Assembly: GCA_025362395.1 (NCBI GenBank)
Contig: JANYGK010000063.1
Coordinates: 28,955 to 92,954 of the forward strand
Length of the DNA: 64,000 bases
Source of the DNA: Bacteroidota bacterium
GTDB taxonomy: Bacteria; Bacteroidota; Bacteroidia; B-17B0; Aurantibacillaceae
Reading direction: 5' to 3'
Positions 1 through 64,000 of the stretch are shown here, in pieces. The notes beneath the pieces were generated by a model that searched no databases, had not been told where the DNA came from, and worked only from the letters and a program-made list of their open reading frames with translations. The number at the start of each line of letters is the position of its first letter. The first letter of the stretch is position 1. The position numbers and the translations under genes were made by a program.

Positions 1-169
1 TTAAAAGTGAAAGCCACACAAATCCCTCAGAAAATTGTTGAATGGCAAAAATAAATGGTATACACGCAAATAGTATTTGAGATCTGCTTGTTATTTTTTT
101 TATAGAAGCTACTCCTATAGTTGTTAGTATAGCTCCTGAAACAAAACTGGCTGTTGTTGAAAAACACAT
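1..169 (-). CDS. hypothetical polytopic membrane protein, N-terminal part only (gene runs off the left edge)
   Basis: ATG at 169 on the minus strand. Translation MCFSTTASFVSGAILTTIGVASIKKITSRSQILFACIPFIFAIQQFSEGFVWLSLL is hydrophobic and stays open to position 1. Not in the ORF track because no stop lies in the window. Confidence 0.5.
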   Translation of the reverse strand, partial: MCFSTTASFVSGAILTTIGVASIKKITSRSQILFACIPFIFAIQQFSEGFVWLSLL

Positions 170-195
170 ATATTCTATAAAGCGTTAATAAAGTA

Positions 196-612
196 TTATT
201 TGTTTGGTTTTATTTTTTCAGATTTCCTATCTGCCAACCCGGTTAAATTATTAAACTTTGCTTTAATAGTGTTGTTATTAACCTTTAAGTTAACGGTGTA
301 ATAGTAGTAGTCCGAGTTTAGCACCTCTGCTACAAAGCTGTTGTTTAATTTAGGTATCAGGGCCACATTTATACCGGCGTCATTATTATAAAAGAATAGT
401 ATTTCTCCGGAAATGCCTTTATTAGGGATTGGCTTTAAAGCATCATCATACACATAAATGGAAACACAGCCGTAAGATTCAACCGCTTCTATTTTATAGC
501 TTTGAATATTTTTTAATATACCTCCATGAGGTGCGTTAATAATATGAGTGGTGTCCTGCGCTTTAATACTTGATACAAGTATCATAAAAGCAATAATGCA
601 TTTTTCTTTCAT
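196..612 (-). CDS. hypothetical secreted protein
   Basis: 138 aa ORF with an N-terminal signal-like segment (MKEKCIIAFMILVSSIKAQ). No recognisable catalytic motif. Confidence 0.6.
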   Translation of the reverse strand: MKEKCIIAFMILVSSIKAQDTTHIINAPHGGILKNIQSYKIEAVESYGCVSIYVYDDALKPIPNKGISGEILFFYNNDAGINVALIPKLNNSFVAEVLNSDYYYYTVNLKVNNNTIKAKFNNLTGLADRKSEKIKPNK

Positions 613-622
613 TTTCTAAAAT

Positions 623-778
623 TTAAGTTTGAGGGCTATTAAAATCTTTTTCCTTCTCAGGTTCGGGAATAGTTTCATGTTTTTTAGGTTCAGGAACATA
701 GTCCGGTGGAATAGGTCTTTCAGGGTCTGTTTGCGGCATTGGTTTTACTTCAGGTATTTCTTTCGGATAATTTTTCAT
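623..778 (-). CDS. possible small Pro/Glu-rich protein (51 aa)
   Basis: Hand translation MKNYPKEIPEVKPMPQTDPERPIPPDYVPEPKKHETIPEPEKEKDFNSPQT. It fills the gap between two minus-strand genes and is below the ORF-track size cutoff. The antisense ORF 629..922 looks spurious. Confidence 0.35.
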   Translation of the reverse strand: MKNYPKEIPEVKPMPQTDPERPIPPDYVPEPKKHETIPEPEKEKDFNSPQT

Positions 779-789
779 GATTATGTATT

Positions 790-1755
790 TTATTTATTAT
801 TTTCTTTTTCTTTCTTTTTAAAGTACTTTTTAAATGGCCAGGAAAGTTTAAGCGCTTTCATATTTTCATTAAAATTCGCTGAACCATTTTTTATATTATC
901 CATACTCATATTTAGCTTATGAACAAATGTTGTATCAGATATTAGTGTCCCTATTGCGCCATCACCATTCTTTAATTTTTCGGACACATTTTTAAAATTG
1001 CCTGTTATGATTGCAAAAGAATCTGTCACGGCCTCTATATTAATAATGGTTTGTTTAAGTTTTTGCGATAAGGAAGCATCCGTTAATAATGCTCCCATTG
1101 TCCCTTTCCCTGACTTTACATCCTGTACAATTTTGCTCAAGTCGCCGGTTATAACGGCCGTGCGATCACCGGTAATTTTTATTTTCACCAAGGCATTTCT
1201 AACATTGCCGGCAACCACAGAATCGCTCAATAAATTCCATAAGGAGTTTGGCGTATTAAATTTAGCAGAGAACGTTTTTAGGTTTTCGCTTATCACATTT
1301 AAATTATCGTTTGTTACCAATAATTTGCGCAATGCTTTGTCAGTTTCAATGGCGTTTACGGTATTCATAACATCCGCCTCCCTTAATGTTACGCCTCCTC
1401 TTTTTCCCGGCGAAATATTTACCAGTTTACTGCCAAGCAAACCTTCTGTTCCAATACTTGCAACCGCGTAAGAGGTGATGTATTTCTTAATGTCGCTATC
1501 AATAGTAAACTCAACCTTAATGGCTGTATCTGCAATAGCATATATTTTTGAAACCGTACCTACGTTAATTCCATTAAATTGTACGTTATTGCCCGGCATA
1601 AGTCCACTAATATTGCTAAATAAAGCGCTTACATGTATTTTAGAATGGAAAATATTTCTTTTGCTTCCAATAAAATATAGTCCAACTATTAAACACGTAG
1701 CTGCTATTATAACAAACACACCCAGTTTTATTTTTTTTACAGATTGCTCTTCCAT
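790..1755 (-). CDS. mlaD: MlaD/Mce-family substrate-binding component of an ABC lipid-transport-like system
   Basis: Single N-terminal TM helix (KLGVFVIIAATCLIVGLYFIG), then an Mce-type domain and a repetitive helical tail. Last gene of a permease-ATPase-MlaD triplet. Confidence 0.8.
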   Translation of the reverse strand: MEEQSVKKIKLGVFVIIAATCLIVGLYFIGSKRNIFHSKIHVSALFSNISGLMPGNNVQFNGINVGTVSKIYAIADTAIKVEFTIDSDIKKYITSYAVASIGTEGLLGSKLVNISPGKRGGVTLREADVMNTVNAIETDKALRKLLVTNDNLNVISENLKTFSAKFNTPNSLWNLLSDSVVAGNVRNALVKIKITGDRTAVITGDLSKIVQDVKSGKGTMGALLTDASLSQKLKQTIINIEAVTDSFAIITGNFKNVSEKLKNGDGAIGTLISDTTFVHKLNMSMDNIKNGSANFNENMKALKLSWPFKKYFKKKEKENNK

Positions 1756-1760
1756 GTTTT

Positions 1761-2513
1761 CTAATCAAAAAATTGTTTAACTTTTTTATCACTCATATTA
1801 TTTAATTCTTCGAACGTACCGGTTGCATAACATGTACCATCAATTAAAATGACAATTTTATTGGAAGTTATTTTAGCACAGCTTAAATCATGTGATATAA
1901 TGATGGAAGATGTATTATACTTTTTTTGAATTTCCACAATAAGATTGCTTATTTCTTTCCCTGTCACCGGGTCTAATCCACTTGTCGGTTCATCGTAAAG
2001 AATAATTTCAGGTTTAAGAATCAATGTACGCGCTAATGCCACACGTTTTTTCATTCCACCCGAAAGCTCCGAGGGCTTCATGTCTATAGTGTCGGCAAGT
2101 CCAACATTCGTCAATGCATCCAATACTAAATCATTTATAGTATCTTTTGTATCTTTAAGCCAATGCCTTCTTAATGGAAATTCAAGATTTTCCCGAATAG
2201 TCATAGAATCATATAACGCATTACTCTGAAAAAGAAAACCAACCTTCGCTCTCATTTGATCTAAATCATCATGGGAAAGCTTTGATACGTCATTTCCAAA
2301 TACACTTACAATTCCTGAATCAGGTTTAATTAGTCCGATAATACATTTTATTAAAACTGATTTCCCGGATCCTGATTTCCCGATAACAACTACATTTTCC
2401 CCTTGTTTTACGGTCAAGTTTAAATCATTAAGCACACGATTATTACCAAATGATTTTTTAAGATTGATGAGTTCAATAATTGCTTCTTTATTATAGCTTA
2501 CCTTTTCCATCAT
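1761..2513 (-). CDS. mlaF: ABC transporter ATP-binding protein (MlaF-like)
   Basis: Walker A GKSGSGKS, signature LSGGMKKR, Walker B ILYDEPTSGLD. The start overlaps the stop of the upstream permease gene. Confidence 0.9.
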   Translation of the reverse strand: MMEKVSYNKEAIIELINLKKSFGNNRVLNDLNLTVKQGENVVVIGKSGSGKSVLIKCIIGLIKPDSGIVSVFGNDVSKLSHDDLDQMRAKVGFLFQSNALYDSMTIRENLEFPLRRHWLKDTKDTINDLVLDALTNVGLADTIDMKPSELSGGMKKRVALARTLILKPEIILYDEPTSGLDPVTGKEISNLIVEIQKKYNTSSIIISHDLSCAKITSNKIVILIDGTCYATGTFEELNNMSDKKVKQFFD

Positions 2514-3277
2514 AATATGTGAAATATATTAGCAACCTGCGCGGCAATTAAATCAATCATAAAAACCGCAAATATGGAAACCACAACCGATGAGTTAGCT
2601 GATTTACCAACTCCTTCGGTTCCATTTTTAGTATGATAGCCCTTATAACAAGAAATAATTCCGATGGTAAACCCGAAAAACAGTCCTTTAATAACTGAGG
2701 GCAATACATCACTAAAATCAAGCTTAGCAAAAACCTGGTTTGTAAATAAATGAAAACTGACATTCTGATTTATATTAACGCCTATATAAGCGCCGTATAA
2801 AGAAATTGTATCACCCAAAATTATAAGTAGTGGCAACATCAATGTTGCAGCTAAGACGCGTGTTACTACTAAATATTTAAATGGGTTTGTTCCTGAAACC
2901 TCCATAGAATCAATTTGTTCAGTCACCTTCATAGATCCGAGTTCAGCTCCGATGCTTGAGCCAATTTTTCCGGCGCAGGTTAAAGCTGTAATCACAGGAA
3001 CCAATTCTCTTACAAGAGATATAGAAACTACTGATGGCAACCAGGATTCAGTGCCAAAGGTTTCCATGGCGGGTTGCGATTGAATGGTAATAACCAAACC
3101 CATAATAAGCGCTGTTACTGAAACTAAAGTAATGGAGGTATTACCAACAGTATAGCACTGTTTTAAGAATTCATTAAATTCAAATCTTGGTTTAAACAGC
3201 TCTTTAAAAAACCGAACTGCAAACAAATAAATGCCGGCTGTTTCATAAAGAAAATGTTTAAGCGCTATAGATTTCAT
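2510..3277 (-). CDS. mlaE: MlaE/YrbE-family ABC permease
   Basis: 255 aa polytopic protein immediately upstream of and overlapping the MlaF-like ATPase. Typical MlaE length and hydrophobicity pattern. Confidence 0.85.
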   Translation of the reverse strand: MKSIALKHFLYETAGIYLFAVRFFKELFKPRFEFNEFLKQCYTVGNTSITLVSVTALIMGLVITIQSQPAMETFGTESWLPSVVSISLVRELVPVITALTCAGKIGSSIGAELGSMKVTEQIDSMEVSGTNPFKYLVVTRVLAATLMLPLLIILGDTISLYGAYIGVNINQNVSFHLFTNQVFAKLDFSDVLPSVIKGLFFGFTIGIISCYKGYHTKNGTEGVGKSANSSVVVSIFAVFMIDLIAAQVANIFHIL

Positions 3278-3322
3278 TTAAGTTTAAGTTTTAATTTTAT
3301 TAGGTTAATATAAATTAAGTAA

Positions 3323-3694
3323 TTACTTTAAGAATGTTTTTAACCATTTAATGGCTTCTTCTGTTTCCGAAAAAACCTTTGTTGGAACACTGGGATTGTT
3401 TTGTTTAAGATAAAAATTGGCAATTAATTTCTGCCCAAGGTTATTATAGGCAATAGCATCAGCCAAAGTATAAATATTACTTTCTTCACTTGCCGAAAAA
3501 ATCCTCGCTTCTTTATCTATTGTACAAAACTCTCCTGCATCAATAAATACAGGGCGTTTTTTGCCGTTAGCAAGTTTTCCCATTTCTTCTACTGCAAATA
3601 CAGCATCATTCAACGTAATTTCACTATGAGCCTTTAAATGAATGTGTAATATTCCCTCTTTCATTAAGGTAACTTCTATCGTTTTTGTTTTCAT
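3323..3694 (-). CDS. hypothetical protein, STAS/SpoIIAA-like fold suspected
   Basis: 123 aa soluble ORF. The alternating pattern resembles small STAS-like domains. No motif I can name with certainty. Confidence 0.5.
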   Translation of the reverse strand: MKTKTIEVTLMKEGILHIHLKAHSEITLNDAVFAVEEMGKLANGKKRPVFIDAGEFCTIDKEARIFSASEESNIYTLADAIAYNNLGQKLIANFYLKQNNPSVPTKVFSETEEAIKWLKTFLK

Positions 3695-3732
3695 GTGTTT
3701 TTAAAATGAAGTAAAGTAATCAGCGCTTTTAC

Positions 3733-4563
3733 TTAATGGGAATGAAATACAACAAGTGGAATCGATGTGTGATTTGACATGATATTTGTAATACTTCTCT
3801 TCCAAATAGTTTCAGGGAATTTTCTGCTATGTGTTATCATTGAAAGTAAATCCGGTTTTTCTTTTTTTACAAATTCCTCGAGTCCTTCAATAATACTTGA
3901 ATTGGCTTTAATATGAAAAGAAACCTTATCATAGCCGATCTTCTTCTTAATTTCATTAACCAATTTTTGAAGTATACCGGTTGCATCAAAAATATTTAAA
4001 TCCTCTATGTAAACAAATTCTATTTCAGCATTAAACTGTTTGGCAAATACTACTGAATCACTAAAGGCTTTTAAACTATGTTTCTCTAAATCAGTAGCAA
4101 CGGTAACTTTGTAAATGCCTTTAAACTTAGCTTTTGGAGGAACTGCAATAACGGTGCAGGCAGCATCATTTATAATACCGGATGTTGTGCTTCCAAATAA
4201 TGACCTTTCTACAGCTCCTTCACCTGTAGTCCCTAATATTACAATAGAAATTTTATGTTTTTTTATATAGTGAATAATCGTGTCGGTAGCTATACCCGAT
4301 TCCACAATACATTCGGGCTTAATATCAGGAAAAATTTTAAAAAGTGAAGCTGCTAATTCATTCATTTGTTGTTCAGCGCTTTGTCGCCCTTCCATTTTTC
4401 CGATATGAGTATTTGTAAACGGAATATTTAATTCACCGGTCGGACTATCGAATGAATGAAACAAACAAATAGTTGATTCTGTTTTTTGCGCAAAGGCAAA
4501 CGCATACTTAACTGCATTTAATGCATTCTTTGAAAAATCGGTTGGTACAAGAATTGTTTTCAT
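3733..4563 (-). CDS. universal stress protein (tandem UspA domains)
   Basis: 276 aa. Starts MKTILVPTDFS and has two Usp-like halves. Paralogous in length and layout to 35320..36150. Confidence 0.85.
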   Translation of the reverse strand: MKTILVPTDFSKNALNAVKYAFAFAQKTESTICLFHSFDSPTGELNIPFTNTHIGKMEGRQSAEQQMNELAASLFKIFPDIKPECIVESGIATDTIIHYIKKHKISIVILGTTGEGAVERSLFGSTTSGIINDAACTVIAVPPKAKFKGIYKVTVATDLEKHSLKAFSDSVVFAKQFNAEIEFVYIEDLNIFDATGILQKLVNEIKKKIGYDKVSFHIKANSSIIEGLEEFVKKEKPDLLSMITHSRKFPETIWKRSITNIMSNHTSIPLVVFHSH

Positions 4564-4641
4564 AATTTTTTAATGTTAGATAATTTAATTGGAAAGTTAC
4601 AGTCTATACCTCTTTAAAAAGTTATATAACTCTTAAAATGA

Positions 4642-4712
4642 ATTGTATAATTCACAGGTATTTAAAAATTTATGGTATATACACTATTTTGATAATATGT
4701 GAATTATGTAAG
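4642..4712. promoter_or_regulatory. pair of inverted TGTGAATTAT-type motifs in the divergent usp / AI-2E promoter region
   Basis: 4642..4656 is ATTGTATAATTCACA (reverse complement TGTGAATTATACAAT). 4698..4712 is TGTGAATTATGTAAG. Each copy points toward its flanking gene. Related copies occur at 10521, 58164 and 58789. Confidence 0.45.
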
Positions 4713-4804
4713 TTTTATTTTTATTCTATAATACTTTATAACTCTCAATACCTGATTTTTACAAGTTAAAACATGCAACTATTTTAACTAAAAGCTAATT
4801 GTAT

Positions 4805-5881
4805 ATGAACATTACTGCTATATCGGTGATAAAAAAATTACTTTTACTTTTCCTTATTTTTTCAGGATTGTATTTTGCCAAGGCTTTCTTAATGCCTATT
4901 TCAATAGGAGGGGTTTTGGCAACACTCTTTCTACCCTATTGTAGATGGATGGAGAAAAGGAACATACCGAAAGGAGTGGCTGCTTTTATATGTCTTTTAA
5001 CCATCCTCATAATTATAGGCTCAATAGGTTATTTGTTGGTATGGCAAATTTCATCCCTTATGCAGGATTTTGTCTCTATAAAACAAAAAGCGCTTGAAAA
5101 AGGCATATACATTCAGGAATACATATTTAATCATTTAGGTATAGCGATAGAAAAACAATCACAGATTTTTAAGATAGAACAGCCGTCGGTTACAAGTATG
5201 GTTCAAGTAGTTTTAGGATCCTTTAAAGATCTTTTTATTAATATAATTTTGATTATGGCCTATGTTTTTATGTTGCTGTATTATCGTAGTCATATTAAAA
5301 AATTCTTTATAAAGCTTACGCCGCCGGATGAAAGGAAAGAAATGGAACAAATTGTATACAGCTCTACACATGTTGCACAGCAATACCTTTTAGGATTGGC
5401 AAAAATGATTGTGCTCCTGTGGGTTATGTATAGTATTGGCTTTGGAATAATAGGTGTTCACAACTTCATTTTTTTCGCTATTGTTTGCGGGCTTTTAGAA
5501 ATTATTCCTTTTATAGGAAACATTACCGGAACTACAATTACGGTTTTAGTAGCTGCTATTAACGGAGCGGATCTTACAATGCTAATCGGGATTGTTGTAA
5601 CCTATACTATTGTGCAATTTATTCAAAGCTGGATCTTTGAGCCGCTGATAGTAGGGCCACAGGTTAAAATTAATCCACTATTTACAATTTTAGCATTACT
5701 GCTTGGTGAAATTGTTTGGGGCATACCGGGAGTCATCATCGCTATACCAATTACAGCCATGCTTAAAATTACATGTGACCATATAGAAGCTTTAAAACCT
5801 TTTGGGTTTTTAATTGGAGAACTTGATACAGAAAAACCGGGGAAAAATTTCTTATTTAAATTGAAACATTTCTTTAAATAA
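4805..5881 (+). CDS. AI-2E (PerM/YhhT) family transporter
   Basis: Polytopic membrane protein of about 358 aa with the characteristic C-terminal GxxGxxxAIP segment (WGIPGVIIAIPITAM). ATG at 4805 preferred over the TTG at 4799. Confidence 0.8.
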   Translation: MNITAISVIKKLLLLFLIFSGLYFAKAFLMPISIGGVLATLFLPYCRWMEKRNIPKGVAAFICLLTILIIIGSIGYLLVWQISSLMQDFVSIKQKALEKGIYIQEYIFNHLGIAIEKQSQIFKIEQPSVTSMVQVVLGSFKDLFINIILIMAYVFMLLYYRSHIKKFFIKLTPPDERKEMEQIVYSSTHVAQQYLLGLAKMIVLLWVMYSIGFGIIGVHNFIFFAIVCGLLEIIPFIGNITGTTITVLVAAINGADLTMLIGIVVTYTIVQFIQSWIFEPLIVGPQVKINPLFTILALLLGEIVWGIPGVIIAIPITAMLKITCDHIEALKPFGFLIGELDTEKPGKNFLFKLKHFFK

Positions 5882-5883
5882 TA

Positions 5884-7566
5884 GTGGATACTTTCATTCA
5901 TATACTGAAGCTTTGTGCGGGAGTAGGATTATTCCTATTTGCCATGTATCTTATTGAAGAATCGTTAAAAAATCTGTCAGGCAGAAATTTTAAACTTTTT
6001 TTGCAACGCATTACCAAAAATAAATTAGGCGCGGTAACCGGGGGTGCTATTGTAACAGGGGTGCTTCAAAGCAGTTCACTGGTTTCATTAATGGTACTTG
6101 CTTTTGTAGGAGCGGGTGTATTTACCATGAAAAATGCATTGGCAATTATATTAGGTGCAAATTTGGGAACAACCTTAGATAGTTGGTTGGTAGCCACTCT
6201 TGGCTTTAAAACAAATATAGAAGTAGTGGCATATCCGGCAATTTTTGTGGGAGGCTTATTACTTATTTTATTTGGTAAACGAACTTTCGTAAAATATATT
6301 TCCTATTTTTTATTTGGTTTTGGGCTACTATTTATAGGTCTTTCATTTATGAAAACCGCTATGGAGTCTCAGGTTCAGGCCTTTGATTTTTCTCACTACA
6401 CGAAAATGCCATTAGCGGTATTTTTATTAATTGGTTTTTTAATAACCTTATTGGTTCAATCAAGTTCCGTAACAATGGCACTTACACTTACTGCACTTCA
6501 TGTTGGAGCTGTTAACTTTCCTGCAGCGGCAGCTATTGTACTTGGTTCGGAAACCGGAACCACCATTAAATTAGTACTGAGTGGCATTGGTGGAACTGCC
6601 TCAAAAAAAAGGGTTGTATTAGGCAATTTGATATTTAATATAGTCCTCACCTTATTGGCTTTTATATTTATAAAACCTCTTTTGCAATTAATTACTTCTG
6701 TTCTTAATATTACGAGTCCTCTTATTGGATTAGTGACCTTTTCGAGCCTGGTTAATCTGTTTAGTATAGCACTGTTTCTTCCATTTCTAAATCTCTTCGT
6801 TCAATTTCTTGAGAAATTCTTTAAAAACACAGACGTTGCCGGGGCGGCTTTTATTGGACATGCTTCTGTTGAAGAACCACAAACTGCTTTGGATTTATTT
6901 AAAAGAGAGATAAACTATTTTATTTACAACAGTATGCTTCTTAATCTGGAACAGCTTGAAGTTGATGCCGGGTGGTTAAAAGGGAATTCTGACGTAATAA
7001 AGATGAATGAGCGTAAGAAATTCGCCTTAAAAACGACCCCGGAGAAATATGAATTCTTAAAACTTTTACAAGGTGAATTACAAACATTTTATTTATTACT
7101 CAGAACAAAATTGACGGGAGTTCAGTTGGCTGAATTGAGCCAATTGGCTTCTTCCGCCCGTGATAGCATGCACTCCGTAAAGAGCATGAAGGATATTAAA
7201 ACTAATATTACCGATCTTAGTCGCTCTTCCAAAAATATTAAATTCAATGTGTTAAACCTACAAAAAACTCAAACAGAAAATTTATACAAATTATTAAACT
7301 CCTATATAGTGAGTATAGATGCAACCGACTTTGAAAATTTGCAAATGGCATATAGCGACATACAAAAAAACTATAACGACACGCTTACCGGCTTTTACAC
7401 AGACGCTCAAACAACAGCCATTGAAAATATGGATATGACAACCGTTATTAGTTTTAACAGAGAACTCTTCTCATCAAATAAAGCGATGCTAATGGCCGTA
7501 AAAGACTTTTTACTGGACGAAAAACAAGCAGAGGATTTTAATGAAATCCAAGCCGATAATACATAA
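5884..7566 (+). CDS. Na/Pi cotransporter family protein with PhoU-like C-terminal domain
   Basis: Duplicated NptA-type repeats (GANLGTTLDSW and GSETGTTIK) followed by a soluble helical tail. GTG start 2 nt after the AI-2E stop. Confidence 0.85.
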   Translation: MDTFIHILKLCAGVGLFLFAMYLIEESLKNLSGRNFKLFLQRITKNKLGAVTGGAIVTGVLQSSSLVSLMVLAFVGAGVFTMKNALAIILGANLGTTLDSWLVATLGFKTNIEVVAYPAIFVGGLLLILFGKRTFVKYISYFLFGFGLLFIGLSFMKTAMESQVQAFDFSHYTKMPLAVFLLIGFLITLLVQSSSVTMALTLTALHVGAVNFPAAAAIVLGSETGTTIKLVLSGIGGTASKKRVVLGNLIFNIVLTLLAFIFIKPLLQLITSVLNITSPLIGLVTFSSLVNLFSIALFLPFLNLFVQFLEKFFKNTDVAGAAFIGHASVEEPQTALDLFKREINYFIYNSMLLNLEQLEVDAGWLKGNSDVIKMNERKKFALKTTPEKYEFLKLLQGELQTFYLLLRTKLTGVQLAELSQLASSARDSMHSVKSMKDIKTNITDLSRSSKNIKFNVLNLQKTQTENLYKLLNSYIVSIDATDFENLQMAYSDIQKNYNDTLTGFYTDAQTTAIENMDMTTVISFNRELFSSNKAMLMAVKDFLLDEKQAEDFNEIQADNT

Positions 7567-7621
7567 GTACTCCATAAATTAGAATGGTAATTTTATAAAA
7601 ACTCACTTAATATCATAAAAT

Positions 7622-10123
7622 ATGGCTTCAACTAATTTTAATATCAAAGGCCTAAGTCCTGAAGCGGTAAAGGAATCAAGAGAAAAGTACGGATCCAATA
7701 AAGCAGACTATAAAAAAGAAAACGGCTTTATGGATGCGCTTAAAAATATTATCAAAGAACCAATGGTTACTTTATTGCTGGCAGCCTCACTTATTTATTT
7801 TGTGAGCGGTAAAACAGGCGATGGAATTTTTCTAAGCTCTGCCATTGTTTTAGTTTCCGCTATTTCGCTCTATCAGGATTCAAGAAGTAGAAACGCTTTA
7901 GATAAACTAAAAAACCTGACACAACCCAATTGCAAAGTAATACGGGATAACAAAATAGAGGAAATAAAAAGTGAAGATGTTGTTATAGGAGATAGCTTAA
8001 TGGTAGAAGAAGGAACTTTCATCACTGCAGACGGGATCATTGTACACTCTAATGATTTCTCAGTAAATGAATCTATTCTAACAGGAGAATCCTTAGTGGT
8101 TTATAAGGATCAACATAAAGAAGACAATCTCATCTTTCTGGGAACAACTGTATCTAGTGGCTTGGCTATTGCAACCATTACGGCTATCGGCATTCAAACA
8201 CGACTGGGAAAAATCGGAAAAAGCCTGGAGAGTATAAAAGAAGAAAAAACACCTTTGGAATTACAGATTGGTAACTTCGTAAAAATGATGGTCATAGCAG
8301 GTGCTATTGTTTTTTTAGTTGTTTGGGGCCTGAATTATTTTCATTCTCATAATATATTAGATAGTTTATTGAAAGCACTCACACTGGCCATGAGTATTTT
8401 ACCCGAAGAAATTCCGGTTGCTTTTACAACATTTATGGCACTGGGAGCTTGGCGACTGATGAAATCAGGCATCATTGTTAAACAAATGAAAACAGTGGAA
8501 ACCCTAGGCAGCGCTACTATTATTTGTACTGATAAAACAGGAACCATTACTGAAAACAAAATGAGCCTCGCAAAATTATTTGTAGTGTCTTCTCAAAAAA
8601 TATCCGAGCCCGAAACAACACTAAGCGAAACTGAAAAAGAACTGATTACATTGTCCATGTGGTCGAGCGAGCCAATTCCTTTCGATCCTATGGAAATAGC
8701 TCTGCATGCCGCATATTCAAAATTGGGAGTGCGTGATGAACGACCTAAATACAACTTGGTACACGAGTATCCTTTAGGCGGAAAACCACCCATGATGACA
8801 CATATTTTTGAAGACGCTAAACGACATCGGATTATTGCGGCTAAAGGTGCGCCGGAAGCATTAATGAAGGTAAGCAACTTAACCCTTGACGAAACAAAAA
8901 AAATAGAAGAAGCCATTAAAACATTAGCAAAAGAAGGATACCGGGTTTTGGGAGTTGGAGAAACAACCTTTAGTGGAACTGATTTCCCATTGGAGCAACA
9001 GGCATTTAAGTTTAAATTTAAAGGCATTGTCGCTTTTTATGATCCTCCAAAGAAAAACATTCAATCTGTTCTTGAAAGCTTTTACAACGCCGGAATTACC
9101 GTTAAAATAGTAACAGGCGATAATGCTGCTACCACAATAGCCATCGCTAAACAAATTGGATTTAGAGGATATGAGAAAAGCTTGAGTGGTGATGAACTTA
9201 TGAAATTAAGTGATATTGAATTACAAGAAAAGGTGTTAGATACACAAATATTTACGCGTATGTTTCCTGAGGCAAAACTAAAAATCATTAATGCTTTAAA
9301 ATCAAAAAATGAAATTGTAGCAATGACAGGAGACGGTGTGAATGATGGCCCCGCGCTAAAAGCAGCGCATATTGGCGTTGCCATGGGTAAAAAAGGGACA
9401 GAAATAGCTAAACAGGCTGCTTCACTTATTTTAGTGGATGATGATCTTTCTAAAATGGTAGACGCCGTAGCTATGGGCAGAAAAATTTATGCTAATTTAA
9501 AGAAGGCAATTCAGTACATTATCTCCATACACGTTCCTATCATATTAACCGTTTTTATTCCTTTGGCTTTGGGGTGGATTTATCCTAATATTTTTTCTCC
9601 TATCCACATTATCTTTTTAGAATTAATTATGGGACCTACCTGCTCAATCATTTACGAAAATGAACCTATGGAAAAAAATACAATGTTCCAAAAACCAAGA
9701 CCTTTTTCTACCGATTTTTTTAATTGGAAAGAGCTTACAATAAGCATCCTGCAAGGATTAATGATTACTGCGGGCACGCTACTAATGTACCAACTGTCAG
9801 TGGTAAAAGGTTATAGTGAATCACTGACACGAACAATGGTTTTTACAGTTCTTATAATGGCTAACATCGTTTTAACTTTAGTTAACCGGTCTTTTTACTA
9901 TTCCATTATTACAACTATAAAATATAAAAATAATATGGTGCCAATCATGATCATTATCACAATCATTGTTTCAGGACTACTCCTTTATGTGACGCCCTTT
10001 ACAAAATTTTTCCAATTCGAAAAACTGAGCTTTCTTCAATTAGGAGCTTGTGCAATAATTGGTTTCTTATCAGTTATCTGGATTGAATTGGTAAAGTTAA
10101 ACCGAAGAATTAAAAGTCGGTAA
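7622..10123 (+). CDS. cation-transporting P-type ATPase (type II-like, ion specificity unknown)
   Basis: Motifs LTGESL, phosphorylation site ICTDKTGTITENKM and hinge MTGDGVNDGPALK. About ten predicted TM helices. Confidence 0.9.
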   Translation: MASTNFNIKGLSPEAVKESREKYGSNKADYKKENGFMDALKNIIKEPMVTLLLAASLIYFVSGKTGDGIFLSSAIVLVSAISLYQDSRSRNALDKLKNLTQPNCKVIRDNKIEEIKSEDVVIGDSLMVEEGTFITADGIIVHSNDFSVNESILTGESLVVYKDQHKEDNLIFLGTTVSSGLAIATITAIGIQTRLGKIGKSLESIKEEKTPLELQIGNFVKMMVIAGAIVFLVVWGLNYFHSHNILDSLLKALTLAMSILPEEIPVAFTTFMALGAWRLMKSGIIVKQMKTVETLGSATIICTDKTGTITENKMSLAKLFVVSSQKISEPETTLSETEKELITLSMWSSEPIPFDPMEIALHAAYSKLGVRDERPKYNLVHEYPLGGKPPMMTHIFEDAKRHRIIAAKGAPEALMKVSNLTLDETKKIEEAIKTLAKEGYRVLGVGETTFSGTDFPLEQQAFKFKFKGIVAFYDPPKKNIQSVLESFYNAGITVKIVTGDNAATTIAIAKQIGFRGYEKSLSGDELMKLSDIELQEKVLDTQIFTRMFPEAKLKIINALKSKNEIVAMTGDGVNDGPALKAAHIGVAMGKKGTEIAKQAASLILVDDDLSKMVDAVAMGRKIYANLKKAIQYIISIHVPIILTVFIPLALGWIYPNIFSPIHIIFLELIMGPTCSIIYENEPMEKNTMFQKPRPFSTDFFNWKELTISILQGLMITAGTLLMYQLSVVKGYSESLTRTMVFTVLIMANIVLTLVNRSFYYSIITTIKYKNNMVPIMIIITIIVSGLLLYVTPFTKFFQFEKLSFLQLGACAIIGFLSVIWIELVKLNRRIKSR

Positions 10124-10520
10124 GGAATTTTTTTTAATTAAATCATACTATATGTAAGTATTTATATTTACTAACTATAAATTCATTTAAGTATAATTAT
10201 CAAGTCGAAAATTATTCAAACTCAAATCAAAAAAGGATAAAAGCTAAATTAAAATGCAAACTATTTAAAACAGCAAATCGGCAACTTTTAGGATATATAA
10301 AAAGGCTATAATATAATCTTAAAAACATGATGAAGAAAGTAGTTTTACAATCCCTAATTCCTATTATATTGGAATAAAAATCAATAAAGGAAAATTATAA
10401 AAACCATCTCACAAGCCACCGGAACCATAAAGCATTAAAATTTGTTATGAGTATAAAAACAATAAAGTGAGCCATAAAAGAGTTTGGAGATAACATGAGT
10501 GAAGATTACTAAAATTAATC

Positions 10521-10535
10521 CGTGAATTATATAAA
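10521..10535 (+). promoter_or_regulatory. TGTGAATTAT-type motif copy upstream of the BON-domain gene
   Basis: CGTGAATTATATAAA, about 105 nt before the ATG at 10626 and oriented toward the gene. Confidence 0.35.
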
Positions 10536-10625
10536 TTGTTTCATTTATCATGTAACAAATTTGGATTTAAAGCAATCAACTTTGTATCGTTATAAAAAAG
10601 TATTTATAACATAAACTAATTACTC

Positions 10626-11300
10626 ATGAAAACAAACTCAGAATTACAAAAAGACGTTCAGGATGCCATTAAATGGGAACCTTTATTGAATGCAGCAGAA
10701 ATTGGTGTAACCGCCAAAGATGGTATTATCACGTTAACAGGTGTGGTTAATAGCTTCGCCAAAAAATCAGAAGCAGAATCAGCTGCTAAAAATGTAGCAG
10801 GAGTTAAAGCCGTAGTTGAAAAAATTGAACTTAAATTTGGTACCGACTGGACTAAAAAAGATGACAATGAAATTGCTACTGAAGTATTAAATGCCATTAA
10901 ATGGAATTGGGAAGTGCCAAATGACAAATTAAAAGTAAAGGTTGAAAAAGGTTGGATCACTTTAGAGGGTGAATTAAGTTGGAATTTTCAAAAAGAAGCC
11001 GCTAAAAATGCCGTAAAAAATCTTTTGGGTGTAACAGGTGTTTCAAATAATATTACTATTAAAGCTGAATCACATGATGCCGTTGAGGAAAAAGCGGTAG
11101 AGGATGCGCTTGCGCGTAATTGGTCTATAAACGATAGAAATATCCACGTTAAAGCAGACGGCAAAAAAGTAACTCTTACAGGTACAGTTAGCTCATGGTA
11201 TCAAAAAGATGAAGCCGGAAGAATTGCCTGGAATGCACCCGGTGTTTGGACGGTTGATAATAAATTAGAGGTTGAATATGAATATTCATTAATTGATTAA
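10626..11300 (+). CDS. BON domain-containing (OsmY-like) stress protein
   Basis: Three repeats of the BON pattern (for example ITVKDGIITLTGVV, KVEKGWITLEGEL, KADGKKVTLTGTV). Confidence 0.85.
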   Translation: MKTNSELQKDVQDAIKWEPLLNAAEIGVTAKDGIITLTGVVNSFAKKSEAESAAKNVAGVKAVVEKIELKFGTDWTKKDDNEIATEVLNAIKWNWEVPNDKLKVKVEKGWITLEGELSWNFQKEAAKNAVKNLLGVTGVSNNITIKAESHDAVEEKAVEDALARNWSINDRNIHVKADGKKVTLTGTVSSWYQKDEAGRIAWNAPGVWTVDNKLEVEYEYSLID

Positions 11301-11305
11301 TTAGA

Positions 11306-11334
11306 AGCCGGGAGGAAGCCCTTCCGGCTCTTTT
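11306..11334 (+). terminator. rho-independent terminator after the BON gene
   Basis: 10 bp stem AGCCGGGAGG / CCTTCCGGCT (one G-U pair), loop AAGC, followed by a T-rich tract. Confidence 0.7.
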
Positions 11335-11384
11335 AAGGTTTTTAACTCATACTAAAACATGAAATAAATCTTAATAATAAAATA

Positions 11385-11723
11385 ATGATGGTAAAATCAA
11401 TTGTTATAATAAGTATTTTATATTTTAATATGTTAACATTTGCTCAAAAAGCTGTCGATGATTTTACCGGAAAATGGAAAGCACCTAAAGGGGCCATTAT
11501 AATTATTACCAAATCACACACCGGATTTATTGGAAGAACGGAATTAGAAGATGCAATAGTATTGAAAGATGTAAAATTTTATAATGGTAAATGGACTGCC
11601 GTAATTATCAATCCAAAAGAAAATCAGATTGCCAATTGTGAATTAACCCTTCAAGAATTTAAACTAAAAATTATTGCAAAAAAGGGAATATTTTATAAAA
11701 CCTTATTTTGGACAAAACAATAA
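11385..11723 (+). CDS. DUF2147-like small secreted protein
   Basis: Signal peptide, then a GKW...G...W.G...P pattern (FTGKWKAP...FYNGKWTAVIINPKE...LFWTK) typical of DUF2147. Confidence 0.6.
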   Translation: MMVKSIVIISILYFNMLTFAQKAVDDFTGKWKAPKGAIIIITKSHTGFIGRTELEDAIVLKDVKFYNGKWTAVIINPKENQIANCELTLQEFKLKIIAKKGIFYKTLFWTKQ

Positions 11724-11744
11724 ACTAACTATTAAAAAAACCAT

Positions 11745-12218
11745 ATGAAAACAAACATTGGAATTACCGAAAAACATCTGCAAAAAAGCAGTGATATATT
11801 AACAAGCATTTTAGCAGATGAAATGACATTGTATATAAAAACAAGAAAATTTCATTGGAACGTTTCCGGTGAGAGCTTTATGGAGCTACACAAATTGTTT
11901 CAAAGTCAGTATACAGAGCTTGAAGAAGCGATTGATCAGGTAGCTGAGAGAATTGGCAAACTGGGTGAAAAAACGATAGGAACTATGACTGAATTTTTGA
12001 AACATACTTCTATAAAAGAACATGCAGGAAAATATTCTTCTTCAAAAGATTTGATTAAAGAATTACACGCGGATCATCAAACCCTTATTATAAAACTACG
12101 TAAAGACATAGAAGTGTGCAGCGAAAAAAATAAAGATTCGGGTACTGCCGACTTTTTAACGGGTTTAATGGAGCAGCACGAAACTATTGCATGGATACTG
12201 GGTAGATACTTAAATTAA
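11745..12218 (+). CDS. dps: Dps family DNA-protection / ferritin-like protein
   Basis: 157 aa. The FHWNVSG...ELH..F....EE..D..AERI pattern is typical of Dps. Confidence 0.9.
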   Translation: MKTNIGITEKHLQKSSDILTSILADEMTLYIKTRKFHWNVSGESFMELHKLFQSQYTELEEAIDQVAERIGKLGEKTIGTMTEFLKHTSIKEHAGKYSSSKDLIKELHADHQTLIIKLRKDIEVCSEKNKDSGTADFLTGLMEQHETIAWILGRYLN

Positions 12219-12284
12219 TTACAAAAAAAGAAAGTAGAAATTGCAGTTATAGAAAATAAAATATAACCCATTAAATACGTACAC

Positions 12285-12780
12285 ATGAAAATATTAATTG
12301 TATAACATCCCACAGTACTTTAGGAAATACGGGTGAGAAAACCGGCTTTTGGATAGAAGAATTTACTACACCGTATTATATTTTGGCAGATGCAGGTGCT
12401 GAAATAACCATAGCGTCACCAAACGGAGGGCAACCATCGGTTGATCCTAAAAGTGAATTGGGAAATACTCAAACACCATCAACAGAAAGATTCTACAAGG
12501 ACACCGGTTTAATTGATAAAGTAGCGTATTCTCTAAAATTAAACGATATCAAGCAACAGGATATGATGCTATTTTTTATCCCGGAGGAAACGGGCCATTA
12601 CGGGATTTAGTGGGTAAATCCACAAAAAAACGGGGCGCTTTCTTTCTGCCGAAAATTGATTGTGCTCTCCTGCTTGTTCTATATTTTTATGTATTAACCT
12701 TTCGGGCATTATTAGAGTGGGGCGAGCAAACGTTTCATGGAAATCTTTTGATGAGAATTGTTTATCTTCTGTTTTCATAA
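12285..12780 (+). pseudogene. decayed DJ-1/PfpI (type 1 glutamine amidotransferase-like) gene
   Basis: MKILIV, then a frameshift, then TSHSTLGNTGEKTGFWIEEFTTPYYILADAGAEITIASPNGGQPSVDPKSE. A second frameshift at QQDYDAIFYPGG(N)GPL. The nucleophile-elbow region is barely recognisable and the C-terminus is missing. Confidence 0.75.
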
Positions 12781-12805
12781 TTATGTTTTTTTATACTACA
12801 AAATT

Positions 12806-12851
12806 AAATTACATTTGGACTATACAATGGTACATAAATAAGATAAATAGA
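12806..12851. promoter_or_regulatory. inverted repeat TGGACTAT-N27-ATAGTCCA directly upstream of the MocR-type regulator
   Basis: TGGACTAT at 12806..12813 and ATAGTCCAGAT at 12841..12851. The 11-mer ATAGTCCAGAT recurs at 16682..16692. Confidence 0.45.
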
Positions 12852-12859
12852 TAGTCCAG

Positions 12860-14275
12860 ATGCTTAGACCGTGGAAGTTAGAAATACGAATTAACACTAA
12901 TAGTAATAAAGCTATTTATATACAAATAGCAGATGCAATTATTGAAGCTGTTAAATCAAGTAAGTTAAATAAAGGCGATGCTTTGCCCGGTAGCAGAAAA
13001 TTAGCAGAGTTATTAAAAGTTAATAGAAATACGGTAATTGAGGCTTTAGATATTTTATTATCAGAAGGCTGGCTTATTGCTAAAGAAAGAAAAGGAACAT
13101 TTGTAGCGGATATTTTACCCGATACTAAAGAGTCAAAAACAAAGGAAAGAAACAAAATTGAGAAAAAAGAAATAGAAGTAAAGCCCAATTTAATTTTTGA
13201 TGATGGTTTACCCGATAGCCGATTAGCTCCAATGAATGAAATAGCTAGAGCCTACCGCCAAATATTCAACCGAAAATCTCGTTGGCAAATAATGGGATAT
13301 AGTAATGAACTTGGCGATATTGAATTTAGAAAAGCAATAGCTCAGATGCTTAATTTTAAACGAGGTATGAGTATTAATACTAACCAAATTTGTATTACTA
13401 GAGGTAGTCAAATGGCTATGTATTTAGCGGCTCATAGTTTATTTAACTTAGGGGATTATGTTATGATTGAAAATCCGGGATACAAACCTGCATGGCAAGC
13501 GTTTGAAAATGCAGGCGCTAAATTACTGCCGGTAAGTATTGATAGTGAGGGAATACAAATTAATGAAATAGAAAAATATTTAAAAAAATATAAAACAATT
13601 AAAGCAATTTATGTTACGCCGCATCATCAATTTCCTACCACAGTAACTTTGAGTTTAAAAAGAAGGTTAAAACTTATTGAATTATCAAATCAATACGGGT
13701 TTATAATTATTGAAGATGATTACGATAATGAATTTCATTTTGGACAAAGACCAATTTTACCAATAGCTAGTTACCAAAATGCTAAACACTTTATTTATAT
13801 AGGCACACTCAGTAAAATTGTAGCACCAGCTTTAAGAATTGGATATTTGGTAAGTAATGAAGCTATTATCATTAACGTTGGAAAACATAGGAAAATGATA
13901 GATGTGCAAGGAGACAATATAATGGAAGAAGCAATTTTGCAACTTATAAATGAAGGAGAAATAAAACGACATTTAAAAAGAACTACACTTATTTATAAAA
14001 CGAAGAGGGATTATTTTGAAAAAATATGTAATACCTATTTAAAAGGAAAAGCAATGTTTACTAAACCAGACGGCGGATTAGCATTTTGGATTGTTCCAAC
14101 TAAAAAAATTAATGTAATTGATGTAACACATAAATTATTGAAAAAAGGAATTAAAATTATGTCGCCAGAAGCTTTTAGTTTTAATATGCCAATATTAGGA
14201 TTTAGATTAGGTTACGCATCCTTAACGGAAAAACAAATTGAAGAAGGTATTATTGCACTATCTAAACATTTATGA
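12860..14275 (+). CDS. MocR/GabR-type regulator (GntR wHTH fused to a PLP-dependent aminotransferase-fold domain)
   Basis: N-terminal GntR HTH (LPGSRKLAELLKVNRNTVIEALDIL) and a C-terminal fold-type I domain with a PLP-lysine context (GTLSKIVAPALRIGYL). Confidence 0.9.
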   Translation: MLRPWKLEIRINTNSNKAIYIQIADAIIEAVKSSKLNKGDALPGSRKLAELLKVNRNTVIEALDILLSEGWLIAKERKGTFVADILPDTKESKTKERNKIEKKEIEVKPNLIFDDGLPDSRLAPMNEIARAYRQIFNRKSRWQIMGYSNELGDIEFRKAIAQMLNFKRGMSINTNQICITRGSQMAMYLAAHSLFNLGDYVMIENPGYKPAWQAFENAGAKLLPVSIDSEGIQINEIEKYLKKYKTIKAIYVTPHHQFPTTVTLSLKRRLKLIELSNQYGFIIIEDDYDNEFHFGQRPILPIASYQNAKHFIYIGTLSKIVAPALRIGYLVSNEAIIINVGKHRKMIDVQGDNIMEEAILQLINEGEIKRHLKRTTLIYKTKRDYFEKICNTYLKGKAMFTKPDGGLAFWIVPTKKINVIDVTHKLLKKGIKIMSPEAFSFNMPILGFRLGYASLTEKQIEEGIIALSKHL

Positions 14276-14872
14276 TGCTATCCGGTGTTCAGGGCAGTCT
14301 ACTCTCAATTCGTTATTTAGTAGTGGTTTGTTTAGTAAGTTACAATGATGAGTAGTTTTATTTTTATTATAAAATTTGCACGTTAAACACATTCTTTGAA
14401 CTGTAATAATTCCTTCCTGATTTAATTTATTTATCAATTCAAGAAGGCTTACTAATAGTGTTTCTTTTTGATTGTCGGTAAAGTTAGTTATAGGCTTTTC
14501 TATAATGCCAGCAAATGAAGAAGATTGTTGAGCTATTTTTTTTCCAGAATTAGTTAATGAAATACTAAAACCTCTTGAATCAATTGTATTGTATTCTTTT
14601 ATTATCAAGTTTTTATCTAATAATAACTTTACAGAATCACTTATTGTAGCTTTGGTCATATTAAATTCTTTGGCTAAATAACTTATATTACATTTTTCGT
14701 TACTATGAAAAAGTAAAAATATTAGTATTTGAGTTTGTATAGGGCTAAGCTTATTTATCCTACTTTCCTGCCAAAGTAAAACTCTAAATACCTCTGATAT
14801 TCTTTCGAGTGCAACAACAATTTTACTTTCTATACGACTATTTTGGTTTATATCAAAAACAGATGTTTTCAT
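14270..14872 (-). CDS. MarR-like winged-helix regulator with a Cys/His-rich C-terminal tail
   Basis: wHTH core (ISYLAKEFNMTKATISDSVKLLLDKNLI) plus tail MCLTCKFYNKNKTTHHCNLL...RVDCPEH. Its stop overlaps the convergent MocR stop by 6 nt. Confidence 0.75.
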   Translation of the reverse strand: MKTSVFDINQNSRIESKIVVALERISEVFRVLLWQESRINKLSPIQTQILIFLLFHSNEKCNISYLAKEFNMTKATISDSVKLLLDKNLIIKEYNTIDSRGFSISLTNSGKKIAQQSSSFAGIIEKPITNFTDNQKETLLVSLLELINKLNQEGIITVQRMCLTCKFYNKNKTTHHCNLLNKPLLNNELRVDCPEHRIAS

Positions 14873-14913
14873 TTTTATATAGTGTAGATAATTAACAATT
14901 TAATATGAATACT

Positions 14914-15174
14914 TTAACAACCGTCCATTTCAATAATATAATATCCAACTTTATTTATAGCTACTTGCATAGCCTCTGTTGCTTTTTCAATATGACAGTA
15001 ACGACATTCTTTTGCACTTAAAAGTTGTCCTTCTTGTTTTTTTTCTCTTAGATATAATTTACCAAATTCGTATATAAAATCCGCATCTTTAATTGATGTT
15101 GGTGCAATAATATCAAAGTGCATTATGCTACCATCTTTCTTTTTTACATAGGTGTCCCAAACTACTACTTCCAT
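14914..15174 (-). CDS. DUF2024-like small protein with CxxCH motif (paralogue 1)
   Basis: 86 aa. MEVVVWDTYVKKKDGSIMHFDII...ECRYCHIEKATEA matches my recollection of the DUF2024 signature. Confidence 0.65.
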   Translation of the reverse strand: MEVVVWDTYVKKKDGSIMHFDIIAPTSIKDADFIYEFGKLYLREKKQEGQLLSAKECRYCHIEKATEAMQVAINKVGYYIIEMDGC

Positions 15175-15268
15175 TTTATTTGATTAATTTGTTTAATGTT
15201 GTTAATTAATTTTTGGCGAATAAAGCCAGTTTAATAGTGTTAAATAAGCAATAAAAATATGTAGCATA

Positions 15269-15532
15269 TTAAAACCCCCAATGTTTAAATATTGAATATC
15301 CTTTGCTATTTATATCATTAATAATAGCCTCTGTTGCTATTTCCATGTGACAAAAATCACATTCATCAGCACTGATAAGATTTACGGCAATAATTTTCTC
15401 ATCTTTTAAAAATGAATTTCCGTAATCGTATATTTTTTGCAAATCCATTAAACCAGACGGAACTAAAATATCGAATTTAATCATCGTACCATCGTCTTTT
15501 TTAAATACGGTATCGTAAACTGAAATTTCCAT
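15269..15532 (-). CDS. DUF2024-like small protein with CxxCH motif (paralogue 2)
   Basis: 87 aa. MEISVYDTVFKKDDGTMIKFDIL...ECDFCHMEIATEA. Roughly 40-45 percent identical by eye to the neighbouring paralogue. Confidence 0.65.
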   Translation of the reverse strand: MEISVYDTVFKKDDGTMIKFDILVPSGLMDLQKIYDYGNSFLKDEKIIAVNLISADECDFCHMEIATEAIINDINSKGYSIFKHWGF

Positions 15533-15592
15533 TTTTTAAGATTAAAAAAAGCTTTAAACTAAATAGCTTAAAGCCTTTTTTTGTTTTTTAAA

Positions 15593-16324
15593 TTATTTTG
15601 TTTTTACTGTGTATGGCAATGTTAATTTACCTGATGCAACGCTATACACATCCATTACTCCTAACATTGGCATCATCATATTAGAAGTATTAACAGCCAT
15701 GTAACAAGTAACAGCATCAAACTTAAAGTCAATTTTATTATTAATTCTGTAAGAAGGTATAACTACTTGTATTGTATTGCCTTTAGTTATAACCTGAAAT
15801 CCGGGGCTATCCATATACATTGGCATATTTGGTGCAGTGGTAGGTAGTTTAACTGTTTTATCTTCTTTTTTAAATTCTTTTACTGCAAGTCCACCTTTCA
15901 CTCTTTCATCTTTTACTAATAAAACCCAATGAGGATGCCATACACGACCGTCATCTGAAAATATACCATTATTATTTTCGTCCCATAAAGGCGAATCATC
16001 AAAATCAGGATGAGAGGTTAGTGCCAATGCTACAATGCCTTCTGTTTTATTAAAACCAACATCTTCAGATTTTAGGGTAGTTGGAAAAACATAACCCAAA
16101 ACACCTGCACCATCCAATTTACCAATTGAATCGGGCATTGTTACACCTGCTTTTCCTTTTACTTGGATAGACATTACTAATTCTTTTAAATTAGCATTAT
16201 AGCTTGCTGTTGTTGATACAATAACAAAGTTTTCGTTATTAAATTTTTGACATTTATCACAGGCGAAAGCTGATGGGATAACAAATGTTGTCATTATTGA
16301 CAAAGTATAAATTATTTTTTTCAT
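15593..16324 (-). CDS. secreted protein of unknown function with N-terminal CxxC and His/Met-rich motifs
   Basis: Signal peptide ending AFA, mature N-terminus CDKCQ. Motifs SHPDFDDSPLWDE and WHPHW. Met clusters PNMPMYMD and NMMMPMLGVMD. Confidence 0.7.
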   Translation of the reverse strand: MKKIIYTLSIMTTFVIPSAFACDKCQKFNNENFVIVSTTASYNANLKELVMSIQVKGKAGVTMPDSIGKLDGAGVLGYVFPTTLKSEDVGFNKTEGIVALALTSHPDFDDSPLWDENNNGIFSDDGRVWHPHWVLLVKDERVKGGLAVKEFKKEDKTVKLPTTAPNMPMYMDSPGFQVITKGNTIQVVIPSYRINNKIDFKFDAVTCYMAVNTSNMMMPMLGVMDVYSVASGKLTLPYTVKTK

Positions 16325-16375
16325 GTTATTTTTGATTTTAGTTATTTAAAGTCCTTCATATAGTGGGGCGTAATT

Positions 16376-16609
16376 TTATCCTTTAACATCTGCCATAGAT
16401 GCGCCAAAGTTAAGGTGCAATACATTTCCGTTTGGAGTTACCAATGCCGGAACTGATTTTACCCCTGCAGCTTCTGCTGCCGCAATTTTAGTTTTATCTT
16501 TACCTAAATGTATTACCTCTACATTTGAAGGATTGATTAAACTTAGTATGTCTTGTTCTGCACTAATACATACTGGACAACCTGCGTGATAAAAAATTGA
16601 TTTGCTCAT
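16376..16609 (-). CDS. small thioredoxin-fold protein with CPVC redox motif
   Basis: 77 aa. FYHAGCPVC near the N-terminus and a VPALV cis-Pro-like segment, as in glutaredoxin-like / redox-active disulfide protein 2 type proteins. Confidence 0.75.
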   Translation of the reverse strand: MSKSIFYHAGCPVCISAEQDILSLINPSNVEVIHLGKDKTKIAAAEAAGVKSVPALVTPNGNVLHLNFGASMADVKG

Positions 16610-16632
16610 TTTATTTAATTTTTTAGTTTTTT

Positions 16633-16717
16633 TGTTGGCATTATTGCCGATACAATATTAGTAAGGACTCCTAACTATATAATAGTCCAGATTTTAGAAT
16701 TATTGAGAATAACTGGA
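16633..16717. promoter_or_regulatory. promoter/operator region of the thioredoxin-fold operon
   Basis: Near-palindrome TGGCA-TTAT-TGCCG (16636..16649) lies 27-40 nt before the ATG at 16609. GGACT-N15-AGTCC surrounds ATAGTCCAGAT (16682..16692), with a distal CTGGA at 16713..16717. Confidence 0.4.
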
Positions 16718-16776
16718 TTAATTAATAAAATATCATTAGGTATAACTGTTTAGTTAGCTAACTATTTCTTTAAATC

Positions 16777-17159
16777 TCATTCTTTTTTATTGATACTATA
16801 AACGTAATTTAGTTTAGATTGCTTGCCAAAGTATGCAACTTCTTGTTCAGCAACTTTAATTGCGCCTAATCGGTAGGCTATTTGCGAACGAATATTATTA
16901 GCACCTATATGGAAATTTACACTTTAAACAAATTGAAAAATATAATCCACATTAAAGACTTAGCGGAATGATTTATTGCTTTTCCCCATTGTGTTGTAGC
17001 GTAAAAGGTATATCCAATTAGTATGCTATTTTCCTGATTATTATAGTCATAAAATCGAGTGCAGCCTATTATATATTCTGTAGTTTTATCTACTATTTTA
17101 AATGCACCACTACTTTCTGTAAAAAAAGTAAAGAAAAAGTAACGTATATAATCGTTCAC
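16777..17159 (-). pseudogene. GNAT (RimJ/RimL-like) N-acetyltransferase, 5'-truncated and frameshifted
   Basis: ...GAFKIVDKTTEYIIGCTRFYDY...IGYTFYATTQWGKAINHSAKSLM, then a frameshift at about 16917, then VNFHIGANNIRSQIAYRLGAIKVAEQEVAYFGKQSKLNYVYSINKKE*. About 50 N-terminal codons are absent. Confidence 0.7.
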
Positions 17160-17720
17160 ATGGTAGATAGATTCTCTCGTTCGGGTGCAAATGCCATTTA
17201 TATTAAAGAGAATTTAAAATCTAATGGCATTTACATCATGTCGGTAAGACAACCGGTTGATGTTATGACAACCAGCGGAGATTTTCAGCAAAATATATAA
17301 ATGATTTTTCCCACTACGATAATCAAGTAAGAAATTGAAAGCAAATTAAAACGCTTAGAAGAACGTTACGTAACAGAAGAATTACGACAAGATTTATACG
17401 TAAAATACGTTGAGAAATACAAGCAAGAAAAGGTCGAAATATGAAAGATTGGGTAGGGATGGAGTGCAAGGGTTCGAACCAAGAAAAAGTGATAGATTTA
17501 GCCCTCCAAAATGCCCTAAACTTGACTAATATGTGGGTTTCTGGCGGCTGGAAGCGAAAGGTAAGATTGCAGTATTTGCTGTTTCCTAATGGTTTACACT
17601 ATAATAAGAAAAATGACACAGTTCGAACCGAAAATATAAATCAGGCGTTCCTCTGGATGGCTTGTCAACAGCAGAAAATAAGCCGAATAAAAAGCGGAAT
17701 ACCGATATTAAATATCAAGT
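17160..17720 (+). pseudogene. decayed large serine recombinase (resolvase-type integrase relic)
   Basis: Fragment VDRFSRSGANAIYIKENLKSNGIYIMSVRQPVDVMTTSGDFQQNI (resolvase catalytic-domain core). Stops and frameshifts follow, then C-terminal-like pieces LKRLEERYVTEELRQDLYVKYVEKYKQEKVEI and NLTNMWVSGGWKRKVRLQYLLFPNGLHYNKKNDTVRTENIN. The middle of the gene is missing. It abuts the ssrA 3' end. Confidence 0.65.
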
Positions 17721-17730
17721 ATTCCGCTCC

Positions 17731-18098
17731 GGTGGACCCGGAGAGATTCGAACTCTCGTCCAAACAAGGAATTAGTGAGCTTTCTACAAAGTTTAGAACT
17801 TACTTGGTTTTCGATTTAAGTCAGGCGTAAATTCATACCAAACTTAAACTTAGCTATTGGTATTGCTTTAAGTAATAGCATTCCTAAAACAATTTGCTAA
17901 TTTATGATGCAAAATTCTCGTCGCTAAGCAAAAACGCTACGAGGGTTGCAAAGGTTGCTAAATCTTAGATTAAGCAGCCATAGCGTAAGAATTCTCTTCG
18001 CCGAATAAAAGTTTGAGAGTTGATTTTAAGGTGCCATATCCACAACGCACCACCTGCTTACTCATCAATCGCGCTCGCTGTCAAAACCGGTCGGGCCC
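17731..18098 (-). ncRNA. ssrA: tmRNA (ssrA)
   Basis: The minus strand starts GGGCCCGACCGGTTTTGACAGCG and ends GGACGAGAGTTCGAATCTCTCCGGGTCCACC. The acceptor stem GGGCCCG/CGGGTCC has a G3-U pair, and a T-arm is present. Internal tag ORF GGC GAA GAG AAT TCT TAC GCT ATG GCT GCT TAA gives GEENSYAMAA. The terminal A of CCA is not encoded. Confidence 0.92.
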
Positions 18099-18170
18099 AA
18101 AATATTAAAGAACTATTGTTTTTTAAGACTGTAAAGATACATCTTTTTCTGCGCTTTGTTTTTATTTTAT

Positions 18171-18431
18171 TTACAAACCGACTAAACGTATTGCTAATTT
18201 TTGTGAAGGATAACTATCTATTTCTATAATGTCACATACTTTTATTTGTATCATATTAAGTTTGGCAATATCTGAATAGTTTAGCTCATGCACTCCCGGT
18301 GTAGGATAATTATTTTGCATCATAAACATTTTACCCGATAATACACTCATCTTTCCTGTGTAATTAGGATGAAATTCGAAACTAACTTTCGTAAAATTTT
18401 CCTTTGCTTTAATGGCAATTTTATGGTACAC
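18171..18431 (-). CDS. hypothetical protein (possibly the 3' part of a frameshifted gene starting near 18534)
   Basis: 86 aa ORF with a GTG start. An upstream 33-codon ORF (MSDLYHDYFVKTNIEEKENPSKEAYIKLSGII*) ends just before it in another frame. Confidence 0.4.
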   Translation of the reverse strand: MYHKIAIKAKENFTKVSFEFHPNYTGKMSVLSGKMFMMQNNYPTPGVHELNYSDIAKLNMIQIKVCDIIEIDSYPSQKLAIRLVGL

Positions 18432-18618
18432 TTTATTTATATAATGCCTGAAAGTTTAATATATGCTTCTTTTGACGGGTTTTCTTTTTCTTCAATGTTA
18501 GTTTTTACAAAATAATCGTGATAAAGATCGCTCATCTTAAAATAAGGCTTCGTATCACTATTCGTTAAAATAATAATGTGTAAGCTTTTAATACTGATAA
18601 TTTAATCTATACTAAAAA

Positions 18619-18646
18619 GGCCGGTAATAGGATAATATTACCGGCC
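18619..18646 (-). terminator. rho-independent terminator downstream of the lysyl-oxidase-like gene
   Basis: Perfect 11 bp stem GGCCGGTAATA / TATTACCGGCC with a 6 nt loop. A-run on one side and T-run on the other. Confidence 0.8.
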
Positions 18647-18666
18647 TTTAAAAAATAGTATAAAAA

Positions 18667-21045
18667 TTATTTTGCTACAACGATCGGTTTGGTCGCTACT
18701 CCCGATTTAGAACTTAAGGTTATATAATAAACACCCGATTTATAATCGCTTATATTAATAGGATATGTAAAGGATTCATTTAATATAATTTTTTCCGTAT
18801 ATAATAACCTTCCGGCAATATCCCGTATCTCCACCAGCGCATCTTCCCCGTTTTTTGTATAACCGGTTAATTGTATGATATCCGTAGCAGGATTCGGTAC
18901 CGCCGAAAAGTAATGATCTGTGTTGGCGATCTGCGCCACACCCACTCCAATATTCATTTGCATGCAAATGGTATCTCTTACTTTATTGATTGCTTCGTAT
19001 TGCTTATTCACTATATCCGTAATACTTGTAATACAGATATTCCCTGTGGGGTTGGTATAATAAACCCGGCAAAGTGACTGTGGTGTAGAGCTCTTGGGAA
19101 TGGTAGAATCCTTATATGATAAACAAATGATTTTATTTCCGTTTACTAAAAAATCAGGATTTTCAGGGTAAAACGCTATGGGAACCCGGTTAACTACATT
19201 TAAAATGCTTGCCCCGCTAATGTTGAACTCATAACCCAAAATGGGTGAATTCGGATTTGTAATGTCTATATCAAAAAAGTTTTGGGCAAGGTTAATACCG
19301 CTTATACTTATGGTAGCTGTTTGATTGGGATTGAGGGTTCCCTGCGGGAACATACATTTTGAATTGAGGTTGGTACCATGCAAGGCGCAGTTTGTGATGA
19401 GGGCGGCGTCCCATACCGTTATGCTTCCGCTGTTGTTAAGATCATTACAGGACGTGGGCGTAATCGTATTGTTCAGTATCTTACTAACATACAACCGCCC
19501 ATCTACCACCTGTTGAGTTCCGCTTACATTTAAATCTCCCATCTTGGTTGTACCCGCACATACCCCATTACAATCTACCTTGGCATTACCGAATTGTACA
19601 CCCGCGCAGTCAGAAAAAGAAGGACATGAGCTCAGTAAATTAAAGCTTTTAACGCCTGCCGAATTTTTGGTAATGTGAATACAGGCTTGGGCCCAGTTGT
19701 TATCGTAAGTTTTTTCATAATGTCCCAAAGCATCTGCCGATTGGTCCCAGTTTACTTTAGCTGCCATGGTATAGCTTCCAGTATCTACGTCCGTAATATC
19801 GATCCATTGACAATCCAGCCCGGCGGAATAAATATCTCCGCATTGCTTGGAAATTCCCATGTTACTACAGGAGAACTTGGCTATTCCCCCGTCCGGGCAA
19901 CCGTCGTAATCCAATACACAAAAACCGTTCTTAAACCCAACAGGGATCATGCTACCGTTAAACTTATACAAGCGGTACTCCGCATAACCCTCATAATGCG
20001 CATGCCCGTGGCAATTATTAAACGTAAACTGACCGGGGTGCGTGGAAGGCCCGCCAATGTAATAATCCAGGTCGCCGACATTCTTAATGTAGGTATCAAA
20101 TTTAATTACTGTACGGTTTCCGTAACCGCTCAGGCAACTTTCCGCTACACGGCAATCTCCCGCAAGTGCATTTACTGTTCCGAGGTTCAGTGAGCTGATA
20201 AACTGCGACTGAACAATGGTAAGATCAGGTCCCGAACATAATGGATTGGGATAATACATACAGCTTCCGTCATCTACACTCGCCAAAGGATTATAATTAC
20301 AGGCCGTAGAAACCGTACAACCCGAAATAGGACCGGCATAATTAATTGCAAATGTAATAGGGGCTGAACAGGCGCTGTTAAGCGAGCCTACTCTTATGAT
20401 ATAGGTTTTAGCGGTATCCAATGCGCCTGATACTTTTGAAAGCAAAGCGCAATAATCATCATTATACATGATAGTACCTGTATTATTGGTTGTAAAAGGG
20501 CCGTTGCAATTTTCATATACCCATATTTTGGTATTACAGGTATTGGTTAAGCCACACATAGTAAAATCGTATATGCCAAGCTGTGTAGGCTTAAACTTAT
20601 AATAATATTCCGACCCGGGGGCCGTATAGGTACCCGTAGTGACTGACAATGCGGAAGAGCAGGATTCCCCTGGCGCGCAATTGAAATAGTAATTATATGA
20701 GCTTCCGTATTGCCCGTTATTATTGAGCTGCAACACATTGTTAACGTAAATTTGGAAACTGCCCGTACCGTAATTACAGCATATCCCGTCACCGTATGTG
20801 TCAGTAATATTAAAATCAAGGCAAGTTGATGAACTCACGCATACAGTAGATGTATAGGTAGTTGTATTGGTTAAGGTAGGATTAGATAAAAGGACATTCC
20901 CGAATTTATCCTTTAATAGCCAGGAAGTTTCCAACGGGTAATTGTCAGTGGATAATACTATTTTAATTTGTATTTGTCCTACAGGGCATTGGCTGTAAGC
21001 AACGGACATTAAGCTGATTAATAAGTAAGTAAAGATGTATTTCAT
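18667..21045 (-). CDS. T9SS-secreted multidomain protein with a lysyl oxidase (LOX) catalytic domain
   Basis: Signal peptide. Cys-rich N-terminal modules. LOX core: PDLTIV...NNCHGHAHYEGY...GFKNGFCVLDY...CGDIYSAGLDCQWIDITDV, where CQWIDITDV is identical to animal LOX. C-terminal type A T9SS sorting domain (VPNPATDIIQL...GVYYITLSS...). Confidence 0.85.
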   Translation of the reverse strand: MKYIFTYLLISLMSVAYSQCPVGQIQIKIVLSTDNYPLETSWLLKDKFGNVLLSNPTLTNTTTYTSTVCVSSSTCLDFNITDTYGDGICCNYGTGSFQIYVNNVLQLNNNGQYGSSYNYYFNCAPGESCSSALSVTTGTYTAPGSEYYYKFKPTQLGIYDFTMCGLTNTCNTKIWVYENCNGPFTTNNTGTIMYNDDYCALLSKVSGALDTAKTYIIRVGSLNSACSAPITFAINYAGPISGCTVSTACNYNPLASVDDGSCMYYPNPLCSGPDLTIVQSQFISSLNLGTVNALAGDCRVAESCLSGYGNRTVIKFDTYIKNVGDLDYYIGGPSTHPGQFTFNNCHGHAHYEGYAEYRLYKFNGSMIPVGFKNGFCVLDYDGCPDGGIAKFSCSNMGISKQCGDIYSAGLDCQWIDITDVDTGSYTMAAKVNWDQSADALGHYEKTYDNNWAQACIHITKNSAGVKSFNLLSSCPSFSDCAGVQFGNAKVDCNGVCAGTTKMGDLNVSGTQQVVDGRLYVSKILNNTITPTSCNDLNNSGSITVWDAALITNCALHGTNLNSKCMFPQGTLNPNQTATISISGINLAQNFFDIDITNPNSPILGYEFNISGASILNVVNRVPIAFYPENPDFLVNGNKIICLSYKDSTIPKSSTPQSLCRVYYTNPTGNICITSITDIVNKQYEAINKVRDTICMQMNIGVGVAQIANTDHYFSAVPNPATDIIQLTGYTKNGEDALVEIRDIAGRLLYTEKIILNESFTYPINISDYKSGVYYITLSSKSGVATKPIVVAK

Positions 21046-21222
21046 AGTTTTGAGTTTAATGGTTTAACTGATTACATGGAAAGCGGGTTAAATTTATTAT
21101 GTTTACGTTTTAATAAAAGATACGTTATAAAAACACTCCTTCAAATCCGGATTATTTTTGTATCCTTAAAATTAAACTGTTTTTTTGTAAAAACAAACAT
21201 ATTCACTCAATTATAAATAAGT

Positions 21223-22428
21223 ATGAATAAAATTAAAATAGGAGTCCTACGCGAGGAAAAATCCCCGCCCGATAAACGAGTACCTTTAACTCCTTTAATT
21301 TGTACAGAACTATTAACGCTATATCCTGAGTTGGAAATAGTGATTCAGCCAAGTAAAATACGGTGTTATGATGACGATGAATACCTGGCCTTTGGACTTA
21401 CTTTACAGGAAGATCTGACAGATTGCGATGTATTAATGGGAGTGAAAGAAGTGCCCGCTGATAAATTAATTCCAAATAAAAAATATTTTTTCTTTTCTCA
21501 TACTATAAAAAAACAGCCTCATAATATAAAATTAATGAAAACGCTGATCGAGAAAAAAATTCAGATGATTGACTACGAAACATTGACGGATAAAGACCAT
21601 AACCGCATCATCGGCTTCGGACGATTTGCTGGCATTGTTGGCGCCTATAACGGCATTTTAGGATATGGCCGTAAGTATGAGGTATTTCATATTAAGCCTG
21701 CTCATTTATGCAGAGACCGTGCAGAGATGGAAGAGGAACTTAAAAGGGTTAAATTACCAAACATTAAAATTGCATTATCCGGTGGCGGACGTGTAGCCAA
21801 CGGCGTTATTGAAATTTTATCTGCTCTGCGCATCAGAAAAGTAACACCTGAAGAATTTTTAACGGCCTCTTTTCGTGAGCCGGTATATTGCCAGCTAAAC
21901 ACGAAGGATTACGCTGAATTGCCCACAGATCATAATTACGACAATAATGACTTTTATAAGCATCCCGAACATTTTGTAACAAAATTTATTCCGTATACAA
22001 AAGTTACAGATGTGTATATTTCAGCACATTATTGGGACCCTAAATCTCCAAAAATGTTTTCCACAGGTGATTTAAAAGCTTCAAATTTCCACATCAGTGT
22101 AATTGCTGATATTACCTGTGATATTGATGGAAGTATTCCAACCACTTTAAGGTCAAGCACAATTGATAAACCATTTTACGGATACAATCCAAAAACAGGC
22201 AAGGAAGACGTTCCTTTTAGCAAAGAAACCATTTGTATTATGGCCGTAGATAATTTGCCCTGCGAATTACCGCGTGATGCAAGCGATGATTTCAGCAAAG
22301 ATTTAATGGAGCGCGTGCTGCCTTATTTATTTAAAGAAGATACCGATAAAATTATTGAACGCGCCAGCATTTGCAAGCAAGGCAAGCTGATGCCTAATTT
22401 TGAATATTTAAGTGATTACGCTTATTAA
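21223..22428 (+). CDS. lysine-ketoglutarate reductase-like oxidoreductase (AlaDH/PNT-fold, saccharopine dehydrogenase family)
   Basis: GVLREEKSPPDKRVPLTP...IQPS..R.....EY...G..LQEDL..C....GVKEVP...L...K.Y.FFSHTIKKQ closely parallels the LKR domain of eukaryotic AASS as I recall it. Confidence 0.7.
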   Translation: MNKIKIGVLREEKSPPDKRVPLTPLICTELLTLYPELEIVIQPSKIRCYDDDEYLAFGLTLQEDLTDCDVLMGVKEVPADKLIPNKKYFFFSHTIKKQPHNIKLMKTLIEKKIQMIDYETLTDKDHNRIIGFGRFAGIVGAYNGILGYGRKYEVFHIKPAHLCRDRAEMEEELKRVKLPNIKIALSGGGRVANGVIEILSALRIRKVTPEEFLTASFREPVYCQLNTKDYAELPTDHNYDNNDFYKHPEHFVTKFIPYTKVTDVYISAHYWDPKSPKMFSTGDLKASNFHISVIADITCDIDGSIPTTLRSSTIDKPFYGYNPKTGKEDVPFSKETICIMAVDNLPCELPRDASDDFSKDLMERVLPYLFKEDTDKIIERASICKQGKLMPNFEYLSDYAY

Positions 22429-22662
22429 CAGTCAGAGGATTTCGGAAGTTGTAAAAAGATGGAACGCTGATAACGCTGATTATTGTGAGGAAAAATGATT
22501 AGGATCAAAAAGAGTTGTTTTCCTGAACTTATTTCAGGGCCTCATAGGCAGTAAACAAAGCATACATACCCTTTCTCTACATACTCATTCGTCAGGATCA
22601 AACTACGGATACTCTAGTATTGAATTCATACCATTTTCCATTCTTCCTTTTACATACTATTA

Positions 22663-22947
22663 CTATTTCTGAACGAACACAAAGATATCTTCATTATCTT
22701 TCTTCATCAGGTATTTTTCGCGGGCAAAGGTCTCTAAGCTTACTTTATTATTTTGAAGCTCGTGAATTTCGAGTTTGTTCTTTTCTATTTCCGCTATATA
22801 ATAATCACGTTCTGTTTTAAGCTTATTGCATTTATTTATTAATTCGAATTGGGTAAACACATCATTCCTGTCAAAATACAACAGCCAAACAATAAGCCCT
22901 ACAATAACCAGAAAGTATTTATTTTTTATGATATTAAAAATGGCCAT
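22663..22947 (-). CDS. septum formation initiator (FtsB/DivIC-like) family protein
   Basis: 94 aa. One N-terminal TM helix followed by a coiled coil (LKTERDYYIAEIEKNKLEIHELQNN) and an ARE.Y.MKK tail. Confidence 0.75.
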   Translation of the reverse strand: MAIFNIIKNKYFLVIVGLIVWLLYFDRNDVFTQFELINKCNKLKTERDYYIAEIEKNKLEIHELQNNKVSLETFAREKYLMKKDNEDIFVFVQK

Positions 22948-23000
22948 TAAATAAGTGTAATTTAGATATGCTAATTTACCCGGATAAAATTTTAAATTTC

Positions 23001-23762
23001 ATGACGATTAAAAATGTTATAAAAAGCACTGTGTTAGTTGTTTTTATCTTTAAACAATCCTTTTCACAAATAAATGCGCCCGGCTTTAAACAATCCCAGC
23101 TTAAAAATGCGCGTGTAAAAACAGCTTATGACGAGAAGTGGCCTGCTTTACAAAGTGATCTGAAAGACAAGAAGTTAGACCCCGTTAATTTCGATGTGTA
23201 TTTAAGGGTTTTTAAACAGGAAAAAGAAATACAAGTATGGATGAAGAACACTTCTGAAACAACTTATAAATTATTCAGAACCTATGCGGTTTGCGCGTCA
23301 AGCGGTTCACTCGGCCCAAAAAGAAAAGAAGGAGACGGGCAAGTACCCGAAGGTTTTTATAAAATTGACCTGTTTAACCCTACCAGTAATTATTACCTGA
23401 GTTTACGTGTAAGTTACCCTAATTCTAGCGACCTAATACTTAAAGAAGGCGCTAATGCAGGAGGTGCCATCATGGTGCACGGCAATTGTGTAACCATAGG
23501 CTGCTTGCCGATTACTGATGATAAAATAAAAGAACTGTATGTATTATGCGTGGAAGCCCAAAACAGGAAACGTCTCTTAACTATTGATATTTTTCCTGCT
23601 AAATTAACCGAATCAAACATGACAATACTCCGGGCTAATTATTCGAAAGCTGATGTTACTTTTTGGAACAGCTTAAAACCTCGCTATACTTATTTTGAAA
23701 AGAATAATGCGTTTCCTGAAATGAAAATAGATAAAAGGGGAGCTTATATCTATAATAACTAA
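23001..23762 (+). CDS. L,D-transpeptidase catalytic-domain (YkuD-like) protein
   Basis: Signal peptide MTIKNVIKSTVLVVFIFKQSFSQ and catalytic motif IMVHGNCVTIGCLPI. The internal ATG at 23001 is preferred over 22968. Confidence 0.75.
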   Translation: MTIKNVIKSTVLVVFIFKQSFSQINAPGFKQSQLKNARVKTAYDEKWPALQSDLKDKKLDPVNFDVYLRVFKQEKEIQVWMKNTSETTYKLFRTYAVCASSGSLGPKRKEGDGQVPEGFYKIDLFNPTSNYYLSLRVSYPNSSDLILKEGANAGGAIMVHGNCVTIGCLPITDDKIKELYVLCVEAQNRKRLLTIDIFPAKLTESNMTILRANYSKADVTFWNSLKPRYTYFEKNNAFPEMKIDKRGAYIYNN

Positions 23763-23899
23763 CCTACTTTAATTTGCGCCGTAACCCGATAAAACCTTTT
23801 TTAAAATGTTGAAAAAGCCGGGATGACTTTTTTATAAATTTATTTTTCCGATAGTATGCCGGCGTATATTTACCCATACTAAAGCTATATTACTGAACT

Positions 23900-25027
23900 A
23901 TGCGCCTTACGCAACGCTTACAGCTTATTAAACTCACTGTGCTCATCGGTTTATTTGCATCAGTTTTATTAAGTATTAACTTGTGGGCAGGTCAACGGTG
24001 GTTTCCAAAAGTTCCATTAATAGAAGGCTTTTCAGGCTTAAGGGCTCCTTTTGATTACATTAATGTAGCCGTTATTGTGTTGCTTTTGTTTTTTTGTTTT
24101 TCCAATACAAGTAAAAAACCAGTATTGGCTTTACTCCTCTTTTGTATGTATTTATGTTTTGAAGATCAGAACCGAGTTCAGCCCTGGTTTTTCAACTACC
24201 TCTTTATATTATGCATTTTACTGTTCTATAAACAGCGAATGGATGAACCCAATAATTTTATCTCCGTATTTATGTGTTTACAGGTTTTGGTGGCGCTTAT
24301 TTATATATTCAGTGGAATCCAAAAATTTAATTCGTTTTTTGTAGAAGATACATTTAAATGGATGATTGGGCCTTTAAACCCGGTTTTAAGCGTTAAACAA
24401 ATGGCACTTTTTACACGGGCAGGAAATTTGGTGCCTTATTTTGAACTGTTTATAGGTTTTGGCTTATTAATTAAGCAGACGCGCTTTATTGCGTTGCCAC
24501 TGGTTATTATAATGCATGTATTTATTTTATTAATGTTGGGGCCTGTGGGTAAATCATTTAATTATGTGATATGGCCATGGAACATGGTAATGATTGTTTT
24601 ATGCTTATTACTTTTTTCGAACGTTAAGCAAGAACGGTTTTTCGATATTTCCATTCTCTTTAAAAGCGCCGCATTTTATTTAGTAATCACCGTTATGCTT
24701 ATCTTCCCTATCTTCAGTCTTAATAATAAATACGATTCGTATTTATCAAGCTCCTTATATTCAGGTAACACACACGGCTGCAAATTAATTTTATCGGATA
24801 AAGCGTATCAAAAATTACCATTTTACCTTAAATCATTTGTTACACGCAACAGTGATTATAATATTCTATACATTAAAAACTGGGCTATGAATGAATTAAA
24901 TGTTCCCTGCGTGCCTGAATACAGGATATTTAAAAAGGTGCAGAGCTATGTTATGGATATTACGGGTTCAACACCTCAGGATGTAAAACTGGACTTTACG
25001 GAAAGAGAAAAGGTCATTGATTTTTAA
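23900..25027 (+). CDS. hypothetical polytopic membrane protein
   Basis: 375 aa, about 8 hydrophobic segments, soluble C-terminal region. Family not recognised. Confidence 0.6.
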   Translation: MRLTQRLQLIKLTVLIGLFASVLLSINLWAGQRWFPKVPLIEGFSGLRAPFDYINVAVIVLLLFFCFSNTSKKPVLALLLFCMYLCFEDQNRVQPWFFNYLFILCILLFYKQRMDEPNNFISVFMCLQVLVALIYIFSGIQKFNSFFVEDTFKWMIGPLNPVLSVKQMALFTRAGNLVPYFELFIGFGLLIKQTRFIALPLVIIMHVFILLMLGPVGKSFNYVIWPWNMVMIVLCLLLFSNVKQERFFDISILFKSAAFYLVITVMLIFPIFSLNNKYDSYLSSSLYSGNTHGCKLILSDKAYQKLPFYLKSFVTRNSDYNILYIKNWAMNELNVPCVPEYRIFKKVQSYVMDITGSTPQDVKLDFTEREKVIDF

Positions 25028-25241
25028 AATTTAATTACGTACGACTTATATCTCTCATACGTTAGTAACTGATTTTTTTTTAGGAGGCATTATGAAAAAG
25101 TTTTGAGCGATGAAAAGTTAAGTTGGTGTTCGTCCTTTGCTTTTTTGATTCTTTTTTCGTCAAGCTTTTAAAAAAAATAAATAAGTTAGTTAAAACATCC
25201 TTACAAATGTTTCTTGATTTTACAACTAACATTTTAAACTA

Positions 25242-25688
25242 CTACCAATGAACCACCTTAATTTCTTTATTTGATTTTTTTACTGCCACAATAATGTATT
25301 GATTTCGAGCCGCTTTAACCACTATGTCTTTTTGAGGCTCCGTATTTTTTACATTTACCTTAATGTAATGCTCTGTTTCTACAGAGCTGTCTACAAAGGG
25401 CTTTGTGGGCGACTTACTTAATGCCGTAAAAATGATAACGGCTGTTTCGGAATTAAAATCAATAAACGGTATTTTAGAATCTAATCCGAAATTAGCATTG
25501 CAAAAGTCAATATAATCAGTCTCCGAAAAAAAAGTATAGTCCCCTATTTTATTAATGTAACATTGGGAGGTTTGCACGGTTCTAAACGTATAATTTTCAT
25601 TAATGATCTTATCCGAGGTAGATTCTTGTGTTTGTGCTTTTATGCTAAAAACACTTAACGCTAAAAATAGAGTAACTAATTTTTTCAT
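25242..25688 (-). CDS. hypothetical secreted protein
   Basis: 148 aa with signal peptide MKKLVTLFLALSVFSIKAQ. Confidence 0.6.
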   Translation of the reverse strand: MKKLVTLFLALSVFSIKAQTQESTSDKIINENYTFRTVQTSQCYINKIGDYTFFSETDYIDFCNANFGLDSKIPFIDFNSETAVIIFTALSKSPTKPFVDSSVETEHYIKVNVKNTEPQKDIVVKAARNQYIIVAVKKSNKEIKVVHW

Positions 25689-25813
25689 GATAAACCTTTA
25701 ATAAAGTGTAAACAAATTATGCTTTATAATAAAATCAATCTTGATGCCGGCAAAAAAAAGCTGTAAATAAAAAAGGCGCAACATCTGTTACGCCTTTTAA
25801 AAATGTATACTTA

Positions 25814-27202
25814 CTATAAGTGAATTACTTCGCCGTAAGCCGCTGCTGCTGCTTCCATAATGGCTTCGCTCATAGTTGGGTGAGGGTGAACCGTTTTAAT
25901 TAATTCATGCCCTGTTGTTTCCAGTTTACGAACCGCTACAATTTCGGCGATTAGTTCCGTTACATTTGCACCAATCATGTGGGCGCCTAATAATTCGCCG
26001 TATTTAGCGTCAAATATTAATTTTACAAAGCCGTCGGCAGCACCCGCAGCCTTTGCTTTACCGGATGCCGAGAAAGGAAATTTACCGACTTTTAAAGTAT
26101 AGCCTGCTTCCTTCGCTTGCTTTTCCGTCATACCTACTGAAGCAACTTCAGGCTGGCAATAGGTACAACCCGGTATGTTTTTATAATCTAACGGGTCAAC
26201 ATGTACACCCGCAATTTTTTCAACACACGTAATTCCTTCCGCGCTGGCAACGTGTGCCAAGGCTTGTCCGCTAACACAATCTCCAATAGCATAATAACCG
26301 GGGATATTGGTTGCATAGAACTTATCCGTTAAAATTTTCCCTTTGTCAGTGGCGATACCTACTTCTTCCAGTCCTAAGTTTTCAATATTTGCCTGTATAC
26401 CAACTGCCGATAAAACAATTTCCGCTTCAAGGGTCACATTTCCTGTTTTTGTTTTTACGTTTACTTTGCACACATCCCCTTTGGTATCAACACTCTCCAC
26501 CGAAGCTTCGGTCATAATTTCAATACCGGCCTTTTTAAACGATTTCTCTAATTGTTTAGATACTTCTTCGTCTTCTACCGGAACTATGTTCGGTAAAAAT
26601 TCAACAACGGTCACTTTAGTTCCCATGGTTGCATAAAAATAAGCGAACTCTATCCCTATTGCTCCTGAACCAACAACTACCAATGATTTTGGTTGTTTAG
26701 GAAGATTCATTGCTTCACGGTAACCGATAATTTTTTTACCGTCCTGCGGTAAGTTTGGCAGTTGGCGGGAACGTGCGCCGGTGGCAATAATAATATGTTT
26801 CCCTTCTAATGAGGTTGTTTTTCCGTCGGTTCCTTTAACGTCCACCTTTTTACCTGCCTTAACAGTAGCGGTTCCCATAATGACATCAATTTTATTTTTC
26901 TTCATTAAAAACTGGATACCTTTACTCATTCCGTCTGCTACGTCGCGGCTGCGTTTAATTACCGCACCAAAGTCAGCCTTAATATTATCAGCACTGATTC
27001 CGTAATCTTTAGAGTGATTTAAATATTCAAACACCTGTGCACTTTTCAATAACGCTTTGGTTGGAATGCAACCCCAGTTCAGGCAAATACCCCCAAGATT
27101 TTCTTTTTCAATAATAGCTGTTTTTAAGCCAAGCTGGGAAGCGCGAATGGCAGTTACATAACCGCCCGGTCCGCTTCCTATAACAATAACATCGTAATTC
27201 AT
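25814..27202 (-). CDS. lpdA: dihydrolipoyl dehydrogenase
   Basis: FAD motif VIGSGPGGY, redox-active disulfide GGICLNWGCIPTK, NAD motif VVGSGAIGIEFA, C-terminal HPHPTMSE. Confidence 0.95.
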   Translation of the reverse strand: MNYDVIVIGSGPGGYVTAIRASQLGLKTAIIEKENLGGICLNWGCIPTKALLKSAQVFEYLNHSKDYGISADNIKADFGAVIKRSRDVADGMSKGIQFLMKKNKIDVIMGTATVKAGKKVDVKGTDGKTTSLEGKHIIIATGARSRQLPNLPQDGKKIIGYREAMNLPKQPKSLVVVGSGAIGIEFAYFYATMGTKVTVVEFLPNIVPVEDEEVSKQLEKSFKKAGIEIMTEASVESVDTKGDVCKVNVKTKTGNVTLEAEIVLSAVGIQANIENLGLEEVGIATDKGKILTDKFYATNIPGYYAIGDCVSGQALAHVASAEGITCVEKIAGVHVDPLDYKNIPGCTYCQPEVASVGMTEKQAKEAGYTLKVGKFPFSASGKAKAAGAADGFVKLIFDAKYGELLGAHMIGANVTELIAEIVAVRKLETTGHELIKTVHPHPTMSEAIMEAAAAAYGEVIHL

Positions 27203-27282
27203 AGTGTGTGTTTTTAGTGGCGCTAATATAAAGGTTTTTTTAATATCTATTAACCCGGTTTGGTATTACAATACAATAAGCT

Positions 27283-27390
27283 GTTGTAGGATAATGTAGA
27301 ACACTTTGTCAGTCGTTCGCAAGCTCGCGGGATTTACTACTCTTTGCAGGCATCAACAAAGCGACAATCTGCATTAGTCAATACAACAAC
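27283..27390. repeat. short intergenic element with imperfect terminal inverted repeats (copy A)
   Basis: Left arm GTTGTAGGATAATGTAGAACACTTTGTCAG. Reverse complement of the right arm GTTGTTGTATTGACTAATGCAGATTGTC. The arms resemble those of the copy at 32791..32948. Confidence 0.4.
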
Positions 27391-27406
27391 TTTTATATTA
27401 AAGAAT

Positions 27407-28192
27407 TTATTTTTTTAGAACCTGTGCTCTCACATCATCCATCTTAGCTTTAGCAGCGTTCCCTGCTTTTTCGTAAGCCCGTGCCCTTGCAAAATAAAAT
27501 TCATAATTTTCTATTCCGGGCTGCACAGTCGGCGCTTTATTATAATCGGCTATCGCTCCTACGTAGTCTTTTAACTCAAACCTGGCCAATCCTCTGTCAA
27601 TAAAAGCCTCTCCATATTCAGGATTTAATTCTATCGCTTTATTAAAATCTAAAACCGCCTCATCGTACAGGCCTGACTTATATTTCATAAATCCCCGGTT
27701 AGCATAAGCCTTCGCATAATCGGGTTTAAGATCAATGGCTTTATTTAAATTTTCAATCGCTGCTTTGTAATCAAAGCTTTCGCCTTGCGCATAAGCTAAG
27801 TTAAGATGGCTTACCGAATTGGTCGGTGATAAGCTTAAAGCGATGTTTAAATCTTTTAACGCGTTTTTATAATCTTTCAAAAAACAATAACACATGCCCC
27901 TGTTTGAATACGCATCGGAAGCACCGGGCATTAATCGCAGGATCTGATCATTGTCTTTGATGCAATTTTTAAAATCACGGATTTGGTATTCTAATATGGA
28001 TCGGGTGATGTAAGCACTGACATTATTACTGTCGAGTTTTATAAATAGGGTTTGATTTTTAATACGACTTCTTATACCGGGAAAGTAGGAAGTATCTTTA
28101 CCGATAGCTGTACTTTGAGCTTTAGCTTGGGTTGAAACCCATACGATAACAATCACAAGTATTTTCCAAAAACTATTCCCTGTAAAAAACAT
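27407..28192 (-). CDS. tetratricopeptide repeat protein (secreted/periplasmic)
   Basis: Signal peptide, then 5-6 TPR units (A..YN.G.......Y..A..D...AL.L.P pattern). Confidence 0.85.
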   Translation of the reverse strand: MFFTGNSFWKILVIVIVWVSTQAKAQSTAIGKDTSYFPGIRSRIKNQTLFIKLDSNNVSAYITRSILEYQIRDFKNCIKDNDQILRLMPGASDAYSNRGMCYCFLKDYKNALKDLNIALSLSPTNSVSHLNLAYAQGESFDYKAAIENLNKAIDLKPDYAKAYANRGFMKYKSGLYDEAVLDFNKAIELNPEYGEAFIDRGLARFELKDYVGAIADYNKAPTVQPGIENYEFYFARARAYEKAGNAAKAKMDDVRAQVLKK

Positions 28193-28201
28193 GAACTGAT
28201 T

Positions 28202-29230
28202 TTAATTACGGGAAATAATGGACGTAGGCAAAACAATTTTTTCGTAGTCGATCGTACCCTGTACTTTTTGATCAATTAATTTAAGCGCCAGGTGAGCGGC
28301 CTCCGTACCAATTCTTTCCAAAGGTTGTGAAACAGAAATAATATTCGGTTTCACAAAATCAAACAAGCTGATATCATCAAAAGAAGCAAAATAAATTCCT
28401 TCTTTTTTTGTATCAAATGCCAACTCATTAAATACATTTAAACAGGCTGTAGCAATATGATTATTTAAAGTATAGATCGCATCAATTTTTTCAGGCTGTT
28501 TCAGTAATTTCATTAATTTTTCCCGCACATCGCGGTGAATAGTATTGAACGAAATTTCCACTAAATTATCAGGTCCGAAGGGCACATTATATTTATGCAA
28601 CGCATCTTTAAAGCCTCTTACACGCTCTGTTAATGAGCTAATGTGTGAAGGCGTAATATTAAAAGCCACAATATTTTTACAACCTTTATGGATCAAAAGG
28701 TCCGTTAACTCAAACGAGCCCTGGTAATTATCGGCTACTACATAATTTGATTCTATATCGGGAAGATACCTGTCAATAAACACAATAGGGAAATTTCTTA
28801 AACGCTCTTTTTTAAAAAACTCGCCGGATGTGTTGGTAGTTGCGATGATGAGTCCGTCTATAATCTGTTGTTCGGCAAACAGCTGAATTAATTTTTCTTC
28901 TTTTTCAATATTTTCATCCGTGCTGCAAACCATTAAGTTATATCCTTTTTCAGCCAACGCCTTTTCAACATACTTAGCTATGTTGGAATAAAATGGGTTT
29001 GAAATGTCGGCAACCAACAAACCTATCAGGTTACTTTTACCGGTTCTTAACGCACGCGCAAACATATTTGGTGTGTATTGCATTTCGCCTGCTTTGGCCA
29101 ATACTTTTTCCTGCGTTTTTTTGCTTATACCATACGCATCTCCTTTACCATTAATAACCATTGATACCAACGTTTTTGACACATTGAGCTCACGGGCTAT
29201 ATCTTCAAGCAGGGTCTTTTTTATTGCCAT
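28202..29230 (-). CDS. LacI family transcriptional regulator
   Basis: N-terminal HTH (TLLEDIARELNVSKTLVSMVING) plus a periplasmic-binding-fold sugar-sensor domain. Confidence 0.9.
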   Translation of the reverse strand: MAIKKTLLEDIARELNVSKTLVSMVINGKGDAYGISKKTQEKVLAKAGEMQYTPNMFARALRTGKSNLIGLLVADISNPFYSNIAKYVEKALAEKGYNLMVCSTDENIEKEEKLIQLFAEQQIIDGLIIATTNTSGEFFKKERLRNFPIVFIDRYLPDIESNYVVADNYQGSFELTDLLIHKGCKNIVAFNITPSHISSLTERVRGFKDALHKYNVPFGPDNLVEISFNTIHRDVREKLMKLLKQPEKIDAIYTLNNHIATACLNVFNELAFDTKKEGIYFASFDDISLFDFVKPNIISVSQPLERIGTEAAHLALKLIDQKVQGTIDYEKIVLPTSIISRN

Positions 29231-29304
29231 GTTTTTTGTATAAAGTGCGTTTTATAACAAATATACACAATTCTAAATATGTTTAGATTTTTTAACTAAA
29301 TGTT

Positions 29305-29913
29305 TTAGGTTCCCTCTTTTATAACGTCAAGTATCGCAAAATAAGTATTTTCAAAAACAGTTAATTTAATTTGTTCAGGCGACAACCATTCTACCTTTTC
29401 AATATTTTCTTCTATCTGTGGAATTAATTTCCCGGTGTGCAAGGTTGTCATGGCATACCAAAATGTTTTTTTAAGGGCGTAACCGGCTTTATATTCATAC
29501 ATGTGGTAGGTTGGTTGCAGTTCCTTTGTAATTGTTAATTTACTGATCCCGCATTCTTCCTCGCATTCCCGTATAGCAGCTTCACTTGGGCTCTCTCCCG
29601 CATCTAGCTTTCCTTTAGGGAGATCCCATATTTTTAAACGGTAAATAAACAGGTAAGTATTATCTTTTTTGATCAGGCCGCCGGCAGCGTAAATATATTT
29701 GAATGCTTTTTTAAAATTTTCAAACCCTATCTCCATATTTTTGGTTTCAAAAACCAGTTCATGATGTTCATTTTGGTTTATAAATAATTCAAATACATGT
29801 ACTATTTCCTTTTTGGTTAGCACATCCAAATTTTTAAATGACTGATTTTGTGTGATTTGATTTTTTTGTTGAAGGGTAATTTTTTTTGAATAATAATAGA
29901 TAGTGATGTTCAT
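29305..29913 (-). CDS. NUDIX hydrolase
   Basis: Nudix box GKLDAGESPSEAAIRECEEECGI. Confidence 0.85.
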   Translation of the reverse strand: MNITIYYYSKKITLQQKNQITQNQSFKNLDVLTKKEIVHVFELFINQNEHHELVFETKNMEIGFENFKKAFKYIYAAGGLIKKDNTYLFIYRLKIWDLPKGKLDAGESPSEAAIRECEEECGISKLTITKELQPTYHMYEYKAGYALKKTFWYAMTTLHTGKLIPQIEENIEKVEWLSPEQIKLTVFENTYFAILDVIKEGT

Positions 29914-29959
29914 AATTTGATGTATTTAGAAGCTTAAATCCGGTTATTTTTGTCGTCCT

Positions 29960-30607
29960 ATGACAATGACACCTTTTGACGACTCTGCGCATAAAATTGC
30001 CGAATTTTTATTACAAATCAAAGCAATAAAACTTCAGCCCGAACAACCTTTTACATGGGCCTCGGGATGGAAATCCCCTATTTATTGCGATAACCGTAAA
30101 ACATTATCGTATCCTCAAATACGCACATTTATCCGTCAGCAATTTGTAAACGAAATAAACGAAAAATATGCAAAGCCCGATGTTATTGCAGGTGTTGCAA
30201 CCGGTGGTATTGCACAGGGCGCTTTAGTAGCGCAGGAAATGGGCTTACCGTTTGTGTATGTTCGCAGTGAAGCAAAAAAACACGGCCTTACAAATATGGT
30301 GGAAGGTGAAGTTGAAAAAGGACAAAATGTAGTGGTGATCGAAGATCTTATTTCTACGGGAGGCAGCAGTATTAAAGCTATTGAAGCCTTAAGAGAAAAA
30401 GGGTGTAATGTAAAAGGCATGGTGGCTATTTTCACTTACGGCTTTAATGAAGCAACACAAAATTTTAAAAAAGCAAAATGTTTAACAAGCACTTTATGTG
30501 ATTACAACACCTTAATTGAAGTGGCGTTAAAACATAATTACATTACCGAAAACGATTTGGAGCCATTAAAAAAATGGAGAGAAAGCCCGTCTACCTGGAA
30601 CCAATAA
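29960..30607 (+). CDS. pyrE: orotate phosphoribosyltransferase
   Basis: PRPP-binding loop VVVIEDLISTGGSS. Typical PyrE length and N-terminal FTWASGWKSPIYCDNR. Confidence 0.92.
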   Translation: MTMTPFDDSAHKIAEFLLQIKAIKLQPEQPFTWASGWKSPIYCDNRKTLSYPQIRTFIRQQFVNEINEKYAKPDVIAGVATGGIAQGALVAQEMGLPFVYVRSEAKKHGLTNMVEGEVEKGQNVVVIEDLISTGGSSIKAIEALREKGCNVKGMVAIFTYGFNEATQNFKKAKCLTSTLCDYNTLIEVALKHNYITENDLEPLKKWRESPSTWNQ

Positions 30608-30617
30608 AATTTATTCT

Positions 30618-31016
30618 GTGTCATACTTCAGCTTACTAAGCCAAACACACGCAACAAAATCACCTACTGATAGCTTGTATGATTTTATGGGCGACTTCAA
30701 CAATTTTAAACATTTATTGCCCGACGATAAAATTGAAAATTTTGAATGTACAGATCAGCAATGTTCCTTTGGAATTATAGGTATGGTGCCGTTAACCATT
30801 AAAATTAAAGAGCGAATTCCCAAAACCCGTATAACCTATGAAACACTGGGTTTGGCAAAGTTTGTATTTACCTTACACATTCATTTTTTAGAGAATAATC
30901 AAACAAATGTTCAGCTCGAAGGTGACATGAACCCTTTTATAAAAGTAATGGCAGAAAAACCATTAAATGATCTGATTAATACAATGGCTTCTAAAATGGC
31001 CGCACTAACTATTTAA
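30618..31016 (+). CDS. SRPBCC-fold (START/CoxG-like) protein
   Basis: 132 aa. Beta-rich pattern with a C-terminal helix. GTG start. Family call is tentative. Confidence 0.5.
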   Translation: MSYFSLLSQTHATKSPTDSLYDFMGDFNNFKHLLPDDKIENFECTDQQCSFGIIGMVPLTIKIKERIPKTRITYETLGLAKFVFTLHIHFLENNQTNVQLEGDMNPFIKVMAEKPLNDLINTMASKMAALTI

Positions 31017-31017
31017 T

Positions 31018-31317
31018 ATGGAAAATTCAAAAATAAACGTCACCATACAATTACTGCCTACAAAATACAGCGCCGATAAAATTGAGATGATCGATAAAGC
31101 GATTGCCCTTATAAAAGCTTCAGGATTGAAATACATGGTATGTCCTTTTGAAACAGTGGTGGAGGGCACTTACACAGACATTTTTAAATTAATCAATGAC
31201 ATCAGAATAACGACATTAAGCAACGGATGCGAAGAATTATTAATTAATATGAAAATGCACGCCGGGCAAAAAGACCTGTTTTTTGAAGACAAGCTTATAA
31301 AATACAATGCAAATTAA
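31018..31317 (+). CDS. MTH1187/YkoF-family (DUF77) thiamine-binding-like protein
   Basis: 99 aa. The pattern V.IQ.LP........I..AI..I..SGLKY.V.PFETV.EG is characteristic of the family. Confidence 0.7.
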   Translation: MENSKINVTIQLLPTKYSADKIEMIDKAIALIKASGLKYMVCPFETVVEGTYTDIFKLINDIRITTLSNGCEELLINMKMHAGQKDLFFEDKLIKYNAN

Positions 31318-31386
31318 TTTACGGTACACGTTTCCCGGAAAGTATTTTTTCCGCTTTTAACTCAAAAAATGCCCTAATTTTACAAG

Positions 31387-32784
31387 GTGAAAAAACACTT
31401 AAGCCATCCTGTATTTAATACTATTGCCGATTGTGCAGCCCAACTTAATGTGGATGCTTATGTAATTGGCGGCTTTGTGCGTGATATCTTTTTAAACCGC
31501 CCCGGTAAAGACATTGATGTGGTGACGATTGGGAAAGGAATTGAACTCGCTGAATTGGTTTATAAAAAAATCGGTGAAGACAAAGCCCATTTATCCGTCT
31601 TTAAAAATTTTGGAACAGCGCAGGTAAAAACAGGTGATATTGAAATAGAATTTGTGGGTGCAAGAAAAGAATCATACAACCGAAATTCACGTAAGCCCAT
31701 TGTAGAGAATGGAACATTGGCCGACGATCAAAACCGCCGTGACTTTACAATGAACGCCCTGGCAATAGGTTTAAGCAAATCTAACTTTGGAGTATTGCTC
31801 GATCCGTTTGGCGGAATACATGATATTGAACACAAAATAATCCGGACGCCTTTAGATCCCGAAATCACCTACAGCGACGACCCTTTGCGGATGATGCGCG
31901 CCATTCGCTTTGCCACACAGCTTAATTTCACGATAGAATCAAATTCTTTAGAAGCCATTTCAAAAACCAAATCGCGCATCAGTATTATTTCGAAAGAGCG
32001 AATTGTAGATGAGCTGAATAAAATTATTCTTTCGCCTGTTCCGTCAGTAGGTTTTAAATTATTATCGGATACCGGATTATTAGAATTGATATTTCCCGAA
32101 ATGATGAAGCTTCACGGTGTTGAAACCATCGATGGAAAATCACATAAGGATAATTTTTACCATACATTGGAAGTGTTGGATAACGTTGCTAAAAAAAGCG
32201 ACAACCTTTGGTTAAGATGGGCCGCTATTTTACATGATATTGCAAAGCCGCCTACCAAACGCTTTGAACCCGAGCATGGCTGGACCTTTCACGGCCATGA
32301 GGTAAAAGGCGCGCGCATGGTCCCTAAAATATTTGAGGCGTTGCGCCTGCCATTAAATGACAGGATGAAGTATGTGCAGAAATTAGTATTGTTGCATTTA
32401 CGGCCCATTGTTTTAGCCAAAACAGAAATTACCGACAGTGCCGTAAGGCGTGTGTTGTTTGAAGCCGGCGATGATGTGGACGACCTGATGGCTTTATGTG
32501 AGGCAGACATTACCACTAAAAACCCTAATAAAGTAAAGCGTTATTTACATAATTTCGGTTTGGTAAGAGAAAAATTAATTGAGCTTGAAGAGAAAGATAA
32601 ATTAAGAAACTGGCAGCCACCGGTGAGCGGCGAAGAGATTATGTCCATTTTTAAACTACCGCCTTGCAAATTGGTGGGTGATTTAAAAAATGCTTTAAAA
32701 GATGCTATTTTAGACGGCATTATACCAAATGAAAGAGAAGAAGCCTTGCTTTTTTTAAATGCGAAAGCAAAAGAAATTGCTTAA
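31387..32784 (+). CDS. CCA-adding/poly(A) polymerase-family tRNA nucleotidyltransferase with HD domain
   Basis: GGFVRDIFLNRPGKDIDVV nucleotidyltransferase head, RRDFTMNAL motif, HD region LHDIAKP. GTG start. Confidence 0.85.
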   Translation: MKKHLSHPVFNTIADCAAQLNVDAYVIGGFVRDIFLNRPGKDIDVVTIGKGIELAELVYKKIGEDKAHLSVFKNFGTAQVKTGDIEIEFVGARKESYNRNSRKPIVENGTLADDQNRRDFTMNALAIGLSKSNFGVLLDPFGGIHDIEHKIIRTPLDPEITYSDDPLRMMRAIRFATQLNFTIESNSLEAISKTKSRISIISKERIVDELNKIILSPVPSVGFKLLSDTGLLELIFPEMMKLHGVETIDGKSHKDNFYHTLEVLDNVAKKSDNLWLRWAAILHDIAKPPTKRFEPEHGWTFHGHEVKGARMVPKIFEALRLPLNDRMKYVQKLVLLHLRPIVLAKTEITDSAVRRVLFEAGDDVDDLMALCEADITTKNPNKVKRYLHNFGLVREKLIELEEKDKLRNWQPPVSGEEIMSIFKLPPCKLVGDLKNALKDAILDGIIPNEREEALLFLNAKAKEIA

Positions 32785-32790
32785 ATTTAA

Positions 32791-32948
32791 AGTAGAATAG
32801 GATGTTGTTGAATAGTGTAAAATTTGTCAGTTCGAATGTTTAGTACCTGCCTCTTGTAAATGTATCGCAAACGCTTCTTGATACTGCGCTTGTAAAGACC
32901 GGTTAAGCACCACGCAAAGTGACATTCAACATTGTTCTACAACACTAT
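32791..32948. repeat. short intergenic element with imperfect terminal inverted repeats (copy B)
   Basis: Left arm GTTGTTGAATAGTGTAAAATTTGTCAG. Reverse complement of the right arm GTTGTAGAACAATGTTGAATGTCACTTTGCG. The core GTTGAAT.GT occurs in both arms. Confidence 0.45.
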
Positions 32949-32979
32949 AATAGAAATTAAAACGCGTTAAAAAATTATT

Positions 32980-34155
32980 ATGCCGGTTAATTTACAAGAC
33001 GAGCTTCATACATTGGCAGACCAAGGCGATTATAGCCAATTGTCGCGCAAGCTGTTAGATATGTCAATAGAATATAATTTAAATCAAACTGTTGAAAAGC
33101 AGATCTATAATTTCAGGAAATCCTATTTATATGGTACCGACGAATCTAAACCCGGGCTTAATAAAGAAGCGAAGGCGCTTTTAAATTCTATAAAAGAAGT
33201 TCCGTTTTCATATCCCCAAAATAATAATTCCGCCTTAGTGTGTGACGCACAAAATATTAGTAAACGTTTTATAAACGGACGCTCACCTTTTGTATTAAAG
33301 CCTTTAAATGTTCAATTAAAATTCGGGCAAATAACCGGTATTGTTGGAGAGAACGGGAATGGAAAAACAACCTTACTGAGAATTTTAGCGGGCGAATTAT
33401 CAAGCGATACAGGGCACATTACCTACCCTGCTTTAAATGCCGATGATGCAAATTGGTATCATGTAAAATCTGAATTTGTTTTTATACCGCAACGTATTCC
33501 GCGTTGGTACGGCAGCCTGTTGGATAACCTTCGTTTTTTTGCAAGCATACATGGTATTAAAAATGTGGAGAACAATAAGCAAATAGAATATATTTTATTT
33601 AGATTGGGATTAGATAAATTCCGCGATCTAAAATGGAGTGAGTTATCCGGCGGATACCGTTTACGCTTTGAACTTGCTAAAACTATTATGCGCCGCCCCA
33701 AATTAATTTTATTGGACGAGCCATTGGCAAATCTTGATATCAATGCACAGCAGCTGTTCCTGCAAGACCTTACCTTTTTTGTAAGATCAGATAAATTTCC
33801 TTTAAGCATTGTATTAAGCTCACAGCAATTACACGAGGTGGAAAGTATTTCGGATAATATTATTTTTATAAAACAGGGTGAAACCATTTATAACGGTAAT
33901 CAAAATGCCTTTGCCACTGAGCGTGTAACCAATACGTTTGAAGTGGCAGGGAGCTTTAACAGGGAACAATTGCAGCAGATCTTTGCAAGTTACTCCGTAA
34001 AAATAGAAGATTCGGGCACTACATCGGTTGTAACTGTTGATAAGGAGATCAGCAATGATATTTTTTTACAAACGATGTTATCCAATAAAATAACAATCAG
34101 TTATTTCAGGGACATCAGTACCTCTACACGAAAATTATTTCATAAAGATATTTAA
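32980..34155 (+). CDS. orphan ABC-type ATPase with an N-terminal extension of about 95 aa
   Basis: Walker A GENGNGKTT, signature LSGGYRLR, Walker B LILLDEPLANLD. No permease gene adjacent. Confidence 0.8.
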   Translation: MPVNLQDELHTLADQGDYSQLSRKLLDMSIEYNLNQTVEKQIYNFRKSYLYGTDESKPGLNKEAKALLNSIKEVPFSYPQNNNSALVCDAQNISKRFINGRSPFVLKPLNVQLKFGQITGIVGENGNGKTTLLRILAGELSSDTGHITYPALNADDANWYHVKSEFVFIPQRIPRWYGSLLDNLRFFASIHGIKNVENNKQIEYILFRLGLDKFRDLKWSELSGGYRLRFELAKTIMRRPKLILLDEPLANLDINAQQLFLQDLTFFVRSDKFPLSIVLSSQQLHEVESISDNIIFIKQGETIYNGNQNAFATERVTNTFEVAGSFNREQLQQIFASYSVKIEDSGTTSVVTVDKEISNDIFLQTMLSNKITISYFRDISTSTRKLFHKDI

Positions 34156-35135
34156 ATCGTATGCTTGGCATCCGGTAACACATTACCCATATCCCATTCC
34201 AACCGTTTTACAAAATCGTGCCTGCGCACTTTACAACGTTCCATTGTGCATATAAAACAAGATTTGGGAAGACAGGGATCTGAATGAATGAAAAATTCTA
34301 TTTCATGATTAAACTCTTGCGTGGCAAGCTTATCCACGGCATCTACTTCCGTATGTGCTTCCTCTAAGGTGTAGTACCAAGGCAATGTCATGTGGCAATC
34401 GACATGAACAACCGACCCGTACTTTACGACCCTCAAATTATGAATATCGATCCAGCTTGCCTTGCGTTTAGAATCCAATATTTTAATAACATGTTCAATT
34501 TTACCGTAATCGGCTTTATCCAGTAAATTGGTAACTGACTCTTTAACCAACTGAACGCCTGTATAAGAAATAAAACCGCCTAACAGGACAGTGATCACAT
34601 AATCGATCCAAAATAATTGGGTAAAATAAATGAGAATTAAACCGGCTACAACACCTGCGCTGCTCCAGGTATCTGTGAGTAAATGTTTACCGTCGGACAA
34701 CATGGTGGAAGAATTAAGATCGGTTCCTTTTTTAATTAAAACTCTTGCGAGTAAATAATTAACGGCCCCCGAAAAAACAGAGATCCATACACCGATACTT
34801 ATATTTTGCAATTCATGCGGTTGTATAAAAGATGCCACACCTTTAACGATCATGGCCAATCCTGCAATACAAATCATGCCACCCTCTACCCCGGTAGATA
34901 AAAATTCAATTTTACCGTGGCCGTAAGGATGGTCTTCATCTTTTGGTTTTGCAGCATAATACAGGCTGTATAAGGCAAAGGAACCTGCCAGTACATTAAC
35001 AATAGACTCTATGGCGTCGGTTAAAATAGCGCCTGAATTCGTAAAATAATAAGCAAGGAATTTCAACCCCATTAAAATAGTTCCAACTATCAAAACCACC
35101 TTCATGGTTCGTATTTTAATAAGGCCTTGGTCCAT
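34152..35135 (-). CDS. cation diffusion facilitator (CDF) family transporter with Cys-rich C-terminal tail
   Basis: Six TM helices with AILTDAIES and HLLTD metal-site motifs. Tail DPCLPKSCFICTMERC. Its stop overlaps the convergent ABC ATPase stop by 4 nt. Confidence 0.85.
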   Translation of the reverse strand: MDQGLIKIRTMKVVLIVGTILMGLKFLAYYFTNSGAILTDAIESIVNVLAGSFALYSLYYAAKPKDEDHPYGHGKIEFLSTGVEGGMICIAGLAMIVKGVASFIQPHELQNISIGVWISVFSGAVNYLLARVLIKKGTDLNSSTMLSDGKHLLTDTWSSAGVVAGLILIYFTQLFWIDYVITVLLGGFISYTGVQLVKESVTNLLDKADYGKIEHVIKILDSKRKASWIDIHNLRVVKYGSVVHVDCHMTLPWYYTLEEAHTEVDAVDKLATQEFNHEIEFFIHSDPCLPKSCFICTMERCKVRRHDFVKRLEWDMGNVLPDAKHTI

Positions 35136-35319
35136 AGAGCTACATCACTTTAACGCGGTTTGTGAAGGTATGAAATTTGAATGCATTAATCGGTAACGTT
35201 CTTATTAAAGTTAAAAATAATCTTCTTATCAGGAGCCTGACTTTTACGTCCATAATCTATACCGTATCCGTTCATTCCATCGGGTATAATAAATATTATA
35301 CCTTCTAAATTTAATACTT

Positions 35320-36150
35320 ATGAAAAAAATACTTGTCCCATACGATTTTACGGAAACATCGCAAAGTGCTTTAAATTATGGTATTGAAGTGGCTAAATAC
35401 TTGTCTGCCGATTTAGTATTATTACACATTAACCAGATCCCTGTAATGAGTTCAGAATTCGGACTGTCAGGTTATTCGATTACAGAAGCTTATAAAGACC
35501 ACGAAAAAGCCATTGGTCAAATAGCGGCTGATATTAAAAAACGGGAACCTCTTATTAAACAAATTGAATATCATTGTGAAATGGGAAACCCAACGGATGT
35601 AATCACTGAATTTTGCAACGTCCACCACATCAATCTTACTATTGGTGGCATTGACGGACATGGAAGTGTGTTTATGAAAAATATTATTGGAAGCACTTCC
35701 GTATCTGTTGCCAGGAACATAAGTAACCCCTTGATCATTGTTCCGCCAAACGCATCCTATAAAAAAATAAAAAACATTGCCTATGCCTGCGATTATAATA
35801 AGCATATCATAAACAGTACATCCTTGATTAAAGTAAAATATATAAGCACCTTATTTGACGCGACTTTGCACGTTCTTCATGTTATTCCCGAAAACCACGA
35901 ATTAAACAAAAAAGAATCACAAATTGATAATTATGTTGAGAACAGTTTAGAAAACGTTGCTCATAAAACCTATATGATAGCCGAAAACAATGCTGCTGAC
36001 GGATTATTAAATTTTATTAAGCATCATGAAATTGATATAATTATTGTAGAGCCAAAAAAACATTCTATCCTTCACAGTTTCTTCAGTTTCAGCACTACCA
36101 ATGCCATGGCATTTTACAGCCCTATACCTGTGATGACGATACAAGGGTGA
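35320..36150 (+). CDS. universal stress protein (tandem UspA domains)
   Basis: 276 aa, MKKILVPYDFTETS start, two Usp halves. Paralogue of 3733..4563. Confidence 0.85.
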   Translation: MKKILVPYDFTETSQSALNYGIEVAKYLSADLVLLHINQIPVMSSEFGLSGYSITEAYKDHEKAIGQIAADIKKREPLIKQIEYHCEMGNPTDVITEFCNVHHINLTIGGIDGHGSVFMKNIIGSTSVSVARNISNPLIIVPPNASYKKIKNIAYACDYNKHIINSTSLIKVKYISTLFDATLHVLHVIPENHELNKKESQIDNYVENSLENVAHKTYMIAENNAADGLLNFIKHHEIDIIIVEPKKHSILHSFFSFSTTNAMAFYSPIPVMTIQG

Positions 36151-36270
36151 GGTATAATGAAAAGTGGAAAATGTTAAGGGTAATTTATCCTTTTTGTCCT
36201 GCAAGCTTGCAGGATGTCCCTGCAAAAATTGTATCGAGGATCGTTAAATAATGGAAAGTGAAATTCTGTT
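36151..36270. repeat. convergent-gene spacer with a perfect 16 bp palindrome flanked by direct repeats
   Basis: CCTGCAAGCTTGCAGG at 36198..36213. Flanking direct repeats ATAATGAAAAGTGGAAAAT (36154..) and ATAATGGAAAGTGAAAT (36248..). Confidence 0.5.
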
Positions 36271-37072
36271 AAGCAATACTTCTTAAAAGCTCATTAAAAT
36301 AGGCGGCGCTTTTTAACAGCCTGCTGCCATACCAGCTGAATAGTTCTCCGTCTACTAACACTATTTTAGCATTAGGAAGCGCTGCCTGTAATTCGTCGGC
36401 ATGCTTTTGCTTAAAAGAAAAAGGTTCTGAGGATAAAAGAATAATTTCGGGAGCTAACTGTTTTATGTTTTCAAGTGTTAGTTCGGGGTAGCGTGAATCC
36501 TTTTTTTCAATTACATTTTCCCAACCTATTCTATGAATCATATCACCAATAAAGGTTGCTTTACCGGCTGCCATATAAGGTTTCCATATTAAATATAAAA
36601 CGCTTTTTTTGGATGTACTTAATGAATCAAATGAAATTTTTACAGAAGCTGAAATATCTTTTGCTTTACGGGCTGTATCGGTCAATTCTCCAATCGCATC
36701 AATTGTCTTCAGGGCATCCTCTAAATTATAAATATCGCTCATCCAAACCTTAAATTCTTTTTGCAAAGCTTCTATCTGTGTTCTGTCATTTTCCTCTTTA
36801 TTTCCTATAATAAGATCGGGCTTTAAAACACGGATCTTTTCAATACTCAACGTTTTAGTTCCCCCTACTCTTGTAACTGTTTCAAACATTATTTTTGGGT
36901 GAATACAAAACTTAGTAATCCCGACTATTTCATTTTTTAACCCAAGCTCCCACAACAATTCGCTTTGCGACGGAACAAGCGATATGATCCGCTTTGGATA
37001 AGCTTTAAATTCAATAGTATTTTTTAATGCGTCGGTAAAAAGCATGGCGCTAATTTGAGAATAATACCGCAT
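36269..37072 (-). CDS. BtuF/TroA-fold (helical-backbone metal/cobalamin receptor-like) binding protein, no obvious signal peptide
   Basis: KRIISLVPSQSELLWELGL...VGIT..C......V..VGG......EKI..LKPDLIIG pattern of class III periplasmic-binding proteins. Confidence 0.7.
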   Translation of the reverse strand: MRYYSQISAMLFTDALKNTIEFKAYPKRIISLVPSQSELLWELGLKNEIVGITKFCIHPKIMFETVTRVGGTKTLSIEKIRVLKPDLIIGNKEENDRTQIEALQKEFKVWMSDIYNLEDALKTIDAIGELTDTARKAKDISASVKISFDSLSTSKKSVLYLIWKPYMAAGKATFIGDMIHRIGWENVIEKKDSRYPELTLENIKQLAPEIILLSSEPFSFKQKHADELQAALPNAKIVLVDGELFSWYGSRLLKSAAYFNELLRSIA

Positions 37073-37085
37073 ATTTACTACCCGA

Positions 37086-37985
37086 ATGTCCCCTACTTTT
37101 AAAGCCCATATTTCTTTATTTGCAGCACAGGTAATTTACGCGTTAAATTATTCCATTGCCAAAGATCTGATGCCAAACCACATTAGTCCGTTTGGCTTAG
37201 TGATGATGCGTGTGGGAGGTGCTTTTATTTTATTCTGGCTCATCTCTTTTGCTCTTAAGCCTGAAAAAGTAGAAAAGAAAGACCTAAAAAAATTAATGCT
37301 CCTGGCACTGTTTGGTGTTTCTGTAAATCAAATCTTTTTTTTATGGGGTCTGAGTTTATCTACACCCATAAACTCCGCTATTATTATGGTAAGCAATCCC
37401 ATTGCAGTTATGCTCTTTACCGGTTTTATATTAAAAGAAAACATAACTTCCATAAAACTTACAGGACTCGGCTTTGGAATATGCGGCGCACTAACCTTAT
37501 TATTATTTAAAGCTAACGGAAATTTTTACATAGGTAGTGAAACTATTACAGGAGACATTATGACCTTGGTAAACTCCTTATCCTGGGCGGCGTTTGTGGT
37601 AATGGCAAAGCCCTTTATGCAAAAATACCAAACAGTAACTGTTATGAAATGGGTGTTTTTATTTGGGTTTATATATGTGTTTCCTATTGGTTTCCCTGAC
37701 CTTTTTAAAGTGGATTGGATACATTTACAGTCACAAACAATTTTTGCAATGGCCTTTGTGGTAATAGCTACCACCTTCTTGGCTTATTTACTGAATATGT
37801 TCGCCTTAAAATCATTAAGCTCATCTGTAGTAAGTATGTATATATACTTACAACCCTTCCTAGCTACTCTTATTGCTGTTGCTTGGGGAAAAGACACTCT
37901 GAGTCCGATCAAATTAGTATCTGCAGGCTTTATTATTACAGGGGTTTACCTCGCCGGCAAAAAAGAAAAAATTAAAAGTATTTAA
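37086..37985 (+). CDS. DMT superfamily (EamA-like) transporter
   Basis: 299 aa, ten TM segments arranged as two EamA repeats. Confidence 0.85.
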   Translation: MSPTFKAHISLFAAQVIYALNYSIAKDLMPNHISPFGLVMMRVGGAFILFWLISFALKPEKVEKKDLKKLMLLALFGVSVNQIFFLWGLSLSTPINSAIIMVSNPIAVMLFTGFILKENITSIKLTGLGFGICGALTLLLFKANGNFYIGSETITGDIMTLVNSLSWAAFVVMAKPFMQKYQTVTVMKWVFLFGFIYVFPIGFPDLFKVDWIHLQSQTIFAMAFVVIATTFLAYLLNMFALKSLSSSVVSMYIYLQPFLATLIAVAWGKDTLSPIKLVSAGFIITGVYLAGKKEKIKSI

Positions 37986-38081
37986 ATGACTAAATTTTCA
38001 CAAAGTCCATAAATACAAAATAAATTTATACTATATTTAAATCATTAAAAACGCCTTATTTATTTACTAATTTCAACGCAC

Positions 38082-38732
38082 ATGGTCCATATCCTTTCCC
38101 AACAAAACTCTATTTTTAATCAGTTTATTGCTGAGCTTCGCGATACAACTATTCAAACAGACAGTATGCGGTTCAGAAAAAATTTAGAGCGCATCGGGGA
38201 AATTATAGGGTATGAAATTTCTAAAACAATGGATTATGAAACGCGTGATACCATCACACCTTTAGGCATTTCGCAAACAAGCCACTTAAAAGCGCAACCT
38301 GTTATAGCTACTATTTTGCGCGCAGGCTTACCCATACACATGGGGGTTTTAAATTATTTTGACCGTGCGGACAATGCCTTCATTTCTGCTTACAGAAGGC
38401 ACCATAAAGATAATACCTTTGATATTCACGTGGAATATGTATCAAGCCCCGGCATTGAAGATAAAACATTAATTATGTGTGATCCGATGATAGCCACAGG
38501 TGCCTCTATTGTATTAGCTTATAAAGCTATTTTGGCAAAAGGAACTCCAAGGCATGTGCACATTGTTTCCGCTATCAGCAGCAAGCAGGGCGTTGATTTT
38601 GTTAAGGCCAATATGCCCACACAAAACTTTACCATTTGGTGTGGTGCGGTAGATGAAGAGCTTACCGCTCATTCTTACATTGTGCCGGGCTTAGGCGATG
38701 CCGGAGATCTTGCCTTTGGCGAAAAAATATAA
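38082..38732 (+). CDS. upp: uracil phosphoribosyltransferase
   Basis: PRPP loop IMCDPMIATGAS and C-terminal YIVPGLGDAGDLAFG. Confidence 0.92.
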   Translation: MVHILSQQNSIFNQFIAELRDTTIQTDSMRFRKNLERIGEIIGYEISKTMDYETRDTITPLGISQTSHLKAQPVIATILRAGLPIHMGVLNYFDRADNAFISAYRRHHKDNTFDIHVEYVSSPGIEDKTLIMCDPMIATGASIVLAYKAILAKGTPRHVHIVSAISSKQGVDFVKANMPTQNFTIWCGAVDEELTAHSYIVPGLGDAGDLAFGEKI

Positions 38733-38761
38733 TTTCACAGTTTTTAATTTAAAACCGAACC

Positions 38762-39241
38762 ATGGATAGTACTGAAATATGGAAATTTATTTCCGCGGCA
38801 CTGGCCTGTACAATTTCATTATCCAAAATAGGAATCCCCGCTGTAATAGCTATTTATAAATATAATTATTTTATGGCGCTTTTGAGCAGCTGTACCGGAG
38901 CCGTAGTTGGCACAATTGTATTTACCTATTTAAGCGCCGGGATCTTAAAATGGTGGAATACATTAAAAGATAAATGGTTTTCCTCCAAACATCCGAAAAA
39001 AATATTCACCAAATCGAACCGACGTGTTATAAGGATTAAGCATCGTTTCGGGTTAGTAGGTATAGCAGCTCTAACACCTATTTTATTATCTATACCGATA
39101 GGCGCATTTTTAGCAGAGCGTTTTTATAAAGATAAGAAAAAAGTGATCCTTTATTTAAGTGTATCAGGTGTTTTTTGGTGTTTTACCTTTTATTTTATTT
39201 TCCTGTTTTTTTATGGCACGTTCAAGTCGTGGTTCTCGTGA
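38762..39241 (+). CDS. hypothetical small membrane protein
   Basis: 159 aa, four hydrophobic segments with a basic central loop. Confidence 0.6.
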   Translation: MDSTEIWKFISAALACTISLSKIGIPAVIAIYKYNYFMALLSSCTGAVVGTIVFTYLSAGILKWWNTLKDKWFSSKHPKKIFTKSNRRVIRIKHRFGLVGIAALTPILLSIPIGAFLAERFYKDKKKVILYLSVSGVFWCFTFYFIFLFFYGTFKSWFS

Positions 39242-39432
39242 ATGTTAACCACATAGGCACATAGATGATGACAGAAAAGAGGAATTATAACACACCTTAT
39301 TGAGAGCACGAACAATTTCCCTGTGTTCATTAACATCTAGAAAGTAAAACATCCTCTACTGCTCAAGAAACTATTTACATTGATTAATAGTGCTTAACTA
39401 CCTTTACACATGGCAAGGATGGGATCAAAGAG

Positions 39433-40419
39433 TTATGACTTTATAAACTTTAATTGTTTTTGGTTACTGCCAACTGTGATATTAAGTATATAAATCCCCT
39501 GCTGCAATTCAGCGACAGATAAATAAGAATTACTTAGTTTAGTTTCGGGTTGCAAAACAATTTCTCCCAATAAGTTTAAAACAGAAACTGTATAGCTTTT
39601 AGATATATCTACTGAAATGTACAATACATCTGTTGAAGGGTTTGGATATACAGTAATAGAAGTTAAATAAGAATTTTTTATGGAAGTTGGGATTTGATGG
39701 TTTAATACACCAACAGCATCAAGGTCAAAACCCCCACTGCCAAAGGCTGTAGGCCACGGGTCATTTACTTTTTGTTGATTGGCATCGCGAGTGCAATATT
39801 GATTTTGCAGGCAGCCTACCACATCTATTACTTTTACGTGAGTAATTGCCTGTTTATTTAACAAAGGCGTATCTGGTATATCAGCCAGGTCAAAGGGTGT
39901 ACCGTACTGTGCCCTGTATTTTCCGGCAAGGTTATTAATTTTAGTGGGGTCGGTAGTACCAAAACCACCGGTTTGAGTGGTTGTATCTGTATTACTTACA
40001 GCGGGGAACCTAAAAAAATGAATGCCGTCACTGCTTACTTCCACAAAAGCCAACTCTAAAAATGTATCGTTAAAGCTATTTTCAAATACAGCTAAATCAG
40101 GCCCCGGGCCATCTATGATCACATTTGTAAATTGCAACGTTGCAGCACCTCCGTCCCCAAGGCTCACTACACCTGTAGTTCCTGCTTTTCCTAAAGCGGA
40201 AGTGCTGTCGCCCACGTTGGCGTATGCCCCGGAAGAAACAGAAATGTCTTGGAGGCCTCTCACTATGTGGCATTTGGTTGCCCAACCAATACATAATGAA
40301 CTGTCTTTGTAAACAGCTGTAGTGCCGGGCTGCCCGGCGGCAGGCGCAAATTGAGCAACTGAATTATAATGACAGGCTAAAGCGCTGATCAGTAAACTGA
40401 AAGAAATAATAGGTTTCAT
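39433..40419 (-). CDS. T9SS type A sorting-domain protein of unknown function, under cobalamin-riboswitch control
   Basis: Start moved to the ATG at 40419 (MKPIISFSLLISALA...), which gives a signal peptide. C-terminal VYPNPSTDVLYISV...GIYILNITV is a T9SS CTD. The ORF-track extension 40420..40542 lies inside the riboswitch. Confidence 0.8.
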   Translation of the reverse strand: MKPIISFSLLISALACHYNSVAQFAPAAGQPGTTAVYKDSSLCIGWATKCHIVRGLQDISVSSGAYANVGDSTSALGKAGTTGVVSLGDGGAATLQFTNVIIDGPGPDLAVFENSFNDTFLELAFVEVSSDGIHFFRFPAVSNTDTTTQTGGFGTTDPTKINNLAGKYRAQYGTPFDLADIPDTPLLNKQAITHVKVIDVVGCLQNQYCTRDANQQKVNDPWPTAFGSGGFDLDAVGVLNHQIPTSIKNSYLTSITVYPNPSTDVLYISVDISKSYTVSVLNLLGEIVLQPETKLSNSYLSVAELQQGIYILNITVGSNQKQLKFIKS

Positions 40420-40437
40420 TAAAATAGGTACAATGCC

Positions 40438-40620
40438 TTTACAAGTCTTAATTCCCGAGACCCTCGACATTGATTTTATTGACAGGTTTTCTGACTTGTT
40501 CTTATTTATGCGCCTTCCCGACCTTTTAATTTCAGTGGCCAATGCATAACCTATTTAATAGAACTTACAGCTGCGGGTACAGTTTTGGATTTAAACCAAA
40601 TTCCCTATTCAACGCCGCAA
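40438..40620 (-). promoter_or_regulatory. cobalamin (B12) riboswitch
   Basis: Minus-strand RNA: GGCGUUGAAUAGGGAAUUUGGUUUAAAUCCAAAACUGUACCCGCAGCUGUAAG ... GGCCACUG ... GGGAAGGCG ... AAGUCAGAAAACCUGUCAAU. All conserved core blocks and the B12 box are present in the right order and spacing. Confidence 0.85.
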
Positions 40621-40780
40621 AAATAGTACTTTTTAATTAATTTTTCACATCTATTAATTGAGCTAAATTTTTTAAGATCCTATTTTGCAACCTTAAAGAA
40701 TTTTTAGCGTCTGACACAAAGTCGTAAAACACCAATGGCACAATAATCGTATATTGTAAGGTAATTATAGAGCTAAATCC

Positions 40781-43198
40781 ATGACTTTTTTTAGAAATAA
40801 CGATAAACTGCCCTTTGAGCCATTAATGGACGAGGATACCGATTTTATTCCCCTGCTTTCCAGCGAAGATGAAGACAGTATGCATGCCGAAAAAGTACCG
40901 GATGTACTGTCAATATTGCCGCTCAGAAATACTGTTTTATTCCCCGGCGTAGTGATTCCCATTACGGTTGGCCGTGATAAATCCATTAATTTAATTAAAG
41001 AGGCCTACAAGGGTGACAAAACAATTGGCGTAGTTACTCAAAGAAATGATACGGTTGAAGATCCTGAACCGGATGATCTGTACACAATAGGTACAGTTGC
41101 AAAAATTATTAAAATGCTTCGCATGCCCGATGGTAATACAACTGTTATTATACAAGGTAAAAAGCGTTTTAAAATAAAAGAGTTTACTCAAACCGATCCT
41201 TATTATAAAGCAAAAACACAGTCGTTTGAAGAGACACGGCCCGAACAGGATGATGAAGAATTTCAAGCAATTGTATCGGGCTTAAAAGATACAGCCTTAC
41301 AAATTATTCAAAAATCATCACACATACCAACAGAGGCAGGCTTCGCATTAAATAATATTGAGAGCCAAAACTTTATGGTAAACTTTATTTCCTCTAATAT
41401 GAATGCTTCTTCAGCCGAAAAACAAAGCATGCTGGAAGTGCCAAATTTAAAGGAAAGAGCAACAATGGTGTTAACCCATTTAAGTAAGGATCTGCAAATG
41501 TTGGAATTAAAAAACCAGATCCAGAATAAAGTAAAGGTTGACATTGATAAACAACAACGCGATTATTTTTTACATCAGCAAATAAAAACCATTCAGGAAG
41601 AGCTTGGCGAAAAAAGTCATGAGCAGGACATTGAAGAGTTAAGAGAACGGGCTTTAACTAAAAAGTGGAATACGGAAATAGCAGAGGTATTTGAAAAACA
41701 GATCAGCAAGCTTGAACGGATGAACCCTAATTCAGCCGAGTTTGGTGTACAAACCAATTATGTGGAACTATTGCTGGACCTGCCATGGGGAGAATACACA
41801 AAAGATAATTTCGATTTAAAACACGCGGAGAAAATATTAGATGAAGACCATTTTGGATTGGAGAAAGTGAAAGAACGAATTTTAGAACACCTCGCAGTCC
41901 TAAAATTAAAAGGCGATCTTAAAGCCCCTATCCTTTGTTTATACGGCCCTCCGGGAGTTGGTAAAACATCATTGGGAAAAAGTATTGCAAAAGCCATAGG
42001 CCGAAAATATGTGCGTATGAGCCTTGGCGGGTTAAAAGATGAAAGTGAAATTCGCGGGCATCGTAAAACATACATAGGCGCTATGCCCGGAAGGATCTTA
42101 CAAAATCTTAAAAAAGTACAGTCATCAAACCCTGTATTTATTTTAGATGAAATTGATAAAGTAGGAAGCGATTACCATGGTGATCCTTCTTCCGCTTTAT
42201 TGGAAGTATTAGACCCTGAACAAAATTCTACGTTTTATGATAATTTTTTAGAGAATGATTATGATCTCAGCAAAGTCATGTTCATAGCCACCTGCAATAA
42301 TTTATCTACCATACAACCTGCCCTGCGCGACCGTATGGAAATTATTGATGTGAGCGGTTATACTGTGGAAGAAAAAATTGAAATTGCCAAACAACATTTA
42401 TTACCGAAACAAATTGAAGAGAACGGATTAAAAAAAGCGCAGTTAAAATTAAGCGATAAACAGCTTGAATTTATTATTGAAAATTATACCGCTGAAAGCG
42501 GTGTACGCGCTTTAGAAAAACGCTTGTCGAAAATTGCCCGGAATGTAGCCGTTCACGTTGTAAAAGAAAATGAACTTCCTAAAATAACGGAAGAAGTTAT
42601 TTCTAAAATACTGGGGCCGTCACACGAAAAAGCTAAATACCAAGGCAATGACGTGCCCGGTGTGGTTACAGGCCTTGCATGGACACAGGTTGGCGGTGAT
42701 ATTCTATTTATTGAAACAAGCTTATCAAAGGGCAAAGGCTCGAAGTTAACGCTAACCGGTAATTTAGGTGATGTGATGAAGGAAAGCGCAACACTTGCCT
42801 TGGAATATATTAAAGCACATAATGAAGCGTTGAATATTGATGCCGATGTGTTTGAAAATTACAATATCCACATACATGTTCCTGAAGGGGCTACGCCAAA
42901 AGACGGGCCGAGCGCGGGCGTGAGCATGTTAACCTCTATTACATCAGCATTAACAAAACGCAAGGTTAAAAAGAATTTAGCTATGACAGGTGAAATTACA
43001 TTACGTGGAAAAGTACTACCTGTTGGCGGAATAAAAGAAAAAATACTGGCAGCAAAACGTGCCGGCATTAAAGAAATTATTTTATGCGCCGATAATAAAA
43101 AAGATATTGATGATATTAATGCTTCTTATTTAAAAGGCCTTAAGTTTCATTATGTGAGCCAAATGAATGAAGTGTTGGAGCTCGCTTTACTAAAATAA
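40781..43198 (+). CDS. lon: ATP-dependent Lon protease (endopeptidase La)
   Basis: LON N-domain (LPLRNTVLFPGVVIPI), Walker A GPPGVGKTS, proteolytic site PKDGPSAGV, KEKILAAKRAG. Confidence 0.95.
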   Translation: MTFFRNNDKLPFEPLMDEDTDFIPLLSSEDEDSMHAEKVPDVLSILPLRNTVLFPGVVIPITVGRDKSINLIKEAYKGDKTIGVVTQRNDTVEDPEPDDLYTIGTVAKIIKMLRMPDGNTTVIIQGKKRFKIKEFTQTDPYYKAKTQSFEETRPEQDDEEFQAIVSGLKDTALQIIQKSSHIPTEAGFALNNIESQNFMVNFISSNMNASSAEKQSMLEVPNLKERATMVLTHLSKDLQMLELKNQIQNKVKVDIDKQQRDYFLHQQIKTIQEELGEKSHEQDIEELRERALTKKWNTEIAEVFEKQISKLERMNPNSAEFGVQTNYVELLLDLPWGEYTKDNFDLKHAEKILDEDHFGLEKVKERILEHLAVLKLKGDLKAPILCLYGPPGVGKTSLGKSIAKAIGRKYVRMSLGGLKDESEIRGHRKTYIGAMPGRILQNLKKVQSSNPVFILDEIDKVGSDYHGDPSSALLEVLDPEQNSTFYDNFLENDYDLSKVMFIATCNNLSTIQPALRDRMEIIDVSGYTVEEKIEIAKQHLLPKQIEENGLKKAQLKLSDKQLEFIIENYTAESGVRALEKRLSKIARNVAVHVVKENELPKITEEVISKILGPSHEKAKYQGNDVPGVVTGLAWTQVGGDILFIETSLSKGKGSKLTLTGNLGDVMKESATLALEYIKAHNEALNIDADVFENYNIHIHVPEGATPKDGPSAGVSMLTSITSALTKRKVKKNLAMTGEITLRGKVLPVGGIKEKILAAKRAGIKEIILCADNKKDIDDINASYLKGLKFHYVSQMNEVLELALLK

Positions 43199-43221
43199 AC
43201 TTTAGTTATATTGTATAAAAG

Positions 43222-43256
43222 AGCCTTAACAGTTAACTGTGTTGAGGCTTTTTTAT
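43222..43256. terminator. hairpin terminator between convergent lon and histidine-kinase genes
   Basis: Stem AGCCTTAACA / TGTTGAGGCT followed by TTTTTT on the plus strand, and by a T-rich tract on the reverse complement. Confidence 0.65.
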
Positions 43257-43329
43257 GGAGACTTCCAAAAAATGATCCGGAATATTTACTTAAAAATCGG
43301 TTAGCCCAATAAAAAATTTATTGAAAACA

Positions 43330-45090
43330 TTATAATTTTACTTCCGGTTTCTCACCGGTAATAGGCCATTTATTTTCGTAGCCATCCGTAAACGTAACAA
43401 CAGGAATTTGAAAGTAAAACGTAGTCCCTTTTCCTAATTCACTTTTTAAGCCTATGTGTCCATTTTGAGCAATGATAAATTCTTTAGCAATAGCCAATCC
43501 TAAACCGGTTCCGTTTTTATTGCTTCCCGGTATTTGAAAAAACCTGTCAAAGACCTTATCACTATATTTAGGATCAATGCCTTTACCAAAGTCCTGAATA
43601 GAAAACTTAATTAAATCGTTTGTTTGGCTAACATTTATTTTAATGATTTCTTTTTCAGGCGAATAGCGAATGGCGTTGCTCAACAGATTAACCATGACCC
43701 AAGCGGTTTTTTCCAAATCGGCATTTACTCTCGGTAAATTATTTTCTATTTCTAACTCAAGTTTTATATGTTTTTGTTCTGCCTGAAATTTTAAGGACTC
43801 AACGGCATATTTAACAATGTCTTTTGAATCTACCTTTTGAAAATTCAATTGAATCTTTCCTGTTTCAACCTGTGCCATATTCAATACTTCACCGGTAATT
43901 TTTAAAAGTCTTTCAGAATCACCTTTTATATTATTTACCAGTTGTTTTTGCTCTTCATTTAACTCCCCTACTCTAGTGTCTTCCAATAATTTTGAGCTTA
44001 GTTTAATAGATGCAATAGGTGTTTTAAGTTCGTGTGAGATAGTAGCGATAAAATTAGTTTTTGCCAGATCTAATTCCTGAAATTGTGTTATGTTTTTCAG
44101 CAATATTACTTCGCCGATTGGTTTTTCTTCTGAAACAATTGATACATTTTCTTTTGTAAAGTAACTTTCTTTACCGTCTGCAAAAATTTTTATGGGTTTA
44201 ATGGTTAGTTCTTTACTAAGAAGCAGCCTCATTAAATCATTATTTAGCGCTACGTCGGGGGCATATTTACCAACCATATCTTTTTCGTGCATTCCCAATA
44301 ATTGTGCGGCTTTAATGTTAGCAAACAAAACCATCCGTTTTTCATTTAACCCTACAATAGCATCCTTCATATTATTAATGATAGCTTCAATACGTGTTTT
44401 TTCGAAAAGTATTTTCGCAAGATTACTGTTTTCATAGTGTTCGAGTTCTGCCGCCATAGCATTAAAAGCTTCCGCTAATTCTCCAAATTCATCATTAGAC
44501 TTAAAATGCAGGCGTTGATGATAATTTTTATTTGAGATCTGTTTAATACTTACAGTTAATTCCCTGATTGGATCAGCAATATAGCCCGGGAAATTTATAA
44601 TAAATGTAAACACAATAAGAAAGCATAACCCGCCAATGACCCCAATATATGCTAATACCCGCTCAGCTGTTGCCTGCGCCTGGTTATTCTTTCTTAAAAT
44701 GGCCTGCATATTTAAATCTGTTATGTTATAGAGGTCTTTTTTTAACTTTAAAAGGCTTGCGGTTGAAATTGCTTTATTCCTCATGTGGTTAAATTCCAAT
44801 CGTACTTCTGCAGTATAGTCTTTTTCCCCGATCTCAGTTACATTGCTTTCTTGTAATTTCAGAGTTGTATCAAATCTTTTAAAAAACACTGCGCTGTCCG
44901 TATCCGCGGCATCTATATTCTGCATCATTAACTCAGCATATTGTATAGATTCATAGTTATCTTTTAATATTTCTTTCGACTGGTTTGCGATGGTATTTAT
45001 ATAATTGACACCGACACCGCCAATTAATATAATTACGGCAAAGAGAAAACCAAGTCCTAAGCTTAATTTTGTTTTTATTTTTAATTTCAT
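43330..45090 (-). CDS. sensor histidine kinase (C-terminal half of a split KdpD-type sensor)
   Basis: Two TM segments, HAMP, PAS-like segment, H-box FIATISHELKTPI, N-box LLSNAIRYS, G-boxes DFGKGI and GTGLGLAI. Start overlaps the upstream stop in TAATG. Confidence 0.85.
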   Translation of the reverse strand: MKLKIKTKLSLGLGFLFAVIILIGGVGVNYINTIANQSKEILKDNYESIQYAELMMQNIDAADTDSAVFFKRFDTTLKLQESNVTEIGEKDYTAEVRLEFNHMRNKAISTASLLKLKKDLYNITDLNMQAILRKNNQAQATAERVLAYIGVIGGLCFLIVFTFIINFPGYIADPIRELTVSIKQISNKNYHQRLHFKSNDEFGELAEAFNAMAAELEHYENSNLAKILFEKTRIEAIINNMKDAIVGLNEKRMVLFANIKAAQLLGMHEKDMVGKYAPDVALNNDLMRLLLSKELTIKPIKIFADGKESYFTKENVSIVSEEKPIGEVILLKNITQFQELDLAKTNFIATISHELKTPIASIKLSSKLLEDTRVGELNEEQKQLVNNIKGDSERLLKITGEVLNMAQVETGKIQLNFQKVDSKDIVKYAVESLKFQAEQKHIKLELEIENNLPRVNADLEKTAWVMVNLLSNAIRYSPEKEIIKINVSQTNDLIKFSIQDFGKGIDPKYSDKVFDRFFQIPGSNKNGTGLGLAIAKEFIIAQNGHIGLKSELGKGTTFYFQIPVVTFTDGYENKWPITGEKPEVKL

Positions 45091-46223
45091 TATGAAAGAA
45101 TTATAAGGTCAATATCTGTACCTGTTAGTTTAATGAGCAGTTTATCTATAATGGTGTTGCTTAGTATTGATTTCATTAAACTAAACTGAGGTTTCCCGAT
45201 ACAGATGGTTGTTATTTTATGCTGTAAGGCTACATCAAACACACTTTTTGAGATGTTTTTATTTTTAAGCTGAATAATTTCGGCTCCCAGTTCTGTAGCC
45301 AGTTTAAAATTATTTATTAAGTGCCTTTGCTTAGACAATACTATTTTATCAGAGTCTTCGTGAGGGGTTTGTACATATAATACTTTCCATTGCGAATTAT
45401 AATAGGATGCCAGCCTTGCTGTTTTCCTTATCACTTTTTTTGCAGATTCATCTGTAGAGCTTATGCAAGCTAAAAATTTTTCTGAGCGTATTCTTGCCGG
45501 TGACAAAACTTCTAATTCAATTTTGCGTTCTACCTGTGAAGCCACTTCTCTTAAAGCAAGCTCGCGTAACTGTAAAATCTTTTCGGATTGAAAAAAGTTT
45601 TTTAAAGCCGTTTCTATTTTTGAAGCATCATATATTTTACCTTCCTTTAAACGGTTTATTAATTCATCGGCCGTTAAGTCAATATTTACGACTTCGTCAG
45701 CCATTTTAAGCACCTTATCGGGTACTCTTTCCTGAACCGCTATTCCTGTAATATTTTGAATTTCACCGGCAAGGCTTTCTATATGCTGAATATTAACCGC
45801 GCTTATCACATTGATACCACTTTCTAATAATTCAACTACATCCTGCCAACGTTTTTCATTTTTAGACCCCGGGATATTTGTATGCGCTAATTCATCTACA
45901 ATTACTACTTCGGGGTGCGCGGTAATAATGGCCTGTACATCCATTTCTTCCAATTCCTTACCTTTGTAAAATACTTTTTTTCGCGGTATTATTGGCAAGC
46001 CTTCTAACAGAGCGTGTGTTTCTGAGCGGTAATGAGTTTCAATAAATCCTATTTGTACACGTATGTTATTTTTTACAAGGGTTTGTACTTCCTGCAGCAT
46101 TCGGAAGGTTTTACCGACACCCGCACTCATACCAATGTAAACTTTGAATTTTCCCCTCTTTGATTTTTTGATCAATTCCAGAAAATATTCTACATTTTTC
46201 TCTTTTTCTTCTGCCTCTGACAT
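45090..46223 (-). CDS. kdpD: KdpD N-terminal sensor module (KdpD-N plus Usp domain) as a stand-alone protein
   Basis: GKFKVYIGMSAGVGKTFRML, VDELAHTN and NIQHIESL motifs of the KdpD N-terminal domain, then a Usp-like domain. No kinase core. Confidence 0.85.
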   Translation of the reverse strand: MSEAEEKEKNVEYFLELIKKSKRGKFKVYIGMSAGVGKTFRMLQEVQTLVKNNIRVQIGFIETHYRSETHALLEGLPIIPRKKVFYKGKELEEMDVQAIITAHPEVVIVDELAHTNIPGSKNEKRWQDVVELLESGINVISAVNIQHIESLAGEIQNITGIAVQERVPDKVLKMADEVVNIDLTADELINRLKEGKIYDASKIETALKNFFQSEKILQLRELALREVASQVERKIELEVLSPARIRSEKFLACISSTDESAKKVIRKTARLASYYNSQWKVLYVQTPHEDSDKIVLSKQRHLINNFKLATELGAEIIQLKNKNISKSVFDVALQHKITTICIGKPQFSLMKSILSNTIIDKLLIKLTGTDIDLIILS

Positions 46224-48157
46224 TATTCTTCTCTTTGAAGTTTAGAATGTTTGGGCGTTGTTAAGATGAGCGGTAATTTTTCGATAATTAAGTTGCTATA
46301 GTCTAACCCATATTCTTTTTCATCCGGCAAACTAATCTTCTTTAAAAAGAAATATACTTTTAAAATAAAATCATTACTAAAAGACAGTTCATTTTCAAAT
46401 GATAAAAAGCGTTGAGTAATTACAAATTTAAAATCACCGGTAATATTATGCTTATCGAGTGATGTATAACGGCTTTGAATATTTACTTCTTTTTTAAGAA
46501 CCATTTCTTCCACCACTTTCCTGAATAAAGAATTTATTTTTGGTGCTACCCTAAACCCTAATTTAAATGATATATATACTACTTCTTCAGGTTCAATAAT
46601 ATCTACGGTGTATGACATTTTAAATGGTTCATCCACCACATCAATATGTACAAACCAATATATATCTGCTCTTTTAGGTTGCCTGTAAAGAATGGAATGG
46701 ATCGTACTGTCTTCAATTTTTTTACTGCTGCCCGACGAGGTTAAGTAAACCAAATTGGTTGCGTATTTTGGAACCGCTGCATCATTGCTTAGTTCTTTAA
46801 GTACCGGTATAAATGGTTCAAGTTCAACTAATTTTTGTAAACCGCGTTTAATTTCACCTGCTCTATACCAAATATACATGATCGCAAATATTAAAACACC
46901 AAGTGATAGTGTAACCCAACCGCCATGCATAAATTTTTTAAGATTGGCGGTAAGAAAAGCACCTTCAATAATGAGAAAGAGTATGAGTAAAGTAAAAACT
47001 GCCACTCTATTTATTTTTTTAACGTATAAATAAAAGCTTAACAAAATTGTTGTCATTAACATGGTAAGTGTAACCGACAGGCCGAAAGCCGCCTCCATGT
47101 TTTTAGATTCTCTAAAATACAGTACAACTGTTATACAACCAAACATTAACAACCAATTAATTGCAGGGATATATAGCTGCCCTATAACATCGGAAGGAAA
47201 AATAACTCTTAGTTTTGGCCATAGGTTAAGCCGTATGGCTTCGGCTACTAAAGTAAAGGAGCCGCTTATTAATGCTTGGCTTGCTATAATGGTTGCAAGT
47301 GTTGCTACCGCTATTGCGGGAAAAATAAACCAATGTGGCACTAATCCAAAAAACGGACTTACATCTGTTAACTGTGTTCCGATATGTTTTAATAACCAAG
47401 CCGCTTGTCCAAAGTAACACAGAATCAAACATACTTTTACATATAACCAACTTATTTGAATGTTTTTTCTTCCGCAATGTCCCAGATCAGAATACAGGGC
47501 TTCTGCCCCGGTTGTGCATAAAAATACTCCTCCCAAAAGCCAAAATCCTCCCGGATGTTCGGCTAACAGTTTATAAGCATAATAAGGATTTAATGCTTTG
47601 AACACGGAAAAACTTCCTGCTAATTCTCCAATTCCCAAAAGGGCAATCATAGTAAACCACACAATCATTACCGGTCCAAATAATTTACCGATAAACGAAG
47701 TTCCTTTACGTTGAATGATAAATAATAAAACGATAATGGAAATAACAATCGGAATAATGGGAATATCTGGAAAACTTGGCTTTAGCCCTTCCATAGCGGA
47801 TGAAACTGAAATAGGAGGTGTAATGATGCTGTCAGCCAATAAAAAGCTTCCGCCCGCAATAGCAGGAAACAATAACCACCGACGGTATTTCCTTATTAAG
47901 GTATATAATGAAAAAATACCACCTTCGCCTTTATTATCCGCACGTAAGGTTATAAATACATATTTAATAGTTGTTTGAAATGTTAGCGTCCAAAAAATAG
48001 CCGACACCCCGCCAAGTGCAATTAATTCGGTAATGGGTTGGTTTCCTATAATGGCTGTGTACGTATATAACGGTGAGGTACCTATATCTCCAAAAACGAT
48101 ACCGATAGAAACAAGAAAACCGGCGAAACTTAATTTTTGTAAATCAACTTTTTCCAT
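46223..48157 (-). CDS. kup: KUP/HAK/KT family potassium transporter
   Basis: 644 aa. GDIGTSPLYT and GGVFLCTTGAEALYSDLGH motifs. Confidence 0.92.
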   Translation of the reverse strand: MEKVDLQKLSFAGFLVSIGIVFGDIGTSPLYTYTAIIGNQPITELIALGGVSAIFWTLTFQTTIKYVFITLRADNKGEGGIFSLYTLIRKYRRWLLFPAIAGGSFLLADSIITPPISVSSAMEGLKPSFPDIPIIPIVISIIVLLFIIQRKGTSFIGKLFGPVMIVWFTMIALLGIGELAGSFSVFKALNPYYAYKLLAEHPGGFWLLGGVFLCTTGAEALYSDLGHCGRKNIQISWLYVKVCLILCYFGQAAWLLKHIGTQLTDVSPFFGLVPHWFIFPAIAVATLATIIASQALISGSFTLVAEAIRLNLWPKLRVIFPSDVIGQLYIPAINWLLMFGCITVVLYFRESKNMEAAFGLSVTLTMLMTTILLSFYLYVKKINRVAVFTLLILFLIIEGAFLTANLKKFMHGGWVTLSLGVLIFAIMYIWYRAGEIKRGLQKLVELEPFIPVLKELSNDAAVPKYATNLVYLTSSGSSKKIEDSTIHSILYRQPKRADIYWFVHIDVVDEPFKMSYTVDIIEPEEVVYISFKLGFRVAPKINSLFRKVVEEMVLKKEVNIQSRYTSLDKHNITGDFKFVITQRFLSFENELSFSNDFILKVYFFLKKISLPDEKEYGLDYSNLIIEKLPLILTTPKHSKLQREE

Positions 48158-48191
48158 TTTATATTTTTAAGTTTGGTTTTCCCGGTATTTT

Positions 48192-49097
48192 TTACTTATC
48201 ATTTAATATCATCGGCATACCCTTACTGTTTCCCAATATAATTACTTTCGCATTAGGCGAAGTAGCAATTTCCTTGTTGGCTTTTATCATTTCATATTGT
48301 AATTGTTGGTCACTTAAGCCTGTATTTATTATTTTCTGATAATCAGCAATGCCCTGCGCTTCTACACGCTTTCGTTCCGCCTCCTGTTTTTCTTTTTGTA
48401 GAACAAATTGCATTTTTTGAGCATCCTGTTCTGCATTTATTTTTGATTCAATGGCAATTTTTACGGATTGAGGCAGTGTAATATTCCGAACAAGTAATTG
48501 CTCTAAAACAAGTCCCCTGCCTTTAAAATCTTTTTCGATCCCTTTAAAGATCCTGCTCTGAAACTCGTCTCTTTTTGTTGAGTAAAGAGAAACGGCATCA
48601 TAATATACGGCGTTGTCACGTATTTTAGTACGCGTAATAGGCCTTACAATGGTATTTTTATAATCGGAACCTATTTCTTTTAATATTCTTGGTGCCTGTG
48701 ATGGAATTACTCGGTATAGAACCGTAAGATCAATGATTACTTCCAGCCCGTCTGCCGATAATACTCGTATGGCATCATCTCCTCCTTTATCTCCTTCATC
48801 ATGTACACCGGACATCGTATAGTTTTGTGTTTTAATATCAAAAGTGGTTACCTCCACCAACGGATTAATAAAATTTAAACCGCTTTCCAATACGCGATCA
48901 TCTACTTTGCCAAATAATGTTTGAACTCCTGTTTGCCCTGCCTCCACCTGCTTTACAACAGAAGTTAAAATTCCTAATACTATTATGATGATCCCGATAA
49001 TATTTGTAAGCGGGTAGTAACGGTTAATTTTATAGTTTGGCTTTACTACAAAAAATGAAACAACTAAAATGATAATCCCTAAAATAATACTAAACAT
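48192..49097 (-). CDS. SPFH/band 7 (prohibitin-like) membrane protein
   Basis: N-terminal TM region, SPFH domain, coiled-coil EQDAQKMQFVLQKEKQEAERKRVEAQGIADYQ. Confidence 0.85.
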   Translation of the reverse strand: MFSIILGIIILVVSFFVVKPNYKINRYYPLTNIIGIIIIVLGILTSVVKQVEAGQTGVQTLFGKVDDRVLESGLNFINPLVEVTTFDIKTQNYTMSGVHDEGDKGGDDAIRVLSADGLEVIIDLTVLYRVIPSQAPRILKEIGSDYKNTIVRPITRTKIRDNAVYYDAVSLYSTKRDEFQSRIFKGIEKDFKGRGLVLEQLLVRNITLPQSVKIAIESKINAEQDAQKMQFVLQKEKQEAERKRVEAQGIADYQKIINTGLSDQQLQYEMIKANKEIATSPNAKVIILGNSKGMPMILNDK

Positions 49098-49160
49098 GTG
49101 TCCTCCTTTAATTTAAATTAATAATTATTTTGTAAATGTACATAAACCTCTCTACGCTTT

Positions 49161-49487
49161 CTATCTTTTAGGCACCATAATAACCAGTATGCCGAAAATA
49201 CAAATCAATGATCCTGTTATATCAAACTTATCAGGATTAACACCGTCTATTTTCCAACCCCACAATAGGGACAAAATGATAAATACGCCTCCGTAGGCCG
49301 CATAAACCCTTCCGAAATTTGTTGTTTGCAAAGTGGGAATAAATCCGTAAAGTGCCGGTAGTATTATGCCTGTTAAGCCAACCCAAAACGGTTTATCGTT
49401 TTTGATCCAGATCCATATTAAATACCCGCCGGCTATTTCAAACGCACCGGCAATGAGAAAAAATAATATTGATTTAAATACGCTCAT
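49161..49487 (-). CDS. ynfA: YnfA/UPF0060 family small membrane protein
   Basis: From the internal ATG at 49487: MSVFKSILFFLIAGAFEIAGGYLIWIW...YAAYGGVFI. Four TM segments, about 108 aa. Confidence 0.75.
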   Translation of the reverse strand: MSVFKSILFFLIAGAFEIAGGYLIWIWIKNDKPFWVGLTGIILPALYGFIPTLQTTNFGRVYAAYGGVFIILSLLWGWKIDGVNPDKFDITGSLICIFGILVIMVPKR

Positions 49488-49510
49488 TAATAAATAATTA
49501 TAATTATTTT

Positions 49511-50752
49511 TTAAAACCTTAAAATTAAATCCGCCGCTACATTCCATTGATCTTTTTTAGTTCCCATGTCGTATGCGGTAATAGTAGGATCTCCCCAGGT
49601 GCGATCATATCTTATTTCGGGACGAATGGTAAGCCAATCTGTAAAAAAGTAAACAAAGCCTATCGTATGGCTTGTATAAATAGTTGCAAACCCCGTACGC
49701 CATCCATTCAAATCATTTAAGTAATCGTTCCTGATAGAAATATAACTTTTTTTAGAGGTAAGAATCTGAAAATAGTTTACAACTCCTACAGCAGTAGAAA
49801 TTCCCGGAATAATTGTTCCCGGGCCTCCGCCTGCTCCATACTGAATGGGTCCATTACTTGCAGAACCGCCTGTGGCCGCATCTCTTTCCCATTCGTAATA
49901 AGCTTCCGTCATCATGTGAAATGTTTTATTGAACTTATGACCCCATATACCCGCAACCATTTGAAGGTTATCATGCCCGTTTTTATATTTCCAATTCGGG
50001 CCTAATGAATTTGCACCAAGCCAAATGGAATTGGCATTGCTTTTTGAAACCCATCTTACAAAACCCTGACCGTTTACAGAAGAAGAGTTAGTCCACGGAG
50101 CCATATCATTGCCGCCATGTACAGCTAATTGAATCTGCCATTGTTTATTTAATTTTATAGTGCTTTGTACGCCTGTAAACGTAAACGGATCATAAGAGAA
50201 CATGACTGAATGTGAAAATAGGTAATTGTCAGGGGCCAGTTGCGCTTCAATATCTGCGGGCGCAATAAAACGTCCAACCTTTAAAATCATTCCTTTAGCA
50301 ATTTTCGGAAAATAAATCAATCCGTACATTTCAGGTGCATCATAGCCGTATAGATTATTTTTTTTAAAATACTGATCGCTAAACCAGCCTTTGGCAATTG
50401 TATATCTGTAATCGAGCCCGTATACATTACTTACGCGAAAGCCCCAATCTATATGCTCTTTCTGAACAGTGTTAGGTTGTCGTTCAATGCGAAGTACGGC
50501 TTGATCTAATTGAAATGAATTAGGAATAATATTGTATCCTACGGGGATGTTTAAATTTTTTGATGTGCTATAGGTGTAAGAAGGGTCTACCCATCCGTAA
50601 ATTTTAATCCTGCTTTTTCGTTTCGCCAAACCAAATAATTTTTGAAGCGCGTAATCGGGAGCGTCTGTGTTTATGACTATAAAAGGGCCGTTAGGCCATT
50701 CTGACGAAGGAAACGGAGGCGACGGTAAAGGCGCAGGCAATGATAAAGACAA
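49511..50752 (-). CDS. outer-membrane beta-barrel porin (OmpL-like), 5' end disrupted by a homopolymer frameshift
   Basis: Beta-barrel pattern ending in a C-terminal aromatic (LILRF). The signal peptide and ATG (50847) are in another frame across a T7 run at 50838..50844. Confidence 0.7.
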   Translation of the reverse strand: MSLSLPAPLPSPPFPSSEWPNGPFIVINTDAPDYALQKLFGLAKRKSRIKIYGWVDPSYTYSTSKNLNIPVGYNIIPNSFQLDQAVLRIERQPNTVQKEHIDWGFRVSNVYGLDYRYTIAKGWFSDQYFKKNNLYGYDAPEMYGLIYFPKIAKGMILKVGRFIAPADIEAQLAPDNYLFSHSVMFSYDPFTFTGVQSTIKLNKQWQIQLAVHGGNDMAPWTNSSSVNGQGFVRWVSKSNANSIWLGANSLGPNWKYKNGHDNLQMVAGIWGHKFNKTFHMMTEAYYEWERDAATGGSASNGPIQYGAGGGPGTIIPGISTAVGVVNYFQILTSKKSYISIRNDYLNDLNGWRTGFATIYTSHTIGFVYFFTDWLTIRPEIRYDRTWGDPTITAYDMGTKKDQWNVAADLILRF

Positions 50753-50858
50753 GGTGTCTGCCCGGACAATATCTTGTTGTGCCTGTAATTGAAAAGTTAC
50801 ACATAAAAGTGATGCTATATTAATTTTATATGGAGTGTTTTTTTCATATCAATAAAGT

Positions 50859-51803
50859 TTAAAGCCATTTCTTTTTTTTGAAAACGAAAAGCGTTAACAG
50901 CGACGAACTGATAATAAGCAAAATAGCTAAAGGATAACCAAACTTATAATCAAGTTCAGGCATTACTTTAAAATTCATACCGTAAATACTTGCAATGAGT
51001 GTTGGCGGCATAAACACAACAGAAACAATTGTGAAAATTTTTATGGCTTTATTTTGCTCAATGGTTATTAAGCCCATTAAAGTATTTTGTAAATATTCTA
51101 ATCGTTTAAAAATGAAGGATGAAAACTCGAGCATGGAGTTAATATCTTTTATCAAAACCCTAAGCCTTGGCGTGCTGATAAAAGCATTGCTTTTTATTAG
51201 CGAAGAAACAACCCGTTGTTTATCTATAAAGCTTTCGCGAAGAAACATCGTGCTTTCCTGGTATTCATTTATCATAATTAGACTGTTTTCTTCATCTGTA
51301 CTGTCTTTAGATAAGTTTTTACCAACCTTTACAATTTCTTTTGAAATAGACTCCAGATAATCAGAATCCAAGTCAACTTCTGTTTCTAAAATACCTTCTA
51401 ATATCTCAGACCCATTTTTAAATGCCTTTTGATTTCGTTTTATTTTTTTTACTGTTTCTGCAAACGACGTTACATCAATTTCTCTTTTTGTAACTAATAT
51501 TCCATCCAGTATATAAAATATGATAGGACAGTTTTCGTAATAATTTTCACGTTTACTTATAAAGTTAGAATTGATGTAAATAAAATCATCTGTTTCGTAA
51601 AAACGGGCATTACTCTCTAAGCCGGACTCTTCTTCCTGTACGTTAAAATTAATAGTGAAATACGATTCAATTTGCTGCTGCTCTTCAAGAGAAGAATACT
51701 GCAAATCCACCCATAGCAGCTGCTCAATTGAAATCGTATTTAATATTTCCAACCCATCTGTTTTTTGGATGGCTTCATTTTTATGGTAGAATATCCTAAT
51801 CAT
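50859..51803 (-). CDS. CorA-like divalent cation transporter
   Basis: Soluble N-terminal domain plus two C-terminal TM helices with the YGMNF signature (SIYGMNFKVMPE). Confidence 0.85.
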   Translation of the reverse strand: MIRIFYHKNEAIQKTDGLEILNTISIEQLLWVDLQYSSLEEQQQIESYFTINFNVQEEESGLESNARFYETDDFIYINSNFISKRENYYENCPIIFYILDGILVTKREIDVTSFAETVKKIKRNQKAFKNGSEILEGILETEVDLDSDYLESISKEIVKVGKNLSKDSTDEENSLIMINEYQESTMFLRESFIDKQRVVSSLIKSNAFISTPRLRVLIKDINSMLEFSSFIFKRLEYLQNTLMGLITIEQNKAIKIFTIVSVVFMPPTLIASIYGMNFKVMPELDYKFGYPLAILLIISSSLLTLFVFKKKKWL

Positions 51804-51823
51804 TTCTTAAATTATGAAATGTA

Positions 51824-51858
51824 AAACAACCCTTTGAAAATTTCTCATTGGGTTGTTT
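51824..51858 (-). terminator. rho-independent terminator ending the kdpFABC-porin transcript
   Basis: Stem AAACAACCC / GGGTTGTTT. On the minus strand it is followed by TTTTACATTT. Confidence 0.65.
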
Positions 51859-51889
51859 CAACAAACTAAAATAACTTTTAAATTGTCTT

Positions 51890-53266
51890 TTATAAGCGGA
51901 AAAGAACCGCAAAAATAATTCTGTTTTCAGCTTTAACCAAATCCGGTTTCCAATCCGGGGTTAAAGGTGTGGTTTGATAACCGCTTGGTGAGGTTACGCC
52001 ACCATGTCCTGCAAAATACGGAACACTTGATTCTCTGTGCACATATTCAACCCTTACCGTTAAATGTTGGTTTGGCATCCAATCTAAATTTGTTGAATAA
52101 TCAAATCCTTCAAATTTATCTCCGGGATTAGCGCTGTAGGGGAATGTTCCCGCTGTACTTGTTGGATTAGTTGCATTAGGCAATGGACTTGCCTGGCCCG
52201 TGGGGTAAAGAACCAAATAACGACCGGGATTATTCATATATCCGCCTCCAACAGTCCAGGCAAAATGATTTTTAGCAAACCAAATACGGTTATAAAACAT
52301 TAAACTGGCAAAATATTGTGCAGGTCCCTGTATAGAATCACCGTCTTTAATTCCATTTACACCGCCACCTTTTTCTGAACCAAAATCACCTGTTAATGAA
52401 AATGCCATTTTACTGATCCCTCTTGATTTAGGACGATTAAAGTATCTTACCAATAAACTGTTATCAGAGTGGAATCTTTTTCTATTCGGTAATAAAGCAG
52501 CATCAGCTCCATAATAGTTATTAGTTAACATTTTTATATTTTCATTTGGACACCATGTAATATTACCACCAATACCGGGTTGTTTATTAAACATACCATA
52601 ACTTTGCCAACCGTTAACAATCCATGGTTCAATTTTCAATTTTTTCGTGGCGAAAATTTGGATTCTAATGCCATTAAAAAACCAGGGTGTATTATCAGAT
52701 GTAAATGAAGCTTGATATTCCCAGTTTTCAGTTTGGTAATATGAGTTTAAGCCAACATAGGACATAAACATACCCGCATCCACGTTAATACCATGCAATA
52801 CATTAAAATGGTAGCCCGCATTAGCTTCTGCTAAATAACGGTATACATCTGCTAATTGGTATTGACCTTTATAAGGACTATAGTCGTTACGTGGCACTAA
52901 TTGTGATCGTGTGCCATACTGTGTAACGATATGCGCACGCGCTTGTTTGTAATAAAAATCACCGCCTAAATAAACACCGGAAACTTGCATTTCATTGTTT
53001 CTTCCTAAAACAGTTGAACCAACCACTGTATTATCAATTGGGTCGTTAAATGAATGCGTATAGCCGGCATCAACCATAACAGTCGGAGTAAAAAATTTAC
53101 CTGCCAATGTAGGCGCCGAACGTCTGTCTCCGCCATTCCACCATGTGCAATCCATACCCTCTAAAGGTTCGCCTTTCTGTTTGTTCACTTTTGTTGTATC
53201 GTCTTCTTGTGCATTTACTATACATCCTATAGACATCATAGCTAAACTGAGTACTAATCTTTTCAT
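51890..53266 (-). CDS. outer-membrane beta-barrel porin associated with the kdp operon
   Basis: Signal peptide from the internal ATG at 53266 (MKRLVLSLAMMSIGCIVNAQ), alternating beta-strand pattern, C-terminal VLFRL. Confidence 0.8.
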   Translation of the reverse strand: MKRLVLSLAMMSIGCIVNAQEDDTTKVNKQKGEPLEGMDCTWWNGGDRRSAPTLAGKFFTPTVMVDAGYTHSFNDPIDNTVVGSTVLGRNNEMQVSGVYLGGDFYYKQARAHIVTQYGTRSQLVPRNDYSPYKGQYQLADVYRYLAEANAGYHFNVLHGINVDAGMFMSYVGLNSYYQTENWEYQASFTSDNTPWFFNGIRIQIFATKKLKIEPWIVNGWQSYGMFNKQPGIGGNITWCPNENIKMLTNNYYGADAALLPNRKRFHSDNSLLVRYFNRPKSRGISKMAFSLTGDFGSEKGGGVNGIKDGDSIQGPAQYFASLMFYNRIWFAKNHFAWTVGGGYMNNPGRYLVLYPTGQASPLPNATNPTSTAGTFPYSANPGDKFEGFDYSTNLDWMPNQHLTVRVEYVHRESSVPYFAGHGGVTSPSGYQTTPLTPDWKPDLVKAENRIIFAVLFRL

Positions 53267-53418
53267 AGTTAATTTTGTTTGTTGCCCTGTGTATACCATA
53301 TCAGTGCCGGTTTTTAATTTATAGTTAAATGATTGTTATTGTGTTGTTTGTATTAAAAAGATCGGTTTTGTGTGTTTTTATACCCTTTCATAATGAAAAG
53401 GTTTTCCATAATGAAAAT

Positions 53419-53979
53419 TTATAATGCATTTAAAGCCAAATTTAATTTCAATACATTCACCCTTTCGGGTCCGAAAACTCCTAAAAGCGGATGCTCCGTG
53501 CACTTCTTTACTAAACTATATAATACCTCTTCTTCGCGTTTCCTTAATTTTGCAATTCGCGGCACTTGTATATTTGCTCCTTTAACAGAAATATGAGGAT
53601 CTAAACCGCTGCCGCTTGCAGTAACCAGGTCGCTCGGAATAGTTGATTTTTTAATGCCGGGGTTATGAACCAAAAATGTATCGATACGCGCTTGTACTAT
53701 TGTCAAATAATCGCTGTTAGAACCTCCTTTGTTAGAACCGGCTGAACCTGCCGCGTTATAATTAACAGCTGAAGGCCTGCCCTGAAAGTAATCGTCGTTT
53801 GTAAATTTTTGACCAATATTATCATATCCGACGACTTGGTCATTTTCAAACACTTTTTTGCCATTACCGCCACCCGGGGCAACAAGAGCCATTGCTGCAA
53901 TAAATAAAGGATACAAAGCAGAGCAAATAATAAGGAGAATGCCTGATAGTTTTAAAGAAGGAAGGATGTATGTTTTCAT
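53419..53979 (-). CDS. kdpC: potassium-transporting ATPase subunit KdpC
   Basis: Single N-terminal TM, then VTASGSGLDPHIS and PRIAK motifs typical of KdpC. Confidence 0.92.
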   Translation of the reverse strand: MKTYILPSLKLSGILLIICSALYPLFIAAMALVAPGGGNGKKVFENDQVVGYDNIGQKFTNDDYFQGRPSAVNYNAAGSAGSNKGGSNSDYLTIVQARIDTFLVHNPGIKKSTIPSDLVTASGSGLDPHISVKGANIQVPRIAKLRKREEEVLYSLVKKCTEHPLLGVFGPERVNVLKLNLALNAL

Positions 53980-54024
53980 GTATATGTGTGTTAATATAAA
54001 ATGTGAGATGCAGTATTTTTTTTT

Positions 54025-54117
54025 AATATTGAATGTTTATAAGTGCTAAATTTATTAGTTTATTAGGTGCTCACTCTCACGCTGAACTTAATTCTAGGGT
54101 GACTTTCAACATTATTT
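54025..54117. repeat. short inverted-repeat element (copy C) inside the kdpB-kdpC spacer
   Basis: Left arm AATATTGAATGT. Reverse complement of the right arm AATAATGTTGAAAGT. The core CTGAACTTAATTCTAGGG resembles CTGAACTTATTTCAGGG at 22524..22540. Confidence 0.4.
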
Positions 54118-54131
54118 TTCCATGCCATTCC

Positions 54132-56183
54132 TTAAAAAAATAGTCCCACAGCCAAGTCTATTAATTTAATGCCTATAAAAGGCACAATAACGCCGCCTAA
54201 GCCATATATGATTAAGTTGCGACGTAACAATGCGCTTGCTCCGATAGGCTTGTACTCTACGCCCCGTAATGCCAATGGAATGAGTATGGGAATTATTAGG
54301 GCGTTAAATATTACTGCTGACAGTATAGCGCTTTCGGGTGTTTTTAAATTCATAATATTTAATCCTTGTAATGCGGGAATAGATGTAATAAATAATGCGG
54401 GAACGATTGCAAAATATTTAGCCACATCGTTTGCAATAGAAAATGTAGTAAGTGTACCACGTGTAATTAAAAGTTGTTTTCCTATTTCTACTATTTCTAT
54501 AAGCTTTGTAGGATCGTTATCCAAGTCAACCATATTACCGGCTTCTTTGGCTGCCTGGGTTCCGCTGTTCATCGCTACACCAACATCGGCCTGCGCTAGA
54601 GCGGGAGCATCGTTTGTGCCGTCGCCCATCATTGCCACCAGCTTGCCTTGCTGTTGCTCATTTTTAATGTAGTTCATTTTATCCTCGGGTTTAGCCTCTG
54701 CAATAAAATCGTCAACCCCGGCTTTCTCTGCAATAAATTTGGCAGTTAAAGGATTATCACCCGTAACCATTACTGTTTTAATTCCCATTTTGCGTAAGCG
54801 TTCAAACCGTTCCCGGATACCGGGTTTAATAATATCCTGCAATTCAATAACACCAATTACTTTTTCGTTTTCACAAACCACTAAGGGCGTACCCCCATTG
54901 CTTGAAATTAGTTTTACTCTTTCCGCAATTTCACCCGGGAAGTTATTCCCTGCTTTTTCACATAATTTTTTTATAGAATCGGAAGCACCTTTCCTGATGC
55001 GGATTTTACCGGCTTCATAATCAATACCGCTGCTACGCGTTTCTGCCGTAAACTTTATAAATTGAGGATCTTCTGTTTCAAATTCCGATTTAGAAAATCC
55101 TGATAATTCTATAATTGATTTTCCTTCGGGTGTTTCATCAGAGATAGAACTTAGTGCGCAGGCTTTAATAAATTGTTTTTCACCTATACCGTGAGCCGGG
55201 TAAAAATGGGTGGCCTTTCTGTTACCTATGGTAATTGTACCGGTTTTATCTAAAAGCAATACATCAATATCACCGGCTGTTTCAACCGCTTTGCCTGATT
55301 TAGTAATTACGTTTGCCCTTAATGCCCTATCCATGCCGGCTATACCGATAGCGGAAAGTAAGCCGCCGATGGTAGTTGGTATTAAACACACAAATAAGGA
55401 AATTAACGCAGCTATTGTAATAGGTGTATTTGCATAATCGGCAAAGGGTTTTAAGGTGACACAAACAATTATAAATACTAATGTAAAGCCCGCTAACAGA
55501 ATAGTTAAAGCTATTTCATTAGGTGTTTTTTGCCTGCTTGCTCCTTCTACCAAAGCAATCATTTTATCTAAAAACGATTCGCCCGGCTCCGTTGTTACTT
55601 TAACTATAATTCTATCACTTAATACTTTTGTACCTCCGGTAACCGAACTTTTATCTCCGCCGGCTTCACGAATAACAGGAGCGCTTTCCCCCGTTATAGC
55701 CGATTCATCTATTGTTGCTAAGCCATGAATAATTTCGCCGTCTGTTGGAATCGTATCTCCTTCAATGCAGAAAAAAAGATCATTTTTTTTCAGTTGTGAA
55801 GAGGGAATAATCTCCAAATGATCAGAATCCATTTTATTTGGATCTACTACTTTTTTAGCAGGAGTTTCTTCCCTGGTCTTTCTGAGTGATTCTGCCTGCG
55901 CCTTGCCGCGCGCTTCTGCAATGGCTTCCGCGAAATTGGCAAATAAAAGTGTTAGGAGTAATACAAAAAATACAACTACGTTATATGTCAAACTTCCTTG
56001 TGAACCGTTATTGTTAAATAGAATACTGATGCATACATATAACATAACGCATGTTCCTATTTCAACCGTAAACATCACAGGGTTTTTTATCATCTGCTTT
56101 GGATTGAGTTTGATGAACGATTGTATAAAGGCCTCTGATATAAGCTCTTTCTGAAACAATGATTTATTTTGAGAAGGGGTCAT
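54132..56183 (-). CDS. kdpB: potassium-transporting ATPase subunit KdpB (P-type ATPase)
   Basis: LLLDKTGTITIGNR phosphorylation site, ITGESAPV, MVTGDNPLTA, MGDGTNDAPALAQADVG. Confidence 0.97.
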   Translation of the reverse strand: MTPSQNKSLFQKELISEAFIQSFIKLNPKQMIKNPVMFTVEIGTCVMLYVCISILFNNNGSQGSLTYNVVVFFVLLLTLLFANFAEAIAEARGKAQAESLRKTREETPAKKVVDPNKMDSDHLEIIPSSQLKKNDLFFCIEGDTIPTDGEIIHGLATIDESAITGESAPVIREAGGDKSSVTGGTKVLSDRIIVKVTTEPGESFLDKMIALVEGASRQKTPNEIALTILLAGFTLVFIIVCVTLKPFADYANTPITIAALISLFVCLIPTTIGGLLSAIGIAGMDRALRANVITKSGKAVETAGDIDVLLLDKTGTITIGNRKATHFYPAHGIGEKQFIKACALSSISDETPEGKSIIELSGFSKSEFETEDPQFIKFTAETRSSGIDYEAGKIRIRKGASDSIKKLCEKAGNNFPGEIAERVKLISSNGGTPLVVCENEKVIGVIELQDIIKPGIRERFERLRKMGIKTVMVTGDNPLTAKFIAEKAGVDDFIAEAKPEDKMNYIKNEQQQGKLVAMMGDGTNDAPALAQADVGVAMNSGTQAAKEAGNMVDLDNDPTKLIEIVEIGKQLLITRGTLTTFSIANDVAKYFAIVPALFITSIPALQGLNIMNLKTPESAILSAVIFNALIIPILIPLALRGVEYKPIGASALLRRNLIIYGLGGVIVPFIGIKLIDLAVGLFF

Positions 56184-56195
56184 AGTAACTAATAA

Positions 56196-57896
56196 TTAAT
56201 GATGGTATAGGGTGAAATACTCTGCTAAAGGCCCAAGGACTAAAGCAGGGAAAAAGGCCAACGCCGCTATGATCATAATAACGGCATAGGTCATAATGCC
56301 AAATGTTCCTGTATCTGTTCTTAATGTTCCCGCTGATTCGGGGATGAATTTTTTGCGGGCTAAAATTCCTGCAATAGCAACCGGACCTATGATTGGCAGG
56401 AACCGCCCAATAATTAATACAAAACCAGTTGTAATATTCCAAAACCAATTATTATCTCCGAGCCCTTCAAAACCACTGCCGTTATTAGCTGCGCTTGATG
56501 TATATTCATACAACATTTCGGAAAAGCCGTGATACCCGGGATTATTTAACCAACCTACCGAGGGATCTTTAGTATACATATAAGAGGAAATTGCGGTACC
56601 GACTAAAATTAAAAACGGATGAAGTAACGCAATCATCGTTGCTATTTTCATTTCACGCGCTTCTATTTTTCTTCCTAAAAATTCGGGAGTACGGCCAACC
56701 ATTAAGCCTGAAATAAATACAGCTATGATCATAAAAATATAATAGTTTAAAATACCTACACCGCATCCGCCGTAAAAAGCGTTTGTCATCATTCCCAATA
56801 ATTGCATAGTTCCGGAAACAGGCATAGAGCTATCATGCATGGAATTAACAGACCCTGTTGAAATAATGGTGGTAAGCACACTCCAGTAAGCTGATGCACT
56901 TGCTCCAAAACGGACCTCTTTCCCCTCCATACTTCCTCCACTCTGGTCAATTCCCATTTTTGTAATAGCAGGATTACCCGATGTTTCAGCAATCATTGTA
57001 GGAATCAAAAAAGAAATCATACCTATGGTCATAACTCCAAAAATAACATAAGCCATTTTTTTTCGGTTAAGATAAAATCCTAATGCAAATATTAATGCTA
57101 ACGGAATTAATACCTGTGCAATCATCTCTACCATATTGGTAAGGTAGTTTGGATTCTCTAAAGGGTGAGCTGAGTTAGCTCCAAACCAACCGCCACCATT
57201 GGTTCCAAGGTGTTTAATACCTATCATACCGGCAGCGGGGCCACGCGATACCTGAACTGTATCACCCTGTAATGTATGAATGGTATCTTTACCCGCAAAG
57301 CTTGCCGGCGTTCCGTTAAATACAAGAATTAATGCTATAATACTACTTACAGGCAGTAAAATACGTGTAATTGATTTAAGGAACATGTCGAAGAAATTAC
57401 CAAGCCCTTCGGTTGTTTTTTCCTTCATGGCATTAAACACTACTATTAACGCTGCTATACCCGTTGCCGCAGAAACAAATTGCAAGAAGGCGATAACGGC
57501 TAATTGGGTCAGGTAGGTTAAGCCTGTTTCCCCGGAGTAATGTTGTAAGTTGCAATTAACTACAAAACTTATAGCCGTATTAAAACTTAAATCCGGGCTC
57601 ATGGATGGATTGCCGTCGGGATTAAGGAATAAACTGCCCTGTGTTAACAGCATGATAAATGCGTAAACAAACCACAATATATTAATTGAGAGCAATGCAA
57701 TTAAATGTTGTTTCCAATTCATTTGTTTTGTACTGTCGATACCGCATAAGCGAAAAATCGTTTTTTCTACAGGGATGAGAAAATCAAGAATTGTCTTTTC
57801 TCCTTTAAAAACTTTTACAATGTATTTACCAAACGGTATTGCTATTACTATTGTAATTATAAATGTGGCAATAACGCCAATCAATTCTGTATTCAT
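56196..57896 (-). CDS. kdpA: potassium-transporting ATPase subunit KdpA
   Basis: 566 aa polytopic protein with KdpA selectivity-filter-like segments (NCNLQHYSGE, LGTNGGGWFGANSAHP, ANNGSGFEG). Confidence 0.97.
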   Translation of the reverse strand: MNTELIGVIATFIITIVIAIPFGKYIVKVFKGEKTILDFLIPVEKTIFRLCGIDSTKQMNWKQHLIALLSINILWFVYAFIMLLTQGSLFLNPDGNPSMSPDLSFNTAISFVVNCNLQHYSGETGLTYLTQLAVIAFLQFVSAATGIAALIVVFNAMKEKTTEGLGNFFDMFLKSITRILLPVSSIIALILVFNGTPASFAGKDTIHTLQGDTVQVSRGPAAGMIGIKHLGTNGGGWFGANSAHPLENPNYLTNMVEMIAQVLIPLALIFALGFYLNRKKMAYVIFGVMTIGMISFLIPTMIAETSGNPAITKMGIDQSGGSMEGKEVRFGASASAYWSVLTTIISTGSVNSMHDSSMPVSGTMQLLGMMTNAFYGGCGVGILNYYIFMIIAVFISGLMVGRTPEFLGRKIEAREMKIATMIALLHPFLILVGTAISSYMYTKDPSVGWLNNPGYHGFSEMLYEYTSSAANNGSGFEGLGDNNWFWNITTGFVLIIGRFLPIIGPVAIAGILARKKFIPESAGTLRTDTGTFGIMTYAVIMIIAALAFFPALVLGPLAEYFTLYHH

Positions 57897-57914
57897 TTTT
57901 TGATAATTACGATA

Positions 57915-57992
57915 TTAAAATTTTTCAGGCTTCAGTAAAACATAAACCAGGTAACCAAAAACCATCATAGCTAAAATAAGTAGTATTGTCAT
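57915..57992 (-). CDS. kdpF: K+-transporting ATPase subunit F (KdpF), 25 aa
   Basis: Hand translation MTILLILAMMVFGYLVYVLLKPEKF. The C-terminal LLKPEKF is typical of KdpF. Lies 18 nt upstream of kdpA. Below the ORF-track cutoff. Confidence 0.8.
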   Translation of the reverse strand: MTILLILAMMVFGYLVYVLLKPEKF

Positions 57993-58002
57993 AAGTTATA
58001 TT

Positions 58003-58095
58003 TTATATATTTTCTAAAAAGTCAATGCTTTTGGCGAAAAGCCAAAAGCAGAATAAACCGGATGCTATAAGCGTAATTGATAAAAGAGTTTCCAT
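58003..58095 (-). CDS. possible second small hydrophobic peptide (30 aa) at the head of the kdp operon
   Basis: Hand translation METLLSITLIASGLFCFWLFAKSIDFLENI, one TM-length segment. Its stop lies 10 nt before the kdpF ATG. Confidence 0.35.
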   Translation of the reverse strand: METLLSITLIASGLFCFWLFAKSIDFLENI

Positions 58096-58140
58096 TTTAT
58101 ATTTTTATTTAAGATAAATATCTATGTTTTTGCGTTTAAA

Positions 58141-58181
58141 CAATTGTATAATTTTGTGTAATATTTACACAATTCACATAC
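58141..58181 (-). promoter_or_regulatory. kdp upstream control region: 17 bp perfect palindrome plus TGTGAATT-type motif
   Basis: TGTGTAATATTTACACA at 58155..58171. The reverse complement of 58164..58178 is TGTGAATTGTGTAAA. AATTATACAATT (reverse complement of 58142..58153) is identical to part of the 4642 site. Confidence 0.45.
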
Positions 58182-58214
58182 TTTTAGAGTGAGATTTTAT
58201 TACACTATTATTAA

Positions 58215-58631
58215 CTAAATTCCACTTGCGCAAACTTGCCTCTTATATTCTTCTTTTAATAAACTAGTTAATAAGCTTTTTACTTTTAAGCTTACAGGAG
58301 TTGTATAATTCAATATTGAGGAAAGAGAATATAAATAGCCATTCTCTATAGCATTTTTAACTGTACTGTTTCCGTTTTTCAACATATTTTCTGCTACATT
58401 AAAGCAATGCTTTACCTCTTTAAAATCACCTTTATTCACAAGGTATTTTGTGAAATTGGCGAAGCATGTCATTGCTTTATATATATTATTTACATTCTCT
58501 GTTTTTTCAAGTGACGGATTTATTTCAGGTAATTCATTACCAAGTAAATCAAGTATTTCATTTTCTTTAATCATGTGAGTGTTTATTGTTAAATCAATTT
58601 TAGTTTTTAATAATTCAAATGTTGAGTTCAT
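58215..58631 (-). CDS. hypothetical protein (all-helical, family not recognised)
   Basis: 138 aa soluble ORF between the response-regulator gene and the kdp operon. Confidence 0.55.
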   Translation of the reverse strand: MNSTFELLKTKIDLTINTHMIKENEILDLLGNELPEINPSLEKTENVNNIYKAMTCFANFTKYLVNKGDFKEVKHCFNVAENMLKNGNSTVKNAIENGYLYSLSSILNYTTPVSLKVKSLLTSLLKEEYKRQVCASGI

Positions 58632-58641
58632 AATTTTTATT

Positions 58642-58758
58642 TTAAGTAGTTAATACTATTCTAACCAATAAGCCAACGGCAGCCAATACAATAAATAGTC
58701 CATGTATAATGTGATGCGATTGAATATTATTCTTTTCTAATACGTTTAAAATTTTCAT
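58642..58758 (-). CDS. possible small membrane peptide (38 aa)
   Basis: Hand translation MKILNVLEKNNIQSHHIIHGLFIVLAAVGLLVRIVLTT. It ends 10 nt before the start of the 138 aa ORF. Preceded by a TGTGAATT-type motif at 58789..58800. Confidence 0.3.
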   Translation of the reverse strand: MKILNVLEKNNIQSHHIIHGLFIVLAAVGLLVRIVLTT

Positions 58759-58889
58759 TTTAATGAAGTTGAATTGATGCTATCATGCCAATTCACATAC
58801 CTAAACCGGGTAAGGGTGTATAATCATCCCTACTCTGTTTATTTTCAACATATTACAAAAATGACGAAGGATTTAATAAAAGTAAAAAA

Positions 58890-58908
58890 CCCTTCCAAAA
58901 TGGAAGGG
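58890..58908. terminator. bidirectional hairpin terminator downstream of the response-regulator gene
   Basis: CCCTTCCA-AAA-TGGAAGGG flanked by A6 on the left and T6 on the right. Confidence 0.8.
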
Positions 58909-58928
58909 TTTTTTAAAATGACAGGATA

Positions 58929-60281
58929 TTATTTTTCTATATGATACTCCTCCATTTTTCGATAAAGTGTTGTTAAGCCAATTCCGAGTAATTCAGCGGC
59001 TTTGGTTTTATTACCTTTTGAGAATAGCAATATTTTATTGATATGAATTTTCTCCATACCGGCAAGGCTTGTAATAGAGTTATCTGCAACTGAACATTCA
59101 TTATTTAATATTTCCACCGGTAATAAATCACTAGTAAGGGTTTCACTTTCGGCTAATATTACTGCTCTCTCAATACAATTTTTTAATTCCCTGATATTTC
59201 CTTTCCATTCATTTTTCTTTATAAGATTCAAGAAATCCTTATCAATATGTGAAACGCGTTTTTTAAGTTTTATAGAATATACATTTAAAAAATGCAGGGC
59301 TAATTTTTCAAGGTCTTCTTTTCTTTCTTTTAAAGAAGGAATAATAATTTTAAACGTTGCAAGCCTGTAGTATAAATCTAACCTAAAGTTTTCCTTTTCG
59401 CTTTCCTTTTTTAAATTGCGGTTAGTTGCTGCAATTACTCTTACATTAACCTTTGTAGGTTTTGTATCTCCTACCTTTATAAAGGTTTGTGTTTCTAAAA
59501 CTCTTAGCAATTTAGCCTGAAGTTCAAGATTCATTTCTCCCATTTCATCCAAAAAAATAGTTCCTTCATTTGCTTCTTCAAACAAACCTTTTTTATCGGC
59601 AAAGGCACCGGTAAAAGCTCCTTTTTTATGCCCGAATAATTCGCTCTCCAGTAAATCTTTTGCAAAAGAACTGCAATTAACCGCTACAAACGAATTATTT
59701 TTTCGCGGGCTGCCATAATGAATGGCCTGTGCAAACAATTCTTTTCCTACTCCGGTTTCTCCTTCTAAAAGTACTGTCGAATCAGTTGGGGCTACTTTTT
59801 TTGCCAGTGAAACAGTACTTTTTATCGCTTCTGAATTTCCAATAATAATATCAAAACCATATTTAGCCTCCAACTTATATTCCAGTTCGTAAATACGCTT
59901 TTGTAATTTAATTTTATCTGCGGCACGGTTTAATGCAGGAATAATCTGATCGTTATCATCCCCTTTTGTAAAATAGTCAAACGCCCCCAATTTTATTGCT
60001 TTAACACCATCCTGTATGGTACTAAAGGCAGTCATAACAATAATTTCACAAACAGGATTAATTTCTTTTATTTTTTCTAAAATATCAATTCCGTTCCCGT
60101 CAGGCAGCTTAACATCTGTTAAAATTATATCAATATTCTTTTCACGCTGAATAACTTTTAATCCCTGAGCTATATTAGCTGCTTCAATAACATTAAAGCC
60201 GTCTAAAGAAATTATTCGTGTAAGTAATTGACGAAATTTTTCTTCATCATCAATGATTAGTATATTGGGTGTTGACATCAT
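58929..60281 (-). CDS. sigma54-dependent (NtrC-family) response regulator, presumed partner of the split KdpD sensor
   Basis: REC domain (ILIIDDEE...TDVKLPDG), AAA+ sigma54-interaction domain (GETGVGKE, GAFTGA, ESELFGH), C-terminal Fis-type HTH (AAELLGIGLTTLYRKM). ATG at 60281 preferred over the TTG at 60320. Confidence 0.9.
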   Translation of the reverse strand: MMSTPNILIIDDEEKFRQLLTRIISLDGFNVIEAANIAQGLKVIQREKNIDIILTDVKLPDGNGIDILEKIKEINPVCEIIVMTAFSTIQDGVKAIKLGAFDYFTKGDDNDQIIPALNRAADKIKLQKRIYELEYKLEAKYGFDIIIGNSEAIKSTVSLAKKVAPTDSTVLLEGETGVGKELFAQAIHYGSPRKNNSFVAVNCSSFAKDLLESELFGHKKGAFTGAFADKKGLFEEANEGTIFLDEMGEMNLELQAKLLRVLETQTFIKVGDTKPTKVNVRVIAATNRNLKKESEKENFRLDLYYRLATFKIIIPSLKERKEDLEKLALHFLNVYSIKLKKRVSHIDKDFLNLIKKNEWKGNIRELKNCIERAVILAESETLTSDLLPVEILNNECSVADNSITSLAGMEKIHINKILLFSKGNKTKAAELLGIGLTTLYRKMEEYHIEK

Positions 60282-60363
60282 ATAATTAAGTAACGATACA
60301 AATTTGAGAAAATAAATCAATATAGTTTATAAATTTTTATCAGGACGAAAGTAAAAAAATCAC

Positions 60364-60500
60364 TTAATTAAAAGATTGCCTGAATTCTAAAGGAGAAAGA
60401 TTCGTTTTACTTTTAAATAATTTACTAAATGATAGGGAATGCTCAAAACCAATTGGTAGGCAATTTCGCTAATAGATAGAGAATAAAAACATCTCTTCTT
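60364..60500 (-). pseudogene. relic of an AraC-family regulator (C-terminal HTH only)
   Basis: The minus strand reads ...LPIGFEHSLSFSKLFKSKTNLSPLEFRQSFN*, a typical Bacteroidota AraC C-terminus, with stops and frameshifts immediately upstream. Confidence 0.6.
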
Positions 60501-60610
60501 TTTTTAACAAAGTTAAGGCCCATATTTTTCATAATCCACCGCTACAGTCTAACAAGCGCTAATTTGTTTTTCTTCCATTTCTCTGTTTTTATATTATTTA
60601 TAAATTAAAT

Positions 60611-61384
60611 CTATTTAAAAGAGTTAGCGCCTACTTTGCTTGTTTGAGCGAGGATAAATTTTGGTGCGAGCCTACTCATTATTTTTAATACACGGGCAAT
60701 ACCGGGATAAATTTCAAACCGGTCTTTTTGTAATCCATTAATAGCAACTGCTATTAGTTTTTCAGGTTTCATTAATGTTTTAGGATTGAAGCCCTCTTCA
60801 TTCATAAATTTATCATTTAACGGAGTACTTGAGGCAGGTGCAAGTAGTTCAAACACTTTTATGTTCGTGTGTTTTAATTGCACACGTAAGGATTGAGTGT
60901 ATGAATGTAATCCCGATTTAGAAGCTCCATAGATTGGAGATAAAGGAAACGGCACTAAGGCGAGTCCTGATGTAATATTCATAACAGCGGCTGATTTCTT
61001 TGTTTTTAAATGAGGAAGAAATTGTTTTACCATTCTAATCGGACCCATTAGATTTATTTCTAGTTCACGGGTAACATCATTCAAATCTATCGAGGAATCC
61101 TGTAAATTGATCTTACACATTTCGCCTGCATTATTTATCAGGAAATTAAGCTGCGGAAACTGTTTAATAACTTCTTCATGGAGTTTAGTTATCGCTTCAG
61201 GATTGCTTACATCACTTTGAAAGGTGTGAACTTTTGGAAATATTTTTTTTGTTTCCTCAAGCTTTACTTGATTTCTTCCGGTTATAATTACTGTATTGCC
61301 AAGGGCAATTAACCTTTTTGTAAGTTCTAAGCCAAACCCACTAGTTCCGCCGGTAATTAGGATTGTGTTATTTTTTAATTCCAT
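60611..61384 (-). CDS. SDR family oxidoreductase
   Basis: TGGTSGFG cofactor motif and YGASK catalytic motif. Start at the internal ATG 61384 (MELKNNTILITGG). Confidence 0.9.
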   Translation of the reverse strand: MELKNNTILITGGTSGFGLELTKRLIALGNTVIITGRNQVKLEETKKIFPKVHTFQSDVSNPEAITKLHEEVIKQFPQLNFLINNAGEMCKINLQDSSIDLNDVTRELEINLMGPIRMVKQFLPHLKTKKSAAVMNITSGLALVPFPLSPIYGASKSGLHSYTQSLRVQLKHTNIKVFELLAPASSTPLNDKFMNEEGFNPKTLMKPEKLIAVAINGLQKDRFEIYPGIARVLKIMSRLAPKFILAQTSKVGANSFK

Positions 61385-61483
61385 AATAATTAATTTAAAA
61401 TTATGGAACAAAGATGCAACCTATACTGAGCTTTTTGTTTGCGAACATCAATCCAATATTTGCAAAATTCAAATAATCGTAAA

Positions 61484-62407
61484 TTACGCTCGAAAAGAAA
61501 CGGGTGTCATTGATGTCTGCTTTCTAAAAAAATTTGAAAAGTGTGCAAGCTCTTCAAATCCCAACGAATAAGAAATCTCTGATATATTCCAATCAGTTTG
61601 TTTTAATAAAATCTTAGCCTCTTGTGTAATACGGCTACTTATGATATCGGTAGTAGTTTTGCCGGTATTTTCTTTTAACACTTTATTCAAGTGATTTACG
61701 TGTATAGAAAGCCTCTCTGCAAAATCTTTAGCGGTACGCAACATCAATTTTTGATGTGGCGATTCTATTGGAAACTGTCTTTCCAACAATTCAATAAATA
61801 ATGAAGAAACACGTTCAGAAGCATTATGTGCAGGATATAAAGCAGAAGCAGGCTGTAATTTTTGACCGTAATGAATTAACTCTAATACATAATTGCGAAG
61901 CAGGTCATATTTGAAAGAGTAATCGGAGGATAGCTCTTTAAACATCTTCTCAAATATTAAAGTAAGCTCTTTTGATTCTTTTGCGGAAATTTGAAATACA
62001 GGATAACCCCCCGGTTTAAAAATAGGGAGATCATCTAATATAACACCACTTTTATTTCTAACTAAAAATTCATCTGTAAAAATACAGAAGTAACCTGATT
62101 GCTTATCGTTTTGCGGTACCCAATGATATGGGACTTTTGGGGTGGCAAACAGGAGGGCATGTTTATCAATATCAATTACTTTATCGGCGTACTCTGCTAT
62201 ATTCTTACCATTAATTAAACTAATTTTATAATAAGCCCTTCTATTATAAGGCATAAAAGGTTTTATTTTGTATTTAGCGACCATATCATCTACTTTAAAG
62301 ATATTGAAGTGTCCGATTTCTTTACTGATACCTTCGGGAATATTGGCAGATATTTGTTTGTAAAATTCTGTAAGGCTTGTGCTTTTAATATCTGTCATAG
62401 TTTGCAA
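61484..62407 (-). CDS. AraC family transcriptional regulator
   Basis: C-terminal double HTH (...SEISYSLGFEELAHFSNFFRKQTSMTPVSFR). Sits upstream of the SDR gene, a common pairing. Confidence 0.9.
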   Translation of the reverse strand: MQTMTDIKSTSLTEFYKQISANIPEGISKEIGHFNIFKVDDMVAKYKIKPFMPYNRRAYYKISLINGKNIAEYADKVIDIDKHALLFATPKVPYHWVPQNDKQSGYFCIFTDEFLVRNKSGVILDDLPIFKPGGYPVFQISAKESKELTLIFEKMFKELSSDYSFKYDLLRNYVLELIHYGQKLQPASALYPAHNASERVSSLFIELLERQFPIESPHQKLMLRTAKDFAERLSIHVNHLNKVLKENTGKTTTDIISSRITQEAKILLKQTDWNISEISYSLGFEELAHFSNFFRKQTSMTPVSFRA

Positions 62408-62473
62408 AATTCAAATATTCAAATGTATAACAATAAAGTGGAGGATTCCTAATCAGTTCCCATTAAGCCTCAT

Positions 62474-62656
62474 TTGCATTCTTCTTTTGTTCCAACAACT
62501 CCTTTTGGCGTAAGCCGGAATAGTTTCTTCTATCATTGCCAAGACGATGAAGAGATTCCTTTTTCTAACCTGAACCATTACAAGCAAAAACTTACTCAAG
62601 CGACATTTCGTGAATGGAAAAAGGCTGACACCAGCTTAATGGCGATTTATCTTTAG
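62474..62656 (+). pseudogene. possible relic of an alpha/beta-hydrolase C-terminus
   Basis: FFYHCQDDEEIPFSNLNHYKQKL...REWKKA resembles the Asp-loop to His-loop region of YdeN/RBBP9-like serine hydrolases. No upstream coding continuity. Confidence 0.25.
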
Positions 62657-62881
62657 TAGCCGGCGACATAAAATCCCTTTAAATAAACTTAATTAGTAAT
62701 TTGCTTGCAGTCTTTTAAGAGGTGTTTTCTAAACAAATGAAATGTGAAACTATTTTGTCAGCTTTACAACAAGTATCAACATAAATGTGATATAATACTG
62801 TTTGTATTTTACTCTGTTTATATTTCGCCCTTTTTACAATTTTCACTATGTGCATATTAGCTTAGTATTAATCTGACAATA

Positions 62882-63307
62882 TTAGTTTTTGTTATTTTTG
62901 TTTTGCCTTATCTGAACAAGCACACTTAACGCAAATGCGGCGGCTGACGCTGTAAATACCGAGTAATCTAATGGAACTTTAATACTTTTGGAAAATGTCA
63001 TTGATAAAGCAAATAATAAAAGTAACACACTACTTGCTTTAGCTACCCAATTCGTTTTAAAATTCGTAAGTAACAAAACACCCAAAGTAATTTCTAAACC
63101 TGTTGCGGCATACGCAAGGAAGGAAACTAAACTATTCGTAGCAAATGGAATTAAACTGTTGGTATAATCCACAAAATTTTTCCAATTACCCCAAGCTGAA
63201 ACTTCTTTTGGCCACATGCCAAAGCGATCCGCGCTCGCAGATAAAAATCCCGCACTCAACGCAATTCGTAAAAACCATTCTGCAATTTTATTCTCTGATA
63301 CTTTCAT
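62882..63307 (-). CDS. DoxX family membrane protein
   Basis: 141 aa, four TM segments, RIALSAGFLSA.ADRFG start typical of DoxX-like proteins. Confidence 0.75.
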   Translation of the reverse strand: MKVSENKIAEWFLRIALSAGFLSASADRFGMWPKEVSAWGNWKNFVDYTNSLIPFATNSLVSFLAYAATGLEITLGVLLLTNFKTNWVAKASSVLLLLFALSMTFSKSIKVPLDYSVFTASAAAFALSVLVQIRQNKNNKN

Positions 63308-63601
63308 TTTTAATACATTAATGTTTTTGACGTAATTATTTTTGTGCTTTTATAGGTACAATATTACTAATAAAGTAATGTAGAAATCTTTTTATCAGGT
63401 CATGCAGGTTTAAACTATTTAATCGAAAAAGTCTACCTTTACAAGCTAAATTACAAACTATTCCATGCTCCTTAGTAAACATCATCATCTATTAAAGAAT
63501 AAATTAGAGCGCACCAATTAATTCCTTAGTAACCTAATGTTATGATTATGAAAATCAAATAATATCGAAATATATTTTTGTATAATTTTGCAATTGAATA
63601 A

Positions 63602-64000
63602 ATGGAACTTTTAAAACAAAATGTCGCAAAACATATCAGCCTGTTACCGGATGAAATGGAACGGTTCTGTGGGCCATTTATTTTGAAAGAAGTCAAGAAA
63701 AAACAATTCCTTTTAAAAGCAGGTGAAGTCTGCAGGTTCGAAGCGTTTGTAAACAAAGGCTGCTTTAAGATCTTTTATCTAGATACAAAAGGAGTAGAGC
63801 ATATTTTATATTTCGCGGTTGAAGATTGGTGGATCGGTGATATTGACAGTTTTACTACCCAAACTCCTGCTCAACTTTATATTGAAGCATTGGAAGACAG
63901 CGAAATATTCTTCATTAGCAAGAAAGATAAAGAAGAACTGTACAATAACTTGCCTAAGGTTGAAAAGCTGTTTCGCATTATGGGTCAGAAAACGTGTGTT
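63602..64000 (+). CDS. Crp/Fnr family transcriptional regulator, N-terminal cNMP-binding domain only (runs off the right edge)
   Basis: ATG at 63602. MELLKQNVAKHISLLPDEMERFCGPFILKEVKKKQFLLKAGEVCRFEAFVNKGCFKIFYLDTKGVEHILYFAVEDWWIGD... stays open to position 64000. Not in the ORF track because no stop lies in the window. Confidence 0.8.
   Translation, partial: MELLKQNVAKHISLLPDEMERFCGPFILKEVKKKQFLLKAGEVCRFEAFVNKGCFKIFYLDTKGVEHILYFAVEDWWIGDIDSFTTQTPAQLYIEALEDSEIFFISKKDKEELYNNLPKVEKLFRIMGQKTCV

Follow-up and report, generated by a model that had tools for sequence, protein, structure and literature searches.

The window, by which we mean the whole stretch of 64,000 nucleotides that was analysed, comes from a Bacteroidota genome assembled to 4.08 Mb in 118 contigs, with a G+C content of 36.5%. 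A gene for a tandem-domain universal stress protein (Usp) and an operon encoding an AI-2E family transporter, a Na/Pi cotransporter and a P-type cation ATPase are read away from each other, the genes of the latter being separated by gaps of 2 and 55 nt. Beyond the operon lies a non-coding stretch of about 390 nt (10124-10516), upstream of the conserved element (module copy 3 in Table 1) that precedes the genes for a BON-domain (OsmY-like) protein, a 112-aa ORF and a Dps/ferritin-like protein. The kdp genes are found farther along on the minus strand and are followed by porin, CorA and porin genes; kdpA and kdpC were recognised by Pfam, and an ORF of kdpB size is taken as the putative kdpB. Two small hydrophobic peptides precede kdpA, one of 30 aa (METLLSITLIASGLFCFWLFAKSIDFLENI, 58003-58095) and a KdpF-like one of 25 aa, and they are conserved in all of the 5-6 loci of relatives for which small ORFs were listed.

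Table 1. Genes, module copies and putative core promoter elements. Positions are those of the window, except where the prefix C51 marks those of the contig that carries it; offsets are counted from the first T of TGTGAAT.
Feature	Position	Strand	Details
Tandem-domain universal stress protein gene (target)	3733..4563	-	Pfam Usp, 2.6e-30
Putative usp -7 box, GTAACTTTC	4591..4599	-	TTT starts 61 nt after first T of TGTGAAT
Module copy 1, facing usp	4620..4660	-	taccTGTGAATTATACAA-ttcattttaaga-GTTATATAACt; 28.1 bits with the relatives-trained matrix
Module copy 2, facing AI-2E/Na-Pi/P-type ATPase operon	4694..4733	+	TGTGAATTATGTAA-N11-ATTCTATAAT
Operon: AI-2E family transporter, Na/Pi cotransporter, P-type cation ATPase	4799..10123	+	Pfam
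Module copy 3, facing BON - 112-aa ORF - Dps	10517..10557	+	aatcCGTGAATTATATAA-N12-ATCATGTAACa; 23.6 bits
Putative canonical -7-type box of BON, CAACTTTG	10578..10585	+	TTT at offset 60
BON-domain (OsmY-like) protein, 112-aa ORF, Dps/ferritin-like	10626..12218	+	Pfam BON 4.5e-49, Ferritin 1.8e-28
kdp genes: 30-aa peptide, KdpF-like 25-aa peptide, kdpA, kdpB-sized ORF, kdpC	53419..58095	-	Pfam KdpA, KdpC
Module copy 4, kdp leader	58142..58182	-	agtaTGTGAATTGTGTAA-N12-ATTATACAATt; 23.8 bits
AraC-family gene (cassette gene 1)	C51:21522-22115		Likely start at second Met, giving 187 aa; Pfam HTH_18, HTH_AraC
PAS-HisKA-HATPase-receiver kinase with C-terminal extension (cassette gene 2)			
144-aa receiver-only protein (cassette gene 3)			

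A first-pass annotation of this DNA had described a recurrent motif that points at stress and ion-homeostasis genes, and the strings that it quoted are present where, and on the strands on which, it placed them. With at most one mismatch allowed, five matches to TGTGAATTRTRYAA were counted in the window, where 0.61 would be expected; none of 100 shuffles reached five. The 8-mer TGTGAATT alone showed no enrichment in the window (5 observed, 4.2 expected) and was rejected as a stand-alone motif. Exact copies of TGTGAATTRTRYAA number four in the genome; three of these are intergenic, and all three are in this window. The reported orientation towards genes was borne out genome-wide, as all nine intergenic matches with at most one mismatch face a gene start.

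Alignment of the copies in this genome revealed a second box 12 nt downstream, giving the full form TGTGAATTATRYAA-N12-ATTATRTAAC, and a genome scan for both boxes returned six intergenic, gene-directed sites at the top, with several others on the same contig. TGTGAATTRTRYAA is thus the distal half of a module of about 36 nt, TGTGAAT-nA-TGTAA-N11/12-AATtnTGTAAC, and the TGTGAATT core belongs to the outer half of this two-part element. When 41 related genomes were searched, the strict two-box pattern was found in 11 of them, with 25 copies in one genome and none for the reversed control. In a phylum-wide draw of 401 genomes it matched 13 (reversed control, 0), and since these were so few, the strict pattern is too insensitive to serve for a distribution map. 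The relatives' sites, 27 in number, have in common aAAtG-TGTGAAT-nA-TGTAA-N11/12-AAT-tn-TGTAAC-N~22-cAcCTTTG, and 236 modules yield an identical profile.

In order to score sites independently of this genome, we used a 41-column matrix whose training set consisted of 25 sites, none of them from this genome. Modules were counted from 12 bits upwards; expectations were computed from base composition, and the reversed pattern and reversed matrix served as controls. Scanning the whole genome with this matrix gave ten matches of at least 12 bits, all ten of them intergenic and facing a gene start. At 20 bits or more there were nine, against 0.03 expected, and the reversed matrix gave no match even at 15 bits or more. 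It could still be argued that similarity by chance, a dispersed repeat or a mobile element accounts for such sites, given that the genome is AT-rich and that TGTGAATT on its own is not enriched. The probability of this explanation is practically negligible in view of the excess over expectation, the uniform intergenic position and orientation, and the preservation of the module upstream of orthologous usp and BON genes and across orders. A dispersed repeat, which the first-pass annotation had itself raised as an objection, is contradicted by the spacers between the boxes, which vary from copy to copy while the boxes alone are conserved.

Six sites had been listed by that annotation, and the matrix scores separate them. 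Those facing usp, the AI-2E operon, BON and kdp are modules, whereas the remaining two are not. Copies 1 and 2 stand back-to-back, separated by 41 nt; copy 2 matches the strict two-box pattern exactly, reaches 30.5 bits if a spacer shorter by 1 nt is allowed, and has a TTTTT run at offset 58-62. For the kdp copy, 0.008 matches of its score are expected genome-wide, and ATTTA is found at the -7 offset. A string from the usp site, AATTATACAATT, had been noted to recur in the kdp leader; it is present there, but what had been taken for a repeat is the proximal box, the second of the two that make up the kdp module. In all four copies a TTT lies at offset 58-61 after the first T of TGTGAAT. The start codons follow 83-107 nt after that T, within the 40-110 nt previously estimated, and the BON start codon lies about 40 nt beyond the -7-type box CAACTTTG. 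At usp (CTTTC), the AI-2E operon (TTTTTAC) and kdp (ATTTAT), the putative -7 box departs from the TTTG form. By eye, no sigma-54 promoter was seen within the four module regions. Between the two boxes of the kdp module there is a perfect 17-bp palindrome, TGTGTAAATATTACACA (58155-58171). It may serve as an operator in its own right, perhaps one for the sigma-54 activator encoded nearby.

The site at 58789-58800 on the minus strand scores -47.7 bits and has no second box, and the one at 35161-35175 on the plus strand, put forward earlier as a weaker candidate before a second usp, scores -59.9 bits; by these scores, both are chance matches to the TGTGAA core. Two matches in coding regions, at 44997 and 11637, also had negative matrix scores. 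At 58789-58800, TGTGAATT sits in a different conserved element, upstream of a unit encoding a 38-aa peptide and a DUF7674 protein. The closest relative has GGTATGAGAATTGGCAT at this element (TGAGAATT), so TGTGAATT is not conserved there. Another relative has TGGAACGTTATTGGCAT (TGGAACGTTATTGGCA), a GG-N10-GC arrangement like that of a sigma-54 -24/-12 promoter, and the spacing in this genome is one nucleotide longer. A sigma-54 promoter at 58780-58800 is possible on this evidence; a gene for an NtrC-type sigma-54 activator lies directly upstream of the element (58929-60320), and rpoN is present twice in this genome. The 38-aa peptide (58642-58758, minus strand) is a His-containing membrane peptide and is kept in three relatives of the same genus.

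The internal symmetry of the module bears on the kind of protein that would bind it. The unit AATnnTGTAA occurs twice in the same orientation with a period of 21 nt, the distal unit being extended to TGTGAAT. When the profile over 236 modules is compared directly with itself, the similarity is likewise greatest at 21 nt (r = 0.50). A distance of 21 nt corresponds to two helical turns. Within each repeat unit, two sub-elements are spaced by about 9-10 nt. The module has in addition a dyad component at its centre, TAACT-N9-AGTTA (inverted self-similarity, r = 0.46), so the number and orientation of the bound subunits cannot be read from the sequence alone. The first-pass annotation had likened the site to a Crp/Fnr operator, in which the TGTGA half-site would be bound by a cNMP-domain dimer. 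That pentamer does resemble the CRP half-site, but the likeness ends with it. None of the window copies has a TCACA at N6 downstream of TGTGA, nor does the consensus built from 27 to 236 sites, so that TGTGA has no dyad partner here; the dominant symmetry is instead the direct repeat, and the orientation towards the gene is strict (10/10 in this genome). We consider a Crp/Fnr operator hardly credible.

Downstream of the repeat units, about 22 nt separate the end of the proximal TGTAAC from the cAcCTTTG box. This is the place where a -33 element would fall, and the proximal unit would therefore lie in the -33/-35 region of the putative promoter. The TTT of this box is invariant in 25 of the relatives' sites, at a fixed offset from the module that the TTT of the putative usp box shares. 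In PMC7366714, the -7 consensus of the housekeeping sigma factor of Bacteroidota is cited as TAnnTTTG, and the cAcCTTTG box fits this element as it is given there. The spacing between the module and the -7 box is rigid and the orientation strict, features which argue for an activator rather than a repressor as the protein that would act here. Just past the -7 box, at offset +70 to +89 from TGTGAAT, the inverted distal box ATTCAC was enriched in the fetched loci: 27 of their 228 modules have it there, whereas 10-nt bins at other offsets hold 1-4 each. It was not found at any of the four copies in the window.

The module recurs class-wide, in many Bacteroidota, and the genes that follow it form a general-stress-like set. 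Among the first genes downstream of 92 distinct modules in the relatives, the most frequent families were Ice_binding (8), AraC (5), porin-type barrels (5), receiver proteins (4) and CsbD (4); PAS histidine kinases (3), YtxH (3), ferritin/Dps (2), rubrerythrin (2), DUF5670 (2) and PPK2 (1) were rarer. Usp, BON, kdp and the transporter operon were not among the recurrent target families of these 92 modules. Elsewhere in the present genome, modules face genes for an 85-aa protein rich in His, a membrane protein accompanied by YceI and a porin, a PhnB-like protein and a Cys-rich, DUF326-like protein resembling a four-helix bundle, as well as a DUF488-like gene with a uracil-DNA-glycosylase-like neighbour (both assigned by eye). 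One more target is a thioredoxin-like gene behind a 275-nt leader: the module at C51:21161-21201 on the minus strand is followed by about 275 nt with no credible ORF (C51:20887-21160), which could form an extended leader or encode a small RNA.

The copies in the window differ in how far they are conserved. Relatives of usp gave five loci, one of them informative, and the usp/AI-2E module pair is conserved in one locus, from a metagenome-assembled genome, whose Usp is 77% identical. Before a BON orthologue with 84% identity, the equivalent position is occupied by a module that scores 18.6 bits; in homologues with 62% and 41% identity the BON module is absent, and in a further relative the contig ends there. 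No module was found upstream of kdp in six other kdp-bearing genomes, two of which are module-rich; of the genomes searched, this one alone has the kdp copy. The proposal of a common candidate regulon joining usp, the AI-2E/Na-Pi/P-type ATPase operon, BON-Dps and kdp is supported by the oriented and non-random module, and we propose that in this genome the regulon also takes in cation and potassium transporters.

A candidate for the regulator is encoded on the same contig, 4.4-7.4 kb upstream of the window, in a three-gene cassette consisting of an AraC-family gene, a gene for a PAS hybrid kinase, whose C-terminal extension we take to be an HPt domain, and a gene for a receiver-only protein (Table 1). 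Modules lie on both flanks of this cassette, and two congeneric species have a module at the kinase gene itself. Upstream of this genome's own araC no module was found, the best score there being -13 bits. A second AraC paralogue, 55% identical, is encoded on another contig (C53:125820-126380, minus strand), 3 kb from a module at C53:122656.

The module and the AraC gene occur together across the relatives. An AraC homologue is present in 24 of the 41, among them all 11 genomes that have the strict pattern, and the pattern is absent from all 17 relatives that lack the homologue. Using a sequence profile (R1) to count modules per genome, we found at least three matches in 15 of the 24 genomes with an AraC homologue and in 1 of the 17 without; the related genomes are non-independent samples, and these co-occurrence counts overstate the significance. 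The one exception, G015, is of the same genus (89% complete, 460 contigs) and has 13 profile matches with no AraC orthologue detected; either araC is missing from the assembly or the exception is real. Two profile matches each were found in G012 and G028, in which there is likewise no AraC orthologue, and nine genomes with an AraC homologue hold 0-2 modules.

The two are also located together. A sample of 80 loci amounting to 0.62 Mb, fetched solely because they encode an AraC orthologue, was drawn from Flavobacterium, Prolixibacteraceae, Chitinophagaceae, Cytophagales, Saprospiraceae, Lutibacter and others. In these loci 142 modules of at least 12 bits were found against about 0.06 expected, with none for the reversed matrix, and 70 of the 80 contain a module. 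In 42 of them araC is preceded, at 30-150 nt, by a module on its own strand; cultivated examples are Flavobacterium fluvii DSM 19978 and F. urumqiense CGMCC 1.9230, where the distance is about 51-55 nt. Downstream of araC a PAS kinase gene was observed in 44 loci and a receiver-only gene in 41. The AraC protein itself has more than 8000 cluster representatives and is 78-82% identical across orders, and the databases annotate it as 'AraC family transcriptional regulator' and nothing further. In an AlphaFold2 model (pLDDT 86), residues 1-62 form an N-domain of beta-alpha-beta-beta-alpha-beta topology, which a linker helix joins to a seven-helix AraC domain. Among solved structures, the modelled DNA-binding domain is closest to output domains of the AraT/YesN type, GadX, AdpA, MarA, SoxS and AraC. 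The predicted N-domain weakly resembles metallochaperones of the HMA fold (TM about 0.67 relative to the target, E = 0.06-0.2), and an invariant MVSxRC is found where the metal-binding MxCxxC would be.

These data also bear on the suggestion, made in the first-pass annotation, that the motif is a promoter element of an alternative sigma factor. TGTGAAT/TGTAAC and CTTTG would then be the recognition elements of an ECF-type sigma, a reading which would account for the rigid geometry including that of the downstream box; Bacteroidota encode many such factors. The upstream blocks, however, are separated from the downstream box by about 22 and 47 nt, against the 16-18 nt of a -35/-10 spacing, and no sigma factor is among the 25 most frequent families of the 92 target genes. 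Moreover, the gene that co-occurs with the module and is most often its own target encodes an AraC-type regulator and not a sigma factor, and the downstream box, at its fixed distance, matches the housekeeping -7 element TAnnTTTG as cited in PMC7366714. An ECF-type promoter is, in our view, very improbable.

Another DNA-binding protein, such as a response regulator of the LytTR type, might instead bind the module, araC being merely one of its frequent targets. Bacteroidota have many LytTR regulators, whose sites are 9-bp direct repeats with a 12-bp (12-13-bp) spacer. The 21-nt period of the module equals this geometry, which is common to AraC-type sites as well and so does not discriminate between the two. 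Other observations that would suit such a protein are the module-like matches in G015, G012 and G028 in the absence of an AraC orthologue, a module target in one relative that resembles a stand-alone LytTR protein (judged by eye), and the lack of a module before this genome's araC. On the other hand, the sole DNA-binding family among the recurrent first-downstream genes is AraC (5/92), the module precedes araC in more than half of the AraC-centred loci, and the AraC protein is conserved as strongly as the motif. The distance between the sub-elements of the repeat unit would also suit an AraC domain with its two helix-turn-helix motifs. We regard binding by a LytTR-type or other protein as unlikely.

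We consider it quite likely that the module is a bipartite activator site, with a promoter-distal and a promoter-proximal part, for class II activation of a stress regulon by the AraC-type protein. Class II activation in the AraC/XylS family is known from araI1-araI2 of E. coli araBAD, XylS at Pm and RhaS at rhaBAD. There as here, two direct half-sites are repeated at an interval of about 21 bp, the orientation is strict, and the regulator has two helix-turn-helix motifs. In those systems the proximal half-site abuts or overlaps the -35 region, to which the putative -33/-35 position of the proximal unit would correspond. The present system differs in that the regulator carries a 62-residue HMA-like N-domain in place of a cupin or sugar-binding domain, is encoded beside a hybrid kinase and a receiver-only protein, and would serve a stress set rather than a catabolic operon. 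The module also adds a central dyad, and the putative core promoter is of the -7 TTTG type of Bacteroidota.

A similar comparison can be made with the marbox of MarA, SoxS and Rob. The marbox, too, is asymmetric and of the AraC type; it spans about 20 bp, and one helical turn separates its two recognition elements. It obeys rules of orientation and distance to the core promoter and serves a stress regulon, and the fold predicted for the DNA-binding domain here matches those of MarA (1bl0) and SoxS (7w5w). In contrast to the marbox, there are two units per promoter, and the regulator has an extra N-domain and a presumptive link to a phosphorelay. The best sequence and predicted-fold matches to the DNA-binding domain were the output domains of response regulators of the YesN/AraT type (6swi, 3lsg, 12aw). 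As in these and in the hybrid two-component systems of Bacteroides, kinase and receiver are neighbours of the regulator; here, however, the receiver is encoded by a gene of its own and no such domain is part of the AraC protein.

Based on these comparisons, two AraC molecules would bind the two direct-repeat units, the proximal one beside the core promoter, and the bound protein would recruit RNA polymerase in the class II manner. Its activity would probably be set by the PAS hybrid histidine kinase (receiver and HPt) and the receiver-only protein. What the data show directly is the module with its geometry, orientation and conservation, and its association with the AraC gene in occurrence and location; we infer that the AraC protein binds the module and activates transcription and that the kinase relay controls it, and any signal would likewise be a matter of inference.

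In content, the target set overlaps with the regulons of RpoS in E. coli, SigB in Bacillus and EcfG-NepR-PhyR in Alphaproteobacteria; the overlap comprises OsmY/BON, Dps, Usp, CsbD and YtxH as well as ferritin-like and small membrane proteins. Those responses depend on an alternative sigma factor, whereas here an activator would work with what is apparently the housekeeping sigma. To our knowledge, Bacteroidota have no RpoS, SigB or PhyR. We found no description of the motif or of the regulator in the literature, and a full-text literature search returned no general stress regulator of Bacteroidota. It is probable that the module identifies a general stress regulon that has so far gone undescribed and is governed by a small regulator of the AraC type.

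A more far-reaching reading is that Bacteroidota mount a general stress or dormancy response through one highly conserved AraC activator, a split phosphorelay (PAS hybrid kinase, HPt domain and separate receiver protein) and a rigid 70-nt module, kdp and the ATPase/Na-Pi/AI-2E operon having been newly added in this organism; to this we would give an even chance. New promoter modules would here extend the regulon to kdp, atop a control of the sigma-54 type, and to the cation ATPase/Na-Pi/AI-2E transporter operon. Usp, BON/OsmY, Dps, the P-type cation ATPase operon and Kdp are predicted to be induced together in this genome, and such joint induction would tie ion homeostasis to the stress programme. 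With a candidate regulator and a sensor kinase named, the question of what replaces RpoS or SigB in Bacteroidota becomes directly testable, and with a cis-element that is recognisable from sequence, the stress regulon would become predictable in thousands of genomes, whether environmental, cold-adapted or host-associated.

Follow-up and report, generated by a model that had tools for sequence, protein, structure and literature searches.

ArnR of Corynebacterium glutamicum is an NO-sensing [4Fe-4S] repressor of hmp and narKGHJI, which carries a MarR/ArsR-like winged helix-turn-helix (wHTH) and a C-terminal [4Fe-4S] cluster, and NO releases the repressor (PMC12343034). This protein may be regarded as the nearest working analogue of MarRCys, the 200-residue regulator described here. 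Both combine a winged helix of MarR/ArsR-like type at the N-terminus with a dimerisation helix and, at the C-terminus, a Cys domain without known homologues; ArnR is, and MarRCys is proposed to be, a repressor of globin-type NO-detoxifying genes. Judging from its published description, ArnR has three conserved Cys (179, 193 and 223), whereas MarRCys has four invariant ones with another spacing; moreover, ArnR is almost confined to Actinobacteria, whereas MarRCys occurs in Bacteroidota, Proteobacteria and Meiothermus and with different cargo (PMC12343034). Regulons of NsrR are similar in being compact, in combining NO-handling heme proteins with repair functions and in having a palindromic operator that overlaps the promoter, but the DNA-binding family is Rrf2 in NsrR and MarR-type in MarRCys, and the NsrR cargo comprises hmp, ytfE and hcp, versus the P243, DUF2024 and Trx77 genes found here. 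On the other hand, OhrR, MgrA/SarZ and MexR share the MarR fold with MarRCys, and Cys-based sensing is plausible for it; their sensing Cys, however, lies inside the MarR core, whereas MarRCys bears an extra domain of about 45 residues with four invariant Cys. In the OxyR system, Grx1 resets the regulator in a feedback loop, and the co-transcribed CxxC protein Trx77 could reset MarRCys in a like manner.

MarRCys is encoded by the last gene of an operon in a stretch of 64,000 nucleotides from a Bacteroidota bacterium, the whole of which was analysed and is called here the window. Five minus-strand genes with thiol or metal-ligand motifs had been originally predicted at this locus, and all of them were found with their motifs in place, as was the predicted 6-nt overlap between the stop codons of MarRCys and of its convergent MocR/PdxR-like neighbour, which is arranged likewise in the closest relative (locus L001). 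The genes are separated by gaps of 51, 60, 94 and 41 nt, and a search from 14000 to 17200 found no terminator-like site. The five genes are a genuine operon and one functional unit.

Features of the operon and its surroundings in the window (positions counted from the first nucleotide)
Feature	Position	Strand	Description
MocR/PdxR-like gene	12860-14275	+	Convergent neighbour of MarRCys
MarRCys	14270-14872	-	200 aa; tail CLTCKFY..HHC..DCPEH; last gene of the operon
C-terminal tail of MarRCys (putative sensor)	14273-14410	-	Residues about 155-200; C162-x2-C165-x12-C178-x15-C194-P-E-H
DUF2024a	14914-15174	-	86 aa; ECRYCH
DUF2024b	15269-15532	-	87 aa; ECDFCH
P243	15593-16324	-	243 aa; AFA/CDKCQ (slash, start of the mature form), SHPDFDD, WHPHW, PNMPMYMD, NMMMPMLGVMD
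Trx77	16376-16609	-	77 aa; CPVC at residues 11-14
Putative -7 promoter box	16653-16660	-	TAATATTG; overlaps the last two bases of the palindrome; consensus TAnnTTTG
Predicted operator	16659-16677	-	TAGTTAGGAGTCCTTACTA; 19-bp palindrome (9-1-9), 68 nt upstream of the first start codon
tmRNA (ssrA)	17730-18098	-	Flank of the operon

The regulator matches the Pfam families MarR_2 (32.5 bits, cut-off 27) and MarR (27.8 bits, cut-off 24.6), and its fold retrieves MepR, MexR and ST1710 with Foldseek at E about 1e-7 over 130-146 columns. No Rrf2 domain was present among its Pfam hits with E up to 0.1, and an NCBIfam scan gave MarR-type and other wHTH families, none of them Rrf2. Beyond the MarR domain, a pattern C-x2-C-x11-16-C-x15-C is kept across the family, for which 1505 homologues were found; within the tail, an alignment of Bacteroidota and Proteobacteria shows no invariant residue other than these four Cys. 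No PDB or Pfam relative of this tail was found, and AF2 models it with low confidence as short beta-hairpins. A metal- or redox-sensing role had been suggested for it; thiol/redox sensing is the best reading, and the four Cys are invariant across phyla. Alternatively, zinc held by the tail could have no more than a structural role, and the signal would then be perceived at another place in the protein, for instance at C61, which is invariant within the close subfamily. Since its gene is the last one of the operon, MarRCys is probably autoregulated.

Upstream of the operon, the predicted operator is the sole copy in the 64-kb window, and its consensus TAGTTAGGAwTCCTwACTA stands at -53 to -80 in 50 of 52 Bacteroidota loci. 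The adjoining box resembles TAnnTTTG, the -7 promoter element of Bacteroidota; in related loci the sequence TATTTG comes directly after the palindrome to give an end in ACTATATTTG, from which the copy in the window departs by one mismatch. An exact-sequence scan for the operator over about 185,000 genomes yielded 119 loci, and 113 of these matches were at a module with this type of regulator: the operator was at most 400 bp from a known module gene in 96 loci, and in 17 more it preceded alternative cargo, mostly followed by DUF2024 and/or MarRCys. The proteobacterial counterpart is a related palindrome, TAGTAnCGAsTCGnTACTA, which was preceded by a TTGCAA box in 57 of the 60 intergenic regions, and 106 of 120 matches to this proteobacterial operator in metagenomes were located at modules. 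Moreover, GTTAGGAnTCCTAA lies upstream of Bacteroidota-type regulators in four of nine non-Bacteroidota loci, including Meiothermus, and in none of 60 alpha-type loci. By this comparison the operator core tracks the regulator subtype, and it is the predicted binding site of MarRCys.

A survey of gene neighbourhoods showed that the families co-occur across genomes, so that the original prediction withstood the refutation test set for it. The proposed Cys and His ligand residues are also kept, namely the four tail Cys, the CxxC of Trx77, the CxxCH of DUF2024 and three His of P243. The set Trx77-P243-DUF2024-MarRCys is found with identical order and strand in about 50 of 80 Bacteroidota loci, where no other conserved neighbour was detected, and the recurrence of the same gene order in dozens of genera makes this arrangement far exceed what chance would give. 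MarRCys adjoins P243 in 61 of 81 Bacteroidota and 73 of 80 proteobacterial loci, the latter having a MarR gene with the same Cys4 tail divergently transcribed from a P243-like gene. The commonest partner of MarRCys in Bacteroidota is Trx77, which is present in 57 of 81 loci and in 82 of the 119 operator-seeded ones, whereas 36 of these 119 operons consist of Trx77, with or without DUF2024, and the regulator alone, with no obvious effector. Altogether, this is a widespread and previously undescribed gene set whose constant core is a MarR-family regulator with a four-Cys tail plus a 19-bp palindromic operator. Bacteria that carry it and can be cultivated include Aquimarina muelleri, Chryseobacterium endalhagicum, Ruegeria atlantica and Vibrio caribbeanicus. 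The remaining cargo is variable and includes, with Pfam support, protoglobin (Protoglobin, 6e-29), cytochrome P460 (Cytochrome_P460, 1e-33), HTHP (4e-31), AhpC-TSA/Redoxin and MOSC (MOSC/YiiM) proteins, globin, cytochrome cd1, an RpoH-like sigma factor and, in one case, a Grx(CGFS)-IscA-like Fe-S carrier, as well as an Fe/Mn superoxide dismutase (SOD) with an N-terminus that looks like a Tat signal. Protoglobin and cytochrome P460 hold the first-gene place behind the same operator that belongs elsewhere to P243, and cytochrome P460 is, like P243, exported. Among heme proteins, cytochromes P460 and c'-beta bind ligands, and cytochrome P460 oxidises NH2OH (PMC11928373, PMC10411619); protoglobin has nitrite reductase and peroxynitrite isomerase activities (PMC4020757) and HTHP has a peroxidatic one (PMC4813847).

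Two kinds of small cytoplasmic proteins accompany the regulator. Trx77 is thioredoxin/glutaredoxin-like, and the thioredoxin fold attributed to it is borne out by the 80-aa 'Thioredoxin' of PDB 2K8S (65% identity, E 1.7e-26), though its scores fall below the Pfam thioredoxin cut-offs (PF13192 Thioredoxin_3, 16.6 versus 24.8 bits); PF13192 is present in its homologues, which are annotated as 'thioredoxin family protein', and residues C11 and C14 and the SVPAL motif are at least 95% conserved. The membership of the tandem pair in PF09630, also anticipated, is well above the cut-off of 27 bits for DUF2024a (108 bits) and DUF2024b (73 bits), which are 43% identical to each other. DUF2024a is canonical, with MHFDI and the full set of putative ligands (His19, CxxCH and a C-terminal Cys), and matches PDB 2HFQ at E 1e-19, whereas the diverged DUF2024b keeps CxxCH and has Lys for His19 and Phe for the final Cys; a second copy was seen only in the window and at loci L001 and L002. 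DUF2024 is almost always directly upstream of MarRCys, and one in-frame DUF2024-MarRCys fusion was encountered (P0129). Both 2K8S and 2HFQ are structural-genomics targets, neither with a known function, and in Nitrosomonas the homologues of Trx77 and DUF2024 are unlinked to each other and to any MarRCys-type regulator.

P243 is a secreted, all-beta member of an unnamed family, for which 2441 homologues were found, some of them with T9SS or PEP-CTERM tails. It has no match in Pfam, in NCBIfam (E up to 0.1) or among PDB sequences, where its profile likewise finds nothing at E up to 10. Its AF2 model (pLDDT 85) is a beta-sandwich, and Foldseek against the PDB gave no fold match with E<0.001 (best E 0.024), all matches being immunoglobulin-type domains with a query-normalised TM below 0.3. 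The original prediction had described P243 as Met/His-rich and its Met clusters as resembling Cu(I)-binding motifs. The mature form is not His-rich, having exactly three His, all of them family-conserved, and its Met content is 5%. The likeness to Cu(I) motifs is not supported: only the Bacteroidota/Verrucomicrobiota subfamily retains MMMPM, the greater part of MPMYMD and the N-terminal CxxC. H105 is invariant and H130 and H132 are nearly so, beside an acidic DxD/DENxDG loop. Two identities were tried and did not fit, a Cu(I) Met-motif protein such as CopC/PcoC, CusF or PCuAC (no profile match with E up to 0.1, no PDB fold match, and Met residues replaced in relatives) and a Cu,Zn superoxide dismutase or known beta-sandwich metalloenzyme (no fold or sequence similarity). 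Despite their equivalent place in the operons, P243 has no sequence or fold similarity to cytochrome P460, cytochrome c'-beta or protoglobin, and it shows no heme motif, its conserved residues being the three His and the acidic loops. Since about 14 Flavobacterium loci have P243 without operator and without regulator, this protein is not strictly dependent on the system.

The five genes are probably one copy of a modular, autoregulated redox/nitrosative-stress regulon under the control of MarRCys. In the scheme that we infer from the conserved features, a MarRCys dimer would repress the operon by binding the 19-bp palindrome next to the -7 box, and the four-Cys domain would hold a redox-labile cofactor or site, which could be an Fe-S cluster of the kind found in ArnR, NsrR and SufR, or else a Zn-thiolate/disulfide switch. 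Once NO, related N-oxides or oxidants had modified this site, the repressor would be released, and derepression would supply MarRCys itself, the small cytoplasmic 'maintenance' proteins and the variable effector cargo. Among these, Trx77 and DUF2024 would probably mend damaged thiol/metal sites by reduction or re-metallation, with resetting of the sensor as a possible further role, whereas P243, the cargo in the window, would most likely be an extracytoplasmic three-His metalloprotein acting against the same stress, in the place that protoglobin or cytochrome P460 fills in other operons. Elsewhere, the same type of regulator would switch on proteins that handle NO and reactive oxygen.

As the cargo is heterogeneous, ROS, RNS, O2 or heme are each a possible cue, and other explanations have to be weighed against the stress regulon. 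The prediction of a metal (copper-like) or thiol-redox module stands as regards a single unit and, as the best reading, thiol/redox sensing by the regulator tail, and not as regards copper. A wider metal version, in which the Cys4 tail senses a copper- or zinc-like metal, P243 binds Cu(I)/Zn in the periplasm via Met/His, and DUF2024 and Trx77 act as metal chaperones in the cytoplasm, seems unlikely to us. It would account for the conserved His and the Met content of P243, for the conservation of the CxxC, CxxCH and Cys4 motifs, for the term 'metal-binding protein' applied to DUF2024 (PMC6393860) and for weak NCBIfam matches of MarRCys to AdcR-type zinc MarR proteins (35 bits against a cut-off of 175). 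However, P243 matches no Pfam metal-chaperone family, the alternative cargo consists of heme proteins, peroxidase-type proteins and SOD, and no metal-transport or chaperone family recurs in about 400 related loci: no metal transporter, efflux pump or known metallochaperone is linked, and no P-type ATPase, RND/CusF, CopC/PCuAC/Sco, ZnuA or TonB receptor recurs. With the Met clusters and N-terminal CxxC confined to one subfamily and no such partner linked, the copper/Met-motif idea is left unsupported.

The frequency of heme proteins among the cargo (protoglobin, cytochrome P460, HTHP, globin and cd1) would fit instead a heme/iron stress regulon, whose regulator would sense heme or Fe-S/iron like PefR or SufR and in which P243 would bind heme outside the cytoplasm. 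The MarR-type heme sensor PefR was one of the proteins that the MarR domain retrieved by structure, an Fe-S carrier of the Grx(CGFS)-IscA-like type occurs once as cargo, and Dps is nearby in the window. This explanation is nevertheless quite improbable: neither suf genes nor genes that take up, export or degrade heme are linked, SOD, an AhpC-like redoxin, MOSC and an RpoH-like sigma factor also serve as cargo, and P243 bears no fold likeness to HmuY, nitrobindin or other heme-binding beta proteins of the PDB. PefR, moreover, is not known to have a Cys4 tail. Very unlikely indeed is a sensor of oxygen tension, in which the tail would carry an FNR-like, O2-labile Fe-S cluster that tunes O2-binding globins and antioxidant proteins. 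Globin and protoglobin cargo, the four invariant Cys, their HiPIP-like spacing (with a non-significant Pfam match, E 0.089) and the mostly aerobic aquatic habit of the carriers are in its favour, but cytochrome P460, MOSC/YiiM and cd1 suggest N-oxide chemistry and not O2 supply, respiratory oxidase or reductase genes are absent from the cargo, and ArnR, of similar design, is no O2 sensor (PMC12343034).

Regarding the setting of the operon, one GNAT fragment and one resolvase fragment lie between it and the tmRNA gene, and the GC content is 0.28 in 14001-16000, compared with 0.30-0.40 in the rest of the window. The idea of accessory DNA is only half upheld: modular, mobile cargo and the decayed recombinase beside ssrA agree with it, but the MocR neighbour is kept in relatives.

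The five genes predicted in this region were all found as minus-strand ORFs at exactly the coordinates claimed for them (table), separated by gaps of 41-94 nt, and each of the quoted motifs appears in their translations. The assignment of the 86/87-aa pair (here DUF2024a and DUF2024b, 43% identical to each other) to the DUF2024 family was borne out by Pfam scores of 108 and 73 bits (cut-off 27), while a Pfam MarR_2/MarR match agrees with the MarR-like identity of the regulator, here MarRCys, whose stop indeed overlaps that of the convergent MocR/PdxR-like gene by 6 nt. The description of the 243-aa secreted protein, P243, as His-rich did not stand, its mature form having only three His and 5% Met. 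A search for terminator-like sites across 14000-17200 found none.

Positions of the operon and of neighbouring features in the window
Feature	Position	Strand	Description
Dps gene	11745-12218	+	ferritin-like, oxidative-stress
Short overlapping ORFs	12383-12854		~470 bp; may be a decayed gene
Single ORF of that stretch searched in Pfam	12383-12610		no match
MocR/PdxR-like gene	12860-14275	+	PLP-dependent regulator; NF052282, 354 bits
MarRCys	14270-14872	-	200 aa
DUF2024a	14914-15174	-	86 aa
DUF2024b	15269-15532	-	87 aa
P243	15593-16324	-	243 aa
Trx77	16376-16609	-	77 aa, CPVC
Predicted operator	16659-16677		sole such site in 64 kb
14-bp palindrome	16751-16764		perfect
GNAT fragment	16917-17159	-	80 aa
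Resolvase fragment	17160-17300	+	46 aa
tmRNA gene	17730-18098	-	tag peptide GEENSYAMAA
Cys-rich secreted protein	18667-21045	-	792 aa

The same arrangement recurs in other genomes. Among 80 P243-encoding loci fetched from Bacteroidota, tblastn placed the thioredoxin-like Trx77, P243, DUF2024 and MarRCys in the same order and strand in about 50, and clustering of all ORFs of these loci revealed no further recurrent neighbour. A second P243 subfamily, found in Alpha-, Beta- and Gammaproteobacteria and in Meiothermus, adjoins a MarR gene that is usually divergent and encodes the same Cys tail (73 of 80 loci), accompanied by an AhpC/TSA-like CPGC redoxin in 27 loci, MOSC/YiiM in 25, the heme protein HTHP in 13, and Trx77 and DUF2024 in 4 each. 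Chance co-location of the genes is excluded. The locus closest to the window, L001 at 94% identity, has at its positions 4417-9856 a ten-gene operon with two Trx77, a T9SS-tailed P243 paralogue, P243, an Fe/Mn SOD with what reads like a Tat signal at its N-terminus, two DUF2024, HTHP, a CPGC redoxin and MarRCys, of which the operon in the window is a shorter variant. An IS4-like transposase lies upstream of the L001 operon.

Two elements are constant in these loci, the MarR with its Cys4 tail and the palindrome belonging to it, which overlaps the promoter. Alignment of the tail across both phyla left the four Cys as the sole invariant residues, in the pattern C-x2-C-x11-16-C-x15-C-x-E-[H/Q]. 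No relative of the tail was found in the PDB or Pfam, and its match to HiPIP is non-significant (E 0.089) and serves as a lead only. In the AlphaFold2 model residues 14-152 adopt the MarR fold and the tail is of low confidence and unresolved; the Foldseek matches to MepR, MexR and ST1710 cover the MarR core only.

Upstream of the first gene, at -53 to -80, the palindrome TAGTTAGGAwTCCTwACTA occurs in 50 of 52 Bacteroidota loci and is directly followed by TATTTG, its right arm running into TAnnTTTG, the -7 promoter box of Bacteroidota. A DNA pattern search confirmed the palindrome on both strands; the repeat search did not list it at its settings. Scanning the genome collection for the exact operator returned 119 loci, 96 with the site at most 400 bp from a known module gene and 17 with the site before other genes, mostly followed by DUF2024 and/or MarRCys. 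Six exact matches were left uncounted: four had no module genes nearby, a fifth adjoined a short, unrelated MarR-like gene on an archaeal MAG contig, and the sixth had no more than a cytochrome P460 match in its vicinity. Intergenic regions of Proteobacteria contain a related element, TAGTAnCGAsTCGnTACTA, after a TTGCAA box (57/60), and 106 of 120 metagenome matches to this pattern fall at modules. Of 9 non-Bacteroidota loci, 4 have the core GTTAGGAnTCCTAA upstream of a Bacteroidota-type regulator, and none of 60 loci with an alpha-type regulator has it; the predicted operator thus tracks the regulator subtype, which supports the assignment of one to the other. The 14-bp palindrome TAGTTAGCTAACTA of the window contains the operator half-sites without the central GAnTC; considered as a second conserved site, it was rejected as unconserved, with one chance match in 365 related loci.

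Loci retrieved by the operator differ widely in cargo. The full Trx77-P243-DUF2024-MarRCys set accounts for 25 of them, plus 9 cut by contig ends, followed by Trx77-MarRCys (19), Trx77-DUF2024-MarRCys (17), protoglobin with or without DUF2024 and redoxin and then MarRCys (about 11), cytochrome P460-MarRCys (about 5) and mixed forms such as protoglobin-P243-DUF2024-MarRCys. Pfam confirmed the cargo as Protoglobin (6e-29) and Cytochrome_P460 (1e-33). On metagenome contigs the divergent partners of the regulator also include a globin, a cytochrome cd1 (NirS/NirN-like) and a CGFS glutaredoxin-IscA-like fusion. In five contigs (L390, L422, L449, L457, L483) an RpoH-like sigma factor is divergent from the Cys-tailed MarR across a proteobacterial-type operator, suggesting that the regulator may sit atop a sigma-factor cascade in some Proteobacteria. 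Altogether, the variable genes form one group of small cytoplasmic thiol/metal proteins (Trx77, DUF2024, AhpC-like redoxin, Grx-IscA), a second of effectors (protoglobin, globin, cytochrome P460, cd1, HTHP, SOD), many of which bind diatomic ligands or destroy reactive oxygen/nitrogen species, and a third, MOSC/YiiM. YiiM-type MOSC proteins detoxify N-hydroxylated bases.

For P243 itself, 2441 homologues were found, with 60-90% identity across Bacteroidota and Verrucomicrobiota, and searches of Pfam, NCBIfam and PDB sequences, by single sequence and by profile, gave no relative. A HMMER scan through all 1.84 billion cluster representatives returned 309 members of the P243 family only, which indicates a compact family, and no bridge to a known one. 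The AlphaFold2 model is confident and all-beta (pLDDT 85), and no PDB fold matches it at E<0.001. Candidate identities as SOD-like, CopC/PCuAC-like, HmuY/nitrobindin-like or P460-like were dropped, the Pfam, NCBIfam and PDB sequence and fold searches having given nothing usable. Comparison of divergent members (26-51% identity) showed H105, P106, W133 and a small number of Gly/Phe to be invariant, with H130, H132, F108, D109 and D110 nearly so, these residues forming the SHPDFDD and WHxHW motifs. In the model one strand ends with H105 and the following one starts with H130/H132, so that the three His could plausibly, on geometric grounds, form a site at the foot of a long acidic loop. Sorting tails of the T9SS or PEP-CTERM type in some relatives confirm that the location is extracytoplasmic, and on our reading the A-x-A before the first Cys would fit signal peptidase I no worse than it fits a lipobox. 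In about 14 Flavobacterium loci (including L031, L041 and L047) P243 stands alone, without Trx77, DUF2024, regulator or operator, and is therefore uncoupled from this control in one lineage.

The two small cytoplasmic families of the operon have solved relatives. Trx77 falls below the threshold of the Pfam thioredoxin models and shares 65% identity (E 1.7e-26) with the 80-aa 'Thioredoxin' 2K8S, and DUF2024a matches 2HFQ (E 1e-19). These closest solved structures, both of which we take to be from Nitrosomonas, have no assigned function. DUF2024 is conserved in the ammonia-oxidising Nitrosomonadaceae (L162-L241), where the Trx77-type family is also present and DUF2024 neighbours an O-methyltransferase, a secreted 175-aa protein and an ArsC/Spx-like CxxC protein; this synteny was not used as evidence, because all 80 loci come from one family. 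The Nitrosomonas Trx77 homologue is stand-alone, with the regulator absent and no obvious operator. The DUF2024 alignment was too diverse to serve for a locus search. DUF2024 has also been reported in 29 of 30 Thaumarchaeota surveyed (PMC6393860). Almost all ammonia-oxidising archaea carry it. One MarRCys homologue cluster, P0129, is a 293-aa in-frame fusion of DUF2024 with the Cys-tailed MarR, a hint that DUF2024 may act directly with the regulator, although a sequencing artefact is possible for this single cluster.

Published properties of the cargo bear on function. Cytochromes P460 and c'-beta belong to the heme proteins that bind ligands, and the former oxidises NH2OH (PMC11928373, PMC10411619); protoglobin carries out nitrite reduction and peroxynitrite isomerisation (PMC4020757), and HTHP is peroxidatic (PMC4813847). 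The nearest working precedent for MarRCys is ArnR, a MarR/ArsR-like wHTH protein with a C-terminal [4Fe-4S] cluster whose nitrosylation by NO relieves hmp repression (PMC12343034). From the cargo groups, these properties and the ArnR precedent, the operon of the window is read as an autoregulated redox/nitrosative-stress cassette, for which we infer repression, cofactor, signal and all activities. In such a cassette P243 would be the exported effector, with Trx77 and DUF2024 as maintenance or reset factors. The copper-like Met-motif reading of the original prediction, and with it a copper/zinc handling module in general, is weakened: the Met clusters and N-terminal CxxC of P243 are limited to one subfamily, and no transporter or known chaperone occurs in about 400 loci. 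Two further readings, a regulon for heme or iron and a sensor of O2, are less probable, each accounting for less of the cargo than the redox/nitrosative-stress cassette.

A bolder joint reading, to which we give rather long odds, would make MarRCys a new phylum-spanning class of NO/hydroxylamine-responsive repressor, built of a MarR core and a Cys4 tail of Fe-S or Zn-thiolate type; P243 a new non-heme metalloenzyme with three His that works outside the cytoplasm, detoxifying NO, NH2OH, superoxide or peroxynitrite and standing in for cytochrome P460; and DUF2024 and the 2K8S-type thioredoxin dedicated repair/reset factors. If true, it would provide first functions for three 'dark-matter' families and explain cytochrome P460 and protoglobin in non-nitrifiers. 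No description of this regulator, its operator, P243 or the system was found in the literature searched. MarR repressors that sense stress through a thiol or Fe-S sensor are already known as a design; what is new is the Cys4 tail, the operator, the P243 family and the modular cargo shared across phyla. Sequence alone has thus yielded a testable regulon, with its regulator, exact operator, promoter geometry and cargo list, that is present in Bacteroidota and Proteobacteria, in many hundreds of species. It offers a concrete physiological frame for three function-less families (P243, DUF2024 and the 2K8S-type mini-thioredoxin) and ties them to cytochrome P460 and protoglobin, two proteins whose part in organisms other than nitrifiers and archaea still needs explaining. 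Were the Cys4 tail an Fe-S or thiolate sensor of NO or oxidants, the regulator would be a Bacteroidota counterpart of NsrR and ArnR.

Regarding the flanking DNA, L001 has the same 6-nt overlap of MocR and MarRCys as the window, and the MocR gene adjoins the module in L026 and L040 and lies near it in L009 and L032, which makes this side of the operon a conserved chromosomal context. On the other side, the resolvase and GNAT fragments, located 3' of the tmRNA gene and before the operon, look like the decayed remnant of an ssrA-integrated element directly upstream of the operon promoter; local GC at the operon is 0.28. The Dps gene is two genes away from the operon, followed by the stretch of short overlapping ORFs. 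Beyond the tmRNA gene, the C-terminal region of the Cys-rich secreted protein resembles a T9SS sorting domain, typical of Bacteroidota.

Follow-up and report, generated by a model that had tools for sequence, protein, structure and literature searches.

A cobalamin riboswitch and a T9SS-sorted protein with a BtuH-like domain in Bacteroidota: a candidate unit for extracellular corrinoid capture

Results

The window, meaning the whole 64,000-nucleotide stretch of Bacteroidota DNA that was analyzed, carries on its minus strand a cobalamin riboswitch followed by a gene at 39433–40419 that encodes a protein of 328 amino acids (start codon 40417–40419, stop codon 39433–39435). The next three genes downstream (38762–39241, 38082–38732, and 37086–37985) are all on the plus strand; the unit is therefore monocistronic, in agreement with the first-pass annotation of this DNA, which had recognized a single controllable gene with a convergent neighbor. 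The open reading frame track extended the gene to 39433–40542 (369 amino acids, TTG start), and the additional 41 codons had been interpreted as riboswitch RNA translated into protein. This interpretation was borne out: the extension overlaps the riboswitch, and alignment of homologs placed the true start at the ATG at 40419, where most family members begin.

Partners for the protein were sought throughout the 64-kb window, and no BtuB, BtuG, or BtuJ was found. The gene at 36269–37072, earlier described as a BtuF-fold neighbor, does encode a Peripla_BP_2/TroA-like protein, but its match to BtuF was weak (64 bits; cut-off 234), it has neither a riboswitch nor an obvious signal peptide, and no regulatory or operonic link connects it to the locus. 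A second match resembling a T9SS C-terminal sorting domain (CTD), at 18676–18906, suggests that there are other T9SS cargo.

A covariance-model search with RF00174, as proposed in the first-pass annotation, matched minus-strand positions 40464–40636 across the whole model (1–189) with 80.0 bits (E = 4.5e-18), far above the gathering score of 31.5. The conserved core blocks and B12 box reported on first reading were all located in the expected order: the AGGGAA core, GCCACUG...GGGAAGGC, and the B12 box AAGUCAGAAAACCUGUC (40481–40496). The P1 helix pairs GUUGA (40609–40613) with UCAAU (40478–40482), and the L5 hairpin, CUG-UACCCG-CAG, occupies 40571–40582. Compensatory changes in P1 (GUUGG/CCAAU, GUCGG/CCGAU, and GUCAA/UUGAU) were observed among the leaders of 14 homologs, and the same leaders displayed covariation in a control helix (19–23/31–35).

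About 5–10 nt upstream of P1 lies the sequence TATTTTTG (40618–40625, minus strand), read as a Bacteroidota-type −7 promoter element. TAnnTTTG is a known Bacteroidetes promoter consensus, and because the box matches it we infer that it acts as the promoter of this unit. In nearly all directly controlled homologs a TAnnTTTG box occurs at an equal distance from the AGGGAA core. Transcription appears to begin just past the box, almost at P1. Positions 40614–40636, at the 5′ limit of the Rfam match, probably overlap the promoter and may be left out of the transcript.

The expression platform was identified from pairing and covariation in the 14 homologous leaders as a P13 hairpin at 40431–40472 of the minus strand. 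Its outer helix pairs CAAUGU (40467–40472) with GCAUUG (40431–40436), its inner helix pairs GGGUCU (40458–40463) with AGACUU (40443–40448), and its loop L13, CGGGAAUUA (40449–40457), includes a CGGG complementary to the CCCG of L5. Both helices were 100% paired in the 14 leaders, and four of the six inner pairs had changed on both sides. The observed covariation was matched by none of 500 shuffles, and sliding the partners by one column in either direction lowered pairing from 98% to 42–49%. The CGGGAA of L13 is conserved among the leaders; L5 and L13 are both nearly invariant, and contact between the two loops thus carries no covariation signal. Two loci (L009 and L010, with CGGAUG in L13 and GCCC in L5) do not constitute a clean compensatory case, and L5/L13 covariation from these and L014 together was likewise not clean. 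The aptamer ends 44 nt and the P13 hairpin 11 nt upstream of the AUG at 40419, consistent with the original description of an element ending a few tens of nucleotides before the start codon.

No intrinsic terminator was predicted in the leader and its fold was not of exceptional thermodynamic stability (z = 0.96); transcription attenuation is therefore not favored. On geometric grounds only, control most likely acts on translation. Classical Shine-Dalgarno sites are missing from Bacteroidota and, as expected, no Shine-Dalgarno sequence occurs inside P13; for the same reason, the manner in which P13 would occlude initiation is uncertain.

The start codon and a Sec signal peptide, residues 1–22 (MKPIISFSLLISALACHYNSVA|QF), occupy 40354–40419 of the minus strand. 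By inspection and homolog alignment, the pattern of MK, a hydrophobic core, and SVA|QF is kept across the family, with an A-Q-F-A-P motif after the hydrophobic stretch. In Bacteroidetes, the "Q-rule" refers to an N-terminal pyroglutamate after cleavage by signal peptidase I, and the invariant Q23, as first mature residue, fits this rule. At the other end of the protein, residues 257–328 (39436–39651, minus strand) form a type A T9SS CTD. Both PF18962 (46 bits, cut-off 27, E = 6.4e-12) and TIGR04183 (45 bits, cut-off 23, E = 7.9e-12) matched residues 257–327 of 328 above their curated cut-offs; the sequence also matches the solved CTD structures 8glj_D and 8glk_D, and the CTD reached a pLDDT of 72–87 in a first AlphaFold model. 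Signal peptide and CTD had each been called in the first-pass annotation, and both calls stand. From these features of its sequence, the protein would be exported by the T9SS.

Residues 1–256 returned nothing at E ≤ 0.1 from Pfam or NCBIfam. The 328-residue protein had no match to PF14717 (DUF4465/BtuJ) at E ≤ 0.1, nor did it match BtuG (DUF5074 β-propeller) or BtuF (Peripla_BP_2) in either collection, as expected from the earlier remark that it was unrecognizable as BtuB, BtuF, BtuG, or DUF4465. Its family comprises about 8000 database proteins (2210 representatives at 50% identity) from at least 569 species genomes, annotated only as "hypothetical protein" or with generic names such as "T9SS sorting domain/secretion protein".

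The part of the protein from residue 23 to about residue 240 (39700–40353, minus strand) constitutes a BtuH-like domain, the proposed corrinoid-binding module, on the basis of a fold match and profile–profile alignment. The first AlphaFold run, with 28 close homologs, attained a pLDDT of 52 (below 50 in the N-terminal domain) and was excluded from the fold search. The AlphaFold2 model of the domain that was searched (pLDDT 95.6, pTM 0.91) is a β-sandwich, neither a propeller nor two-lobed. When the model was compared by Foldseek with 350,542 PDB chains, the top three matches were 8blw_B, 7biz_A, and 7biz_B, each with probability 1.00 (TM about 0.46, E about 1e-3); 8BLW chain B and 7BIZ are the only BtuH-domain structures in the PDB. 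A structural comparison with BtuG, BtuH, and DUF4465 had been suggested at the outset; BtuJ structures were absent among the fold matches.

Alignment of the family profile to a BtuH alignment with hhalign gave 96.6% probability and E = 6.5e-10 over 54 columns, as compared to E = 0.09–0.72 for reversed and shuffled controls; a second collinear block (E = 0.029) comprised 29 marginal columns. We compared the nucleotide-loop and metal-site residues of BtuH2, namely Gln333, Asn399, Phe401, Glu406, Ser582, and Glu584. The aligned block, VSLG.GG...G.DF..(E/G)N.F...E....V(S), holds equivalents of Asn399, Phe401, and Glu406, with Asn114-x-Phe116 and Glu122 of the window protein falling in the corresponding columns of the significant block. 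An FDL...I.hVKV block in collinear position and an acidic strand near the C terminus also resemble BtuH. By eye only, an N-terminal PxxGQ resembles the PAPGQ of BtuH, and D232-L-D234 in the C-terminal strand resembles S-T-E. Gln23-Phe24 was rejected as the equivalent of BtuH2 Gln333-Phe334, Gln23 being the first mature residue under the Q-rule; the PxxGQ motif at residues 26–30 is a better candidate for Gln333.

No counterparts were found for the corrin-amide contacts of BtuH2 (His476, Tyr510, Trp511, and Trp577), which map to His171, Trp203, and a GW(L/I)GE motif in BtuH1, and the region between the blocks spans 34 residues as compared to 110 in BtuH1. Absent from the new family is a segment of about 75 residues that in BtuH includes His476, Tyr510, and Trp511; any binding mode must therefore differ. 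Searches of PDB sequences with HMMER, using the single protein, two family profiles, and a BtuG-fused homolog (P0238) and its C-terminal part, produced CTD or propeller matches only and no BtuH even at E ≤ 10. A direct BLASTP comparison with BtuH1 likewise gave no significant match. An alignment of P0238 to 8blw_B that continued about 100 residues beyond the propeller was rejected as an overrun, which the C-terminal part alone failed to reproduce. Homolog P0171, in which the domain precedes a C-terminal part that matches propeller repeats faintly, had no match in the PDB. On profile and model evidence taken together, the domain is a remote, divergent, T9SS-sorted branch of the BtuH superfamily of corrinoid binders.

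The genomic context of the family was assessable at 68 homologous loci, and a cobalamin riboswitch was present upstream on the same strand at 57 of them (18 of the 57 verified at the Rfam gathering score). The riboswitch at one locus (L032) has nhmmer support only; nhmmer matches at L041 and L067 were rejected, as Rfam found nothing there. By chance, a riboswitch would be expected within 6 kb at below about 1% of loci, given an estimated few to about fifteen per genome of several Mb; the observed association of 84% therefore cannot be incidental. The 11 loci without a riboswitch lie among housekeeping genes. A search for RF00174 upstream of homologs in other genomes had also been proposed in the first-pass annotation, and the positive loci include 27 operons headed by a BtuB-like TonB-dependent receptor. 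Operon contents were verified with Pfam, NCBIfam, and PDB.

Among homologs, the riboswitch either directly precedes the family gene or heads an operon in which BtuB is followed by a DUF4465 (BtuJ)-CTD protein or BtuG, and then by the family gene. Loci such as L059 and L053 (Flavobacterium sp. LC2016-23 or Mariniflexile gromovii type) have the order BtuB, BtuG, family gene. At 21 loci, including the one in the window, the family gene is alone under the riboswitch. A DUF4465 (BtuJ-type) protein is encoded immediately upstream of the family gene at about 20 loci. Four operons contain a BtuG homolog (E = 7e-23 against BtuG structures) and two a CTD protein with DUF4430 (transcobalamin-like); no gene for a cobalt transporter was observed among the sampled operons. 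Fusions unite the domain with the same kinds of protein: with DUF4465 in P0139, P0155, P0157, and P0259, with DUF4430 in P0247, and with a BtuG propeller and CTD in P0238, in the layout of B. theta BT1490. A PKD domain is fused to it in P0174, as in BtuH2, and the domain is duplicated in tandem in P0121.

Discussion

Few microbes make vitamin B12 and most require it, so the way in which cells acquire it influences the communities of soils, freshwater, the ocean, and animal guts. To our knowledge, work on the known extracellular capture proteins (BtuG, BtuH, BtuJ, and BtuK) has dealt almost exclusively with lipoproteins of Bacteroides from the human gut. We consider it likely that the locus described here is a B12-repressed unit whose product, a T9SS-exported protein of the BtuH superfamily, captures corrinoids outside the cell for hand-off to BtuB/BtuG.

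The unit would be self-contained, a single gene served by its own Bacteroidota promoter and cobalamin riboswitch. At high intracellular corrinoid levels, the aptamer would bind its ligand and dock the CCCG of L5 onto the CGGG of L13; docking would stabilize P13, whose 3′ strand lies so near the AUG that ribosome access would be blocked and the gene repressed. When B12 is scarce, the protein would be made, exported by Sec, and relieved of its signal peptide, after which the type A CTD would route it over the outer membrane via the T9SS, to be anchored at the cell surface or released. The 230-residue domain would then most likely capture corrinoids extracellularly and hand them to BtuB (and BtuG) encoded elsewhere in the genome. 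How the gene is regulated, in direction and in level, is a prediction in this scheme, and so are T9SS export, corrinoid binding by the family, and hand-off to a transporter.

Experiments have shown that BtuH and BtuJ bind B12 and are required when the vitamin is limiting (PMC8941943, PMC13616437). The first-pass annotation had already proposed a corrinoid-capture factor, a role it described as not established for this protein family. The proposal is strengthened by the fusions to DUF4465, BtuG, and DUF4430, by the BtuH fold, and by profile homology to BtuH; its qualification holds for the new family but not for the BtuH superfamily, in which a B12-capture role is established.

A protein of the B12-uptake machinery need not itself bind the vitamin. 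The domain might act at the surface as a scaffold or docking partner that holds, for instance, BtuJ/DUF4465 or BtuG near BtuB, or it might be a binder that has decayed. For the latter, B. theta BtuK2, a non-binding paralog in a btu operon, is a precedent (PMC13616437). Loss of the BtuH segment with His476, Tyr510, and Trp511 would be consistent with such a role, as would the very frequent adjacency or fusion of the domain to proven binder domains able to supply the binding. No adjacent binder is available to assist, however, at the 21 loci where the family gene is the sole riboswitch gene. Residues that would correspond to the phosphate and metal sites of BtuH are conserved (Asn, Phe, and Glu, together with an acidic pair at the C-terminal end), identity of 65–80% across thousands of members points to a constrained ligand site, and tandem duplication, as in P0121, is typical of binding modules. 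We therefore regard a non-binding role as unlikely.

Cobalamin riboswitches also control genes for cobalt transport and salvage, and the domain could bind another B12-related ligand (cobinamide or incomplete corrinoids, lower-ligand bases, or cobalt), with the riboswitch tying precursor salvage to B12 status. Ligand-contacting loops unlike those of BtuH, the family's own invariant loops YKDSS..WA and NDPWPT, and its conserved acidic, metal-site-like motifs (DGG, FENSF, and FDLD) would all accommodate this idea. It is nevertheless improbable, given that the operon partners BtuB, BtuG, and BtuJ handle corrinoids and that the sampled operons are devoid of cobalt transporters; moreover, BtuH and BtuJ bind complete cobamides as well as cobinamide, such that the idea overlaps with corrinoid capture itself. 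Finally, a carbohydrate-binding or adhesin-type β-sandwich (discoidin/CBM32-like) outside B12 acquisition, with a riboswitch link that is incidental or serves other B12-dependent physiology, would account for the Foldseek matches that follow BtuH (discoidin C2 and CBM32 domains, TM 0.3–0.37) and for the riboswitch-free loci among housekeeping genes, but is very improbable in view of the non-incidental riboswitch association, the fusions to three different B12-binder domains, the BtuH profile match, and the same weak CBM-like resemblance of BtuH itself (PMC8941943).

Corrinoid capture by a T9SS-exported protein, our preferred explanation, offers a function hypothesis for a large family, widens the known range of the BtuH superfamily well past the gut, to members with a different set of ligand loops, and implicates the T9SS as a delivery route for B12-scavenging proteins. 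The literature that we searched contained no prior T9SS-linked B12 binders and no BtuH in Flavobacteria. The findings suggest that environmental Bacteroidota deliver B12-scavenging proteins through the T9SS. A broader and more tentative possibility, which we consider less likely than not, is that Bacteroidota beyond gut Bacteroides deploy a T9SS toolkit of corrinoid binders (BtuH-like, DUF4465-CTD, and DUF4430-CTD proteins and further CTD proteins of the same operons), in which stand-alone riboswitch members would be released as soluble "corrinophores" that, like hemophores, return distant B12 to BtuB/BtuG and hold the corrin in a mode unlike that of BtuH.

The leader is a compact riboswitch with a well-supported P13 platform and a proposed kissing loop, in a phylum without Shine-Dalgarno-led initiation. 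Like the riboswitches of E. coli btuB and the env8 class, which control translation through an L5–L13 kissing loop, it has the full RF00174 core, the B12 box, L5 CCC(G)–L13 (C)GGG complementarity, and a P13 beside the start codon; unlike them, its P13 holds no Shine-Dalgarno sequence and ends 11 nt before the AUG, and its transcript seems to begin nearly at P1, just behind the TAnnTTTG box. With regard to delivery, HBP35 of Porphyromonas gingivalis is a nutrient-tetrapyrrole binder brought to the cell surface by a T9SS CTD, as proposed for the window protein. Its ligand is heme, as compared to the corrinoid proposed for the window protein; the two folds are unrelated, and HBP35 is not known to be under riboswitch control.

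With BtuJ/DUF4465 (PF14717) the new family would share an extracellular B12-capture role, as proposed here, and does share riboswitch control and a jellyroll-like β-sandwich. The DUF4465 proteins of related loci also carry T9SS CTDs and are immediately upstream of, or fused to, the BtuH-like domain, which is distinct from BtuJ in that it co-occurs with DUF4465 and does not replace it.

The closest comparison is with BtuH itself, represented in Bacteroides thetaiotaomicron by BT1488 (BtuH1), BT1956 (BtuH2), and the C-terminal domain of BT1490 (BtuG1/BtuGH; PDB 7BIZ and 8BLW chain B). Both families have PKD and BtuG propeller partner domains, both occur in operons after btuB, btuG, or btuJ under a cobalamin riboswitch, and neither has a Pfam or NCBIfam model. 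Only BtuH has the segment YH.Q.YYP.W...W.N...WGYADN of about 75 residues, with His476, Tyr510/Trp511, and Asp522, whereas the new family is extended by about 28 residues at the N terminus and about 18 at the C terminus and has its own invariant motifs. BtuH proteins are lipoproteins with an invariant lipobox Cys18, in contrast to the signal peptidase I site and T9SS CTD of the new family. Descriptions of BtuH are confined to Bacteroidota of the gut; the new family occurs in MAGs and isolates labeled Flavobacteriales, Chitinophagales, Sphingobacteriales, Saprospiraceae, and non-Bacteroides Bacteroidales.

Gene structure and riboswitch at the window locus

The minus strand at 40464-40636 matched the full length (1-189) of the Rfam cobalamin riboswitch model, RF00174, at 80.0 bits (gathering score 31.5; E = 4.5e-18). 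All core blocks quoted in the first-pass annotation were found in the correct order, and every detail of that observation was borne out, from the RNA to the gene arrangement and the C-terminal sorting domain (CTD). The sole further Rfam match across the 64-kb window was a tmRNA gene (RF00023; 17730-18098, minus strand, 105.9 bits). A Bacteroidota-type -7 box (TATTTTTG, 40618-40625, minus strand) lies a few bases 5' of helix P1, and this TAnnTTTG box occupies an identical position in nearly all related leaders; because of it, the 5'-most part of the Rfam match probably represents promoter DNA, with transcription beginning almost at P1. That helix (GUUGA 40609-40613 with UCAAU 40478-40482, minus strand) has undergone compensatory changes in relatives, where the pairs GUUGG/CCAAU, GUCGG/CCGAU and GUCAA/UUGAU occur.

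The open reading frame list gave 39433..40542 (minus strand; 369 aa from TTG). Alignment of homologues placed the start at ATG 40419, so that the protein begins with MK and a hydrophobic core followed by A|QFAP. The gene so defined, 39433-40419, is, as claimed, monocistronic and the only one that the riboswitch can control, because three plus-strand genes (37086-37985, 38082-38732 and 38762-39241) precede the next minus-strand gene, itself far downstream. The proposed type A T9SS CTD was recognized by both Pfam and NCBIfam at residues 257-327, above both curated cut-offs. Residues 1-256 had no match in either collection, even at E = 0.1.

Elsewhere in the window, the minus-strand gene at 36269-37072, separated from the riboswitch-controlled gene by the three plus-strand genes, encodes a protein of the TroA-like/Peripla_BP_2 type that matches BtuF weakly (64 bits; cut-off 234); as called, it apparently lacks a signal peptide, and it has no riboswitch. 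A second T9SS CTD-like segment at 18676-18906 (minus strand; tblastn E = 1.6e-5 against the CTD of a DUF4430 protein) suggests that the organism has further T9SS cargo.

Expression platform

A conserved two-part hairpin, P13, follows the B12 box on the minus strand. Its outer helix pairs CAAUGU (40467-40472) with GCAUUG (40431-40436), its inner helix pairs GGGUCU (40458-40463) with AGACUU (40443-40448), and its loop, L13, reads CGGGAAUUA. Both helices were 100% paired across 14 homologous leaders, in which both sides had changed in 4 of the 6 inner pairs. None of 500 shuffles matched the observed covariation, and sliding the partners by one column reduced pairing from 98% to 42-49%. The aptamer hairpin L5 (CUG-UACCCG-CAG, 40571-40582, minus strand) carries CCCG, complementary to the CGGG of L13; an L5-L13 kissing loop is the known arrangement of translationally acting cobalamin riboswitches. 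This contact had no covariation support in the homologous leaders, because both loops are nearly invariant. Given that no intrinsic terminator was predicted in the leader, that its free energy was not exceptional, and that P13 ends 11 nt before the AUG, we infer that B12-dependent occlusion of the initiation region would repress translation.

The conserved RNA element has also misled gene calling systematically, because P13 (40431-40472) contains an ATG, the AUG of CAAUGU. Database entries begun there include the proteins P0001, P0002, P0019, P0027, P0033, P0117 and P0120, which are thereby lengthened at the N-terminus by a spurious, conserved stretch, MF(R/G)(V/A)SG(R/K)KLIK..LY; the public call for the window protein is 345 aa from ATG 40470 rather than 328 aa.

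Distribution and riboswitch association of the family

Database searches returned about 8000 relatives of the N-terminal domain, sharing 65-80% identity; almost all are about 326 aa long with the same CTD, and none bears a functional name. An exhaustive search of 50%-identity clusters returned 2210 representatives (786 below 1e-30), and when one genome was scanned for each GTDB species, at least 569 genomes encoded the family. Record labels included Flavobacteriales, Chitinophagales, Sphingobacteriales, Saprospiraceae, Crocinitomicaceae and non-Bacteroides Bacteroidales.

Eighty family loci were fetched and scanned with a profile derived from riboswitches that Rfam had confirmed, 31 of them being rechecked with Rfam; 12 were set aside because their upstream DNA was too short to judge. 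The check proposed in the first-pass annotation, whether RF00174 also precedes homologues elsewhere, came out positive: a cobalamin riboswitch was present in 57 of the 68 assessable loci (18 confirmed at the Rfam gathering score), always upstream on the same strand and never downstream or antisense. No riboswitch was present within 5-6 kb in the other 11 (L020, L022, L042, L050, L058, L062, L068, L071, L074, L041 and L067), weak profile matches in the last two having been rejected by the Rfam check. These loci adjoin housekeeping genes (RelA/SpoT, UvrA, PurA, M17 and S46 peptidases), and their family members may be paralogues that are expressed constitutively or regulated in another way. Upstream of the member in L067 lies a Flavo-1 sRNA (RF01705; 1159-1248, minus strand, 56 bits).

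The riboswitch immediately preceded the family gene in 21 loci, the layout of the window and of all its closest relatives. In 27 loci the operon was led by a TonB-dependent receptor whose top NCBIfam match was the B12 receptor; in about 20 the gene immediately upstream encoded a DUF4465 (BtuJ-type) protein, which in most cases carried a T9SS CTD of its own. Four loci from Flavobacteriaceae-type genomes (Flavobacterium, Algibacter, Mariniflexile) had the order BtuB, BtuG, family gene, with the BtuG homologue matching solved BtuG structures at E = 7e-23. In two loci the family gene followed a DUF4430-CTD protein, DUF4430 being the domain that transcobalamin-type binders carry at the C-terminus (PMC4350170).

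Other T9SS type A CTD proteins in riboswitch operons (L033 5010-5996, L080 4918-5922, L030 5189-5950, L061 4670-5938, L044 2596-3897) were also observed. The CTD partners were of DUF4465 (BtuJ-type), DUF4430 (transcobalamin-like) or a 420-430 aa family; the CTD is the only Pfam match of this last family, a candidate further corrinoid binder. In a single Sediminibacterium locus (L075 5639-5995), a 118-aa Cys_rich_CWC + DUF5522 protein lies between riboswitch and homologue.

Among family representatives, the domain was fused to DUF4465 (P0139, P0155, P0157, P0259), to a BtuG-type DUF5074 propeller (P0238), to DUF4430 (P0247) and to PKD domains (P0174), and was tandemly duplicated in P0121 (565 aa). 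BT1490 of B. thetaiotaomicron has the propeller-plus-domain layout, and BtuH2 the PKD-plus-domain layout (PMC13616437). Very large T9SS proteins (>2000 aa: P0187, 2151 aa; P0234, 2235 aa) also carry the domain, at their C-terminal end.

Relationship to BtuH

From a shallow alignment, AlphaFold at first gave a poor model (pLDDT 52); a domain model from 111 diverse sequences reached pLDDT 95.6 and pTM 0.91. Searched with Foldseek against 350,542 PDB chains, it matched 8blw_B first (BtuG1/BT1490, propeller + BtuH domain), then 7biz_A and 7biz_B (BtuH2), with weak scores (E = 1e-3 to 4e-3, TM 0.45-0.46) at probability 1.00. The 50 matches listed contained no other BtuH-domain structures; discoidin and CBM32 sandwiches came next (TM 0.3-0.37), in agreement with the BtuH authors, who reported no more than a faint similarity to a CBM-like domain of an alginate lyase (PMC8941943). 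In BT1490 the propeller (8blw_B ~22-370) comes first and the BtuH domain is C-terminal; a 2026 review instead places that domain at the N-terminus (PMC13616437).

HMMER and BLAST detected no similarity to BtuH. Because a profile-profile test required real BtuH sequences, metagenome contigs were scanned for exact matches to the 3' end of BT1488, taken from primer sequences in the PMC12751083 supplement, which gave 43 human-gut contigs. One of them, L098, carries btuK1, btuK2, btuH1, btuB1, btuGH and btuJ1 in the published order; its btuGH (6998-8988) is split into two overlapping ORFs, probably by an assembly frameshift. BtuH1, which NCBI names 'cell surface protein', has about 3000 relatives and is covered by no Pfam or NCBIfam model.

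Hhalign aligned the family with a 34-sequence BtuH alignment over 54 columns (96.6% probability, E = 6.5e-10), as compared to best E values of 0.09-0.72 for the reversed and 20 column-shuffled controls. The aligned block, VSLG.GG...G.DF..(E/G)N.F...E....V.VS.D, holds equivalents of BtuH2 Asn399, Phe401 and Glu406, which contact the B12 nucleotide loop and metal site (PMC13616437, PMC8941943). A second collinear block, FDL...I.hVKV, scored slightly better than all controls (E = 0.029). Between the two blocks BtuH alone has some 75 extra residues, carrying His476, Tyr510/Trp511 and Asp522, for which the family has no counterpart, whereas the family is extended at both termini by segments that have invariant motifs of their own. 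Because this missing segment is the main corrin-contact segment of BtuH, the chief rival reading is that the family is a non-binding scaffold or prefers a different ligand.

Five independent lines of evidence (riboswitch, operon neighbours, fusions, fold and profile homology) agree, and indicate that the family is a surface or secreted corrinoid-uptake accessory derived from a BtuH-type domain. As such, the protein would be released from riboswitch repression when B12 is scarce, exported by Sec and then the T9SS, and outside the cell would bind corrinoid and pass it to BtuB/BtuG, partners that in the source genome would be encoded beyond the window. The stand-alone form with its private riboswitch suggests that it could be a released 'corrinophore'.

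In the literature searched, BtuG, BtuH, BtuJ and BtuK are described as lipoproteins of gut Bacteroides, and neither T9SS-sorted B12 binders nor relatives of BtuH in Flavobacteria are mentioned. Within the BtuH superfamily, the family described here forms a large branch that is unannotated and T9SS-sorted: whereas BtuH proteins are lipoproteins, its members combine a signal peptidase I site with a T9SS CTD.
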